Of a stretch of 64,000 bases of DNA, positions 1 to 64,000 are shown one piece after another. The notes beneath the pieces are model-generated. The model was given only the letters and a program-made list of their open reading frames with translations, did no database searches and was not told the origin of the DNA. The DNA comes from Chiloscyllium plagiosum (Eukaryota), in contig NC_057719.1 of assembly GCF_004010195.1 (NCBI RefSeq), positions 51,776,920-51,840,919 of the forward strand, given 5' to 3'. Numbering within the stretch: position 1 is the stretch's first letter; each line of letters begins with the position of its first letter. Position numbers and translations under genes: made by a program.

Positions 1-125
1 CCGAGTTAACGTGGTGGGTTGAGTTCTGAGGAAGGGTCACACAATCTGAAACGTTAGCTCTGATTTCTCTCCATAGATGCTGCCAGACCTGAGCTTTACC
101 ACAGCTTCTGTCTTTGTTTCAGATC
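1..125 (+). mobile_element. Penelope-like terminal repeat fragment with hammerhead core (21-60)
   Basis: CTGAGGA...GAAACGTT followed by the CAGATGCTGCCAGACCTG tail. More decayed relatives at about 6925-7020, 11820-11915, 29880-29990 (minus), 48500-48590 and 55765-55870. Confidence 0.65.
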
Positions 126-229
126 GTAAACAGATTGAGTAACTCAGCTCTGTAGCCGTGTGGCAGTGTGGGCCACCAGTAGCATCCAAATTTTATTCAA
201 CTTCAGTCTGTAAACTGATGGTATAAGCC

Positions 230-3035
230 CACTCCCCATTATTGCCAATCGGAGGAATCAACGGTGATGAGGTGAGGTGTGCGGAAGGGTATGCCAGGAG
301 CAGTACTGGGCATGCCTAAAAATGAGAGGTCAACCTGGTGAAGCTAAAAACAGAGCTACTTATACACCAAACATTGGAAGCAATATCTGATAAATGATCC
401 CACAACTAACCGATCAGACTTAAGCTCTGTGAACCTGCCACATCCAGCTGTGAATGGTAGTTGCTTAATTTTCCATTATCAGGAGGACAGTCACCACAAA
501 TATCTCCATCTTCAATGATGGGAGCACAGCACATCATTCACAATGACCTTTTTAAAAAAATAAGAGAGGATGGTGAACTAAGATACCCAGACATCAGTGG
601 CAGCTGAGGCAGAGTGAATGATAAAGGAGGAGGCATTGGCAATGGCAACAATGCCAGAATGAGGCAAACCTGGAACTATCCAAGTCCAGGGTCTCCCAGC
701 GAGTGCGGTGCAGGTTCTCCAGCTTGATTTGTTGCCTTAGCCAAGGGTCCTAGTCTGCAGCTAGGCCTGGGCACCTGAATGAGCAGCAGCATCAGTGGAG
801 TGGACAACGGAGGAGTGAGGTCCAGACGCATAGTCTGGATGACCTTCGGTTGGGGCTCCAGGGGTATGAGAATTGGCCCGTGGCTCTAGCTCAGTCATGG
901 GAGTGGCAGCAGCAGAGGCCTGTAAACGATACCCAGAGTCCATTACAGAGATTCTGCCTGACATCAAGCGGGGAAGGAATGAGAAAGGGAGAGAAAGATA
1001 AACTCTACTTCAGTAATGTCTTTTAATATGTTCAGTGCCATTTTACACTTTTCACTTTTTTTTAAAATACATGTGACAATTAATCAATTCAATTTAAATT
1101 TCAGGATAATCCATCTTGGCCTGTCATCACAAATGCCAATTTGAGACACTCAATGTAATATCAAAAACATCTGGAGGCACCAGATATTGCGAACGTTATG
1201 GGCCCTGCCAACATCTTGGCAGCAGAACAGAAAACGTACTCTATAACTAGCGGTGCCCCTAGCCAAGCTGTTCCAATAGAACTACAATGCTAATAACAAT
1301 GTGGAAAATTGCCCAGGTCTGCCTTCTACTCAAAAAGCAAGACAAAGCCATTGTGGACAATTACTGCTCCCTCAATCTCCTCTTGGTTATCAAAATGAAG
1401 CAAGGGGGTTCTCAATAATACTATCAAGCACCACTTGCTCAGAAATTCCAAAACGTTCACTCAGCTTCTACTCTCATTGACAGCCTTGGCCCTAACTTGG
1501 ACAAAAGAGCTGAAATTAATGGTGAGCTGAGAGTGGCAGTCCTTGCTATCAAAGGTAATATTTGACCAAGTGTGGCACCAAGGAACTCTTGCAAAACCTG
1601 AGTTGATGGTGACCAAGTGTGATCTCTTGTGGGATCGCAGTCACATCCAGCATAAAAAATTGATTATTGTTGTTGGAGCTCAATGTTCTCAGTTCCAGAG
1701 CATCTCTGCAGGCTAGCATCTTAAGCACAACCCTCTCCAGCTGCTTCATCAGTCACCTTCCTTCTATCATAAAGGTCTGAAGTGGGATATTCACTGATGA
1801 TACACCATGTTCAGCTCCATTTGTGACTCCTCGGATACTGAAACAGTCTATGCATAAGAATTGGGTAACATCTATACTTGGGCTGACAAGTGGCAAATAA
1901 CATCTGCATTACACAAGTGCCAGACAATGACCATCTAATAACTCGGGAAAATCTAGACCAGATAAGATCAGCCATGATCATGTTAAATGGCAAGAGTGGA
2001 CTCAAATGGTTGAATTGCCTACTTCCACTCCTAATTCTTTTTGTTTCTAAGTTCCTAACCATTGCTCTTTGACATTCAATGGAATTAGATTACTTACAGT
2101 GTGGAAACAGGCCCTTCGGCCCAACAAGTCCACACCGACCCACTGAAGCGCAACCTACCCATATCCCTACATTTATCCCTTCACCTAACACTACGGGCAA
2201 TTTAGCATAGCCAATTCACCTACCCTGCACATCTTTCGACTATGGGAGGAAACCAGAGCACCCGGAGGAAACCCACGCAGACACGGGGAGAATGTGCAAA
2301 CTCCACACAGTTAGTCACCTGAGGGGAGAATTGAACCCAGGTCTCTGGCGCTGTGAGGCAGCAGTGCTAACCACTGTGCCACCTCCCACTGTAACCAGAC
2401 TGGGAGGTATCATTGATGTGAAACTAAACCTGCCTTTTCATAAGACAAGAGCAGGTCAGCAGCTGGGAATCCTGCAGTGAGTAACTTACCGCTTGATTCC
2501 CCAGAAACTATCCATCATCTACAAAGCACAAGTTAGGACTGTGATAAAAGACTTACCATTTTCCCCAATGCTCCAGTCATGTTCCAGAAGCTTGATCCCA
2601 TTCAGGACAAATAAGCCCACTTGATTAATGCCACATCCATAATTCTTCATTCTTTCTACTACTAATACTCAGTACACACTGCTGCTACTATCTACAAGAT
2701 GCACTGCAGAAATTCACACAGACTCCAGAGAGAACACCTTGCAAATGTGTGACCACTTCCATCCTGAAGGATAAGGGCAGAAGGTACATGGGAACACATT
2801 TACCTACAAGTTTCCTTCCAAGACACTCACCATCCTGACTTGGAGATATATTGCCATTCCTTCTGTACTTTTAGGTCAAAATCCTGGCACTATCTCCCTA
2901 ATGACAATGTTTGTCTACTGATGGATTGCAGCAGTTCAAGAAGGCAGCTCACCACCTTCTCTGGGGTAATTAGGGATGGGTAATAAATGCCGGCCTACCC
3001 AGCAACATCCACATCTGACAAATTAATGAGAAAAA
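230..3035 (+). mobile_element. Degenerate CR1/L2-type LINE, interrupted by other inserts
   Basis: Decayed reverse-transcriptase motifs (FTDD near 1790) and a 3' tail GGGTAATAAATGCCGGCC...CCACATC. Same family as 16280-17695 and 21480-22495. Confidence 0.75.
2084..2383 (-). mobile_element. HE1-type tRNA-derived SINE
   Basis: Head GGCACAGTGGTTAGCACTGCTGCCTCACAGCGCCAG, central TGTGTGGAGTTTGCAC domain and AATCT tail, on the reverse strand. Confidence 0.9.
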
Positions 3036-4299
3036 CTAACCCTCTATAACCTCCTCACAGAAAATAATTGACATGCATCATAATGATGCCCACCACTTTC
3101 TCTTTTATTGCTGGGTCAATTTTGAAATAATTAACCTTGCTTCTTTTGAACTTCTAATGACATTAATGGTCTTGTTAAAAGAAAACCCTAGTGTTCAGAC
3201 TGTACTCTGTAAATACACTGAGTTCCATGAATAATTGCCCCCTCATGTACCTATGGAAGCTTTTACAGCCACTTACAGTCCATTTTCATGTTTCACAGTG
3301 AATTACTCCATTTTGTTTTACTTTCTGTAATAGGATTTTTCTGCAGAATTCTAAAATCAATACTCGACTCAGCATTTTGTTTGATAACTTTATAAGGCCT
3401 TTCTTTTGACTTAATACAATCTTCTATTCTTTTCTTCATCACGGTTAGAATACTTTTGTCTGGGCTATGTGCAAATTTATTTTTGTGTACTATGCATTAT
3501 TTCTTTAAACATGTGCCATCGCCTGTCTACCATCATATCTTTTATTTTCTAATTGATTTGTTCTAAAGACTTTATTACGTACCTCTGGAGAAGATGGGAT
3601 TGAATCCAGCTCTCCAGGTTCAGAGGCGCAGGCAGTACCACTGCACCACACGAACCCACTGTCATTATGTTTTAATGTATTTTCTTAATCTACCATAGCC
3701 AATTTGTTACTTTAGATTAAAGCCCCATTTTCTGATTGACGAACATCATTTTCAATCTCAATAGAAAAAAAAAGGAATGTAATTCTAACTCTAACTGTAC
3801 GTATACAGTGGAGAAGGAAGAATAGTGTGAGGAAATAATCCACCTTTCATGAAAGTCAAGAAATGTTTATACACATCTTGTATTATCAGGCTATGACTTC
3901 AATTTAAAAATCTGATATAAATGGAATCTTTATCCCCAATAGCCCACAATAATCTCAACGCCTAATAAATTAACTTGAGCGACACATGATGAAAATGCAG
4001 ATGACCTACTAATTAAAATGTTAACCTCTAAATCCAGTCTTCACTGTTATTATGCAAGAGGTATGACAACCAAATAATGTCATTCAGGCAAAGAGGACTA
4101 ATTACTTTTAAATTTATGTTGAAATGAAGTTCCTTTTAAGACAGGATTACTGAAAGATTGTCAATGTTCATATTTCATTACTGTTCACATAAATTCATTT
4201 TGTCTCATGGGTTCAAAGACATTTGTCATAAGCAGATAATTTTTTGCTAATTGTAAGGAAAGTGTGGGGTCTAAACCAAATAATATGTTCTATTGGGTT

Positions 4300-4880
4300 G
4301 TCATCAGCAATCACGCCCTAATGAGTATGATTGTCCACCTAGGAAATTCCGTATCACTGATCCTGGGATGTGTGGATCCTTGTATGGCTGATGAGCCTGA
4401 TCCCAGAGCCAAATCTTAACAATGCATTCACTAGATGTTTCCAGGAGGCCTTTAGATAGTTGGTATTCCTTTCTCTGGTTCTTTTTCCATACTTTGTCTT
4501 GTCAACGGATATTCTCGATTAATTATGTCCCTTCGTACAGAATTTCCTCCAAGTTGGTTTCTCCTGAATGAGGGTGTCCGATGCATTGACATACACGTTG
4601 CATTTCTTGAGGGAAGCCTTCAGGAAGTCTTTGAAATGCTTTCTTTATTGTCCTCCTTGTTTGAGTATCTTTCTTGAGCTGGGTGAAGATGATTTGCTTT
4701 GGCAGTCAGAACTCCGGCATCATAAGCGCATGACAAGCTCAGTGCAGGTGGTTTCGGATCATCATAGCTGGTGCTATTAGCTGCTACAAGGATGCTAATG
4801 TTAGTACACCTGTCCTCCTAGCTGATGCAGAGAATCCATCTCACTGTTGATGGTATTTCTCAAGTCTTGATGTGGCATCT
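4300..4880 (-). mobile_element. RTE-clade LINE 3' relic
   Basis: Minus strand at about 4598-4657 translates GGQ*RKHFKDFLKASLKKCN, matching the C-terminal GGQxKRxKDxLK motif of RTE ORF2. Confidence 0.65.
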
Positions 4881-7800
4881 AAAGAAAGTCAAACACACAA
4901 TATCCTCCAGTTTTAAATGTTACGTCTTACTTTATAAAACTAAGTAATGATGCTAAACCTCTGGGCCTCGGCCAAGGTATTATACCCAATTCTGGGTATG
5001 ACACTGGATGGAAGTCAAGAATTTGGAAAGGATGCAGGGAATTACCAGAATGATACAAAGGATGAAGGACATAGAAAGTATAGAACTAGGATTCTTCTGC
5101 TTCATTTTATAAAGATGCACAAAATTAGAAGGATTTTGATGAATGGAAACTATCTGTTTATGAGTGGGATACTAGTCCAATGCTATTGGATTAGATAATT
5201 TGCAAAGTAACTAAAGGGCAGATGAGTTTTTGATTCTACAATCAGTTTTATAATCTGAAATGCATTACATTAGAAGGACATCCAATAATAATTTTCAAGA
5301 GGGAACAATTTGCAGTGCTATGGAGCAAGCAATAGGGAGTGAGACTAATTGGTTGGTTTGTTCAATACAGACAATGAATATGCAGTCACTGTAATTCTAT
5401 GGTTCTGCCTGCACACTCAAATAGCATCAGCAGATACTTGTTAGGAATGGCATTCTTCCATCAAAAAAAAAATGACAGGAACATAGCTTAAGAGCTTTGT
5501 TCAAGGTCAGATGAGATTATTTGCACATCTTTTGGTGTCTGATGATCCCATTTTGGAAATGCAAGGTCTACGACAAACGTCATGCTATTGAGTTGTCCCT
5601 TGCTGGTGGTGTGGATTGACCTATGCTGATACTTTGTTTTTAGGGCTGGAATCAGCTTTGGAGCTTCTAAAATCACAAGTCATCATGGTGGTGGTAAACT
5701 CCCTGTTCACAGCTGATGCCTCCATCATTATCTCAAGTTTCCCACTTATCCTGGTTGGTGTTATTGGATTCCATGTCACTTTTGACAATATCCCCAAATT
5801 AGAGCTTTGGGCACCCTGGCGGCCTCTGGAAATTGTCTCCTTCTCCATATAAACACATCTTTGGTAATGTGGCCATCTTTCATCCTATGTATATTCCCAA
5901 ACCAATTAAGCTCTGTACACTAGCATGCTTGGTGCATTTGCCCTTTGCTTCATTGCTAACTTTGTGTTTCTATGTGTTACCATGGGTGTATCATAAACAC
6001 CAGAGATAGAAATTATTAAGCTTTTTTATTGATGCTCTTTACAACCAATTAGAATTTATGCTCCTATCATTGGCAACAGTCTAGTTTAAGCCATTCAATA
6101 AAACAATTGGTGATAGGTCTCTTATTACTCTGGCACATTTCCATAACAACGTAGCTGCTTCCTTCCCCCAGCTCAGTAAAATCCCATTGTCCCAACATAC
6201 TCCACCTCCGCTGTAATATCCTCGTTTGCAGGAAATGATTCCTGACATTTTTCTGCCACACACCAGCTGGTCCAGCTGCTCTCAATATGTCTTCTGGGAT
6301 TGCAGGCAGGCAAACATGTGTTTTATAGGCAACCTTTCATCTTGATACGATGACTGTTTTCACTCATTCTAATCAGCATGGGGAAAGTTCTTGCTGTTAC
6401 AGATTTTTGTCAAGGAGTTTTAATAATTCATTTCCAATGGGACACACAATTAAACCTACCTCTGGGAGATGCATGATGGCCCTAGAGCTTTTTTGTTGTA
6501 GATCTGCCACTAGTCATAGGGTTGCAGAGGAAGACATTTAGTTCAAGGTTTTCTAGGGTGGGGGAACAGTGACTTGATAAGCAAACATTGCTAATGTTTT
6601 CAGGCATTTTAAATATGTGATGATCTCATCAGAAGTTATGTATTTTGCACCAAAATAGCAGAACCTTTTAAATAGGTTTGCTGTTTCTATACAGCAATAT
6701 TGTGCTAATGCATTTACTGTTTTTGGTCAATTATGCCATCATGTGGCCTGGCTAAGAAATGCAAACATAAATTGTAGAGGACAGAATGAAAACTGTTCTT
6801 TTTGGAAGAAAATATCTGTCAATAATTTTCATGCAAAATGAGTATTCAAATATAGTATATAACATTTTTGTTATACAAATAATACAGCTTATATTTGACA
6901 TCTTTTTTCTGCATTATCAAACCTTCTGTTTTGAAGAGTCAAACTGGACTCAACGTTAACTGCTTCTCTGTCCATGGAGGCAGCTAGACCTGCTGAGGTT
7001 TCCCAGCTTTGTATTTTGATCAAAGAAAGCTGAATAGTTGAATTTGACAGGTTCACAGGCAAGCTGAAGATACACAGAGAATAGATCCAGAAGCTGAGAA
7101 TAAGCAGGTATAGTTGCCACAGTTCTTTCTGTTATTTGAAGATAATGTTGAATCTACATCATTGAAACTGAGTTGAGGAGTTTCCGCAGATGTGTGCCAT
7201 TTGTGCAAATGACCATAACCATGAAACTCTGTTCATTGTGGTTCGCTGGGGAGCAAACCACATTCTGGAAGCAGAGGAGCTGAAATGCTTTGTAAGACAA
7301 ATCATTGAAGAACTTTGTGATTGAGTTTACTACCTTTATATTGTGAACTGCCAAGCAGTTTGTAAGATCTACCTTAGTTGTATCTATCATTTAATATGTA
7401 GTTTATAGTTTATAATCAACTACAATTTGCCTGTTAATTTGTATTTAGTGGGTTGATTCTGGATATTAAAGTAGAAGAGGTTATGTAAGGTATTATCTAT
7501 GGTTTATTTTGTTTGATTCAAGTACAGTAAATATTCTTTTGTTTTAAACCATGGAAGTTTTTGGCTTCATTCTTTTAGTCAGTAACTAGGATTTTGGATT
7601 ATTTTAAAAAGAAAGTTACCGGTGTATATTGAGATTGTAATAATAAAATGGTAGAATTCTGGGCTTGGTACTGAAATATTCAACTGATTTGTGCTTCCTC
7701 AGACCCTCCGCAAATGTTTTGAAGGAATCTCTGGTTGGAGACTTCAACATGCCTTCTGTACTTCTCTGTGGCTATCACTGCATTTGAAGTGTCATTCTTA

Positions 7801-8107
7801 CAGCCAGGATTGAAAGATCCAACTGAAAGTATAGAACAGGATATGTGCTCTGTGATCTGTGTAGGCAGCAATGATGTGTACACCATAAGCATTGATTGGA
7901 GGATCACGTCCACTCGCAACCTTATTGCACAGGATCTGGAAAGGGCAAAATGTTCTACAGACATTGCGAGACTGGAACTAACTGATAGACAATGTGGATA
8001 GTTGCAGCAATAAGAGAGCAAAGTCTATAAACTGGTAAGGAATGCTTTTCTGTTGATAATTAAGCAGCAGACATTGGAACGAAAAACAATATAAAACAAT
8101 TTGAGGC

Positions 8108-8219
8108 CTGTTGTGGTGCGGTAGCAGCGTCCCCACCTCTGGGCCACCAGGACCGAGCTCTGATCACACCTGCTCCAGATGATTGTCATAACATACCTGA
8201 ACAACTTGATTAAGAATAT
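8108..8219 (+). mobile_element. Short (about 110 bp) tRNA-derived SINE-like repeat
   Basis: Shares its head and TCCAGA...CAAGTTGATT...AATAT end with copies at 56865-56955, 57955-58056 and 58290-58398. Confidence 0.55.
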
Positions 8220-9794
8220 CAGCAAGGCGGCCTTTGTGTGGAGCCTCAGAAAATGGGGGAGATACTAAATGAATATTTTGCATCAGTATTTACTGTGGAA
8301 AAGGATATGGAAGATATAGACTGTAGGGAAATAGATGGTGACATCTTGCAAAATGTCCAGATTACAGAGGAGGAAGTGCTGGATGTCCTGAAATGGTTAA
8401 AGGTGGATAAATCCCCAGGACCTGATCAGGTGTACCAGAGAACTCTGTGGGTAGCTAGAGAAGTGATTGCTGGGCCCCTTGCTGAGATATTTGTATCATT
8501 GATAGTCTCAGGTGAGGTGCCGGAAGACNNNNNNNNNNNNNNNNNNNNNNNNNNNNNNNNNNNNNNNNNNNNNNNNNNNNNNNNNNNNNNNNNNNNNNNN
8601 NNNNNNNNNNNNNNNNNNNNNNNNNNNNNNNNNNNNNNNNNNNNNNNNNNNNNNNNNNNNNNNNNNNNNNNNNNNNNNNNNNNNNNNNNNNNNNNNNNNN
8701 NNNNNNNNNNNNNNNNNNNNNNNNNNNNNNNNNNNNNNNNNNNNNNNNNNNNNNNNNNNNNNNNNNNNNNNNNNNNNNNNNNNNNNNNNNNNNNNNNNNN
8801 NNNNNNNNNNNNNNNNNNNNNNNNNNNNNNNNNNNNNNNNNNNNNNNNNNNNNNNNNNNNNNNNNNNNNNNNNNNNNNNNNNNNNNNNNNNNNNNNNNNN
8901 NNNNNNNNNNNNNNNNNNNNNNNNNNNNNNNNNNNNNNNNNNNNNNNNNNNNNNNNNNNNNNNNNNNNNNNNNNNNNNNNNNNNNNNNNNNNNNNNNNNN
9001 NNNNNNNNNNNNNNNNNNNNNNNNNNNNNNNNNNNNNNNNNNNNNNNNNNNNNNNNNNNNNNNNNNNNNNNNNNNNNNNNNNNNNNNNNNNNNNNNNNNN
9101 NNNNNNNNNNNNNNNNNNNNNNNNNNNNNNNNNNNNNNNNNNNNNNNNNNNNNNNNNNNNNNNNNNNNNNNNNNNNNNNNNNNNNNNNNNNNNNNNNNNN
9201 NNNNNNNNNNNNNNNNNNNNNNNNNNNNNNNNNNNNNNNNNNNNNNNNNNNNNNNNNNNNNNNNNNNNNNNNNNNNNNNNNNNNNNNNNNNNNNNNNNNN
9301 NNNNNNNNNNNNNNNNNNNNNNNNNNNNNNNNNNNNNNNNNNNNNNNNNNNNNNNNNNNNNNNNNNNNNNNNNNNNNNNNNNNNNNNNNNNNNNNNNNNN
9401 NNNNNNNNNNNNNNNNNNNNNNNNNNNNNNNNNNNNNNNNNNNNNNNNNNNNNNNAATAGGCAAAGTCTTTTCCCTGGGGTCGGGGAGTCCAGAACTAGA
9501 GGGCATAGGTTTAGGGTGAGAGGGGAAAGATATAAAAGAGACCTCAGGGGCAACTTTTTCACGCAGAGGGTGGTACGTGTATGGAATAAGCTGCCACAGG
9601 ATGTGGTGGAGGCTGGTACAATTGCAACATTTAAGAGGCATTTGGATGTGTACATGAATAGCAAAGGTTTGGAAGGATATGGGCCGGGTGCTGGCAGGTG
9701 GGACTAGATTGGGTTGGGATATCTGGTCGGCATGGACGGGTTGGACCAAAGGGTCTGTTTCCATGCTGTACATCTCTATGACTCTATGACTCTA
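8220..9794 (+). mobile_element. CR1 LINE, 5'-truncated, spanning the gap
   Basis: ORF2 motifs LNEYFASVFT, KSPGPD, RTRGH and FFTQRVVRVWNKLP, with a (CTATGACT)n tail. Confidence 0.92.
8529..9455. other. Assembly gap (N run) inside a CR1 LINE
   Basis: Run of N flanked on both sides by CR1 ORF2 sequence. Confidence 0.99.
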
Positions 9795-10282
9795 ATATTA
9801 TAAAACAAACCATTCTTTAAAGGAGATACATGAACAATATCAGACCACACATTGCAGAGTGAGGATAATTCACAGAATCATAGAATTTGTTTTCTCTCCC
9901 CACACAGAATCTGAGTTGTTATTTGAATTAGCTCATAATTGCTAGATAACCTGTCTAGGAGACATTACTGCTGTGTGACAGGATGTGGAGAAGGCAGAAA
10001 ATTGCATGTTACAGGAAATGCAGGCAAAATGATTCTGAGTACTCTGCACCAATGAGGGTGGGTTATGCCGGGAGAAGGAAAACATGCAAATAGTGAATTT
10101 GGAGATGGGTCTTGGAAGGGAAGACAGTATAAGGGAACTTTCTGGATCAACTGAATTTATTGAGCCTGAATGTAAGCAATCCCATTGGATTATTTTGATT
10201 GAGTAATGGAATGGTCATTTTTTATTTACAGGAAAGTCTTGGATGTAAATGTTTTCTTTGAGAAGATTAATGGAGATGGTAG

Positions 10283-11370
10283 ACCATAAGACAGCAGAAT
10301 TAGGCCATTCAGCCCATCAAATTCTGCTCCACCATTCAAACATAGCTGATAAGTTTCTCAACCCAGTCTCCTGTCTTCTACCTATAACCCTTGATCCTCT
10401 TACTAATCAAGAACCTATCTAACTCTGTCTTAAATACACTCAATGATTTTGCCTCCACAGCCTTCTGCAGAAATGTGTTCCACAGATTCCCCACAGCTTG
10501 GGTGAAGAAATTTCTCCTCATCTCCATTCTAAAGGTTTGTCCCTTCTCTCTGAGGCTGCTCCTAGTCTCTCTGACCTGTGGAAACATCTTCTCCACGTGC
10601 AATCTATCCAGGCCTCTCCGTATTCATCCTTCTAAACACCACTGAGTATATACTGAGAGTCTTCAAACTGCTCCTCATATGACAAGCCCTTCATCCCTGG
10701 GGTCATTATTGTAAACATCCTCTGGATCCCCTCCAAGGTCAGCTTTCTTCGATACAGGGCACAAAACTGCTCTCAATATTTAAAACGTGGTCTGACCAGA
10801 ACCTTATACAGCCACAGAAGTATATCGCTCACCTTGTATTCTAGCCCTGTTGAAATGGATGCCAACACTGCATTTGCCTTTCTAACTGCCATCTGAAGTT
10901 TCTTGTAAACCTTAAGAGAACTCTAAACTAAGACTACTAAGTCCCTTTGTGCTTCAGATTTCTGAATCCTTTCCCAGTTTAGAAAATACTTTATGCCACT
11001 ATTCTTTCTACCAAAGTAGATAACCTCACACTTTCCCACATTGTATTTTGATCTGCCGCTTTTTTGCCCACTCTCCTAGTCTGTCCAAGTCCTTCTGCAG
11101 ACTCCCCACGTTCTCAACACTATCTGTCCGTCCACCTACTTTGTGTTAACTGCATACTTATCAACAATTCCCTTGTCCAGATTGCTAATATATAACGTGA
11201 ATAGCTGTGGTCCCAACACTGACCCCTGTGGAACACCACAAGTTACTAATTGTCATCCTGAAAAATACCCCTTTATTCCCACTCTCTGCCGTCTGCCGGT
11301 CAGCCAGTCCTCCTTCCAGGCCAATACCTTGCCCCAAATGCCATGGCCTGTTATCTTATTTAGCAGCCTC
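10283..11370 (-). mobile_element. CR1 LINE 3' fragment
   Basis: Reverse-strand RRNFFTQAVGNLWN, WLTGRRQRVGI and GVPQGSVLGP. Confidence 0.88.
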
Positions 11371-12530
11371 AAAGATGACCAAATCAGGCTGTTTCCTTTC
11401 TGGTGAAAATCCTGTAGAAGGAAGCATGAATACACTTTTAACCCTAATATTCCTTCCTGCCAATTAACTGATTTGTTTTATTTAAATTAAGCTTTAACTG
11501 AAATTGTCAGAAACAGACTGGGAGTAATTTCAACCCTTTCTAGTGGGTGTATCATTTTCCAGGGAAGCATTAAACTGTTTAAAAATGTGACATCTAATAT
11601 CAAACTCTCACCAAAGTATTCAGTGCTAGCTGAACTGCAGAGAATTTTATCTGATTAACAATGTGAAGAGGTGAAACAGCAATTATTAGATGCACAGACA
11701 TCTTTGTGCGTTAGATTTTGCCATTGATTAATGGTAGAGGGCTGGGCTTTGACAGCGGTTGAGAGAACCAATGGTTAAATGGTAATAGAATCTGCCAGGT
11801 TTAGTGAATTACATTCTGGGATTCTGAAGAAGGGAGATATTTGAGTTCAATGTTAACCTTTTCTCTATCCACAGATGCTGCTGTGTTTCTGAAGCATTTT
11901 CTGCTTTTAGTTCAGCTAGTTGTATACTTTTCTAGCACTTCTTTTGAGTACAAATGCACTCTGCCTGGCCCTCAAATAATCAAGTTGCAGTTTATTTGCA
12001 GACCCCATCCTAGCACTCTCTTCCAACTGCCCCCTACTGATCTCTAGCTAACTCCCTCACCTTCCCCACACCCTTACCCTGGTCATCAGCAGCTCCCTGC
12101 CCTCTTGGACGCCACCCCCCTCCACCCCTCAAAAAACACCTCTTGGTTCTGACGCACACTGTTTGCTCTAAATACTTACCCCCAGAAAATGATCCTATTT
12201 TTATATTCATTTTTCTAGTACGTGGGTGTCACTGGCTGACCAGCATTTATTGCCTGGCCCTAGTTCCCCTTGAGAAACTAGGGGTGGGTTGCTTTCTTGA
12301 ACTGCTTCAGTCTACCTGCTGTGGGTTGACCCACAATGCCATTAGGGAGGGAATTCATCCATGGATCAAGATGAACATTTTTTCAAATTGAATGAAATTA
12401 TTCCCCTCTTCTGCTTTTTGGAAGTGTAACACCTGATTCATTTTTGTCTTTAAGGACCTGTGAATATATTTCTTAAAATTATAGAGTTATCTCTTTTTGT
12501 GGTAAGTCTTGACTTTTTTTGGTCAAATTG

Positions 12531-12817
12531 GGCCTCACAGCGCCAGAGACCCGGGTTCAATTCCCGCCTCAGGCGACTGACTGTGTGGAGTTTGCACGTT
12601 CTCCCCGTGTCTGCGTGGGTTTCCTCCGGGTGCTCCGGTTTCCTCCCACAGTCCAAACGATGTGCAGGTCAGGTGAATTGACCATGCTAAAATTGCCCGT
12701 AGTGTCAGATAAGGGGTAAATGTAGGGGTATGGGTGGGTTGCGCTTCGGCGGGGCGGTGTGGACTTGTTGGGCCGAAGGGCCTGTTTCCATACTGTAAGT
12801 AATCTAATCTAATCTAA
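12531..12817 (+). mobile_element. HE1-type SINE (slightly 5'-truncated, young)
   Basis: Near-identical to the copies at 36717 and 42889, with CpGs retained and an (AATCT)3 tail. Confidence 0.92.
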
Positions 12818-13649
12818 ATAGAATTAAAATATCTGTGTGTTTTGATTAGACAAACTATCCATACCTAGAGCTGGGGCAGAGATGTACTGAGGTAAAAGAT
12901 TGCAGTGGGTGTGTGCGAGAGAAGGTAGCTGCGGCAAGATTTGCATATAGGCAGATTACTACAGGATTGAAAGAATATGCAATTATTCTCGATTAAAGTT
13001 TGGAGGGAATGGAGAAGATTAGGAAAAGGAGCTGCCTCTAAGTTATGGTCTGATTATTTTGTGAAATCATATCATGGTCCTTTGTAAATGTGGGCTCTTC
13101 GTGCATTTGGCTTAGAGATCAGGACATGCATTGTTCAGCCCAGATATCAGGATTCTGAATCTAATGCAGAGCATGTTGGGAGGTCTGATTGAGCAGACAT
13201 GTTAGGACCAACAGGAAAAATTATGAGTTTATGATTTCTTTTCTGTCTTTTGAAATTTAATACCTAGGTTGAGATGGGAAACTTCCAATAGCTGAAAGAA
13301 GCTTTGTGCAGTATGATAATGTGAAAATGCAGACTGGAACAGAAAAGTGAGGGAAAATATTTGATTTGTGTTCATGCAAAAAGGAAGGAAAGTTGCCATC
13401 ATTTCCTATTGTTTAGGAGAGGCAGAGAACAAAATGCAGCAGAAAATATTGCACATCGCCAACAGAAGCCTCTTGGTTGTCCTCACAATTTCATCAGGCT
13501 GTGGAAAAGAATTTTGTGCTTCCCAATCAAATTTCCCGTGCTGGTATAGGAGGAATGTGCATCATTGGGATGTTTTCTGGGGCATGTGGGACCTGTACAA
13601 GAGTTTGTTTGGTGCATCTAGCAATATGTAAATATGAAACAATATGTAA

Positions 13650-16110
13650 ATAGTCCAACAAGGGAAGGAGTCATACTGGACCTGGTATTGTGGAATGAAC
13701 CTGGCCAGGTGATCTCAGTTTTGGTGGGGAAGCATTTCAAGAACAGTGAGCATAATTCTGCAAGTTTTAAGTTAGTTATGGACAAGGATGAGTAACTCTC
13801 AGATGAAAGTACTAAACTGGGGGAAGGCTATGTAGATTTGGGGTGGCTATTTGAAGGTAAATCCACATATCTGGAATGTAAGAATCCTTTAAAGGCTAGT
13901 TGATCAGAGTTCAGGACCTGCATATTCCTGTAAAGGTGAAGGATAAGGATGGCCAAATTAAGGAACCTTACATGACAAATGAGATTGCAATTTTAGACAA
14001 AAAGAAGGAAGCATATGTAAGGTTTAGGAAACTGAAGACAGTCAGGGACTTTGAAGAATACAAAGATAGCAGGAAAGAACTCAAAAGGAATTAGAAGAAT
14101 TCAAAGGAGCCATAAAATGTCTTTGGTATAGGATTAAGGAAAATCTCAAGGAGTTTATACATACTGTCATAAGGAACAAGAGGGCAGCTAGGGAAAGGGT
14201 AGATCAACTCAAGGACAAAGGAGGGAATTTATGCCTTGAGATGGAGGAAGTATACTTTGCATTTGTATTCACAAAGGAGGAGGCCATGGTGTATGGTGAG
14301 TCTCGGGAGGGCTAGGTTGATCTTCTTGGGCATGCCGATATTTTTTTAAAATGTTGGGTGTTTGAAAAGCATTATGATAGACCAGTCCCCAGGACCTGAT
14401 GGGATCCATCCCAGAATGCTGAGGGAAGCAGGTGAGGAAATTGCTCAGGCTTTGTTTAAATCTTTATATTCTCTTCAGTCACAGGAGAGGTCCCAGAGGA
14501 CTGGAGAATAACCAATGTTGTTCCTTTGTTTAAGAAGGACAACAGGGTGGGAAATTACAGGCCGGTGAGCCTTACATCAGTGGTTGGGACATTATTGGCG
14601 AAGAATCTTAGGGATAGGATTGACTAGCATTTGGAAAAGGCTGCTGCATAAGATAAAGGTCTTCACAGGTAGCATATTAGCATGGATAGAGGATTGGTTA
14701 ACCTACAGGAAGCACAGAGTGGGGGTAAATGAGTGTTATTCTGGTGGGCAATCAATGACTAGTGGTGTGCCTCGTGGATCAGTGTTGGGACTGCAATTAT
14801 TCACAATTTACATAGATGCTTTGCAGTTGCGGACCACGTGTGGTGTGTCAAAGTTAGCGGATGACAAAGGTGAGTTCAAAATCACACATCAGGTAGCTAC
14901 CTGATGAAGGAGTAGCACTCCGAAAGCTTGTACTTCCAAATAAACCTGTTGGACTATAAGCTGGTGTTGTTTGATTTTTGACTTTGCCCACCCCAGTCCA
15001 ACACCGGCACCTCCACATCATGACTAAGATAAGTGGTAGAGCAAAGTGTGTAGAGGGAACTGTGAAACTTTGCAGAGGAACATAGATACTTTAAGTGAGT
15101 GGGCAAAGTCTGGCAGATGGAATACAATATTAATAAATGCAAAGTCATCCATTTTGGTAGGAGTATTAGTAAAAAGGACTATTACTTGAATGGTAAAAAG
15201 TTGCAGCATGCTGATGTGCAGAGAGACCTGGGTGTCCTTGTGCATGAATCACAGAAAGCTGGTCTGTAGGTGCAATAGATAATTAGGAAGGCAAATGGAA
15301 TTTTGTCCTTCATTGCTGAAGGGACTGAGTTTAAAAGCAGGGAGGTTATGTTGCGAGGTAATACATTTTGGAAGATCTAATGCAGGAAGGAAGTAAACAG
15401 TAAATGGAAGAACCCTTAGTAGCATTAACATACAGATAAATCTCAGTGTACAGGCCCACAACTCACTGAAAGTGGCAACAAGTGGATAGAATAGTCAAGT
15501 AGATATATGGTACGCTTGCCTTCATCAGTTGGCACACATAGTATAAAAATTGGCAAGTCATGTTATTGCTGTATCGATCTTTAATTAGGCCACATTTGGA
15601 ATATTGTGTACACACTACCAGAAGGACGTGGAGGCATTGGAGACGCTACAGAAATGGGGTTTACCAGGATGTTACCTGGTTTGGAGGGATTAGCTATGAG
15701 GAGAGATTGGACAAACTCTGTTTGTTTTCCCTTGAATGTTGAAGGAAAAGGGACGAGACAAAATTATGGGAGATGTGGATAGAATGGATAGTTGGGAGTC
15801 CTTTTCCCAGGTTAGAAATGGCAACTATGATGGATCATAGGTTTAGGATGAAAGCGGATGATTTTAAACATGTGAGAAGCATTTTTTTTACACAGAAGAT
15901 GATAAGTACTTGAAATGTGCTGCTAGAAAATGTGGATACAATAGCGATGTTTGAGAGGCATCTTGACAGATACTTGAACAGACAGGGAATAAAAGGATAT
16001 GGACTGCGGAGAGGCACAAAGTTTTTCATTTGGAAAGGCATCACGTCTCACCACAGTCTTGGTGGGCTGAAGGGCCTGTTACCGTGCTGTACTGTTCTTT
16101 GTTCTCTCCA
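13650..16110 (+). mobile_element. Composite of degenerate CR1 LINE pieces
   Basis: Motifs SPGPDGIHPR, NYRPVSLTS, GVPRGSVLG, LADD and LIRPHLEYCV, with frameshifts and stops. Confidence 0.85.
14870..15022 (+). mobile_element. Penelope-like terminal fragment with intact hammerhead core (14898-14932), nested in CR1
   Basis: TAC-CTGATGA-A-GGAG(TAGCA)CTCC-GAA-AGCT-T-GTA followed by AATAAACCTGTTGGACTATAA. Same family as 50469-50680 and 63191-63760. Confidence 0.8.
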
Positions 16111-16279
16111 CACTTCACCTCTGTGAAGTGGCAGGTACCAGTGGTATTGCTAAACAGTGAAAATATGGTCCTCACTCTCAAATGCTATTTGCCACTTCAT
16201 TCCCTTCAAGAAAGAAATTAAGATAGAAATTAGATTAGAGAGGTAGGTGATTAGGGTGAGATAAAAATAAATATAAGGG

Positions 16280-17695
16280 AAAGAAGCTGATGTGGAAAAG
16301 CTGTGGGCCCTGACAACGTTCTGGCAATGGTACTAAAGACATATGCTCTAGAACTTGCCACTCCTCTGACCAAGTTCTTCCAGTACAGATACAACACTGG
16401 CACCTACCTGACAGTGTGGAAAATTGCCCCATTTATGTCCTGTACACAAAGCAGGTCAAATCCAATCCAGCCAATTACCACCCCATTAGACTACTCTTGA
16501 TCATCAGAAATGTGATAGCTATCATCAACAGTGCTATCAGGCAGCACCTGCTCAGGGCAACTCAGCTCCTGACCTCATTCCTGTCTTGGTTCAAACATGG
16601 ACAAAAGAGCTGAATTCCAGAGGTGAGGTGAGAGTGACGGCCCTTGACATCAAGGCTACATTTGACCGAGTGTGACTTCAAGGAGCCCTGGCAAAACTGG
16701 AATGAATGGATATCAAGGGGCAAACTCTCTGCTGGTTGGAGTCATACTTGTCACATAGGAAGATGGTTGTGCTTGGTGGAGATTATTCATTTCAGCTTCA
16801 GGACATCTCTGTAGGAGTTAATCAGGACGAGTCTTTTTCCGCTGCTCCATTAATGACCTTCCCTCCAATGTAATGTCAGAAGTGGGGATGTTCTCCGATG
16901 ATTGCACCATTTATAACTCTCAGTCACTGAAGCAGACAATGTTCAAATGCAATGGATTCTGGACAATATCCAGGCTTGGGCTGAGAAGTGGCAAGTAATG
17001 TTTGTGCCACACAATGCCAGGCTATGACTATCACTAATAACAGAAAATCTAATCACTGTCCCTTGATATTAAATGGTGTCACCATCACTGAATCCCCCAC
17101 TATCAACATCATGGAGGTTTCTATTGACCAGAAACTCGACTGGACTCACCATATAAACACAGTGGCTATATAAGCAAGTTCGAGGTTATGAATACTGTGG
17201 TGAGTAACTCACCACCTGACTCCCCAATGCCTCTGCATCATCTAAAGGCACAAGTCAGGAGTGTGACCTGCCTGAATGGGTGCAGCCTGCTTAATTGGCA
17301 CTACATCCACAAGCATCCACTCCCTCTATCACCTCCCTCAGTAGCAGCAGTGTGTACTATCTACAAGATGCACTGCAGAAGTTCACCATAGATCTTCCAA
17401 ACACACAACCACTTCCACCTGAAGACCAGGGCAGTAGATACATGGGAACACCACCACCTGAAAATTTCCCTCCAAGCCACTCAGCACCCTGACTTGGAAA
17501 TATATCACCGCTCCTTCACTGTTGCTGGGTCAAAATCCTGGAATTCCCTCCCTAATGGTATTTTGGGTCAACCCATAGTGGGTGGGCTGCAGCTGTTCAA
17601 AAAGACAACTCATCACCACCTTTGCAGGGGCAATTAGGGATGGGCAATAAATGCTGGCCAGCAGCAACACCCACATCCCATAAATTAATAAAAAT
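16280..17695 (+). mobile_element. CR1/L2-type LINE 3' half
   Basis: Motifs SNPANYHPI, ALDIKATFDRV and MFSDDCT, with a tail GGGATGGGCAATAAATGCTGGCC. Confidence 0.85.
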
Positions 17696-18481
17696 GACAC
17701 CAAATATTATTGTACACTGCTTGGCCAAGCAGCATGTTCTATGCTGTTAATTGTATGTAATTCTTTTGATGATCACAATAAATGATATACTTTTATGGAC
17801 CAGAGATTTCTCTTAGCTGATTAGCTTTCCAATTGAAATGAATGGAAATTCGGTTGGAGAATTAGCAATTTTTATGTTATTTATTGAAGTCTGGTGAATG
17901 TTTCTTCAATTCTAGATAATAGTACAGTGGAGAAATGAGGTGACCATTTTGGCAATTAAAAATTGATTTATATTTTTGGCAAGACTCACGAAGCTGTGGG
18001 GTTGGAACATCAGAAAATGTTCCTCCCGTTTAATGTGATTTAAAAAAATTTAGGGCAAGGTTTTGTTCACTTCAGAGTGTCACGAGCATTTGGAAACCTC
18101 TTCTTAAAAAGGTACTGGAAGCAAAGACTTTGGGTATCTTCAAAGTAGAGTAGATTCTTGGCAAATAAGAGGTGAAAATTTATCAGGGTTGGCAGGAATG
18201 TGGTGGACTGAAGGTTACAATCTAATCAGCTATGATCTTACTAAATAATGGAGTTAGCTTGAGGGTTTGAATGGTCTCCTCATTTGTATATGTGCATATA
18301 TTGTACCATTCCTACATTGGTCGTATTGTCTGAAATGAAGCAGTTTGTAGCTTGCTTGTTTCACTGATTCCATATAGTTGCATAGATTTGTGGTCAGGGG
18401 TGAGGGAACTATGCTCACTGTCCACTGCACTGACAGCAGCCCATACAATATTTTGCAGACTTTTGAGTGGAAATTTGCTGA

Positions 18482-18684
18482 TACGGGTAGTTCTTCTATA
18501 ATGCGATGGTTGTGTTCTTGTGCACCCGTGTTATAGAAAAATCGTGCTTTAGAAACAGTGCTTACTGTTGGTGATGTAATTGTATTACAGCCAACACAAG
18601 TTTTAAAAGTTTGTGCTTTAGATGCTGTGTCCCCAATTAATCAATCGCGTTAATGAAACACATGTTCTAGCAGAACGAAATGTA
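18482..18684. mobile_element. Tc1/mariner-type MITE
   Basis: TA-flanked imperfect terminal inverted repeats TACGGGTAGTTCTTCTATAA and TTCTAGCAGAACGAAATGTA. Confidence 0.6.
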
Positions 18685-18814
18685 TAGATGTCTGATCCAG
18701 CATGAAACCCTTTGCAGATGTGTGGCATGTTTGAACACTTCTTGCAAAAAAAAAAGTGGGCTCTTCAATCAACCAAATTGAAAAGTCCCCAGAGTTGTGC
18801 AGTATAAAAAGAAA

Positions 18815-19918
18815 AAAACTTGCATTAATGTAGTGTTTTTATAACCACTGGATGTCTCAAATTGCTTTACATGAAATACTTTAGAGGCTTAGTCATTGTA
18901 AGAAACATGGCAGCCAAAATTCAAACAGCAAGTTCCCACAAATAGCAGTGTGATAATGACTAGATAATTTATTTTTATGTGCATTGAGGGGTAAATATGT
19001 CAAGGTAAAAACAATGACTGCAGATGCTGGAAACCAGATTCTGGATCAATGGTGCTGGAAGAGCAAAAGCCCTTCATCATGAATAATGGCAGAGAGCCTG
19101 AAGCATGGAGAGATACGCTAGAGGAGGGTGGGAGTGGGGAGAGAGTAGCATAGAGTACAATAGGTCAGTGGGGGAGGAGATGAAGGTGATAGGTCAGGGA
19201 GGAGAGGGTGGAGTGGATAGGTGGAAAAGGAGCTGGGCAGGTCAGACAAGTCCAGACAAGACAAGGGGACAGTGTTGAGCTGGAGGTTTGAAACTAGGAT
19301 GAGGTGGAGGCAGGGGAAATGAGGAAGCTGTTGAAGTAAGAGCTTCAGGGCAGAGGAAGTGACATGGGAGTTGCAGTGGGAGATTCTTGTAGAGAGAGGA
19401 GGAAAACTTCTTCAAGGCAGGCATCCTTGCAAGAGGATTCGCAGTAGGGTTAAAATCAACAAGGTAAAAACAATGACTGCAGATGCTGGAAACCAGATTC
19501 TGGATCAATGGTGCTGGAAGAGCACAGCAGTTCAGGCAGCATCGAGGAGCTTCAGCAAAATCGACGTTTCGGGCAAAAGCCCTTCATCAGGAATAAAGGC
19601 AGAGAGCTGAAGCGTAGAGAGATAAGCTAGAGGAGGGTGGGAGTGGGGAGAGAGTAGCATAGAGTACAATAGGTCAGTGGGGGAGGAGATATGTCAGTCA
19701 GGATAAAGTGATAACTTCATTATCCTCCTCCAACTTTTACACCCATCTGAGTAGACAGAAAAGGTTTCTGATAAATGTCTCATCTGAAAAACCATCCTGT
19801 GACTTCACAGCACTCCACTGGAAGGTAAGCTTTGAATTCTGAACTCATGCCCTGACATGGGATTGAACTTGGAACCTTGTGATTCCAATGCAAAAGTGCT
19901 ACCATCTGAACCACGGTT
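18815..19918 (-). mobile_element. Old tRNA-derived DeuSINE-like element, split by a Penelope-like insertion
   Basis: tRNA-like head at about 19855-19918, central CTGTTTGTGGGA-CTTGCTG-like domain and TAATGCAAGTT tail on the minus strand. Confidence 0.6.
19003..19688 (-). mobile_element. Penelope-like element with tandem terminal repeats and hammerhead (19561-19593)
   Basis: Direct repeat at about 19001-19180 and 19460-19690, flanked by an 8-bp direct repeat ATATGTCA (18995-19002 and 19689-19696). Confidence 0.8.
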
Positions 19919-20972
19919 GACATTAAAATCAGAAAGTAGAAATGAGAATCAAATCCAATAGATGAACCTAAAGATTGCAATGAAAGATGTACTTTTAAAG
20001 GGATATGACACAGAAAGAAAAAAGGCAAATCTTCTTAAAACTCCAATACTCATTATTCTGACAGAATAACTGTAAAATCTCATAATTGTAATGTCAGTCT
20101 TTTTGGACTGGAGGGGTTATTTTGGCAGTAATTATAATGTAGTGCACCCTTAAAATTTCATCTGGACCTGTATGCACCAGGTCTGCCATGTTTTGTGTTT
20201 AAGTATTGCACCATCATGTTCTTAAATGCTAATGCTAAGCCTATTAGTGAGATACTGTTGTAGATCAGTCTGTGGAGGAGCAGCGGTTTAGAACTTCCAG
20301 CTTTCTACATTTAACTACCCACATGCAGACAAAAAGGTTTTGGCCAATGTAAATCATACTTCTGGGGACTCATATTAGCTTGATGACTATCCTCAATCTA
20401 CAAAACCTGGATCTTGCTGTTTAAGTTTTCTTTTGCAAGTCCAACATGCTTGTATGGTAATAATTAAACATGAACAAAACAAAAGGAATTACCACAATAC
20501 AAAATATCAACAAGGTTGATTATTGATAAGTTACGATAGCTACTATATTCCATTAAATGCATAATATCTTTGATTTCTTTGATTTATATTCTGATAGTAT
20601 TGTTTTGACTATATGGCCTTGACACTTCACCTTACAGAAAGCGACCCTTTAATGTAAGTAACCATTGCAGAGTAAATCGAAACACAAAGATTCTTTATGT
20701 TGGCAGTTTGAGTTACTTATTGTGTTTTTGATGAGAAGGGGATTCGTGCTGTGGACACAACATTGTTGTCTTTCTCTTTCCTGTCACTTAAAACAAAAAA
20801 CTTGGGTATTGTCATCCTAAAGTCTTAAATTAATTATCTAATAAAAGGCTGTAGGCTAATATTTCTGTAATTCCTAAAGGTGAAATTTCCTACGCAATGA
20901 AGAGATAATAGTCTACAATTCTCACATGGTTAACTTTTTGAATATATAATTCAAAGCAAGCTTTGTACATTG

Positions 20973-21163
20973 TACAGGTCGTTCTGGCATAATGTGCATT
21001 TTGTCAACGTGAATTGGCTATAACGCGATTGGTGAATTGTGGGTGCTGTTTGGATAACACAAACTTTCTGCTGAATGGGTCTAGTAGTTTTCCATGGCAT
21101 GGTTTTCTATAGAGTGAGGTTGCAGTGGAAATCAACTGTTGCATTATAGCATAAGGACCTGTA
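20973..21163. mobile_element. Tc1/mariner-type MITE
   Basis: TACAGGTC...GACCTGTA terminal inverted repeats with TA ends, related to the element at 18482-18684. Confidence 0.7.
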
Positions 21164-21479
21164 GATATAATTACATTCTAGGCATTTGCCAGTAATTTGC
21201 TTTTAAAACTGCAAACACCTTACACAGTTTAAAGCAATATATTCTCTCACAGTTTAAACAAAATGAAAATTGTCTTTACAACCTTAACCTTTGTTTTTGA
21301 TTGAGTGTGTCATCAAGCAGGAGTGGGAGCAGAGACCTGAAAATTAATACTGCTTCTGGCTGGGGGCCATAGACCCTGAACCAAATACTGTCCACCCCCA
21401 GAGCCCCAAGGTCTGGCAACTGGGACCTGATGTAACCCTCTGTCCCAGGCCCTGGCTTCAAAAAGCCCTAACAAAACCG

Positions 21480-22495
21480 AAATCAATGGGTAGCGGTGGG
21501 AAAATCTTCACAGTTGGAGTCATACTTAATATAAAGGAAGTTGATTGTGGTTATCTAAGGGTGATCATCTTGTCTCCACAGCATCTCTGCAGGAACTCCT
21601 CAGGGTAGGATCCTCAGCCTAACTATTTCCAGCTGCTTCTTCAATGAAGTTCCCTCCATCAATAAGGTAAAAGTTAGGGTTGTTCACTGATGATGTATGG
21701 TATTCAAAAACAATTTGAAACTCCTTCGATGTAGTGTACACACAAGGGCTAATTCAGTAAGGCCTAGATCATTTTCAGGCTTGGACTGATTAAACATGAA
21801 ATAACATTTGCACTACACATCTACCAGGCACCTACTATCTCCAACAACAGAGATGCTAACTATCTATCCTTAACATTCAACAACATTACCCTAGCTGAAT
21901 CTCTTAAGATCAACATCCTGGGGTCTAGCTGGACAAGCCAAACAAATAGTGACTAGAAAAGCAGGTCAGAAACTGGGAATTCTGCAGCAAGTAACAAACT
22001 TAAATAGCAAACGCCTACTCACCACTTACAAAGCACAAGTCAGGAGTGTGATTGAATACGTCCATTTGCCTGGGCAGGTACGGCTCCAAAACACTCAACA
22101 ATCTAAATACCATCAGTACAAAGTACTGAGGTATATAGCACTCCTTTCACCAGCGACACAGTGATAGCAGCATGTACTGTATACAAGATGCACTGCAGCA
22201 ACTCACCAACCCTTCAACAGCACTTTCTAAAGCTGTGACCTTTGCCACATGGAAGAATAAGGGCAGCAGATGCATAGGAACACCAATACCTGCAGGTTCT
22301 CCCTCCAAGTCACCACCATACTGACTTCATTCCTTTCACTGTTATTGGGTTGAAATCTGGAAGTATCTTCTTAACAGCACAGTGAATGTACCTACATGAG
22401 TTGGACTGCAATATTTCAAGAAGAAAGATCAAATCCACCACCTGGACAGTGAGGGATGGAAAACAAATGGCAGTGTCTTGCCAGTGACACATGTA
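21480..22495 (+). mobile_element. Degenerate CR1/L2-type LINE 3' fragment
   Basis: PQGRILS, FTDD and YKAQVRSV motifs, with the same tail as 16280-17695. Confidence 0.75.
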
Positions 22496-23744
22496 TTACT
22501 CTATTTTTAAGTAAGCAGGGAAACATCTATTGTCATAACTCCATCTAATAATTGTGAATTGCTGATTTGTTTAAAATATATATTTTATTCAAGTGTATTA
22601 CCTGAATATTTCTATATGATAACCTTGTCTGATGAGATAAATTGACAATGCTGATTGAACAATAAATATTTTTAAAATTAAGCTTTAATGATTAAAACAT
22701 GTACTGGCATACATACAATTTCTGTTCCTTGGTTTCATGTAATACAGTAACATTCAGCAATCTGGGGCATTAAACTTGCATTTCCTTAGAATATAAAGCA
22801 ACATTAAAATACCAGAAGTTGTTTCTGATTTGCTTACAAAATATTTTTTCACAAACATTAGCAAATTCTGAAGATAACATTTATCTTAAGCTTTAAAACA
22901 CTGCACAGGGAAATGTTTGCCTCCCTTTTACTATTGTCTTCAAAAGGAAATTGAGGAATGAAAATGTATCACACTGTAAAGCATCAATACTGTATTTACA
23001 ACTTTATACCAATAAACATGAGGCCACCAGAACATTTTAGAATTTGAAAACAATACACTCTAAGGTACTTGCTTCATAAATAAGCTTTTGTGTATTCACT
23101 TTAAAAAAAAATATTGTTCTAAAATGTAACACATTTACAATGATATCTCTGACATTACTCCTGGAGAGTTTTTTGGTTAATTAAATAGGCACCAACTTTC
23201 CCAGTTGACTGCTAGTAAATAAGGCTCAAATAACATGATTTTGTTTTCAATTGATGTATGCCAAACAGACCCATTGCTTTGTTTAAAACAAAATTTCAAT
23301 CACTGTTTTGGCACTTTGGGCACTTATTTGGTTTTGACGCATAATTAGTAACTACAGAAGGTACACCTACTAACATTGTAAAGTAATGGCAGAAATATTT
23401 GAGCCTTGCATCATATAGTGTTAACTGACTCTTGTGTGTTTTTAATCACTTGCTCGCTACTTCAACATTCTGACCAAATTTCTTCCCTCTTTTCCCAAGG
23501 AGTTGGTTTCATGGTTCCATTGTGATAATCATCCTCTGAAACCTAACCCAAGGGATCATTTGTGAATTTCAATAGTAAATGCTGGCTACAGTTGTGTGGG
23601 GATGAAGGGCTGAAGGTGGAGGTGTAAATCATCACAACTATGATCCTGTCTCCATCTAACCAACACAGTAATGACATTTAACAGCAAAATCTATATTTGA
23701 TCACTTTCCTTCAAGTGTTGCTGAGGCCACTCATAGTAAACCCA

Positions 23745-24112
23745 TTGTTTCAGAAAAGATCAAAACACATTCAGTAAACTTACACCATAGTGCTAAACGT
23801 AGTGCTGGACAGTCAGCATTTTAGATCAGAATAAACTGAGGCCCTTCAGGTGAATATGAAAGATCCTTTAGCACCATTTTGAAGGAGATTTTGTCGGATG
23901 TCCGGAACAACATATTAGCATATTAACAAGTTAACACTGCCAAAGTTAAGTTATTTGTTCATGTATCACTCTACTGTTTGTCAGACCTTGTCTGGTAAAA
24001 TTGGTTGTTGCTTTTCTCTACCATACAACAATGACTTTACTTCTAAATTATTTCATTGGGTTTGTAAATTGTTTTGGGGTGTCCTAAGGTATTATATAAA
24101 TGCAAATTGTTT
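23745..24112 (+). mobile_element. Old DeuSINE/AmnSINE-like element
   Basis: CAGGTGAATATGAAAGATCC...CACCATTTTGAAG, CTGTTTGTCAGACCTTG...AAATTGG and a TATATAAATGCAA tail. Confidence 0.55.
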
Positions 24113-24527
24113 TTAAATGATTGGGTACGAAATAAACATCAAAGCTGGGATTTTGCAGGCTGTATGCCTCAGATTCATGATAAGACTGTCAAACAGGGAC
24201 AATTCTGATTACCGTATGCTAAAGACTCAATCAAATATTAAAAAGACACACATTATGTAACAACTGAAAATAATGTAGTTGCCTTCTGAACTGATCTAAA
24301 ATTTTCAAGCATTAGTTATTTCATTATCATTTGGTCTAAGATGCAATCTTGTTGCACTCAACATTTCAGAACATCTGCTAAGTGTCTGAAATTACATCTC
24401 ATTATTGTATTGTGTATGACAGATTTCCAAGAGTTCCTATTAGTGCTTCAAACTATTTTGTTCGGAATTGAATTTTTACTTCCTAATTGTTAATTTAGGA
24501 TTTTACCATCTCAAATCCAAATTACAC

Positions 24528-24533
24528 TTTATT
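24528..24533 (-). terminator. Candidate proximal GPR135 polyadenylation signal
   Basis: AATAAA on the minus strand about 130 nt after the stop codon. A distal alternative exists at 22584-22589. Confidence 0.3.
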
Positions 24534-24664
24534 TTAATATAATTACGTCATATACTAGTTTTCTTTCAGAAACTGCTACAAATTTCTGCACTTTCAAGAA
24601 AGACTTTGAATTTAAAGCCTCTCTGTTTATAAATATATCTCCATTGAATAATTTAAAAATTTGT

Positions 24665-25972
24665 CTAAAGGCTTGTATTTGCAGTCTCTGATTTGGGTAC
24701 GGCAGGCTCAGACACAGTATCTGGTTGTCCATCTCTGCAGAAGAGCACAGCTGGGTTTCTACATGCCCACATTGCAACATCTCCATTTGCAGGGCTGGAG
24801 GAAGACATCCTGCTGCCAGACCCTTGTCGACTGACATACTGATCCCTAATTCTGTCCACCCTACTCCTGGCCTCGTGGCTCTGACTGGACAGGTATGCAG
24901 CTATGTTTCTAGTCCTGTAGCCATCTTCTCTATTTCTGCCCAAGAGAATGGAGATATTGGGGTTCCTGGTAGCATAGATGAGTGGATTGAGAGCTCCATT
25001 GGCCCATGCTAGCAAAATGGCTACAGTATCCATGATGGGGGTGAAATGGAAGTTGCCCGTGGCAGTGATGATGCCCATGATACAATAGGGGCCCCAGCAA
25101 CAGATGATGAAAACAATCATGATCAATACAGTTGTAGCTGTCCTCATCTCACTGTAGAAACGCAGTAGGTGGGCGTAAGTGGTGACTGGGCGGACTCGGA
25201 TCTCTGACAGCCTGACTGTCTTACAGATGTTGTAGTGGCAGAAACACATCAGAGAGAAGGGTAGAAGATAGCAGATGACAATGAGGGTGATGCTGTAACT
25301 GGTGCCCATCCGGGAGTTGCCTGAGTGGAAGATGTACATGCAGTGGTAGAACCCCTTCTTGTGGACAACCAGTGGACCATTGGCTTGTGTCATGAGATAC
25401 CAGGGGAAAGAGAAAAGGACTGCAATCAACCAGACGGCAACTAGTAACTGGGTGGCCCTACGTCGCCCAATCTTCTCCTGGGGTTGCCTGACAATGGCAT
25501 AGTAACGATCGAAGGAGATGAGCGTCATGGTGAGGGTGGAGATTATCCCAAAGCAGGAGTTGAAGAAGCCATTAGCAATGCAGAAACGGTCACCAAAGAT
25601 CCAGACCCCTTCCTGGGTGAACAGCATGATGAAGGAGAAGGGCACACAGAGCAGGGCAGTGAGGAGGTCAGACAGGGATAGAGACAGGATAAAGGCATTG
25701 GTCACTGTCCTGAGCTGCCGGTGTTTGACGATCATCACTATGACAGCTGAATTGCCCAGACAGGAGAGCAGGAAGATGAGCAGGAGGATGAGAGCTTTGC
25801 AAGCCAAGGCCATGCCATGGAGCAGGGAGTTGGTGTCAGCCTGGTCTCTGGCCCAATCTTGCGGAGTGACCCTGGTTTGGTTGGCGATGATGGTGGTCAC
25901 AGTGTTGGAACTGTCTGTGCTGTTGGTCTCTGTGAGACTGTTGAACCGGGGAAGCTTGGTTGAAAGATCCAT
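24665..25972 (-). CDS. GPR135: G protein-coupled receptor 135 (orphan class A GPCR), single coding exon, 435 aa
   Basis: Uninterrupted ORF with 7 hydrophobic segments and GN (TM1), LSLSD (TM2), DRY (TM3), CWGP (TM6) and NPLIY (TM7). Contains the GPR135-typical [28 protein letters not shown] and [11 protein letters not shown] segments. First ATG is at 25972; the ORF-track start at 25987 is a GTG, and there is an in-frame TGA at 26006-26008. TAG stop at 24665-24667. Adjacent to L3HYPDH as in human. Confidence 0.95.
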
Positions 25973-28900
25973 TGGGCAGAACGACACATCCGGGAAATGG
26001 ACGCTTCATCACTGGCCCTGTCCTAACCGTGATACACAAAGGTCAATAGCAGAGCCAATGGCAGATGGACCGATGTAATTCGTACATCTGGTTCTAGCTC
26101 AGCTTGAAGAGACTTGAGCAGTGAAACCTTCTCGCCAATATCCATATCATGTGCAGAATTTCTGTGCATACCTTCCCACTAGTGTGTCAATACATCATTA
26201 AACAGTAGCTGTATATCTCTGGGATGAGAAAGAGTAATGCAATTTCATTAAGCACTATATGGTATTGGGAATAACACAAACAGCATTGGTTCAATTCCTG
26301 TTCTGACATGAGGCAGACTTGGGATCTATCTCCTCACCCAGCCCAAGTGGAAGCCAATGGAAAACCACCAGTGACAGAAACTGCCAAGAAAACAGTTCAG
26401 GATGAAGCATCAGCAGATCACGAGCCAAGGACCTGTCTTTGGGTAGAGCACACGTGAATGAATGAAGCATGATACAAAATAACAAAGCAACTTACATAAG
26501 TAGCTGGAGCTCCACGAACCTGCAATCTAATCCCCTGCCCAGAGACCAAAAACAAAGAGGAGTCACATGATGGAAGAATCACATGACCATGACCATGGCC
26601 ATGACGCAGATAGCACCCACCTACAATGAAACTGCAAACTGCACCAGGATGCATTTGATGATACTTTGCTTTTCCTCCCCCCTCTGCCATGGATTTTGTG
26701 GTAACTGGGGAGACCTCGCTGCCGCCGTTAAGGCACTGAAATGTTTGACCATTGCGCACTTTGTACTGGGGAAAGAAGGCTGGTGTGAGTGTAAAGGTTT
26801 GATCCGTCTCCCCACGTACAGAGCAAGAGGGGGAGGGCTGCAGGCTGCACAGCTGGAATCACAGAAACACAGCCTTTGTATCAAACATCAAGCATGGATC
26901 CAGCTATAGGCAAGGCTAACTAGAACTGGCTCAGTAACAGTGTAAGCACCGAAACCCACTATTACATGGGTTGCTAACAATCTGCGATTCCTTCCCAGTG
27001 CTGTAATGCTTCAGATGTGACAGTTGCCAATGTGCAGTCGACAGCCCGACTCTCTCCCGTCTGCTATCACTTGCGTGTGCTCATAGCAAAAGACCTGGCC
27101 CCTTAAGTTCACGAAGGTGATGAGCGTTATGGGAGAATTCAATGACCTTCATGATGTAGAGTAACATTTGCTGATTCTCTGGTAAACTCTGAGCCAGTGT
27201 CTTAAAATAAAATAATGGTCGAGGTTCCTGCAAGGTAAGGGCGGGTTTCGAGTTTACATGTTAGTGGTCAAATAAAGACCGGAAACGTTAATGATGAAAA
27301 TATGTGCCTCTTTGTTTAGTGAGACTGAGAGGAACACGTAAATTCCACAGTAGACGCACCTCAGTAGTTTAAAATCTCGTCCAAATGACTACAGACCTAA
27401 GTAACGGTTAGAGGAAATATGATAAACCTGTTCAATGTTGTGGATTCCAAAACGAGTTACAACCTTCGAATTCTTCAGTAATACATTTTTATGGATGAAA
27501 TACTGTATATTGGCCTTGTTTGTAATTAACCATTTACATTGTCATGAGGGGGAAGGGGGAGTGTGATCACAGAGGTAATTTAGTGCTTGTAATAACTACA
27601 TAAAAGTGTTGATTATACGAACGAGGAGCTGATGTGGATCATAACAGGGGGATCCTACTCCACCATTCAATAAAGTTATGTACTCTGCTTCCACTTCACT
27701 GCCCCACCTCCTCCCATATTCCTTCATTAACTGAGAGGCTAAACATCTTTTTATTTCGGTCCTCAATATATTCAACTATGAAGCACTCACAACTTTCCAA
27801 ACATTTGGTACGTGTGGGGAAATTTCTTCTTAGTCCTGTATTTAGCATTTCAAGCTTATGGAGTACAGATCCAGAAAGGAGAAAAAAAAACAATCTCGGT
27901 ATGAGAAATATAGGTATTTTCAGAAACAAATTCTAGAAGGCAAGAGAGTTGCAGTGATTGAGTTCAATAGCTGGCACAGGTATGACGAGCTGAGTGCCCT
28001 TTTCTATGTGATACTTGGAGAAGGTGTGCTCATGCTTGAGTCCCACTACTCTTGGAATCATCAAAAATGTGAATGATTTTATCAAATTAGTCAAATCCTC
28101 CAATACCCCTGTCTGATTAACTCAAGGGAATCTCAAGTTTCTGTAAATAACAAGAAATGACTATTTATTGCAAAGAAATCAGTGCTAACCACAGGCAAAC
28201 AAAAGTACAAATTGTCAGCATATAACTTACCAACTGAAACTCTAAGTTTAACCCCTACACTAACAAATATGACATTCATAGTCAACGAAAATAATCGGGA
28301 AACACAGTTCAGTAGCACCAGTCCATAGGATGCGATGAGAAGTCTCTTTTACTTCCCAAGCCCTTCTGATGTCCAAGGTTATTCTTCACATTCTTTCAGT
28401 TCATTACTGCAGACAAAGTGTAACTAACACACTAATTTTCAGTCAATGATTGGAGGCAACAGCTCATAGCAGCTAGTGGGGGAAAAACATAGATAGCAAT
28501 CTTCCAGGTTTTGATTACTTCACTGTAGTGGGAGAGACAGAGACCTGTCTCAGATGCACACTGGAAGTTTCTCCACCAGTAACATTCTCTGATGTCTCCT
28601 GTACCCTATAACCAGTCTCATTTTGGACAATTAGCAATCTGTCTGTCTGAGTGAAGTTTACTCTGTATTCACCCACAAAGGCATCTTGGACATCTTCCAC
28701 ACTACTAGAGCAAAGCAATAGTGGAACCGCAATTCACTATGTCAGTTCTTACAAATACAGCAACTGTATAACTGTACAAATACAGCACAGACCTTACAGC
28801 AAAATCCTTTTCCCAATTTATGACACAATGCATATTAAAGAAAATAAAAATGCGATATTTACAATGAAGGAAAAGTCTGTTCTGATCTTCATTTTTGACA

Positions 28901-31900
28901 TCTTGCACAGTCTTCGTTAACATACTGTCCTGATTTTTTGGTATGCTTGACTTTTCAATGTTTATTTGTATGTCACCCTGCAATTATAAGAAGCAAATTA
29001 GTGAGTAACCTGTACAGGGATTTTTCAGGTTGTTGGGCAACCCCAGAACTTAGAGGGTCCATTGACTCTATCCTGGCTTTATATTAAATTGTCATCTTCA
29101 ATTTTGTCTGAATATATATTAATTTAGGTTTATGTATTTAATTTCAATGAAAAGTAAAATGTTTCACATACATTGAATTGGGTGAGAAAGAAAAATTAAA
29201 TACAATTGTTAATCACAGATTTGTTTTCAGCATAGATGTAAGGTTCTTAATACCTGAATTGGTTCTTTGAATGAGCAACTCACATAGTGACACTTGGCTG
29301 CCTTCACCCTGTAATCCTGCTCATTCTTCCTTCTCTGTTAACTGTCTAATTAATTTTTGAAGCCTCAATTTAAATTATATCCACCACACACTGTGTATTC
29401 CAGACCAGAACCACTTGTTAGGTGAAAGATTTTCCTTGTATCACTTTTGCTTATTTTAATAATTACTTTAAGTCTTTATTTCTAATGGTGTTAGTCCTTT
29501 TTAATAAATTGTTCAATTAGGTTTTTAGTTTTAGAATAATGTAATAGTAATTACCGGGAACAAGTGGTTTATCAAAGGTGTGGAAACCATAAATGTTCTA
29601 TACTGTCCCAACAGAAGCAGGAAATCATCGTGTTCCCTCTTGGTTGATTGCAGTAATTTGCTTGCTAGATTTTAGGTAGGGCTTCTTAATTTCCTAAAAT
29701 GGTGGCTATCACAGAGCAAACATTACAGGTGAATATTATCTTTGTTTTAATTTCAGTAGTAGCGCAATACTACTATTATTGACAATATTCTGAACAGTGG
29801 GCAATGTATGGATAGCAAGGTAGCAGAAGTAGATATTACTATTTTGAAAACAATCACAAATTCATGATATTGGGCACATGCCGATATTCTAAATAAGGAT
29901 AGAAGGAGAAACTCAGCAGGTCTGGCAACATCTGTGTGAAGAGACAAACAGGACAGACATTTTGAATCCAATATGACCAACCTTCAGAATTGAGGTGCTA
30001 AAGTAGTGGTCTGTCAGTCTGTGCTCTGACACAAGGTGCATTGTATCTCCTTTAAAGGAGCAAGTAATTCCTGAAATCAATGAGAATTTCTGCTTTTTTC
30101 CTCCCATGTCACTGATAGAAACCCAGTAATAAGTTATGACCTATTCAATAGTTTGTGATAGGATGTGAAGAATAGAATTTGATAAACAACAGAATTTGTC
30201 TGATTTGTTTTGTAATGGTGGAGGGATGCTAAGTGATGATTAGATTTTTAAAAAAAAGTTTAAGTTGAGAAAAAGAAGTCGAAGCATTTTAATGTCTACC
30301 TCATCCGATGTGTATGTTTGAAATTTTAGTTTGTTTTCACTTTTTTCTTTTTAAATGAAACAATTTCAATTTGTTGCCGGGCTGAGTATTTGAGAAAATC
30401 CCTTTAATGTCATTTGCTGCTTGGACTGTCTAATAATATTGCTCCATTCTGGAAATATCCCAGTGAAGGTCACTGTGATCTGCATAGTGATAAGGCTGAA
30501 ATTCTAACCAAAGAAATTGTTTGATCTCTGTGACATTTTACTTCAAAGCCAAAAGTAAATGCTGTTGCTTTGCTGATGACTACCGATTCCAGGCAATGTG
30601 TCTTAAGTTTTGTACGTGGAGCCGATGCTTCATTGAAAATATATTAGTTACTTCTGTAGGTGGCAGTGTAATGAGAATTTTCAATGCTGAACACATTTTT
30701 TGAAGTGACAAGAAAATGTTTGCAAATTCTGACTGTCATCACTTAATAATTGTTCAAGAAGCTTTTTACATCCATTTCTAAATTGCACACAAAATATTTC
30801 TTAAACTAATTAAATCTCAAAAAATTACTAAATCTATCAACTGCATTAGCCTTTTAGTGTTTAAACCAAGATTTGGAGTTAATATTTTTGCCGAAAGCTG
30901 TGACTTTAGACTTTGGAAAATGAACATTAAAGTGGAATACAATAGCGGAAGAATCAAGGGGGCAGAGGTAAACAAATCACAAAAAGTAGCAATGACAGTA
31001 ATTAACAAGTATATCAAAGATTGGAGTTCAGTTCTACAGGATAGAATTGAGAAACAGAAGTTATGGTTAGACCACATTTGGTAGCACTGCAAGCAGTCTT
31101 GGTCTCCATATTGATACAAAAGGGTTTAGAGATGCTGCAGAATGTGCAAAAAGGATTATCTCCAATGACGCCAAAACTGAGAGGTTACAACTATCAAAAA
31201 AAGCTGCTAATAATTTCTGTACAAAAGAGTAGCTTGAGGTTTTGCTGATAAAGAATATGGAAGGGTTTGGTGAAGAGAAAACATAGATAAAATATTTCCA
31301 TTTATGGGGTAGAACAGAACTAGGAACTAGAAAAGTATACATAGTACACTAATGTACTCGTGAACCAGTAATGTTTTGTTGTTGTAGTAGTATTCATCTA
31401 GCTACACTGAACAAATCCTTTCTTAAAGTTACTTTGAAAGGTAAAAGGACGTTTTATTGAATGTTTTGCAAAATGTTACAATACAGAGACAAACAGTGGA
31501 ACCAAATTGGCCTTTCAACCTCTGTCTTCACAACACAGTAAAATTAAAATCTTCAAAGACTCTTAAAATTGGTCCCAATGACTCCTAACAGACGTTCTGA
31601 ATAACCAATCCTATACTCCACAATCAATTAGAGACACCAGGTTTGTAGCTTAAACAAAAGATTTAGCAATTTATTAGCAATACAATTACTTTAGCAAAGC
31701 AAAATTAAACAAAAAAGTAATTTAATTGACGTCTATGATTTAACCTTTGTTGTCAGCCCCACTCTCACAAATGACAGACAAACACAATGAAGGGATAAGT
31801 AAAACAAAATAACAAAACTGGCCAAATTATTTAAGCAGTTTTATTTGCATTGTTCCATAGACATATATGATTTTCTCAAGACATCGATTAGTACTGCTTC

Positions 31901-33533
31901 TAGTTCATATGATGTAGTCAGTGATATTATAACTTATTTTTTATTCCTTGAACTATCAGTGGAAGGTTAGGTAGGGAGCTTTCAAATCATCATGTTGTAG
32001 TATCAATAGCCAAAAATCTCTTAGAAAACCTAATCTAAATCTAAAAACCCAGATCAAAATTTCTGGCCTCTCCCTATCAGACTAACTGTCTCACCATGAG
32101 TCCCAGTTACCATTCAATATCTGCCCTCTGCTTGACCATAAGGTCACTTCCAAACTTGCTGGAACCAATTCCCAGGTGCTGGCCTCTTTTGTGGACAAAC
32201 ACCTGTTTGTTTACACATACTGATCTGCACCAGTGACAGTCTGTAAAACCTTTTGATTGAGAACTAACCTGTAATTAACTTCCAGGTCTGGGCTCACAGT
32301 GTATGTGCTTTCTCATTTTTTAAAATGCAATTTGCTGTCCACAGCCCAAAGGTTATTTTCAGCTCACAGTTCTTAGTTCATAGTTCGAAACCAAAATTGA
32401 TAAAAGAATAAAATAAAAATAATGAGAAATCAGTGAGGGTGCTAACAAATGTGATGTGACTCTGTGTGAAATGAAGAACAATACTCTTTATTTAAAATTT
32501 TGTAAAGAGTAACAGCTGACAAAACCAGAGTTAATGTTAATAGAAGTTTGGCTGGAAAAAATGAATTTCAATGCTGAATAATTTTCTATACCATTAATTG
32601 CCTAATGAAAACATTTATTGTTCATTTTGTTTTATGTATTTAAGGGATGAAGATGTCACTGACTAGACTAGCATTCATTGCTCACCCCTAACTTCCCAAA
32701 GGGCAATAAAGAATCCTGTGTTATCTTCCATTCTTGTTGCAAATGTGCGAAAGAAATGGAAATTGCAGTGACCAAAGCTAGGTAAGTAATTGTTTTCCGT
32801 ATAAGCACTACATGAGTAGTGTAAGACCTTTCAGGGGGCAGTTACATTAATCAGGTTGAAGACACCTCTAATCATAGTGCTTTGCATGTGAAATACATGC
32901 GGTATCCTGTGTGGATACAAATCCTGACAACAAGCCATGTTGACCACGTCATTTGGTCATTTCAGATTGATTCTATTAATCTCTTTAAAATAGAATCATT
33001 CATAGGTGACCTTAAAAATCTTTCCTTTAAGAAACAATTCATATAGACAGTCCTAGACTTCATTGACTGCACATGGACATGGAACTGATTTCCTCTCTCC
33101 TTGAACTGTGTGTATTTTCCATGTGCTTTTGTGTGCTATACCTCTTCACTTAGGTGATGTTGGGTGTGGGGACAAGTTTTCAGTAATTCTGCTGTGTTTA
33201 CAATCTTCCACTATATGTATGTGGCATAGTTTGTGTGGCAAATATTGTAATGAGGCCCCTGTGGCAAAGGTTCATGGACATGCAATCCATGGCCTTCATT
33301 TTTAGAGTCCTCCATGTATCCGTATATTGAGAACTTTTCTAAACCATTATCAACTTGAGATGAGAATGCTGATTGCTCACATTACTAAGAATCTGAACCC
33401 CAACAGGTTTATTGGAACTGTGGCCAATGGATCCAGCTATGGTCACTGTGGCCATGGTGCTACAAAGGTGCATAGAAATGGAGGAAAACCAAGTGTGCCA
33501 GCAAACTCAGGGTGAGCAGCAATCTGGCTGCTC

Positions 33534-33861
33534 AGGGTGGCTCAGTGGTTAGCGCTACTGTCTCACAGTACCAGGGACCTGGGTTTGATTCCAGCCTTGG
33601 GAGACTGTGTGGAGTTTGCACCTTCTGCTCATGTCTGTGTGGGCTTCCTCCGGGTGCACTGATTTCCACCCACAGTCCAAATATGTGCAGGCCATGGCTA
33701 AATTGCCCATGGTGTTCAAAGATGTGTCGGTTTAGTGCATTAATCAGGGGAAATGTAGAGTATAGGGTAGGGGAATGGATCTGGGTGGGTTACTCTGGAG
33801 GGTCAGTGTAGACTTGTTGGGCCAAATGGCCTGTTTCCACATTGTAGGGATTCTATGACTA
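33534..33861 (+). mobile_element. HE1-type SINE, older subfamily
   Basis: Head GGTGGCTCAGTGGTTAGC, central domain and GGATTCTATGACT tail. Confidence 0.85.
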
Positions 33862-36716
33862 TAACAATCACTGGTGGCTATGAACCATTTGAAGAGGTTA
33901 CAGCTGAAGGTTCCTTGGGGTGTGGAAGAAGGTACAGGAGACCCAAAGTCTTTTATCCTCTATGCCATTTCTTCATATGTGAGCTTGTCCCAGGACACTA
34001 TCACCTAACTGTGTCATCTGCTGGAGTGATCTGAAGGAGTGGTTGTTATCCTATTCTAAACACCATCAAGCTGACAGCTGCATTAAGTTTTTCATCAAAG
34101 GGTTTTCCAACAAAGCCGACTTCTCCCTTGTACTGAGGGCTCTAGACTGCATTGAGAGTACCATATCACAAGGTAGACTACATTAAAGGGGTTCCATCCC
34201 ATAATATACAAGTCGTTTGTAGAAGCCGCCATGATGCTTATATCCTTCAGAACTCATTCCTGCTTTGTTTCCAGGGCTGTATACCTTACAAGTATGGTTA
34301 TTAGGAGATGAGGACTATCCTCTGCAAATGTGGCTGATGACTCCATTACATAACCCCTGAATGATGCTGAATGTAGGTACAATTCAACCCATTCTTCCAA
34401 TAGGGCCCTTGTAGAGCATACAATAGGATTCCCAAAGATCAGGTTCCGATGCTTGGATCAGTCAAGGGGGGAGGGCCTTCTAGTACATCCTCGACAGAGA
34501 GTGCTGCAATAATCTCAGCCTGTGAGATAGAAAAGGGAGAAGGACAACCAAATATTGAATCACAAAATGGTTTGGATCTAATAGGTGTACGTCTATGGTC
34601 CCCTGAAACCATGTGCCAAAGGAGCAGACAAAGAGGGAATTTCATGGATGCTGAACAGCTGGGAGAATAGCATCTATCTTCCGAAATGAAGACATTGAGC
34701 AGGAGGAACATTACCGTCAGTGAGATATAGCGCTACAGCACTAGGCACAAGAAGCCAGACAGGACTTGACATTTTGCTCTAATGGATATGAGCTCGGTGC
34801 AGTGGTCACTCACTGACAGTAAATTTGAGGTTGCTGAAAAGGCAATCCATCCTTGTTGGTTCTCGGAAGCAGATGCAACTTTGTTTTCTCTTTGCTTCTG
34901 TTCAAGAAAAGTCAGCAGTTTAAACTCTTTCCAGCATGTAATGCTCCTGTGTTGAACAATGACAAAAGGTGACGTTCCACTGGATAACACCCCTTTCAAC
35001 AGGGTTCTAAATCGGTATAGAAGTATGGGTGTAATGTGTGGAGAGTGATTCTTGTGGCTGCAGTCACTATGATTGTCACTTAGACTGGTAATGATGTAAA
35101 AGAGCAATACATTTATGAATGTGTATTTGTGAAATGTCATGCCTCCACCTAAATGCTGTTAAAAGCTCCTTTTTAAAATTATTTTCCTTGCACTGTGTAC
35201 TGTGAAGGGAAATTCCTAGGTGGAAGCATTTGACCTGGTGCACAACTGGGCTTTAAGTAAGAAATTGATAGGTCCTAACAATGATGAGTACTTCCACTGC
35301 AGAGCTGTGGTGCATACATTAATAGTGTGAGCAGTGTAAAATTGCATGAGAAAATACGAGAGCTCATCCTCCGTTAAACTCACCAAACATGATGCTTAGC
35401 TAATTTGTAGTATCATTAATGAGCTCAATGTGTAGCAGTTACATTTACTGTATCCTTTGCCTCACAAACAATAGCACTTAATGTAGTGGTCTCATATTCA
35501 GAGTTTGCGCATCTAACTACACATGAGAAAGAATTACATGGAGGCTAGCTTCCTTCAGCAGACAGGGCTGCAGACCTACTCCTATTAGACTCCAAACACT
35601 TGAGTGATTTGATTTTTGGTTGCCCTTCTCTCCGAAGGTAGTCACCTTTTGCTACATCATCAAGTAGCCATATTTTCTTGTGAACTAGTAAACTACCAAG
35701 CTGCAGTAGCCATTAGAGCTGAAACTGAACTCATCTTCACTCTGATTAATGTATAGGTACACTCCTGTATGAACTGGTGTGCAGTTATTAGCAACTATAG
35801 CTTGCACTTAGATAGCAGTTTTAACATTGATAAGGCCTTGGATATTGTGCAGAAAAAAAATCTGACATCTTGCCACATGAGATATTTAGGAAAGGTAATG
35901 AAAAGCACGTTTAAACAAGTAGGTTTTCTTTTATGATGGAAGGTAGAGAACGTTGAAAAAAATTCCACAGTTTAGGGCCCAGGCTGCTCAAAACATGACT
36001 AACGATGTTCTCACAATCAAAAGGAGGGTTGTGAAAAAGACCAGTATGCTTTCACTTTATTTAACAAGGATACTATAAAGAACAGTCTAATTTGGTATGA
36101 AACCTGTAATCTTACTGGTCTATGCAGCACCGAGTTGACAATTTTACCTGTAAATCACTTGATATTTGAACACTTAAGTATCAGAAGATTTACCCCATGT
36201 GAAATTCTGTGTTCAATTTGCATTGTTGTACCTTTGAATTCTATTGTTAATTGTTTCCTTGTTTATAGATATTCTGATAGCCCCCAATGGGACGTTAATA
36301 AAGCCACTCAATGTCCAAGAGACATTTTGCAGATTTCTATTGAGCAACTTTATGATTGAGCTTTTGATTTATTAAAAGCCTTTGAATAACATTACAACCG
36401 CTTTGACCATTTACTCTATTGAAATATATTTTCCTACTCGTCACAGCATTTCAATCTCAAAATGAAGCTGAAGCTCAATACCCTGGACAATACAGGACAA
36501 GTTATATGGTTAATTTAATCTGGCTTTGTATTGTCCAGGCAGTTTCTGGGTTATGAATGGTTCTGTGCTTAAGTCCGTTCACAAATTGATTTGTATTCAA
36601 GTCTGAATACAATGTAGGACAATATAAAGTTGCTGCTCGTAAGTACAGGAAATGTTAATATGTTGGACGTTTATAAATTTGGGACCCTTATACAGCCAAA
36701 TATTATAATAACTTGT

Positions 36717-37005
36717 GGGCGGCGCGGTGGCTAACACTGCTGCCTCACAGCGCCAGAGACCCGGGTTCAATTCCCGCCTCAGGCGACTGACTGTGTGGAG
36801 TTTGCACATTCTCCCTGTGCCTGCGTGGGTTTCCTCCAGGTGCTCCGGTTTCCTCCCACAATCCAAAAACGTGTAGGTTAGGTAAATTGGCAATGCTAAA
36901 TTGTCCGTAGTGTTAGGTGAAGGAGTAAATGTAGGGGAATGGGTCGGTGTGGACTTGTTGGGCCCCGAAGGGTCTGTTTCCACACTAAGTAATCTAATCT
37001 AATCT
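36717..37005 (+). mobile_element. HE1-type SINE
   Basis: Full head GGGCGGCGCGGTGG and (AATCT)3 tail. Confidence 0.92.
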
Positions 37006-37007
37006 GA

Positions 37008-37058
37008 TTTATTGCAAAGCAAAACCAAATGCATCACAGTTGGACAATGTACTTTATT
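37008..37058 (-). terminator. Candidate L3HYPDH polyadenylation signals
   Basis: AATAAA on the minus strand at 37053-37058 and 37008-37013, about 0.7 kb after the stop codon. Usage is not demonstrated. Confidence 0.4.
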
Positions 37059-37742
37059 GTTCTCCAACACTTCTTAATTAAATAAAACTAAATTAAACAT
37101 TATAAATAATTTTGGCAGATTTGTCAGTCTTAGACTTATCAAATTAAAATCGTACAAAACGGAAATCTAATTTATCTAGTAGTAAAATATAATTATGCAT
37201 ATTGGGTTAACAATTATTAAATGTTAGTGATTTAATTGAAATGTCAGGTTATAGCAGTTAAATGTTTGTGGTGATACTAGAAGGCAGTGATTTACAGGTC
37301 TATGTTTTCAATACATATTCTGAGGTTCAGATTAATAACTTCAATAGCAGCATGAGTATATTGTGATTTAAAGCCATTAGAGATATTTTGCAGACCAGCA
37401 TGCTTGTCTGCTTACACTGTACAGTCTCAATTAACATTGCATAGAGTTTCATTGCATGATGCACTTAAATACAATTAATAGAATAAGCACCTTGTTCAGA
37501 CTGAAATATCACTTTTGATTTACTCAGCATGAAACATTTCTAGTGTGAAATACATAATTGGTTCTAAACTCATTGTACATTTAACTCATGATTAACCAGT
37601 TACTAAACACATGACAAACTTAATTATACCAAAATAATTCAATGCCCTTGAGATATTAAGATTCAGATTAAGAATGCTGAATTGCATTTGGGAAGAACGG
37701 AGAGTTAAGAATTAACATTATCAAAATACCCCTTTGTTTTTC

Positions 37743-37868
37743 TTAGCGGAGCAGAAACCCATCTTTCAGATCGTCATCATCTTCCACGTAAAAACTTGCT
37801 GTTCCTGTATAATATGCTTGTCCTGCTACTTCCACTATAACAGCTTTGAAATCACCACATTTAGTTTC
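37743..37868 (-). CDS. L3HYPDH: L3HYPDH exon 5 (terminal coding exon)
   Basis: Acceptor ttccttctacAG. Encodes ETKCGDFKAVIVEVAGQAYYTGTASFYVEDDDDLKDGFLLR then TAA. 126 nt. The five exons sum to 1038 nt, i.e. 345 aa plus stop. Confidence 0.95.
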   Translation of the reverse strand, partial: ETKCGDFKAVIVEVAGQAYYTGTASFYVEDDDDLKDGFLLR

Positions 37869-39520
37869 CTGTAGAAGGAAAAAAGACTATTTTTATCAGT
37901 ATTTTTTATAATATTGCACACGGTTGGCACATAATATACAGAAGCTACCAAATAAATATAACTGGACAAATGTTGCTGAAGTCTGTGCTATATACAAAGC
38001 TTTTACTATCATGCAGACACTAATACAAAACTATCAAAAAATCTTTGGTTTTGATCAGTTTTTAAATATTTCTTAATAGTTACTTGTCCATATTAATTCA
38101 AAAATTTTTTAAAAGATTTTTTTAAAGTGGTAGCTTTCTGTTTCTGAACTGAATATGCTGGTTATAATTCTTTAGATTTTTAAAATATATTCACAGGAGG
38201 TGGACTAAGAGAGAAAACAACCTCTGACCCATTGTTCTACCATCCATCTCCAAACCCCTTTCCTCAGGACTGTTTTTTTTCATTCATAAATGCTTTCTCT
38301 CAGTACTTTTTTTTTATTTCCCCCATCACCTGTGTTACTTTTCACCTTTATCCACCACTACTAAATGCCTGTATTTTCCAGTTAAATTATCACGTTAATG
38401 TGGAAAGTCCATAAAGGTCTGTGCAATAAACTAAAAGTGAGGGAAGGGAGAGGGGGGCAAAATCAAAAAGGAGTTTAGATATATTAAACCAATTTCAATG
38501 AAAGGGGGATATGGAAACAGTCAAATTCTGCTGCACCCTCAATTCAGTTCCCTGATCAATAAGAATCCACCTGCGAGTCTGAGAATTAAGATTTGACAGT
38601 TAAACTGGTTTCTGCATCTCCATGTCAATTATGGCACAAACAATCTCCAGCCTCTCTCGTGCCATATAAAACGTGTCTCTTAATTCCAATCTGTTTCTTG
38701 TAACCTAGTTCTGATAAGTGTAAGACAGAAAGCTTCAGGAAATGAACTTTCTAACTTGTTCTAAGTCTTTTCTCTGTTATTTTAATGATGCAGACAGAAC
38801 ATTAGTGAAGCACACCATACACAACAAATTGATAAGGAAAGATAATTTTGTTTTTTTTTAATTCAGATGCATTTCTGGGCTATATAGTAGTTATTAACTT
38901 AGACAGATACTCACCTTTAAGTGGAGGAGTAGACAGACCCAAGTTTTTAAAGTGAGCTAAGTATAATGGTGACTAAATGTGATTAAATTTGAAAGTTAGT
39001 TTTAAAAAAAAAAGACGGTTGAATTGTCTCAACTAATATTACATAACTTAATACTGATAACAATTCTTGGTAGTGAAATGGAAAACTTTTAACCTGTTTG
39101 CACACGTACAGTGGAAATGGAACAATACTATCTTTGGGTGCCACATTGATGGAAACTGCATTCTGTTTGCTACTTAAGCTGGATCATTCTGTAATATTTG
39201 TAAACTTACTTTACTGTTGATATTTGGTACTATAAACATTAAGGAATATTTAAAATAATTTCAAAAATCAGAAGGATTAATTGGAAGAAAAACTCTAGTA
39301 ATTAAAAATGAAATTTCCAATAAACATTAATTTCTGAAGCCGAAATTAATTTCTACAACTTGTGGTGAATACCATATTTCTGTAATTTCCATACATAGTA
39401 GGTATAGATTATTGGCTCTTGATATTTACAGAAAAGATAAATGCAGCTAAGCATTATGACTTGGGCCAAAATAACTAATTGGGTTTCAAAAAGCAACAAT
39501 ATTGATAATATGTCAATTAC

Positions 39521-39658
39521 CTCTACAGCTTTTGCTGTGAACAGCGAACTCGTTGGACCACTCTGAAATGTCCTCATTTGATTCAGGGGAATCAATCCTT
39601 TGTGGTACTGCAGTGCAATACGAGCAGTCACACCTGAGCCACAAGGACTTCTGTCAAC
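39521..39658 (-). CDS. L3HYPDH: L3HYPDH exon 4 (second catalytic residue, here Cys)
   Basis: Acceptor cttatAG. Encodes VDRSPCGSGVTARIALQYHKGLIPLNQMRTFQSGPTSSLFTAKAVE. Donor GTAATT. 138 nt. Confidence 0.95.
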
Positions 39659-39711
39659 CTATAAGTTACACAAAAAGTGTTTAAACTGTTCTTTATGCAT
39701 GAAATGTATTT

Positions 39712-39918
39712 GACTGGGAATTGGTTAGCTCAGTTGATTGGACAGCTGGTTTAAAACAGTGATGCCAACAGCATGTGTTCAATTCCTGCACTGGCTGAGG
39801 TTACCATGAAGAATTCTTCTCAATCTCTCCCCTTACCTGAGGTTTGGTGACCCTTAGGTTAAACCATCATTCTAATGACAGCGCAGCCTTATGGTCCAGT
39901 AGAACTATGGCAACTTTT
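39712..39918 (+). mobile_element. tRNA-derived SINE in L3HYPDH intron 3
   Basis: A-box TAGCTCAGTTG and B-box-like GTTCAATTCC, followed by a non-tRNA body ending CTATGGCAACTTT. Confidence 0.65.
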
Positions 39919-40472
39919 AATTTGATTTCAGCCATTAAACCGATTGATATTTCTCAGCTGAAACGATGAACAGGTTATTTTGAGTTTGTAAATCTAAAAA
40001 GTATTCAATGTTGATAGAAAACATTGCAAAGATGGAGGTGGAAGTTCCAATTATTGTCTAATTAGTACACAGCTCTATTTTAATCATAGCTCTGTGTTTT
40101 CAAGAGTTGCTCCAGTGCATGTGAAAATGTTCCCTATAATGGATTCTCCTGGAGCTGTGGTAAAGTCCGACATTTTCAAAATTATCAAATTTCAACTGAG
40201 CTTATCAATTCCATTTATACATAAAAATGAGAATATTTTGAAGAAGCTTGGATAGATACTTTCTTTTCCCTTTATTGCACGAAGAATGTCATGTTCAATT
40301 TGATTAATGAACTTGAATTGTAAATTGATTTTCCTAAAAAGAAACAAGTTTGAGAATTTCAAAACTGAAATTCAAAGATTTTATACCACTTTATATTTTG
40401 CAATTGGGTTAAATGAAATGACTAGAGATCATAAGTTTATTTTAATAAATTTTACTCAGTTATTTTGCCTAC

Positions 40473-40595
40473 CTGAGCATCTGCAAAAACACAGATATTT
40501 GCTGTTGGCTCTTCAGAAAATGCATCCTTTCCATCAGTTAATATAGTCCCATAGAGAAAAGCAAGGTCTTCACTGTCAGGATGGTGGAACTTAAC
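40473..40595 (-). CDS. L3HYPDH: L3HYPDH exon 3
   Basis: Acceptor ttttgtaacAG. Encodes VKFHHPDSEDLAFLYGTILTDGKDAFSEEPTANICVFADAQ. Donor GTAGGC. 123 nt. Not in the ORF track; translated by hand. Confidence 0.95.
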
Positions 40596-42127
40596 CTGTT
40601 ACAAAAATAAAGCAGGATTTGATATTAACCTTTTGAATCAATTGTAATACTTGTTTTTTGGTAGATACCAGCTGAAAGTCTATTTTAATAGTTAAGTATT
40701 TTCAAACTTAATTACTTCTCAGAATCTCAATTTGAACAGACAACCGTTAATCAAACTACTATTTGGTATGAAAATAGTTAAACACTCAACCTGACAGTAG
40801 GAAATTGGATATTCTTCACAGAGGACAAGAGTGAATTCTGACCAAACCATTGGTGGGTAATGCTCACAATATAAAACTCTTTTACACGTTAGCTTACTAG
40901 ATCAGAAGTAAACTAATCAAAGTCAAATACATGCCCTCTGTAATATTTTTAATAATAAAGAAAATCATAAGCTAGGTAACTTATTTTCCTAATTTTGAAT
41001 TCTCCTCCACACACCCTGGAGACTGAGTAAGAATACAGCTCTTGAAAGGTGGAGGGACTTTTCCCTCCAGAACTGACCTGCCAAAAATATAATCTGTTAA
41101 TAGTATTGCTTGGTGTATAAGGAGTGTTTCATTTGGTGGACTACTACATGCTATTGATGGACATATGTTCCAGTCAGTTGTGAAATGGAATGAACTTGTA
41201 TAAAACTGCTGAATTTTGAAATTAATACATATCAGCAATAGACTCCACCTTCAATTTACAGGGTTTTGTTTGGAATTTTGTTTTGCTTGAATCTCAAAAC
41301 CACTACATATGTTCTAACTTGTGATTTGATACAGCACTTCCAGAGTTCTAGAGATGCTCACAGCAACATTCTAAACCTAACTGGAAATTAATCTATTTTT
41401 GGCAGGAAACAGAAGTGATGTTTGAACAACAGCTTGTAATGGCAACCAGTACCTAGTTCACACTTATTAGCCACAAAATGTATGTGATTATAAATGAAAG
41501 AGTACATCGGTCATAGAGTTAACTTGGATGCCAAATTGGAAGGGTGAAGGCTTGTCATAATTAACTTCCAGATGGTTTCCTTCATTAACATGAAAGACAT
41601 CAATACTGATGCAGGGGCATCATAGAGAACTATACCTTTAGAGATAGCACAGGTTTGTCAGATAATAGCAAATTAATTTGCATGCAAACTCCTGACCATT
41701 AATGCAATGGAACACAGACTAGTCAACTGACTAGGCCGAAATGGAGATCAGTGCAGAGAAGTATAGTTTGGGAAAAACTATTCTGAACTGATACTGACCT
41801 TGAGTTAATAATATCAACTTTATTTTTATATCTACTATAGCTTCAACTTTTATTAATTAGGAGACTGAAAAAATTAATCCTGATGCAAATAGCGTAACTC
41901 ACTTCAAAATACGTAAGTACTGTCTTTAAGGCTTTATGGGATATTCAGGAAACATTTTAACCAAATCCTAGATTCAAAATCTGAGGTTATTATCCCAGGT
42001 TTGCAAGGTTGCCAGCTAGGGAAGTTATGCCAATTCCAAACCACGTGATGGATCTGCAACTGTCAGATCTTCTTGTTGAGCTTCCATCAACTTTCTGATC
42101 TGGAAAGGCTGAATATAAACAGCAGGT

Positions 42128-43527
42128 TTCAAACAAGGTTAGATCACATGGATTACAGGGAGAACTAGCCATATGGATACACAACTGGCTTGAAGGAAAA
42201 GACAGGGCTATGGTGGAGGGTTTCTTTTCAGACTGGAGGCCTGTCTGGTGTTGTGTGCCACAAGGATCGGTGCTGGATCCACTGCTTTTCATCATTATAT
42301 AAAATGAATTGGATGTGAACACAAGAGGTATAGTTAGTAAATTTGCAGATGACACTAAAATTGGAGGTGTAGTTCTCAGTCAAGTTCTCAACTCTGTTGT
42401 ATCGGAATACAATAGGATTTTAATCAGGTGGGCCAATGTGTCAAGATGTGGTGGACGGAGTTTCATTTAAATAAATGTGAGGTGGTGTTTTGGAAAAGCA
42501 AATCAGAGCAGGACCTATACACTAAATGGTAAGGTCCTGGGGAGTGTTGCTAAACCGAGAGCGCATGGAATGCAGGTTCACAGTTCCTTGAAAGTGGAGT
42601 CTCGGATAGATAGGACAGTGAAGAAGGTACTTAGCATGACTTTCCTTTATTGGTCAGAGCATCGAGTATAGGAGTTGGGAGGTCATGTTGCGGCTGTACA
42701 GGGCATTAGGCCCCCATTTTTGAAAAATTGTGTGCAATTCTGGTCTCTTTTATCAGAAGGATGTTGTGAAACTTGAAAGGTCATCATTGTTGAAAGATTT
42801 GAGCTATAGGGAGAGGCTGAATAGGTTGGGGTTGTTTTCCCTGGAGCGTCAGAGGCTGAGGGGTGACCTTATAGAGATTTAGAAAATCATTAGATTAGAT
42901 TACTTACAGCGTGGAAACAGGCCCTTCGGCCCAACAAGTCCACACCGACCCGCTGAAGCGCAATCCACCCATACCCTTACATTTACCCCTTACCTAACAC
43001 TACAGGCAATTTAGCATGGCCAATTCACCTGACCTGCACATCTTTAGACTGCGGGAGGAAACCCACGCAGACACGGGGAGAAAGTGCAAACTCCACACAG
43101 TCAGTCGCCTGAGGCGGGAATTGAACCTGGATCTCAGGCGCTGTGAGGCAGCAGTGCTAACCACTGTGCCACCCACTATGAGAGGCATGGATAGGGTAAA
43201 TAGACAAGGTCATTTCCCTGGGGTAGGGGAGTCCAGAACTAGAGGGCATAAATTTAGGCTGACAGTGGAAAGATCTTAAATGGACCTTGCAGCAACTTTT
43301 TCATGCAAAGGGTGTTGAGTGTATGGATTGAGCTGCCAGAGAAAGTGGTGGAGCTGGTACAATTACAACATTTAAAAGGTATCTGGATGAGTACATGAAT
43401 GGGAAAGGTTTAAGAGGGATATGAGCCAAGTGCTGGAAAATGGACTGGATTAATTTAGTATATCTGGTCAGCAAGGACGGGTTGGACTTAAGGGTCTGTT
43501 TCTGTGCTGTACATCTTTATGACTATG
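42128..43527 (+). mobile_element. CR1 LINE 3' fragment in L3HYPDH intron 2
   Basis: VPQGSVL, FADD, CVQFWS and RTRGH motifs with a CTATGACT-like tail. Confidence 0.9.
42890..43174 (-). mobile_element. HE1-type SINE nested in CR1
   Basis: Interrupts the host at AAAATCAT|GAGAGGCATGG. Confidence 0.92.
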
Positions 43528-43797
43528 TTCATTAATATCAAAAGTTTTGGCATTCAGTTAGGTTTATAAGGTCTAATTTCAGTATAGTTATTGTCAGGAG
43601 TGCATAATGTTATGGTTTAATTTGTTCCGCACAACTAGTTGACATAGGAGGGATCTGCACTTCCATATGGGGTGCAACTTAAATTTGCAGAGTTTCTTAG
43701 CCACTGCAGAAAACAAAGGCACAGAAAGCATTTATAGTCAGAGTACAGAAAGGTGCAATACTGATTAGACAAAACAATATTTGGCTCCTTTACATAC

Positions 43798-43967
43798 ATG
43801 TGTTTTCACAGTATTAGTGACAGATACTGCTGCATTTACAAGATCCTGGGTCTTGGAGGAACAAACATCTAAACCAAAACGATCTGCGCTCACAAATGCA
43901 TAAAAAGCACCTCCATATGCAATATCCACTGCAATCTTCCCAAATCCTTGTACATCAACAGTAACAT
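43798..43967 (-). CDS. L3HYPDH: L3HYPDH exon 2
   Basis: Acceptor tctctttcAG. Encodes (D)VTVDVQGFGKIAVDIAYGGAFYAFV...VKTH. Donor GTATGT. 170 nt, restores phase 0. Confidence 0.95.
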
Positions 43968-44512
43968 CTGAAAGAGAGGAGAGTAAACTAGTACTGTATG
44001 TTGTTTGTATGTGTAGGTACAATAGCTCTGAATTGTGCCATCCGTAAATGCAAAAGGTATAGCTAATGGCTTGGAGATCTACAACAAAGAAAAAGGCCTT
44101 TTGTGTTGGTCAAAATGCAGCACCAAACTATTCTAATCCCGTTTTCTTGGCTCGTGGCAACGTCTAATGGCAAGTGCGCATGTAAATACTTAATGTTACG
44201 ATGCGTTGAATGTATTTCCAGGCACCTGCAGCTAAAAGCGCCAACTGGATGAACTTGTCAAAATGTTGAAAGATAGTACTTTGCACCTGTGGAGGGAGTG
44301 ACCGTGTTCAAGGTGTTCTGTTCTGACAGTCATTGACCTCAAAGATTAAAACCTGTTCTTTCTCCGGATCAGCCCAGTGTGTTGTCTTTTCATCGCTAGT
44401 TCAGAGTTCCACTGGTGCGTTTTGTTTAAATTCACTTTAATCTCGGACAATGCAAACCCTGCTGCCTGTGTAGCCACAGGCGATGGTGCTGAACCTCCAG
44501 CCCCGGCTCCTG

Positions 44513-44532
44513 TCTCTCTCTCTCTCTCTCTC
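44513..44532 (+). repeat. (TC)n microsatellite at the start of L3HYPDH intron 1
   Basis: About 10 TC units, directly visible. Confidence 0.9.
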
Positions 44533-44534
44533 AC

Positions 44535-45015
44535 CTGTAGCGAATACGAATGCGGGGACGCTGTGGAAGCGGACCCTCCCGCTCTTGCCCTTGTCGTATT
44601 GCACGAAAGCCCGGACTAGGCCGCAAGGGCAGTGGATGTTGACCTGGGTTTCGGGGGAGCTGGGCTCTTTGATCAGGCCGTAGTCCAGGGCGAAGCGGCC
44701 GAGGGCGAGCACGGCGTGCCCGCACATGGTGCTGTAGCCCTGGTTGTGCATGAAGAGGACGCCGAGGTGAGCGTCCGGCCGCTCGGAGCCCACCAGCAGC
44801 GCGCCGTACATGTCCTTGTGGCCGCGGGGCTCGAACATCAGCCTCCGCCGCAGGCCGTCCAGCCGCTCCCGCACATAGCGCCGCTGGCTGAGGATGTCGC
44901 CCGCCGGCACCGGGGGGAAGCCGCCGGTGATGATCCGGAGCGGCTCACCGCCCGTGTGCATGTCCAGCACCGAGAGCACGGAGCCCGACCCCAGCGGCTG
45001 TCCCACTGGCTCCAT
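44535..45015 (-). CDS. L3HYPDH: L3HYPDH exon 1 (proline racemase family; trans-3-hydroxy-L-proline dehydratase orthologue)
   Basis: ATG at 45015. Encodes DMHTGGEPLRI, FEPRGHKDMYG and YSTMCGH (first catalytic Cys98, codon 44722-44724). Donor ACAG|GTGAG, phase 1, 481 nt. Confidence 0.96.
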
Positions 45016-45171
45016 CCCAACCCGGGGAGGACAGGGCAGGGGGCGGGGTCACAGCTAGCCCCACCCCAACAGGAAGTCAGGTGTCGATTAGCCCACAGCC
45101 GGAAGTGGATGGGCAACGGAGGCGGAAGTGTCGTCACATTGGGATGGAAGCGGCTGTTGTTGGAAATAAAT
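45016..45171. promoter_or_regulatory. Bidirectional promoter of L3HYPDH and JKAMP, within a CpG island (about 44480-45150)
   Basis: 156 nt between the divergent ATGs. GC box GGGGCGGGG at 45040-45048. Three ETS/GABP-type GGAAGT sites at 45070-45077, 45099-45107 and 45122-45130. CpG-rich compared with the rest of the window. Confidence 0.8.
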
Positions 45172-45175
45172 ATGG
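45172..45175 (+). CDS. JKAMP: JKAMP exon 1 coding part (ATG G)
   Basis: aaatATGG|GTAAG in the CpG island. The phase 1 donor matches the phase of exon 2 (G+AT = Asp). Confidence 0.75.
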
Positions 45176-45327
45176 GTAAGGGGTCTTGTCCTCCTCAGTA
45201 TTGTGTTTGGGTGGGGGTAAGGGGTCTCGTCCTCCTCAGTATTGTGTTTGGGTGGGGGTAAGGGGCCTCGTCCTCCTCAGTATTGTGTTTGGGTGGGGGT
45301 TAAGGGGCCTCGTCCTCCTCAGTATTG
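45174..45327 (+). repeat. 41-bp G-rich minisatellite, about 3.7 copies
   Basis: Unit GTAAGGGG(T/C)CT(T/C)GTCCTCCTCAGTATTGTGTTTGGGTGGGG starting at 45176, 45217, 45258 and about 45299. Confidence 0.95.
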
Positions 45328-45900
45328 CTCTTGGACCCTTCAGCAATGTATCAGAAAACACTAGGCTGTCTCTGTCGCCCAATGTAAACCAAACTATCCT
45401 CCCCCCCCCAACACATTTTCTTTTACTCAAGGGCGTGACTGATAACCAACTTAGAGCTTATAAAAATATTAATGTTACCTACTGGCTACTGGTCATACAA
45501 GGCCTTTAATGCATCTTTACCATGTATTTAGATAAAGGTATATCAATAAGTTGATTTCTTTGAATCTTTAAACACACCAAAGTAATTCTGTACCGCGTTG
45601 GTCTTAAAATTGAGCTATTTCTGTGCTGTTGGGAGCCACAACAAATCACTGCATATCTCCTCCATGACTCAGTTTTCAAAACTCTGTTGGAACCTTGTCA
45701 TAACTTTTGATTGTATGATTGTATGCGACTTTCTGTTAGCTTTGTTGAAAAGTCCATAGTGGAATAATGACTTTTAAAAAAATACATATTCTATTTTCCT
45801 GTTATTTTTGCTTTTATTTAGATACTAGTGATTCTATGATAGTTGTGAACTGAAGATAACTGCATTTATATGAATTTCTCCCAAACATTGCTCACACATA

Positions 45901-46153
45901 ATTAGATTAGATTACTTAGTGTGGAAACAAGCCCTTCGGCCCAACAAGTCCACACCGACCCGCTGAAGCGCAACCCACCCAGACCCATTCCCCTACATTT
46001 AGCTGACACTACGGGCAATCTAGCATAGCTAATTCACCTAACCTGCACATATTTGGACTGTGGGAGGAAACTAGAGCACCTGGAGGAAACCCATGCAGAA
46101 TGGGGAGAACATGCAAACTCCACACAGTCAGTCACCTGAGGTGGAAATTGAAC
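45901..46153 (-). mobile_element. HE1-type SINE, 5'-truncated
   Basis: (ATTAG)n tail and central domain on the reverse strand. Confidence 0.88.
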
Positions 46154-48943
46154 TTTGTGCATGTTCTGATTGGAAGCAAAGTGATTTAATTTATTAAGGC
46201 TGTTATATGATTTCAAATTGTTGTAAACAAATTAACTGATTCAGGAGATAAATGATCAGCTAATACGTGAGTATGATTTATGATGCCTTCTATTGTAATA
46301 TTGGCTGTAAGAACTGGCAGTATTTCGGCGATTACTCAAAAGTCATCAAAATTAACTAGCTCGTTGAAAAAGGCTTTAGACTTTAAATAGAATTCCAACT
46401 GCAGTCACATTAAATCTAATTAACTTATATCAATAATGGTTATTGAATAATTCTCCTTTGTAAGGACAACGTAACAGAACAGGCTACTATTTTGTAATAC
46501 CCATCAATGTCTGCTGTTCTCACGTATACATTCATTTAAATTGTTTAAGTTAATAAAGTTAGTGTTTCACTTTTTCCACCTCTATCAATCTGGCTTGGTA
46601 TGTTTGAACAATGACTCTTGTCCTCCTGAAACAGAGTTTGCAAAGTGGGAAGTACCACCAGTGAGTTTGGGTGGATGCATTGCGTTATGTACATTTTAGG
46701 CATACATGCAATAATTGGTGATGAAAGGGATTATATTAGGCCATGTAGCAGAAATGTTAATCAGTCTAATTACTTTATCCTAGGATCAAGGATCCTTGAA
46801 GCTTTCACAAATTGATCTTAACCTCTCAATGATTGGTAATACTTACTTGATATTCAGAATTGAATAGGCAGAATTGCCTCCAATCAAATGTTAGGAAGGG
46901 AGTAGTTATTACCTGAAGGTCTCATAATGTGCACAGTTTTTGACACCTTGGATTTTGAAGTTGAACCAGACAGCTGGCATCCTTGCTATCCCTGAGTGAG
47001 CATCCACATCCTCCCTGCATACTTCACTGACTAGTCTTTCTTCATAACATACCCTGTCTTTGACCCTGCATCACTACAGCTACTACTGAAACTCTCGTCC
47101 ATCACTTTTTAACTTCTGCATTCACAATGCAAATATCTTATGGCTAGTCTCCTACCTTGCATTCTTGTTAAACTTGCCTTCTTTTCCTAACTACCAAGTT
47201 CTGTACACAAGTTACCGCACTCCTTACTCATTGGCTTCTGATCCTACAGCATCTGTTGTAAATCTCAACTATTTTCAAATCTTCCTTGTTCTTACTCTCT
47301 AAACCTCTGTAACCTTATGCACCCCTTCAATCCTCTGCGGTCTGTGTACTCCAGTTCTGACTTGTATCCCATTCTTAATTTTCTTCTGTTGCCTAGGATC
47401 CAAGCATTGGCATTTTGGTGTAGCAGAGCATTGTGTGTGTACGTACACCAAATAGACTGCAGTAGTTCACAAAGTTAACTTGCTACAATTTTCTCAAGGG
47501 TAACTGAGAATGGGCAAAACGTTCTGGCCTATCTAGCAACTCTGTTTCTGAATGAATAAAATATTGTCTAAATGAACTTTTTCACTGCTTTCCCTCACTT
47601 TAAGATGCTAATTAAATCTTACCTTTTTTGATCACTTCTCTTAAATTCTCATTAGATAAATTAATCAGGAGGCATAGGCTACTTGGCCCCTTCTGTGCCT
47701 TTAAGTAAGATCATGAATTATCTCATTGTGGCCTTAACACCACTTTTTTGCCGACCTCCCATAACCCTTGAATCCCTTTGATACAATTTCATTGCAACTC
47801 AGCCTTGAATGTATTCAGTATTTGAGTCTCCAAAATAATTCCAAAGACTAAAACTGAGAGGAGAAATGCATCCTCATTTTTGTTTTAAACTGGAGACCCC
47901 TGATTTTTAAACTATGCTCCAAGTTTTAGATTTCCCACAGATAAAACATCCTCTATCCTCTCAGTATCTACACTAACAATCACAAAAACAAACTTACAAA
48001 TTTCAGTAAAATCACTTTGTCTTCTAAACTTCAACCTTTTCTTATAAGACACTCACTTCACCCCAGGATTCAGCATATTGAACCTTCTCTGAACTGCTAA
48101 TTACAGTCATGAGCCTGTAAAACTTCCCGTATGTCTCAATTTAACAACTTGTTTGATCATGTTCCTTTGTAGCACTTTACCATTAAACACAAGTTATTGC
48201 AGGTCTATCCATCTGAATAAGTAGCTAGAATTCAATCACACACTTGACTTCATTCATCTAAATGGAGATGATAATTTAATGGTTTTGGACTTGCCCAGAC
48301 CAAACATAACCAGACATGTTGAAATCTTGAGTAAACCATTCTTTTGGGGACAAGGAAAAGGCATCAGGCAAAGATGATGGGGAATGTAAATTCTCAAAAT
48401 ATAAATTCAGTGACTGGAAAACTCCTGTGTAGATTATAACCCATTCCAATCGGATCATGGAATGTCACACCGGGGGGCTGTCAAGCAACTTCAGGTAAGG
48501 ATAGAAGGGTTGTTGGACTCAATGCTAACTGTTTTCTCTCCACAGATTTTGCCAGACTTGCTAAGTTTCCCTAGCAATTTCTGGTTTGTTTATTTAAGGG
48601 ATTCCTGTGTTACGTTAACCTTGGTTTGACCAACTGAAGTGTGGAGGATAGGGTTTGAATCATTCAGGATTATAATAAATTGGCACTCACCTGGAATCAT
48701 AATGAATGTGGGAACCTTGCCTGTGGATCAGTGGTAACAATTATTAATATTGCTGCTCCTGTTCAACTTCTGATCAATGATGATCTATGTTAGAAGTCTC
48801 AATAAAGGTCAAGGAAAGGTGCATGAGTACTTTGAAATGGCTAATGCCTGCAAAATGTTAGCTACCATTTCCAAGTCCAAGCCTGAATTTTCAGTAGGTC
48901 CTAAAGCAGACTGGCATGGGATGCTTCAAGAATTTAATTAAAT

Positions 48944-49584
48944 TCAAAGTTTGGGAGAAGATTTGTAGCTCAGGTGCTCGTTGTTGTGGTTCTGTTCACC
49001 GAGCTGGGAATTTGTGTTGCAGACGTTTTGTCCCCTGTCTAGGTGACATCCTCAGTGCTTGGGAGCCTCCTGTGAAGCGCTTCTGTGATGTTTCCTCCGG
49101 CATTTGTAGTGGTTTGAATCTGCCGCTTCCGGTTGTCAGTTCCAGCTGTTCACTGCAGTGGTCAGGCCTCCTACACTCAAAGCGCTTGGAAGAATGAGAG
49201 GTTATACAATCATGGAGTAGTACAGGATAGCAAAAAGCCCTTCAGCCCACTGCATCCGTACCCATCAAACAACTATCTACATTAATCCAATTTCCTGACA
49301 CTAGGCCCATTGTCTTTAGATGGCTAAGGTGTTCCTACCTCAAAAGAGTAATCAGATTGAAACATACAAGATTGAAAAGGGGCTCAACACTGAAAGGTAA
49401 TCTCCCCCTGCCTGGGCATCCAGAACACAGGGCTACAGTCTCACAGGAAATAAATGACCACAACAAATGCCGGAGGAAAGATAACACAAGCGCTTCACAG
49501 GAGGCTCCCAAGCACTGAGGATGTCACCTAGACAGGGGACGAAACATCTGCAACACAAATTCCCAGCTCGGTGAACAGAACCAC
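48944..49584. mobile_element. Penelope-like element with inverted terminal repeats and two hammerhead cores
   Basis: About 48981-49110 is the reverse complement of about 49460-49586. A 13-bp direct repeat AATTTAATTAAAT lies at 48931-48943 and 49585-49597. Confidence 0.8.
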
Positions 49585-49942
49585 AATTTAATTAAATATT
49601 CTGGAAACCTCAGCAAACAACTCCAATCCTGATCTTTGATGAAGTAATTGTAGTTGCTTGGGCCACAAACACTTCCATTACAAACTTTTGGCAAGATTAC
49701 CATGACTGTGATGAAAGTTCTCTGACTCACAACTACCTTTTATTGTACGTGATGTGAATTTACCATTGGAATTATTTTCCACTTGGTTTTGTTAGGGTTC
49801 CATGATGTCATATTCTTCAATGCTTTGATATCTAGTTAGTTTTAAATGGTTTATAGTAATTATTATTCAAATATTTACATTATAATTGCATTAAAATTAG
49901 TTTAATGCTTGGGAAACTTGTTAAGAATGTTATTAATTTCAG

Positions 49943-50031
49943 ATGTTAATTTAATGTGCCCTGGATTATACTGTGGAAGGTCAACAATAGAAAACAGAAA
50001 TGACAGCCATCCACAGTTTGGAGAATGTGGG
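49943..50031 (+). CDS. JKAMP: JKAMP (JNK1/MAPK8-associated membrane protein) exon 2
   Basis: Acceptor aatttcAG. Encodes (D)VNLMCPGLYCGRSTIENRNDSHPQFGECG. Donor GTAAGT. 89 nt. Confidence 0.92.
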
Positions 50032-50229
50032 GTAAGTTTTGTATGTTTTTCATTTCTTGTGTAGAGTAAAACTGACAATGATTAAAGGCGCAATTAGCCC
50101 TTGGAGATCACAGGTTTACGCAAGTGGTTAGATGATAGCTGTTATTCAAGCAATTAAAAAAAATCCAGTATTTGTATATTCATTAATATTGAACAACTTT
50201 TGTGATTTATGTTTAGTATGTGAAACATA

Positions 50230-50388
50230 TACAGAGGAACCTTGATTATCTAAAGGATACAGGCGGGGAGTATTTTGTTTGGTTAATTGAATGCCAGATA
50301 AGTTTAGCCAAGTGTTGGGACCTTGCGATCTTGCTGGACAATCTGATATTCGGATAATCCAATGCCAGATAATCGCGGTTCCTCTGTA
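50230..50388. mobile_element. Tigger/pogo-like MITE
   Basis: TACAGAGGAACCTTGATTATCT and AGATAATCGCGGTTCCTCTGTA terminal inverted repeats with TA ends. Confidence 0.8.
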
Positions 50389-50468
50389 TTGATCATACAG
50401 TCAGGTCTGTATTTCATTCTAAATGTGTCTGGGTCTTCTATTTACAAATATGCTCATAGGACTCTAGA

Positions 50469-50680
50469 ATGATGTGGCAATGTCAGTGTTGGACTGGGGT
50501 GGACAAGGATATAAGTCACATGATACTAGATTATAGTCCAATAGGTTTATTTGAAATCACAAGCTTTCGGAGCACTGCTCTTTTGTCGGGTGAAGTCTAT
50601 GAAGCAGCACGCTCCGAAAAGCTTGTCATTTCAAATAAACCTGCTGGAATATAACATGGTGTTGTGTGACCTCTGACTAG
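50469..50680. mobile_element. Palindromic Penelope-like terminal fragment
   Basis: Back-to-back inverted copies of CCGAAAGCTTG...AAATAAACCT...TATAA. Confidence 0.7.
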
Positions 50681-51824
50681 CTCTCTGGAGGCAGTATTTT
50701 CTTAATTTTGCAATTAGCATTTGCAAGTTGGATTTATCAAAGTATAGAGCTAATGACTGCTATCTGTAAACTAAATTCAATATATGGTGCAGCAGCATTT
50801 GTTTTAATTATAGATAAAAATACTGAATAATTATTCATTTATTCACTGTTTAATCTTGTGTACTTGAAGGAGTGTATTTATATGTTCGAAGCAGACTTGT
50901 TGACTCCATAATTTCAATGAAAAATTATCATCCTGATGAGAGTCACTGAATAAACTGTCATTGATTTGCTTCTGGATTCAAGCTACAAGCATTAAGGTGC
51001 TGTGATTTTAGTTGAAATAGATTTGTAGTTTGAATTCCTAAAGAAATACAGGTTGGTTTTAGACATGCCACTCTCATCTTGATCTTATTTCCCAAATTGT
51101 ATGTTTTTCTCCTTCAAATCATCTAGCAAATCCTTCATTTTCTTGCATTTCAATTAAAACTAACTTAAATACACTTCTTTGAATGTAATCTTGTGCAGAA
51201 CTATTTTATACCTTCAGGTAGTCTACACTGGGTGAAAACAGCTGTTGGGTTCGTATGATGTTGAATGTGTTTTGGACTTCTATTGGCCAAATTGTAAAAA
51301 AGCAAACTTCTGAAATTGACAAAACTCTCAAAAAGCTAGACCGTGACATGAGAACTAAAACATAAGCACTTTAGAAGAATCTAGGAATGACGTAATTGGT
51401 AGAGCGAAGTCAAAATAGCTGAGTACCAAAGCTTTCTTTGTTTTGGCCAGGAACTGCTATTGAAATGTTTCCAAGCTGACTAGAGAGTTTCACCAAGGTA
51501 ATTAGAAATCTTGACGGTCTGACTTGACTAATGGGCTGAATGGTAAATAATATCTTTCGTAATTGGACAGTTCACATAATAGGTAATGATTGCATTAAAT
51601 CAGTTCCTTTTGATATGTAAAGAAAGATTCCTTGAGTACAGATTATTGTGGTGTTGCATTGACTGGCAATAGAGTACTTGATGCATGCTCAGGAGTACTA
51701 ATAATTCTGTTGTGCTTTGATATGATTACTTAGACGTTAGCACCATGCATGAAATCTTACTTGTATTAAAGAAAATATATCATCAAATTATTTCAGAAAT
51801 TGATTTTGAAGGGGTTAATGACTC

Positions 51825-53620
51825 AGAGTCACAGGGTTGTACAGCATGGAAACAGACTCTTCGGTCCAACTCATCCATGCTGACCAAATATCCTAACCTA
51901 ATCTAGTCCCACTTGCCAGCACTTGGCCCATATTCCTCTAAGCCCTTTCTATTCATATACACATCCAGATGCCTTTTAAATGTTGTAATTGTACCAGTCT
52001 CCACCACTTCCTCTGGCAGCTCATTCCATGCATGCACCACCCTCTGCGTGAAAAAGTTGCCCCTTAGGTCCTTTTTTTTAATATCTTTTCCCCTCTCACC
52101 CTAAACCTATGCCCTCTAGTTCTGGACTCCACCACCCCAGGGAAAAAGACCTTGTCTATTTATCCTATACATGCCCCTCATGATTTTCTAAACCTCTATA
52201 ATTTCATCCCTCAGCCTCCGGTGCTCCAGGGAAAACAGTCCCAGCTTATTCAGCCTCTTCCTATAACTTAAATTCTCCAACCCTGGTAACATCCTTGTAA
52301 ATCTTTTTTGAACCCTTTCAAGTTTCACAACATCCTTCCGATAGGAAGGAGATCAGAATTGCGTGCAATATTCCAACAGTGGCCTAACCAATGTCCTGTA
52401 CAGCTGCACCATGATCTCCCAACTCCTGTACTCAACACTCTGACTGGCACAGTGACTCAGTGGTTAGCACTGCTGCCTCACAGCACCAGGGTACCAGGTT
52501 CGATTCCAGCCTCAGGTGACTTCTGTGTGGAGTTTGCACGTTCTCCCTGTGTCTGCGTGGGTTTCCTCCAGGTGCTCCGGTTTCCTCCCACAGTCCAAAG
52601 ATGTGCAGATCTGGTGAATTGGCCATGCTAAATTGCCTCAGTGTTAGGTCAGTTAGTCAGAGGGAAGTGGGTCTGGGTGGGTTACTCTTCGGAGGGTCGG
52701 TGTGGACTGGTTGGGCCAAAGGGCCTGTATCCACACTGTAGGGAATCTAATCTAATATCAAATACAGCCTTCACTATCTTATCTACCTGCAACTCTACTT
52801 TCAAGGAACTATGAACCTGCACTCCAAGGTCTCTTTGTTCAGCAACACTCCCCAGGACCTTACCAAAGTATAAGTTCTGCTCTGATATGCTTTTCCAAAA
52901 TGTTTTTCCTTGCATTTATCTAGACTAAACTCCACCTACCACTCCTCAGCACATTGGCCCATCTGATCAAGATCCCATTGTACTCTGACGTAACTTTCTT
53001 CGCTGTCCATTACACCTCCAATTTGGGTGACACCTGCAAACTTACTAACTATACCCACTATGTTCACATCCAAATTATTTATATAAATGACGAAAAGCAG
53101 TGGACCCAGCACTGCTCCTTGTGCCCCATTACAGGTCACAGGCCTCCAGTCTGAAAAGCAACCCTCCACCACCACCCTCTATCTTCTACCTTTGAGCCAG
53201 TTCTGTATCCAATTGGCTATTTCTCCCTCTATTCCATGCGCTCTAACCTTGCTAACCAGTTTCCCACGAGGAATCTTGTCAAACACCTTACTGATCATGT
53301 CTGCTGCTCTCCCCTCATCAATCGTCTTTGTTACTTCAAAAACTTCAATGAGATTCACGAGACATGATTTCCCACGCACAGGGCATGCTGACTATTCCTA
53401 ATCAGTCATGCCTTTCCAAATAAATGTAAATCCTGTCCCTTAGGATTCCCTCCAACAACTAGCCCACCACTGATGTCAGGTTCACTGGTCTATAGATCTT
53501 TGGTTTTTCCTTACCACCTTTCTGAAATAGTGACACCATGTTAGCCAACCTCCAGTCTTCCGGTACCTCACCTGTGACTATCAATGATGCAAATATCTCA
53601 GCAAGAGGCCCAGCAATACT
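51825..53620 (-). mobile_element. CR1 LINE fragment in JKAMP intron 2
   Basis: Reverse-strand GKSCLVNLIEVFE, KVFDKIP and QGAVLGPLLFVIYINNLD. Confidence 0.9.
52446..52755 (+). mobile_element. HE1-type SINE nested in CR1
   Basis: Head, central domain and AATCTAATCT tail. Confidence 0.88.
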
Positions 53621-53776
53621 CCAAATTCGAACAGTTAGGAGCTAGTTTTAATAGAAATGGTTTTGCAAATATATTTCCATGAGTTTATTCTGGGAAAAAT
53701 GTGACACACAAACATTTAATGTAACTTGGTAATGAGAAGATTCTTTTTCATTTATCTTAAAACAATGGCTCTGTAG

Positions 53777-53931
53777 GTATGCCCAAGAGGGGAAAGAACA
53801 GATGAACTGAGGATTTGTCGAAAATGTGAGGATTCACCGGAACTCTACGACTGGTTGTACTTAGGCTTCATGGCAATGCTGCCTCTGATTTTGCATTGGT
53901 TCTTTATCGAATGGTATTCAGGGAAGAAAAG
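53777..53931 (+). CDS. JKAMP: JKAMP exon 3
   Basis: Acceptor ctgtAG. Encodes VCPRGERTDELRICRKCEDSPELYDWLYLGFMAMLPLILHWFFIEWYSGKK. Donor AG|GTTAGT. 155 nt. Confidence 0.95.
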
Positions 53932-54789
53932 GTTAGTGTTATTTCAGAACAATAAGTGTAAATGGTGGTGTTACTTGGTATTGACTTTTACATGTGGAAA
54001 TGTCACAGTAGGTTAAATGTTGAGTTTTCTCTGGTAGGAAATGAATTAGTAGAGACTGAGGATGTGAAAGTCATCTTTAGTTGCTGCAAAGAGTCCACGT
54101 GAAATGCAACTGAATAATCTTAGTTCTGTTTATAGTTAAGAAAATACACATTTTCTTGAAGTCCTTCATCTTGCACACACCAGGATAATTTGCAAGAAAC
54201 ACCAATGTAAAGGGTAAACAACATTTTATACTCTGAGGGTGCTAATCGATTAACAAGTGGATTTTAATGAGTAGAGGCATTGCCGTGCAGAATTATGTTA
54301 GAAGATGACTGATAGTTAACTTTCAAGCTTTGTTTAAATTTTAAATCATGCAGGTTAACTCTGGTTTAGATCTTGCTCTGAGAAATGAACCATAGATTAG
54401 TTTTCACTTGTTTTTGTTGCAGCAGCAGCCATATGTGTACCTGTTCTTTTTGTCTACAAAGAACAAGGTCCTGTGTATTAAGATATGCATTTTCCAAAAT
54501 GCACAAATGCACCCCATTGCAAGCTGACTAACAATGTTAAATTAGTTGTCATCTTAGCATATTCATCAAATGCTGTCCAAATGTTGATTCATATATCACA
54601 TTGGAGACTGTGATTTGAGTTCCTCAATCACTGGCAGCTTTTAAAAAGAAACCTGATGGTATATGGATGTTGATGGCTGGCCAGCATTTATTGCCTGTCC
54701 CTAGTTGCCCTTGAGAAGGTGGAGGTGAGCTGTTTTTTTTCAAATCGCCGCAGTCCAGGTGCTGTAGGTTGACCCATAGTGCCCTTAAG

Positions 54790-55610
54790 ACCCATTGAGT
54801 CTGCTCTGCCATTCCATCGTGGCTAATAATGCAATTCTCCTGTCTTTTCCCTGTAACCCTTGATTCCGCTACTAATCAAGAACCTATCCGTCTCGATCTT
54901 AAATGCATTCAATTACTTGCCACTACTTCCTTCTGTGGCGAGGAGTTCCACAAAGTAACCACCCATTGGCTGTAGAAATTCTTCCTCATCTCAGTTCTAA
55001 AGGGTTGTCCCTTCACTCTGAGACTGTGCTCTCGGGTCCTAGTCTTTTCAAGTAGAAACATATTCTCGACATCCACTCTATCCACGCCTCAGTGTTTTGT
55101 AAGTTTCAATGAGATCCTCCCTCCTCCTCCTAAGCACTATTGAGTACAGACCCAAAGTACTCAACCTGTCCTCCTATGACAAGCCCTTCATGCCCATAGT
55201 CATTTTTGTAAATGGGCGGCACAGTGGTTAGCACTGCTGCCTCACAGCGCCAGAGACCCGGGTTCAATTCCCATCTGTTCCTCTGTGTGGAGTTTGCACA
55301 TTCTCCCTGTGTCTGCGTGGGTTTCCTCCCGGTGCTCCGGTTTCCTCCCACAATCCAAAGATGTGCAGGTTAGGTGAGTTGGCCATGCTAAATTGCCCAT
55401 AGTGTTAGGTGAAGGGGTAAATGTAGGAGAATGGGTCTGGGTGGGTTGCACTTCGGCGGATCGGTGTGGACTTTTTGGGCCGAAGGGCCTGTTTCTACAC
55501 TGTAAGTAATCTAATCTAATCTGTCAGTAATCTAATCTAAACCTCCTCTGGACTTCTTCCAATGATGGCACATCTTCCTTAGATCGAGGGCCTAAAATTG
55601 CTCACAATCT
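54790..55610 (-). mobile_element. CR1 LINE 3' fragment
   Basis: Similar to 10283-10800 (reverse-strand MRKNFYSQWV). Confidence 0.8.
55214..55540 (+). mobile_element. HE1-type SINE nested in CR1
   Basis: Full head and a duplicated AATCT tail. Confidence 0.92.
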
Positions 55611-56449
55611 CACCACCTGTTCCTCTGTCAACATTTCTGTCTCTGACCTGCTTCACTGCTCCAAAGAAACTTTCTTTTCCCAGCCCTCCCTCTCTCTGAG
55701 CACAGACTCCAATTATTCCTCTGCACCTGGTTGTCAGCATAAATACTACCACTTTTCAGTTCATTTAAGTTCTAACGACAGGTCACTGGACTCAAAACAT
55801 TAACTCCTTTTCTTTCCTGTCCACAGATGCTGCCTGACCTGTTTCTTTAAGTTTCTGCTTTGTTTTTGTTTGTCAGTGGTTAATTGTTGGAATGGAAGTA
55901 GATTTACAGTAGAATTCTCAGATCAGTTTTAGAACCCTTGTTGACAAAACAGAAAAAGACCCTTTGGTTCATTTTAAGTGCTTGTCAAAAACAAACCACC
56001 TAACTATTTTAATCATGTTTTCCAGCAATAGCTGTCATATATAAATAACCTAGAACTTTGTGTACAGGGCACAATTTCAAAAGTTGGAAATATTATGAAC
56101 TATAAGAAGGATAGAGTCGAATTTGAGATGTATGTAAACAGATTGGTGGTACGGGCACTTGTCTCATTTTCCCTCTGATCCTTCTCTTGTTTTATGTTGG
56201 GTTGCTCCTATTGCATCTATTATTCCAAGATCTAGAACCACCTCAGTCACTGAAAATAGCTAATTTCTAATTGCTCATTTGCATTCCTTCGTAAGTTTAA
56301 GTTTCTTCGAATTTTCCTGAATCTAATCAGAGAAGCCTCTAATTTTGTCTTTTATTTGCATTTTGTTACACCTTGAAATAAAATCTGTTGTCATTATTTT
56401 AAAGATACAAAGTTCACCTTAATGAATCAGATTTTCTTTTTCCCTATAG

Positions 56450-56656
56450 TTCCAGTGCACTTTTTCAGCATGTGACAGCATTATTGGAATGTACTGTTGC
56501 AGCTATTGTTACGTTATTGGTGAATGATCCAATTGGGCGACTGAAAATCCGATCCTGCCGAGTGAAGATGCTGTCAGACTGGTATACAATGCTTTATAAT
56601 CCGAGTCCAGATTACATCAATACATTGCACTGTACACAGGAAGCTGTATTCCCTTT
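56450..56656 (+). CDS. JKAMP: JKAMP exon 4
   Basis: Acceptor tttccctatAG. Encodes (S)SSALFQHVTALLEC...SCRVKMLSDWYTMLYNPSPDYINTLHCTQEAVFP. Donor GTAAGT. 207 nt. Confidence 0.95.
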
Positions 56657-58824
56657 GTAAGTATATGATTTTCAATAAAGAGTAAAATTGATTTACTCAC
56701 TTAATAGTTGTTAATTTACAAATTGCCATATGTTTCAGACAAGTTAGACCTCCATCTGTATCGATTTTAAAAACCATAGTGGACTGATAATCTATAAATT
56801 GTGTTGAATTGTATCCAGATAGTCGGCATGAACTGGGACTTCACTTGACCACTGACCTGTGAGAGCTGTTATGTCCCATCTTTGAGCTAGGAGGGCTGGG
56901 TTCAAGCCCATCTGTTCCAGATGTGTGTATGCTATTTCTGAACAAGTTGATTTAAAAGTTTAATACTTTTGAGTACCCAACATGCAATCATGCCATAACA
57001 TAACCATACAGGTTGATTAAACAATGGCTCAGCTGGAAGTTGTGGGACCTAGTGGAATTTCGATCGTAGTAGACTCTGAAAGAATTGCCCAGAAAATTGA
57101 AGATTCCACTCGCGATTTCATTATGTTTTGTACTCAGCATAAGTATCCATTTTATTGGGAGGGATCTGATTAAATTAGTTAAGTAGTTATTCAGGCAAAA
57201 TTGATGATTAAATAGATGGTGAAACTCCTGAGGAATTATTCAACTGACTTCATGTGTAGCTCGCATACCCCCAAATACAAATCTCCCAGATCACTTATGT
57301 CCCCCAGACTGTGCCTTGACATCCTTTTACCCTCTCATCACTTCAGATCTGACACCATCTTTGGATCTACACCCAACTTCCCCTTGCTCCAGACCCACCA
57401 CCCAGCTCCCGTAGACTGGGTAAGTGTCCCTTCCTACTCTTTAACCCAACTGGCCTCCCCTCAAACACAGTTCCTCTTGACCTGACAATCTCTGTGCCCT
57501 GCGCCCCTACTGGATTTGATTTCTCACATCTATCCTGACCTTTCCTAAATACACCATCACTTGCCTTGCACAGGTGCACTACACGTCCTACCATCAGGCA
57601 ACCTGTCTTCCCCAGCACTCTAACCTCACACTTAACATATGTATTTATGTATAATAGCAGTTGTCAAAATGGGTCTCTGATTCTGAATCTTTTAAGTTTC
57701 AGAATCCTGCAACTGTCTGCTGAGAAAGGGGCCATTGATTGTCTTCTCCCTAAAGTTCACTACAAGAGAACTGTCTGAATGGAAGTCCAGTTCTGCACTT
57801 CTGAAGGAGTCTTGATTCAAATTTCTTCTGTCAGAACTATGGAGTTCTAATTTTGTTTTTTTTTGAAAAAGGGTACAGTGGCAATCTGCACAAGATTGCT
57901 AAACCTCAGAAAATCCTGCCCTGCTTTTATATGTAAAAAGGGATATTAAGATCTTGTAGAAGACGGTAGTGCCTGTGTGTCAGAAAGTCCAGATTCAAGT
58001 CGTACCCCAGGATTGATGGGTATAGCGCTGTCATAATACACTCAGGTTGACTGAAAAATAAACTATAAAAATAAATCACTTAGTAAAGTGGTTACCTGTT
58101 AAGCGAGCGACTGAGTTTCAGTACAGGTTAATCTTTGAACAGGTTGATGAAAAAACTGTCCAGATGTAAAACATTCTGGCACTTAAATCACTGTCTTGTT
58201 CCCAGTTGAGAAGGAGCTGTTTCACCAGACAATACGTTCCTTGGTTTCCACACCTTCCTTGGTAGTTCTTTTTCACATTAAATAAAAAGGCATTCACAGT
58301 GATTGTGTCCCTACCTCTAGACAAGGTGCCTGGGTTCAAGTCCTACCTGTTCCAGAGGTGTGTAATAATCTCTCTGTACAAGTTGATTAGAAAATATTTA
58401 TGAAGAGATATTCTCCTTTAATGGGTAGCTCTTTACTTGAAAAGTTAATTAATTCATTGTTTCAAAATATATTAAAATACTACTTATTAAATCTCTAGGG
58501 TGGCTGAGTTAGGAACTTGTAGTGTGAGCTCTATAAATAAATAAATGAGAATAAAGATAGTTCCTGTACTATGCTTCACCAACTGATTTCCTGAAATGGA
58601 ACAGTAAGTAATGTTTTTTCCACTTCTATTAACAAAGAAAAATGTACTGCTTATTTTTTGAGCATGTGTTATGCTTTTCACAAGCTGATCGTTAAAAGTA
58701 GCGAGGGAGCACACACCTTAAAATTGGAAACCAGTGTTTTGAAAAATGGGAATCTCAATTTCACTTCTGTTCTCTTCTATTGTTTGTTTTTAATGGTCAG
58801 TCTTTTTTTTTGTTTTGTTTTCAG

Positions 58825-59006
58825 ATATACTATTATCTTCATATACTATGCCTTTTGTCTGGTTTTTATGATGTTGCTTCGTCCACTCCTGGTTAAAAAG
58901 ATTGCCTGTGGTCTTGGAAAATCTGATCGATTTAAAAGCATTTATGCAGCCCTCTACTTTTTTCCAATTCTGACAGTACTTCAGGCAGTTGGTGGAGGCC
59001 TGCTTT
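58825..59006 (+). CDS. JKAMP: JKAMP exon 5 (gene continues beyond the window)
   Basis: Acceptor gttttcAG. Encodes (L)YTIIFIYYAFCLVFMMLLRPLLVKKIACGLGKSDRFKSIYAALYFFPILTVLQAVGGGLL. Donor GTAAGT. 182 nt. Confidence 0.95.
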
Positions 59007-59629
59007 GTAAGTACATTTTCATGTCTAAATGTTACCTTCAGATTTAGCTACTTCTCTCACAAGGTTTTGCCACAACCTATTTGACCCCAGCAATTGTCCA
59101 AACCAGCATAATTTAATTTTTAATACTTTTTAAGACATGTTTTGAGATTTACAGTATATAATTATCAGCATTAACATGTAAAGATTTGTTTGCTGTAATC
59201 AATTTTACTTTCATTACCAATTTCATATCACAAAAGACATTCTAAATGTCTATAACCAGAGTGTATTATTCCTTCTCACCTTTTACTGTTGCTTGGTATT
59301 CATTGTAAATAATTGTGCCATGATTTTCCTATGTTTGTTTTTCATATGTGGCACCATGCCCTGGTTATACTTTATTTCCTATTTATCTAAATGCAACTAG
59401 CATTTGTCAAGCAAGGATCTAACCCTGATGTCTTCATTTTTAGTGTCTATCTCTTGATTACATCATCTTTAATATGGGAATCAATGTCCAATTGTATGCT
59501 CGTTTGCTCACGTTTTCAGCACCTCATGTGATCCCTTGATTGTGTTGGTGCTGTCAATTGTCTTGTCCATCTAAAGGTCCAGCTTCTCCAAACTCAACAT
59601 CAGAAAGATTGAAGTCATTGTCATTAGTC

Positions 59630-60992
59630 ATTGAGATCTCCAGTACGGTAACAGACTCTTCGGTCCAACTAGATATCCTATATAAATCTAGTTCCATTTG
59701 CCAGCATTTGACCCATGTCTCTTTAAACTCTTACTTTTCATATGCCCATCTCGATGCCTTTTCAGTGTGATTATACCAGCCTTCACCATTTCTTCCGACA
59801 ACACATCATACATGCTACACTCTGTGTGAAACAGTTTCGCCTTAGGTTCCTTCTAAATCCTTCCCCTCTCACCCTAAACCTATGCCATCTAGTTTTAGAC
59901 TCCTTCACCCCAGCGAAAGGTCCTTGCCTATTTACCCTATCCATGCCCCTCATGGTTTTATAAACCTCTATAAGGTCACTCCTCAGTCTCCAACGCTCCA
60001 GGGAAAATAGCCCCAGTCTATTCAGCCTTCTTATAGCTCAAACCCTCCAACCCTGGCAACATCCTTGTAAATTTTTTCTGAACCCTTTCAAGTTTCACAA
60101 CTTCTTATGAGCGAGTTTTGAGAAGATTTGTAGCTCAGGTTGAGGTTCTGGACGTAAGTTTGTTGCTGAGCTGGAAGGTTCAATTTCAGACATTTCATCA
60201 CCATACTAGGTAACACCATCAGTGAGCTTCCGCACAAAGCACTGGTGGTATGGCCTACTTTTTATTTTTATTTGTGTGTTTAGATTCCCTTGGGGTGGTG
60301 ATGCCATTCCCTGTTCTTTTAACACGTTGAGTCCACCCCCCCCAAAGAAAATGAACAGGAAATGACGTCACCATAGGAAATGACATCACAAAAAGGCATC
60401 ACCATAGGAAATGGCATCACCAACCCAGGGAAACCTAAACGCATATATAAAAAACGAGCCATACCACCAGTGCTTCATCCGGAGGTTTACTGATGATGTT
60501 ACTTAGAATGGTGACAAAATGTCTGAAACCGAACCTTCCAGCTCAGAAAGCAAATCGACATCCACAACTTGCTATAGCAGGGTGACCAGAATTGCACACA
60601 ATACTCCAAATGTGGCCTAACCAATGTCCTGTACAGCTGCAGTATGACCTCCCAACTCCTATATTCAATGCATTGACCAATAAAGGCAAGTATACCAAAT
60701 GCCGCCTTCACTATCCTAAATACATGTGAGCTATGAACATTGCACTCCAAGTTTCTTTGTTCAACACTCCCTGGGACCTCACCATTAAGTATATAAGTCC
60801 TACTCTGATTTGCCTTTCCAAAATACAGCACCTCACGTTTCTCAATTAAACTCCATCTTCCACTCCTCTGCCCTTTGGCCATCCGATCCAAATCCCATTG
60901 TACTCTGAAGTAACTTTCTTCGCTGTCCATTACACCTCCAATTTTAGTGTCATCTGCAAACTTAGTAACCATGCCTCCTATGTTCACATCCA
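59630..60992 (-). mobile_element. CR1 LINE 3' fragment in JKAMP intron 5
   Basis: ORF 60499-61065 contains KFADDTKIGG and LYRTLVRPHLEYCVQFWSP. Confidence 0.9.
60109..60568. mobile_element. Penelope-like element with inverted terminal repeats, nested in CR1
   Basis: Starts GAGAAGATTTGTAGCTCAGG like the 48944 element. About 60140-60255 is inverted relative to about 60457-60568. Decayed hammerhead cores at 60186-60225 (minus) and 60487-60526 (plus). Confidence 0.78.
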
Positions 60993-63190
60993 ATGTAAAT
61001 GAAAAAATGTGCTCCTTTGCCACTGATTCAATTATCTCTCCTTTACCACTGACCAAACTGTTCAATATTGGCTTTGAGAATTTCCATTTCTGTTCCTATA
61101 GTACCTCTAGTGTGCAATTGCATGTGTTAGTGCACTCTACAAAAGTCTCTCGAACTGAGCTAGAGGTCGAGACATTGAAGAATGCTTTAGGACTTAACTG
61201 GATAGTTACCCGGGAAATGTTAAGATAGGAAAAGACTCGTCTAATTCCTGGGTAATGAATAGTTGCTTAGTAGTACAGAACTTAAACATTTATAAAAAAC
61301 TTTTGTCTTGCATTCATCAGAACTGGGATGCGAGAAAGCAAACTTAGAACTGAAACATTATTTATACAGTATGAGAAGAGGGTGCTGCTTGGTTGGAACA
61401 TTGTTGGTATGGAGATGAAGTAGGTACTGTCATTCTTAGTTTCCTGAGACTTGGACTCTGTTTGGTCAAGATGTTGCCATAGGCCTAAAACAGGGATCAG
61501 GAGTCTCCATAACCCTTTCATCCAAGAAAAAGGTGCAATTACAAGATCAGTGTCCTGTGAGAGAATATATGTAGTTTCTGGTATACATGAATGAACCATG
61601 CTGCGAACCTGACTGATGATCTTAAGTTGATTATTAGTGTACTTCTTGGCACATTCAGAATTATTAAGTAATTTTTTCCACAGAAAATTGCATTTAATAT
61701 TGGACATTTGCAAGCATGGCTGGTTGAGTAGTTGGCACACTGCCTGCTTTGGTTGGTCAAAGAGACATGTAATTTGATATGTCATTGAGCCACTTGGCCT
61801 ACACACCTTGAATCATGTACACTACGGGATTAATCTATTGGTAATCTGAATAGGACACTAGCCATTTGCTCAACGTATAAATTTGATGTTACAATTGGAC
61901 GTGCCAAAACTGTTCTGCGTGATAATGGATATTATGATCAAATCATCACTCTCTGCATATTGCGCAAACTTTTTAAAATACCTGATTGTCATTTGTCCCA
62001 TGGTGGGATTGAACACAAGTTCACAACATTATCCTGGGATTTTGAATTATTAGCTAATGACAGTATTTGAATACTATCTCCCTGTGAATTGAGCAACAGG
62101 TGAAGTGACCCATATTATATTTGCTCCCTGTAAACACAAGTAATGCTCTTGATTAACAGGATGCTGCCCTCAAGACAATAAGACGTTTTGCATGCCACCA
62201 GACATCCGTGATGTGGTGAATGAGTTTCAGTGGTGGTATGTTGCCAGATATTTTCCATAGCAAGACCATGACTAATCAGATCTACCTGCAGATCTGAAGT
62301 TTTTCAGCTAACAACAAGAACTATAGATTGTCAATCACAGTATCTCTGTTATCCTCCTTCTCATGCTGTATAAGTTAGTGTTCCACTTTCTAAATTTGGT
62401 TTCTTTTATGTAAATTGAGTGTCAACTTTGTGTCTCAATTTAGCAATGTTTCAGTCCTGGGTAACTCTAACCCACATCAAGTCTCCTACCTGCTTCCAAA
62501 CCCACCTAACACACCCACACTTTAAACTTTTAAACTATGGCACCCAGTATTGTAGAAAGATGGTGTGACCTGTTCACTCCCAATTCGCAACCGCTGCAAT
62601 GAGCTCTTTGATTAAAGACAAGAAATTGTGGAGTAATTGTTGGATGGGTATAAGTTCAAATGGAACATCCAATGTGATATCGCTCCACGGAAGCTCCAAA
62701 CTATTCTATTCTTTATCTTTCTCATAACTATATTTCTATAAGCTCTGTTCTTCAATTTGATTTTGTTTCTACCCTCTTCATTCATGTAACCCATAAAATT
62801 ACATTTGTGTCTCCTTATAGTTTATATTTACTATGCACATTTATGATTTCTAGAATTTAGGTGAGACAATGATGACTTTTTCTACTTTCTTCATCAAGGC
62901 AGCTCTTGACCAAAACTCCCAAAATAACTGCCAGTCTTTCATTTTAGCTCCTCCAAACTAACCTCTGAAAGGAGCCATTTGCTGTAGCCATTTCTTGCTA
63001 TAAGACAGATTTAATGGTGAGGAGATGGTGCTTACCTTATGCTGCCCCAATTCTCTTTCATTCACAGAGTGCATTGTGGACACTATCAATTTATATATAA
63101 ATCAGGTTACTCAGAGGTAGGTGTGCAAATATCACCCTGCCTTGGCACTTTCATCAGTCTGAATTACAATGTGTAAACGCCTCAAGTTTC

Positions 63191-63760
63191 TATGATTTGG
63201 AAGAGCCAGTGTTGGACTGGGGTTGACAAAGTTAAAAATCACACACCACCAGATTATAGTCCAATAGGTTTACCGGGAATCACTAGCTTTTGAAGCACTG
63301 CTCCTTCATCAGATGGTTGTAGAATATAAGATTGTAAGACACAGAATTTATAGCAAAAGATTACATTGGGATGTAACTGAAAGCATATATTGAAAAAGAC
63401 CTGGATTATTTGTTAAGTCTCTCATCTTTCAGAATGACCATGTTGGTTTCAGTTCTTTCGTATGTAAATCGCAAAACCTTTTTCAAAGTTACATTCTCAA
63501 GTGAACTTTAACAATTGGTGTCATGTTGGCCCAGAAAATGCATTGAAGGTGTAAACTGCCCTGTGTGAGACTGTCTGTCTGGTGCAATGTTCCGATTGAT
63601 TCTAATCTAAAAAAAATGGGTTTACAGGATCTTACATGGATTCATGCAGTTTTTGAGCAATCTTATACCCCACAACCACCTGATGAAGGAGCAGCGCTCC
63701 GAAAGCTACTGATTCCAAATAAGCCTTTTGGACTATAACCTGGTGTTGTGTGATTTTTAA
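63191..63760. mobile_element. Penelope-like element with inverted terminal repeats and hammerhead cores
   Basis: About 63230-63320 is inverted relative to about 63670-63762. Flanked by CTCAAGTTTC (63181-63190) and CTCGAGTTTC (63761-63770). Confidence 0.8.
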
Positions 63761-64000
63761 CTCGAGTTTCCCGGAGATTTTGTAATAATCACATACCCAC
63801 TATTCTTCACTGCTTATGCTTAAATCTTGCTCTGCATATGTAATTTATTATTGAAGGTGACTTCATTCTGAGTATTTTTTCCCAAAATAAATTTGACCAT
63901 TTAATGCAGTTTGCTTGTTTTGCTCAAAAAAATAGTTAAAAGGACAATACAGTGCATAAGATTGACAAATGGTATTTCTTAAATTTTTAAAATTATAATT

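Follow-up and report, generated by a model that had tools for sequence, protein, structure and literature searches.

The L3HYPDH locus

The window, a stretch of 64,000 nucleotides from Chiloscyllium plagiosum (contig NC_057719.1, positions 51,776,920 to 51,840,919), contains a single-copy L3HYPDH gene of five exons on the minus strand, with JKAMP positioned head-to-head upstream and a GPR135-like ORF downstream (Table 1), a neighbourhood that is presumably the human gene order. All four L3HYPDH introns are GT-AG, and the spliced frame of 1038 nt with a single terminal stop codes for a 345-aa product without differences from XP_043553720.1 (P0001) of the same species. The first-pass annotation of this DNA had reported VDRSPCGSG with a TGT codon for Cys264 in exon 4, YSTMCGH with Cys98 in exon 1, and an intact 345-aa frame; the five-exon model bears these out and supplies the strand, which had been omitted, as it is the reverse complement of 39626-39658 that reads GTT GAC AGA AGT CCT TGT GGC TCA GGT (VDRSPCGSG), with the Cys264 codon running from 39643 to 39641. 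The intact reading frame rules out a pseudogene, and a whole-genome search with L3HYPDH gave five matches, all of them exons of the window locus, which rules out a hidden Thr paralogue.

Table 1. Features of the L3HYPDH locus (positions are those of the window).
Feature	Position	Strand	Details
L3HYPDH exon 1	44535..45015	-	ATG at 45015; DMYG Tyr70; YSTMCGH; Cys129 = human Cys137
Catalytic Cys98 codon TGC (YSTMCGH)	44724-44722	-	exon 1
L3HYPDH exon 2	43798..43967	-	GGAFY, Tyr183
L3HYPDH exon 3	40473..40595	-	pocket Tyr232, Gly233, Cys252, Phe254
L3HYPDH exon 4	39521..39658	-	VDRSPCGSG
Cys264 codon TGT, position of human Thr273	39641..39643	-	exon 4
L3HYPDH exon 5, coding part to TAA	37743..37868	-	
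AATAAA candidates, L3HYPDH 3' side	37058 and 37013	-	
GPR135-like single-exon GPCR	24665..25972	-	ATG 25972; Pfam 7tm_1; top ESM Atlas matches named GPR135, 0.98
JKAMP	45172..59044	+	Pfam JAMP; later exons near 49957, 53855, 56487, 58877; range given without a mapped 3' end

A candidate first exon of JKAMP, which we infer to end ATGG/GTAAG at 45172, places the start of this gene about 155 bp from that of L3HYPDH. The interval (45015-45172) is CpG-rich and contains three GGAAGT motifs (45071, 45100 and 45123) that we take to be ETS-type, and it is likely a bidirectional promoter of the two genes. It is followed at 45174-45327 by a tandem repeat (3.7 copies, 97% matches) whose 41-bp unit starts with the putative JKAMP exon 1 donor, GGGTAAG. 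The window also includes an assembly gap at about 8530-9460 (927 N), lying within what appears to us to be a LINE reverse-transcriptase-like remnant.

Family membership and catalytic pocket

The shark protein matches Pfam Pro_racemase (PF05544) at 365 bits against a cut-off of 27, and its structure model (pLDDT 90.7) aligns in Foldseek with structures of the proline racemase superfamily at TM 0.87-0.93. The closest solved relative by both sequence and predicted structure is human L3HYPDH (7QPO; 67% identity, TM 0.87), and in a 71-row tree the shark protein groups with vertebrate L3HYPDH in a gnathostome clade with SH-aLRT 99. Tree, structure, single locus and synteny with the GPR135-like and JKAMP neighbours support its assignment as the true L3HYPDH orthologue, as the annotation had held. 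ESM Atlas matches gave the family name only, and the databases name all chondrichthyan L3HYPDH proteins dehydratases. The Cys/Thr catalytic pair is absent, with Cys98/Cys264 in its place, and the two-Cys motifs of proline racemases, MCGH and DRSPCGxG, are both present.

With proline racemase (EC 5.1.1.4; T. cruzi 1W61, A. sticklandii 7PB3) and T. litoralis ProR/HypE (6J7C) the shark enzyme has in common the fold, the MCGH and DRSPCG motifs and the Cys/Cys pair, and Phe254 matches the ProR Phe at site 5 (the Phe290 position). It differs from them in its 30-35% identity, its place in the dehydratase clade, Gly233 instead of Leu/Cys, and Tyr70 (in 21/21 aligned chondrichthyans) where they have Phe at R1 (Phe102 in T. 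cruzi, Phe62 in T. litoralis). Against the prokaryotic NCBIfam model for proline racemase, PRK13969, the shark protein scores 280 bits, below the cut-off of 556; as neither it nor the gibbon enzyme reaches any NCBIfam equivalog cut-off, this is a weak test. The fold and the Cys/Cys 1,1-proton-transfer pair are also those of 4-hydroxyproline 2-epimerase (EC 5.1.1.8), but identity to that enzyme is 26-29%, and its Ser/Val at R1 and His at R2 are absent, the shark having Tyr70 and Gly233 at these positions in the alignment to 6J7C.

The residues of human L3HYPDH involved in substrate binding and domain closure are named in the available text of the structure paper (PMC9309405). Using a gibbon L3HYPDH sequence to supply human-type numbering, the shark keeps the human residue at 10 of the 12 positions singled out as functional (human D74, Y76, M103, C104, C137, Y192, Y241, Q267, R270 and S275 are shark D68, Y70, M97, C98, C129, Y183, Y232, Q258, R261 and S266, respectively), the exceptions being Thr273, which is Cys264, and position 98. 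Only five alignment columns (17, 30, 40, 54 and 264) distinguish the 21 chondrichthyan sequences from the 147 of bony vertebrates, and 264 alone belongs to the pocket positions checked; no compensating pocket change accompanies Cys264 in this comparison, and none of the catalytic or substrate-binding positions checked varies among the 21 aligned chondrichthyan sequences. Because the named residues are unchanged except at Thr273 and position 98, shark L3HYPDH appears to be close to a natural human T273C. The human Thr to Cys mutant is reported second-hand to have T3LHyp epimerase activity (PMC3958920, PMC8142540), and according to both papers, likewise second-hand, it is the Cys/Thr residue that determines whether 3-hydroxyproline is dehydrated or epimerised. 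The orthologous shark enzyme, with the same pocket residues, Cys98 for human Cys104, and a natural Cys264 where the human enzyme has Thr273, is a natural counterpart of this laboratory mutant with its reported epimerase activity.

Distribution of the second catalytic cysteine

With cluster members counted, all 22 named chondrichthyan species, from sharks, rays and skates to chimaera (Callorhinchus), have the Cys/Cys pair, and the trait that the annotation had described for this shark is thus present but class-wide rather than particular to Chiloscyllium plagiosum. This distribution rules out a sequencing or assembly error as the source of Cys264, in agreement with the earlier argument. Five Logan skate-cluster proteins span the exon 3/4 junction and retain the Cys, and one of the five, of 343 aa on a 2,510-nt contig, implies a spliced transcript. 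In the first search, among the best 120 of 5953 matches, all 11 chondrichthyan entries are Cys/Cys, and the 109 non-chondrichthyan entries comprise 102 Thr, one Cys, one Ala and five unreadable. Other vertebrate-type entries (n=184, these being cluster representatives and isoforms rather than species) include 177 with Thr, one with Cys, one with Ala and five unreadable at the second site. Vertebrate classes are each near-fixed for their own residue, and Ser, a Thr/Cys intermediate, does not occur in the readable motifs of the sequences surveyed.

The sole non-chondrichthyan vertebrate-type Cys is in P0078, a single record of a 344-aa Logan protein of teleost-type L3HYPDH that groups among teleosts and has about 91% identity with P0049 and P0053; its sequence would fit a possible independent switch to Cys in a bony fish. 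One 90% cluster contains one Cys (P0201) and four Thr sequences (P0309, P0313, P0317 and P0319). Three Cys/Thr proteins placed among animals in the tree (P0153, P0154 and P0401) are 54-59% identical to the shark protein and are possibly prokaryotic, two of the cluster records being named 'proline racemase' by JGI/IMG.

Both residues are also found in invertebrates, with 10 Cys and 10 Thr among the 20 named rows used from a search whose query, limpet P0343, is itself Cys and hence gives a Cys-biased sample. The Cys rows are Patella (two), Lottia, Gigantopelta, Haliotis asinina, Solemya, Pinctada, Mizuhopecten, Holothuria and Lytechinus, and the Thr rows are three hemichordates, Anneissia, Amphiura, Acanthaster, Diadema, Haliotis cracherodii, Lingula and Owenia. 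Three mollusc copies of the family, P0404 (Patella vulgata), P0409 (Gigantopelta aegis) and P0179 (Mya arenaria, partial), have Phe at R1 together with Cys at the second site, which is the proline racemase signature, and these are candidate animal-encoded proline racemases. The second repeat of P0403 (Solemya velum) also has Phe at R1.

Direction of the change

The annotation had left it undecided whether Cys is ancestral or a reversion, and had proposed an alignment across these groups. In the 71-row tree, inferred without column 264 by a quick search, the chondrichthyan clade (SH-aLRT 99) is nested in the gnathostomes (SH-aLRT 99), and the second-site state, scored for 70 rows, flips at least 13 times. 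The flips recur in molluscs and echinoderms, even between close pairs such as Haliotis asinina (Cys) and H. cracherodii (Thr), or Lytechinus and Diadema. A simple two-state model, run with four long or partial rows dropped and the bony vertebrates forced into one clade, assigns Thr to the gnathostome node with P = 0.995 and Cys to the chondrichthyan node with P = 0.955. Cys264 is therefore probably a Thr to Cys reversion on the chondrichthyan stem, as judged from a sampling without cyclostomes, amphioxus and tunicates, for which no orthologues were among the best 120 matches listed per search.

Bacterial enzymes with a similar pocket

The shark pocket is matched by that of the Bacillus cereus-group BC0905 type, which has Tyr at R1, Gly at site 4, Phe at site 5 and Cys/Cys; the match is one of the pocket only, at 38% identity, and the shark protein lies outside that clade. 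The corresponding shark residues are Tyr70, Tyr-Gly (232-233), Phe254 and the Cys98/Cys264 pair, and the differences are that the BC0905-type enzymes are bacterial, are encoded together with a reductase of the OCD family in one operon, and carry Thr at the position of shark Cys252. One BC0905-type member carries, we believe, the database label 'bifunctional dehydratase/2-epimerase'. The Tyr/Cys/Cys pocket is found in all 80 Bacillales loci related to P0220 that were taken (the best 80 of 251), and in 56 of these 80 a gene of the ornithine cyclodeaminase/mu-crystallin family (OCD, the Pyr2C-reductase family) lies within 4 kb.

A Bacilli cluster (cluster 5) next to OCD reductases is reported to dehydrate t3Hyp (t3HypD) in the available text of Zhao et al. 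2014 (PMC4113996). The Bc0905 primers from that study map on the Tyr/Cys/Cys gene, just before DRSPC, and the Bc0906 primers on the neighbouring gene, each in 18 of the 80 loci with at most two mismatches. By this mapping, and by elimination, since the other B. cereus family member there is a 4-Hyp epimerase, we place the BC0905 type in the t3HypD cluster. The same source notes that dehydration requires one base only, and PA1255, which has a Ser/Cys pair, carries out both epimerisation and dehydration of t3Hyp according to the PMC5144071 supplement. The dehydration attributed to the BC0905 type and the dual activity of PA1255 indicate that a second Cys permits epimerisation without ruling out dehydration.

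Pathway genes in the shark genome

Genes that could act around L3HYPDH are known in the shark genome from exon matches rather than full gene models, and include CRYM (five exon fragments), a DAO-like gene (seven exon fragments at G000:C25:12.685-12.704 Mb, with no stops in the matched parts), two DDO-like copies, PRODH, and a last exon that we take by its motif to be PRODH2-like. The last exons of the DDO-like copies are tandem and near-identical (G000:C3:113.43-113.48 Mb; HNYGHGGTG and HNYGHGVAG), and are either a real duplication or an assembly duplicate. No co-loss of pathway genes with the Cys switch is seen among these, as CRYM, DAO, PRODH and PRODH2-like exons are all present, and the genomic context thus does not favour the different route for 3-hydroxyproline that the annotation had suggested. 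The kept CRYM, like the lack of a second L3HYPDH copy, fits continued dehydration, but it is a slight indication given that CRYM also acts on other substrates. No report of DAO activity on cis-3-hydroxy-D-proline was found in the available portions of the literature that names this compound.

Predicted activity

The reading that we prefer, at a probability of about one half, is that this intact, single-copy L3HYPDH with a second Cys is a bifunctional trans-3-hydroxy-L-proline 2-epimerase/dehydratase, as its residues and the bacterial analogues would suggest. The substrate would be held in the unchanged pocket (Tyr70, Tyr183, Tyr232 and Phe254), and Cys98 would take its alpha-proton to leave a carbanion. 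This could either expel the 3-OH to give Pyr2C, which CRYM would then reduce to L-proline, or be reprotonated on the opposite face by Cys264 to give cis-3-hydroxy-D-proline. As epimerisation is reversible and dehydration irreversible, the net flux would still run to Pyr2C alongside a pool of the D-epimer, which the enzyme would be able to salvage. We infer both activities, their ratio and the flux for the shark enzyme, and a measurable 3-Hyp epimerase activity in vitro, an activity for which there is no dedicated family, is quite probable. Against the bifunctional reading are the distance of the Bacillus enzymes (just 38% identical, with Thr at the Cys252 position) and the placing of BC0905 in the t3HypD cluster by elimination; in addition, bony vertebrates keep Thr almost without exception, which suggests that Thr and Cys are not equivalent, and the human-mutant activity is known second-hand in the available parts of PMC3958920 and PMC8142540.

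The annotation had predicted an epimerase rather than a dehydratase; the epimerase part is likely in view of the human mutant, albeit second-hand, whereas 'rather than dehydratase' does not stand beside the BC0905 type. That the enzyme is mainly or only a 3-hydroxyproline 2-epimerase, converting collagen trans-3-Hyp to cis-3-hydroxy-D-proline for removal by DAO or excretion, is accordingly unlikely in our estimate. Fixation of the Cys in the sharks, rays and chimaera sampled speaks for it, as do, weakly, the DAO-like exon fragments, DAO being general in vertebrates. The Cys/Cys rule and the human mutant point the same way (PMC3958920 and PMC8142540, as available), but the Tyr/Cys/Cys Bacillus enzymes adjoin Pyr2C reductases and their cluster dehydrates t3Hyp (PMC4113996, in the text available), and a pure epimerase would leave the shark without another family member for dehydration. 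At the opposite extreme, and just as improbable, the protein would in effect be a plain dehydratase that tolerates Cys264 in place of Thr and epimerises at most as a trace side reaction; the recurrent flips of the site, close pairs included, the lack of any other pocket change together with Cys264 and the Bacillus precedent are all consistent with this, but the human mutant, 67% identical overall and with a nearly identical pocket, is reported to epimerise (available part of PMC3958920), and the absence of a Ser intermediate in readable motifs and the near-fixation within vertebrate classes also speak against it.

A proline racemase, or a broad Pro/Hyp racemase like T. litoralis ProR that yields free D-proline, is very unlikely. 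In its favour are MCGH and DRSPCG, the placing of Phe254 at site 5 (ProR Phe290), and an archaeal enzyme of the Cys/Cys kind whose substrates include Pro, 3-Hyp and 4-Hyp. When R1 is Tyr or His, however, Cys/Cys proteins had neither ProR nor 4-HypE activity in the available text of PMC1964878, where 3-Hyp is unmentioned, and the shark residue at R1 is Tyr70; this argues against the suggestion 'or proline racemase' and agrees with the accompanying argument that Tyr in DMYG disfavours proline as substrate. The PRK13969 score is also far below its cut-off, with the reservation already given for that model. Least probable of all, to the point of being nearly negligible, is a protein that hardly acts as a catalyst and is retained for a non-enzymatic function or one under redox control. 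Human L3HYPDH is described in the available literature as an interferon-stimulated antiviral gene, and its regulatory Cys104-Cys137 disulphide has its pair kept in the shark as Cys98/Cys129, but the invariance of the catalytic and substrate-binding positions checked in 21/21 aligned chondrichthyans and the 81% identity between bamboo shark and Callorhinchus L3HYPDH argue against such a role.

A broader proposal, which we regard as doubtful, is that in chondrichthyans, and independently in many molluscs and echinoderms, L3HYPDH has turned back into a cofactor-free epimerase/racemase mainly making D-imino acids (cis-3-hydroxy-D-proline, and D-proline in the mollusc copies with Phe at R1).

Significance

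The Cys/Cys L3HYPDH is a class-wide variant of a known enzyme and is apparently unreported, no report of the shark variant having been found in the literature searched, most subscription journals lying outside it. In an entire class of vertebrates the one L3HYPDH copy has the 'epimerase' residue, yet the databases label these proteins dehydratases. Shark L3HYPDH is a natural test case for the single-residue epimerase/dehydratase rule, for which the recurrent Thr/Cys flips in marine invertebrates are natural replicates. The best-characterised mammalian racemase is the PLP-dependent serine racemase, and D-proline is attributed to gut bacteria, according to the available text of a review (PMC12247034). 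If epimerisation by the bifunctional enzyme is substantial, the shark gene would be a vertebrate-encoded cofactor-free amino-acid epimerase; if the D-imino-acid proposal is true, it would be a vertebrate-encoded, PLP-independent source of a D-amino acid, and collagen 3-hydroxyproline would have a second route, switched by one codon.
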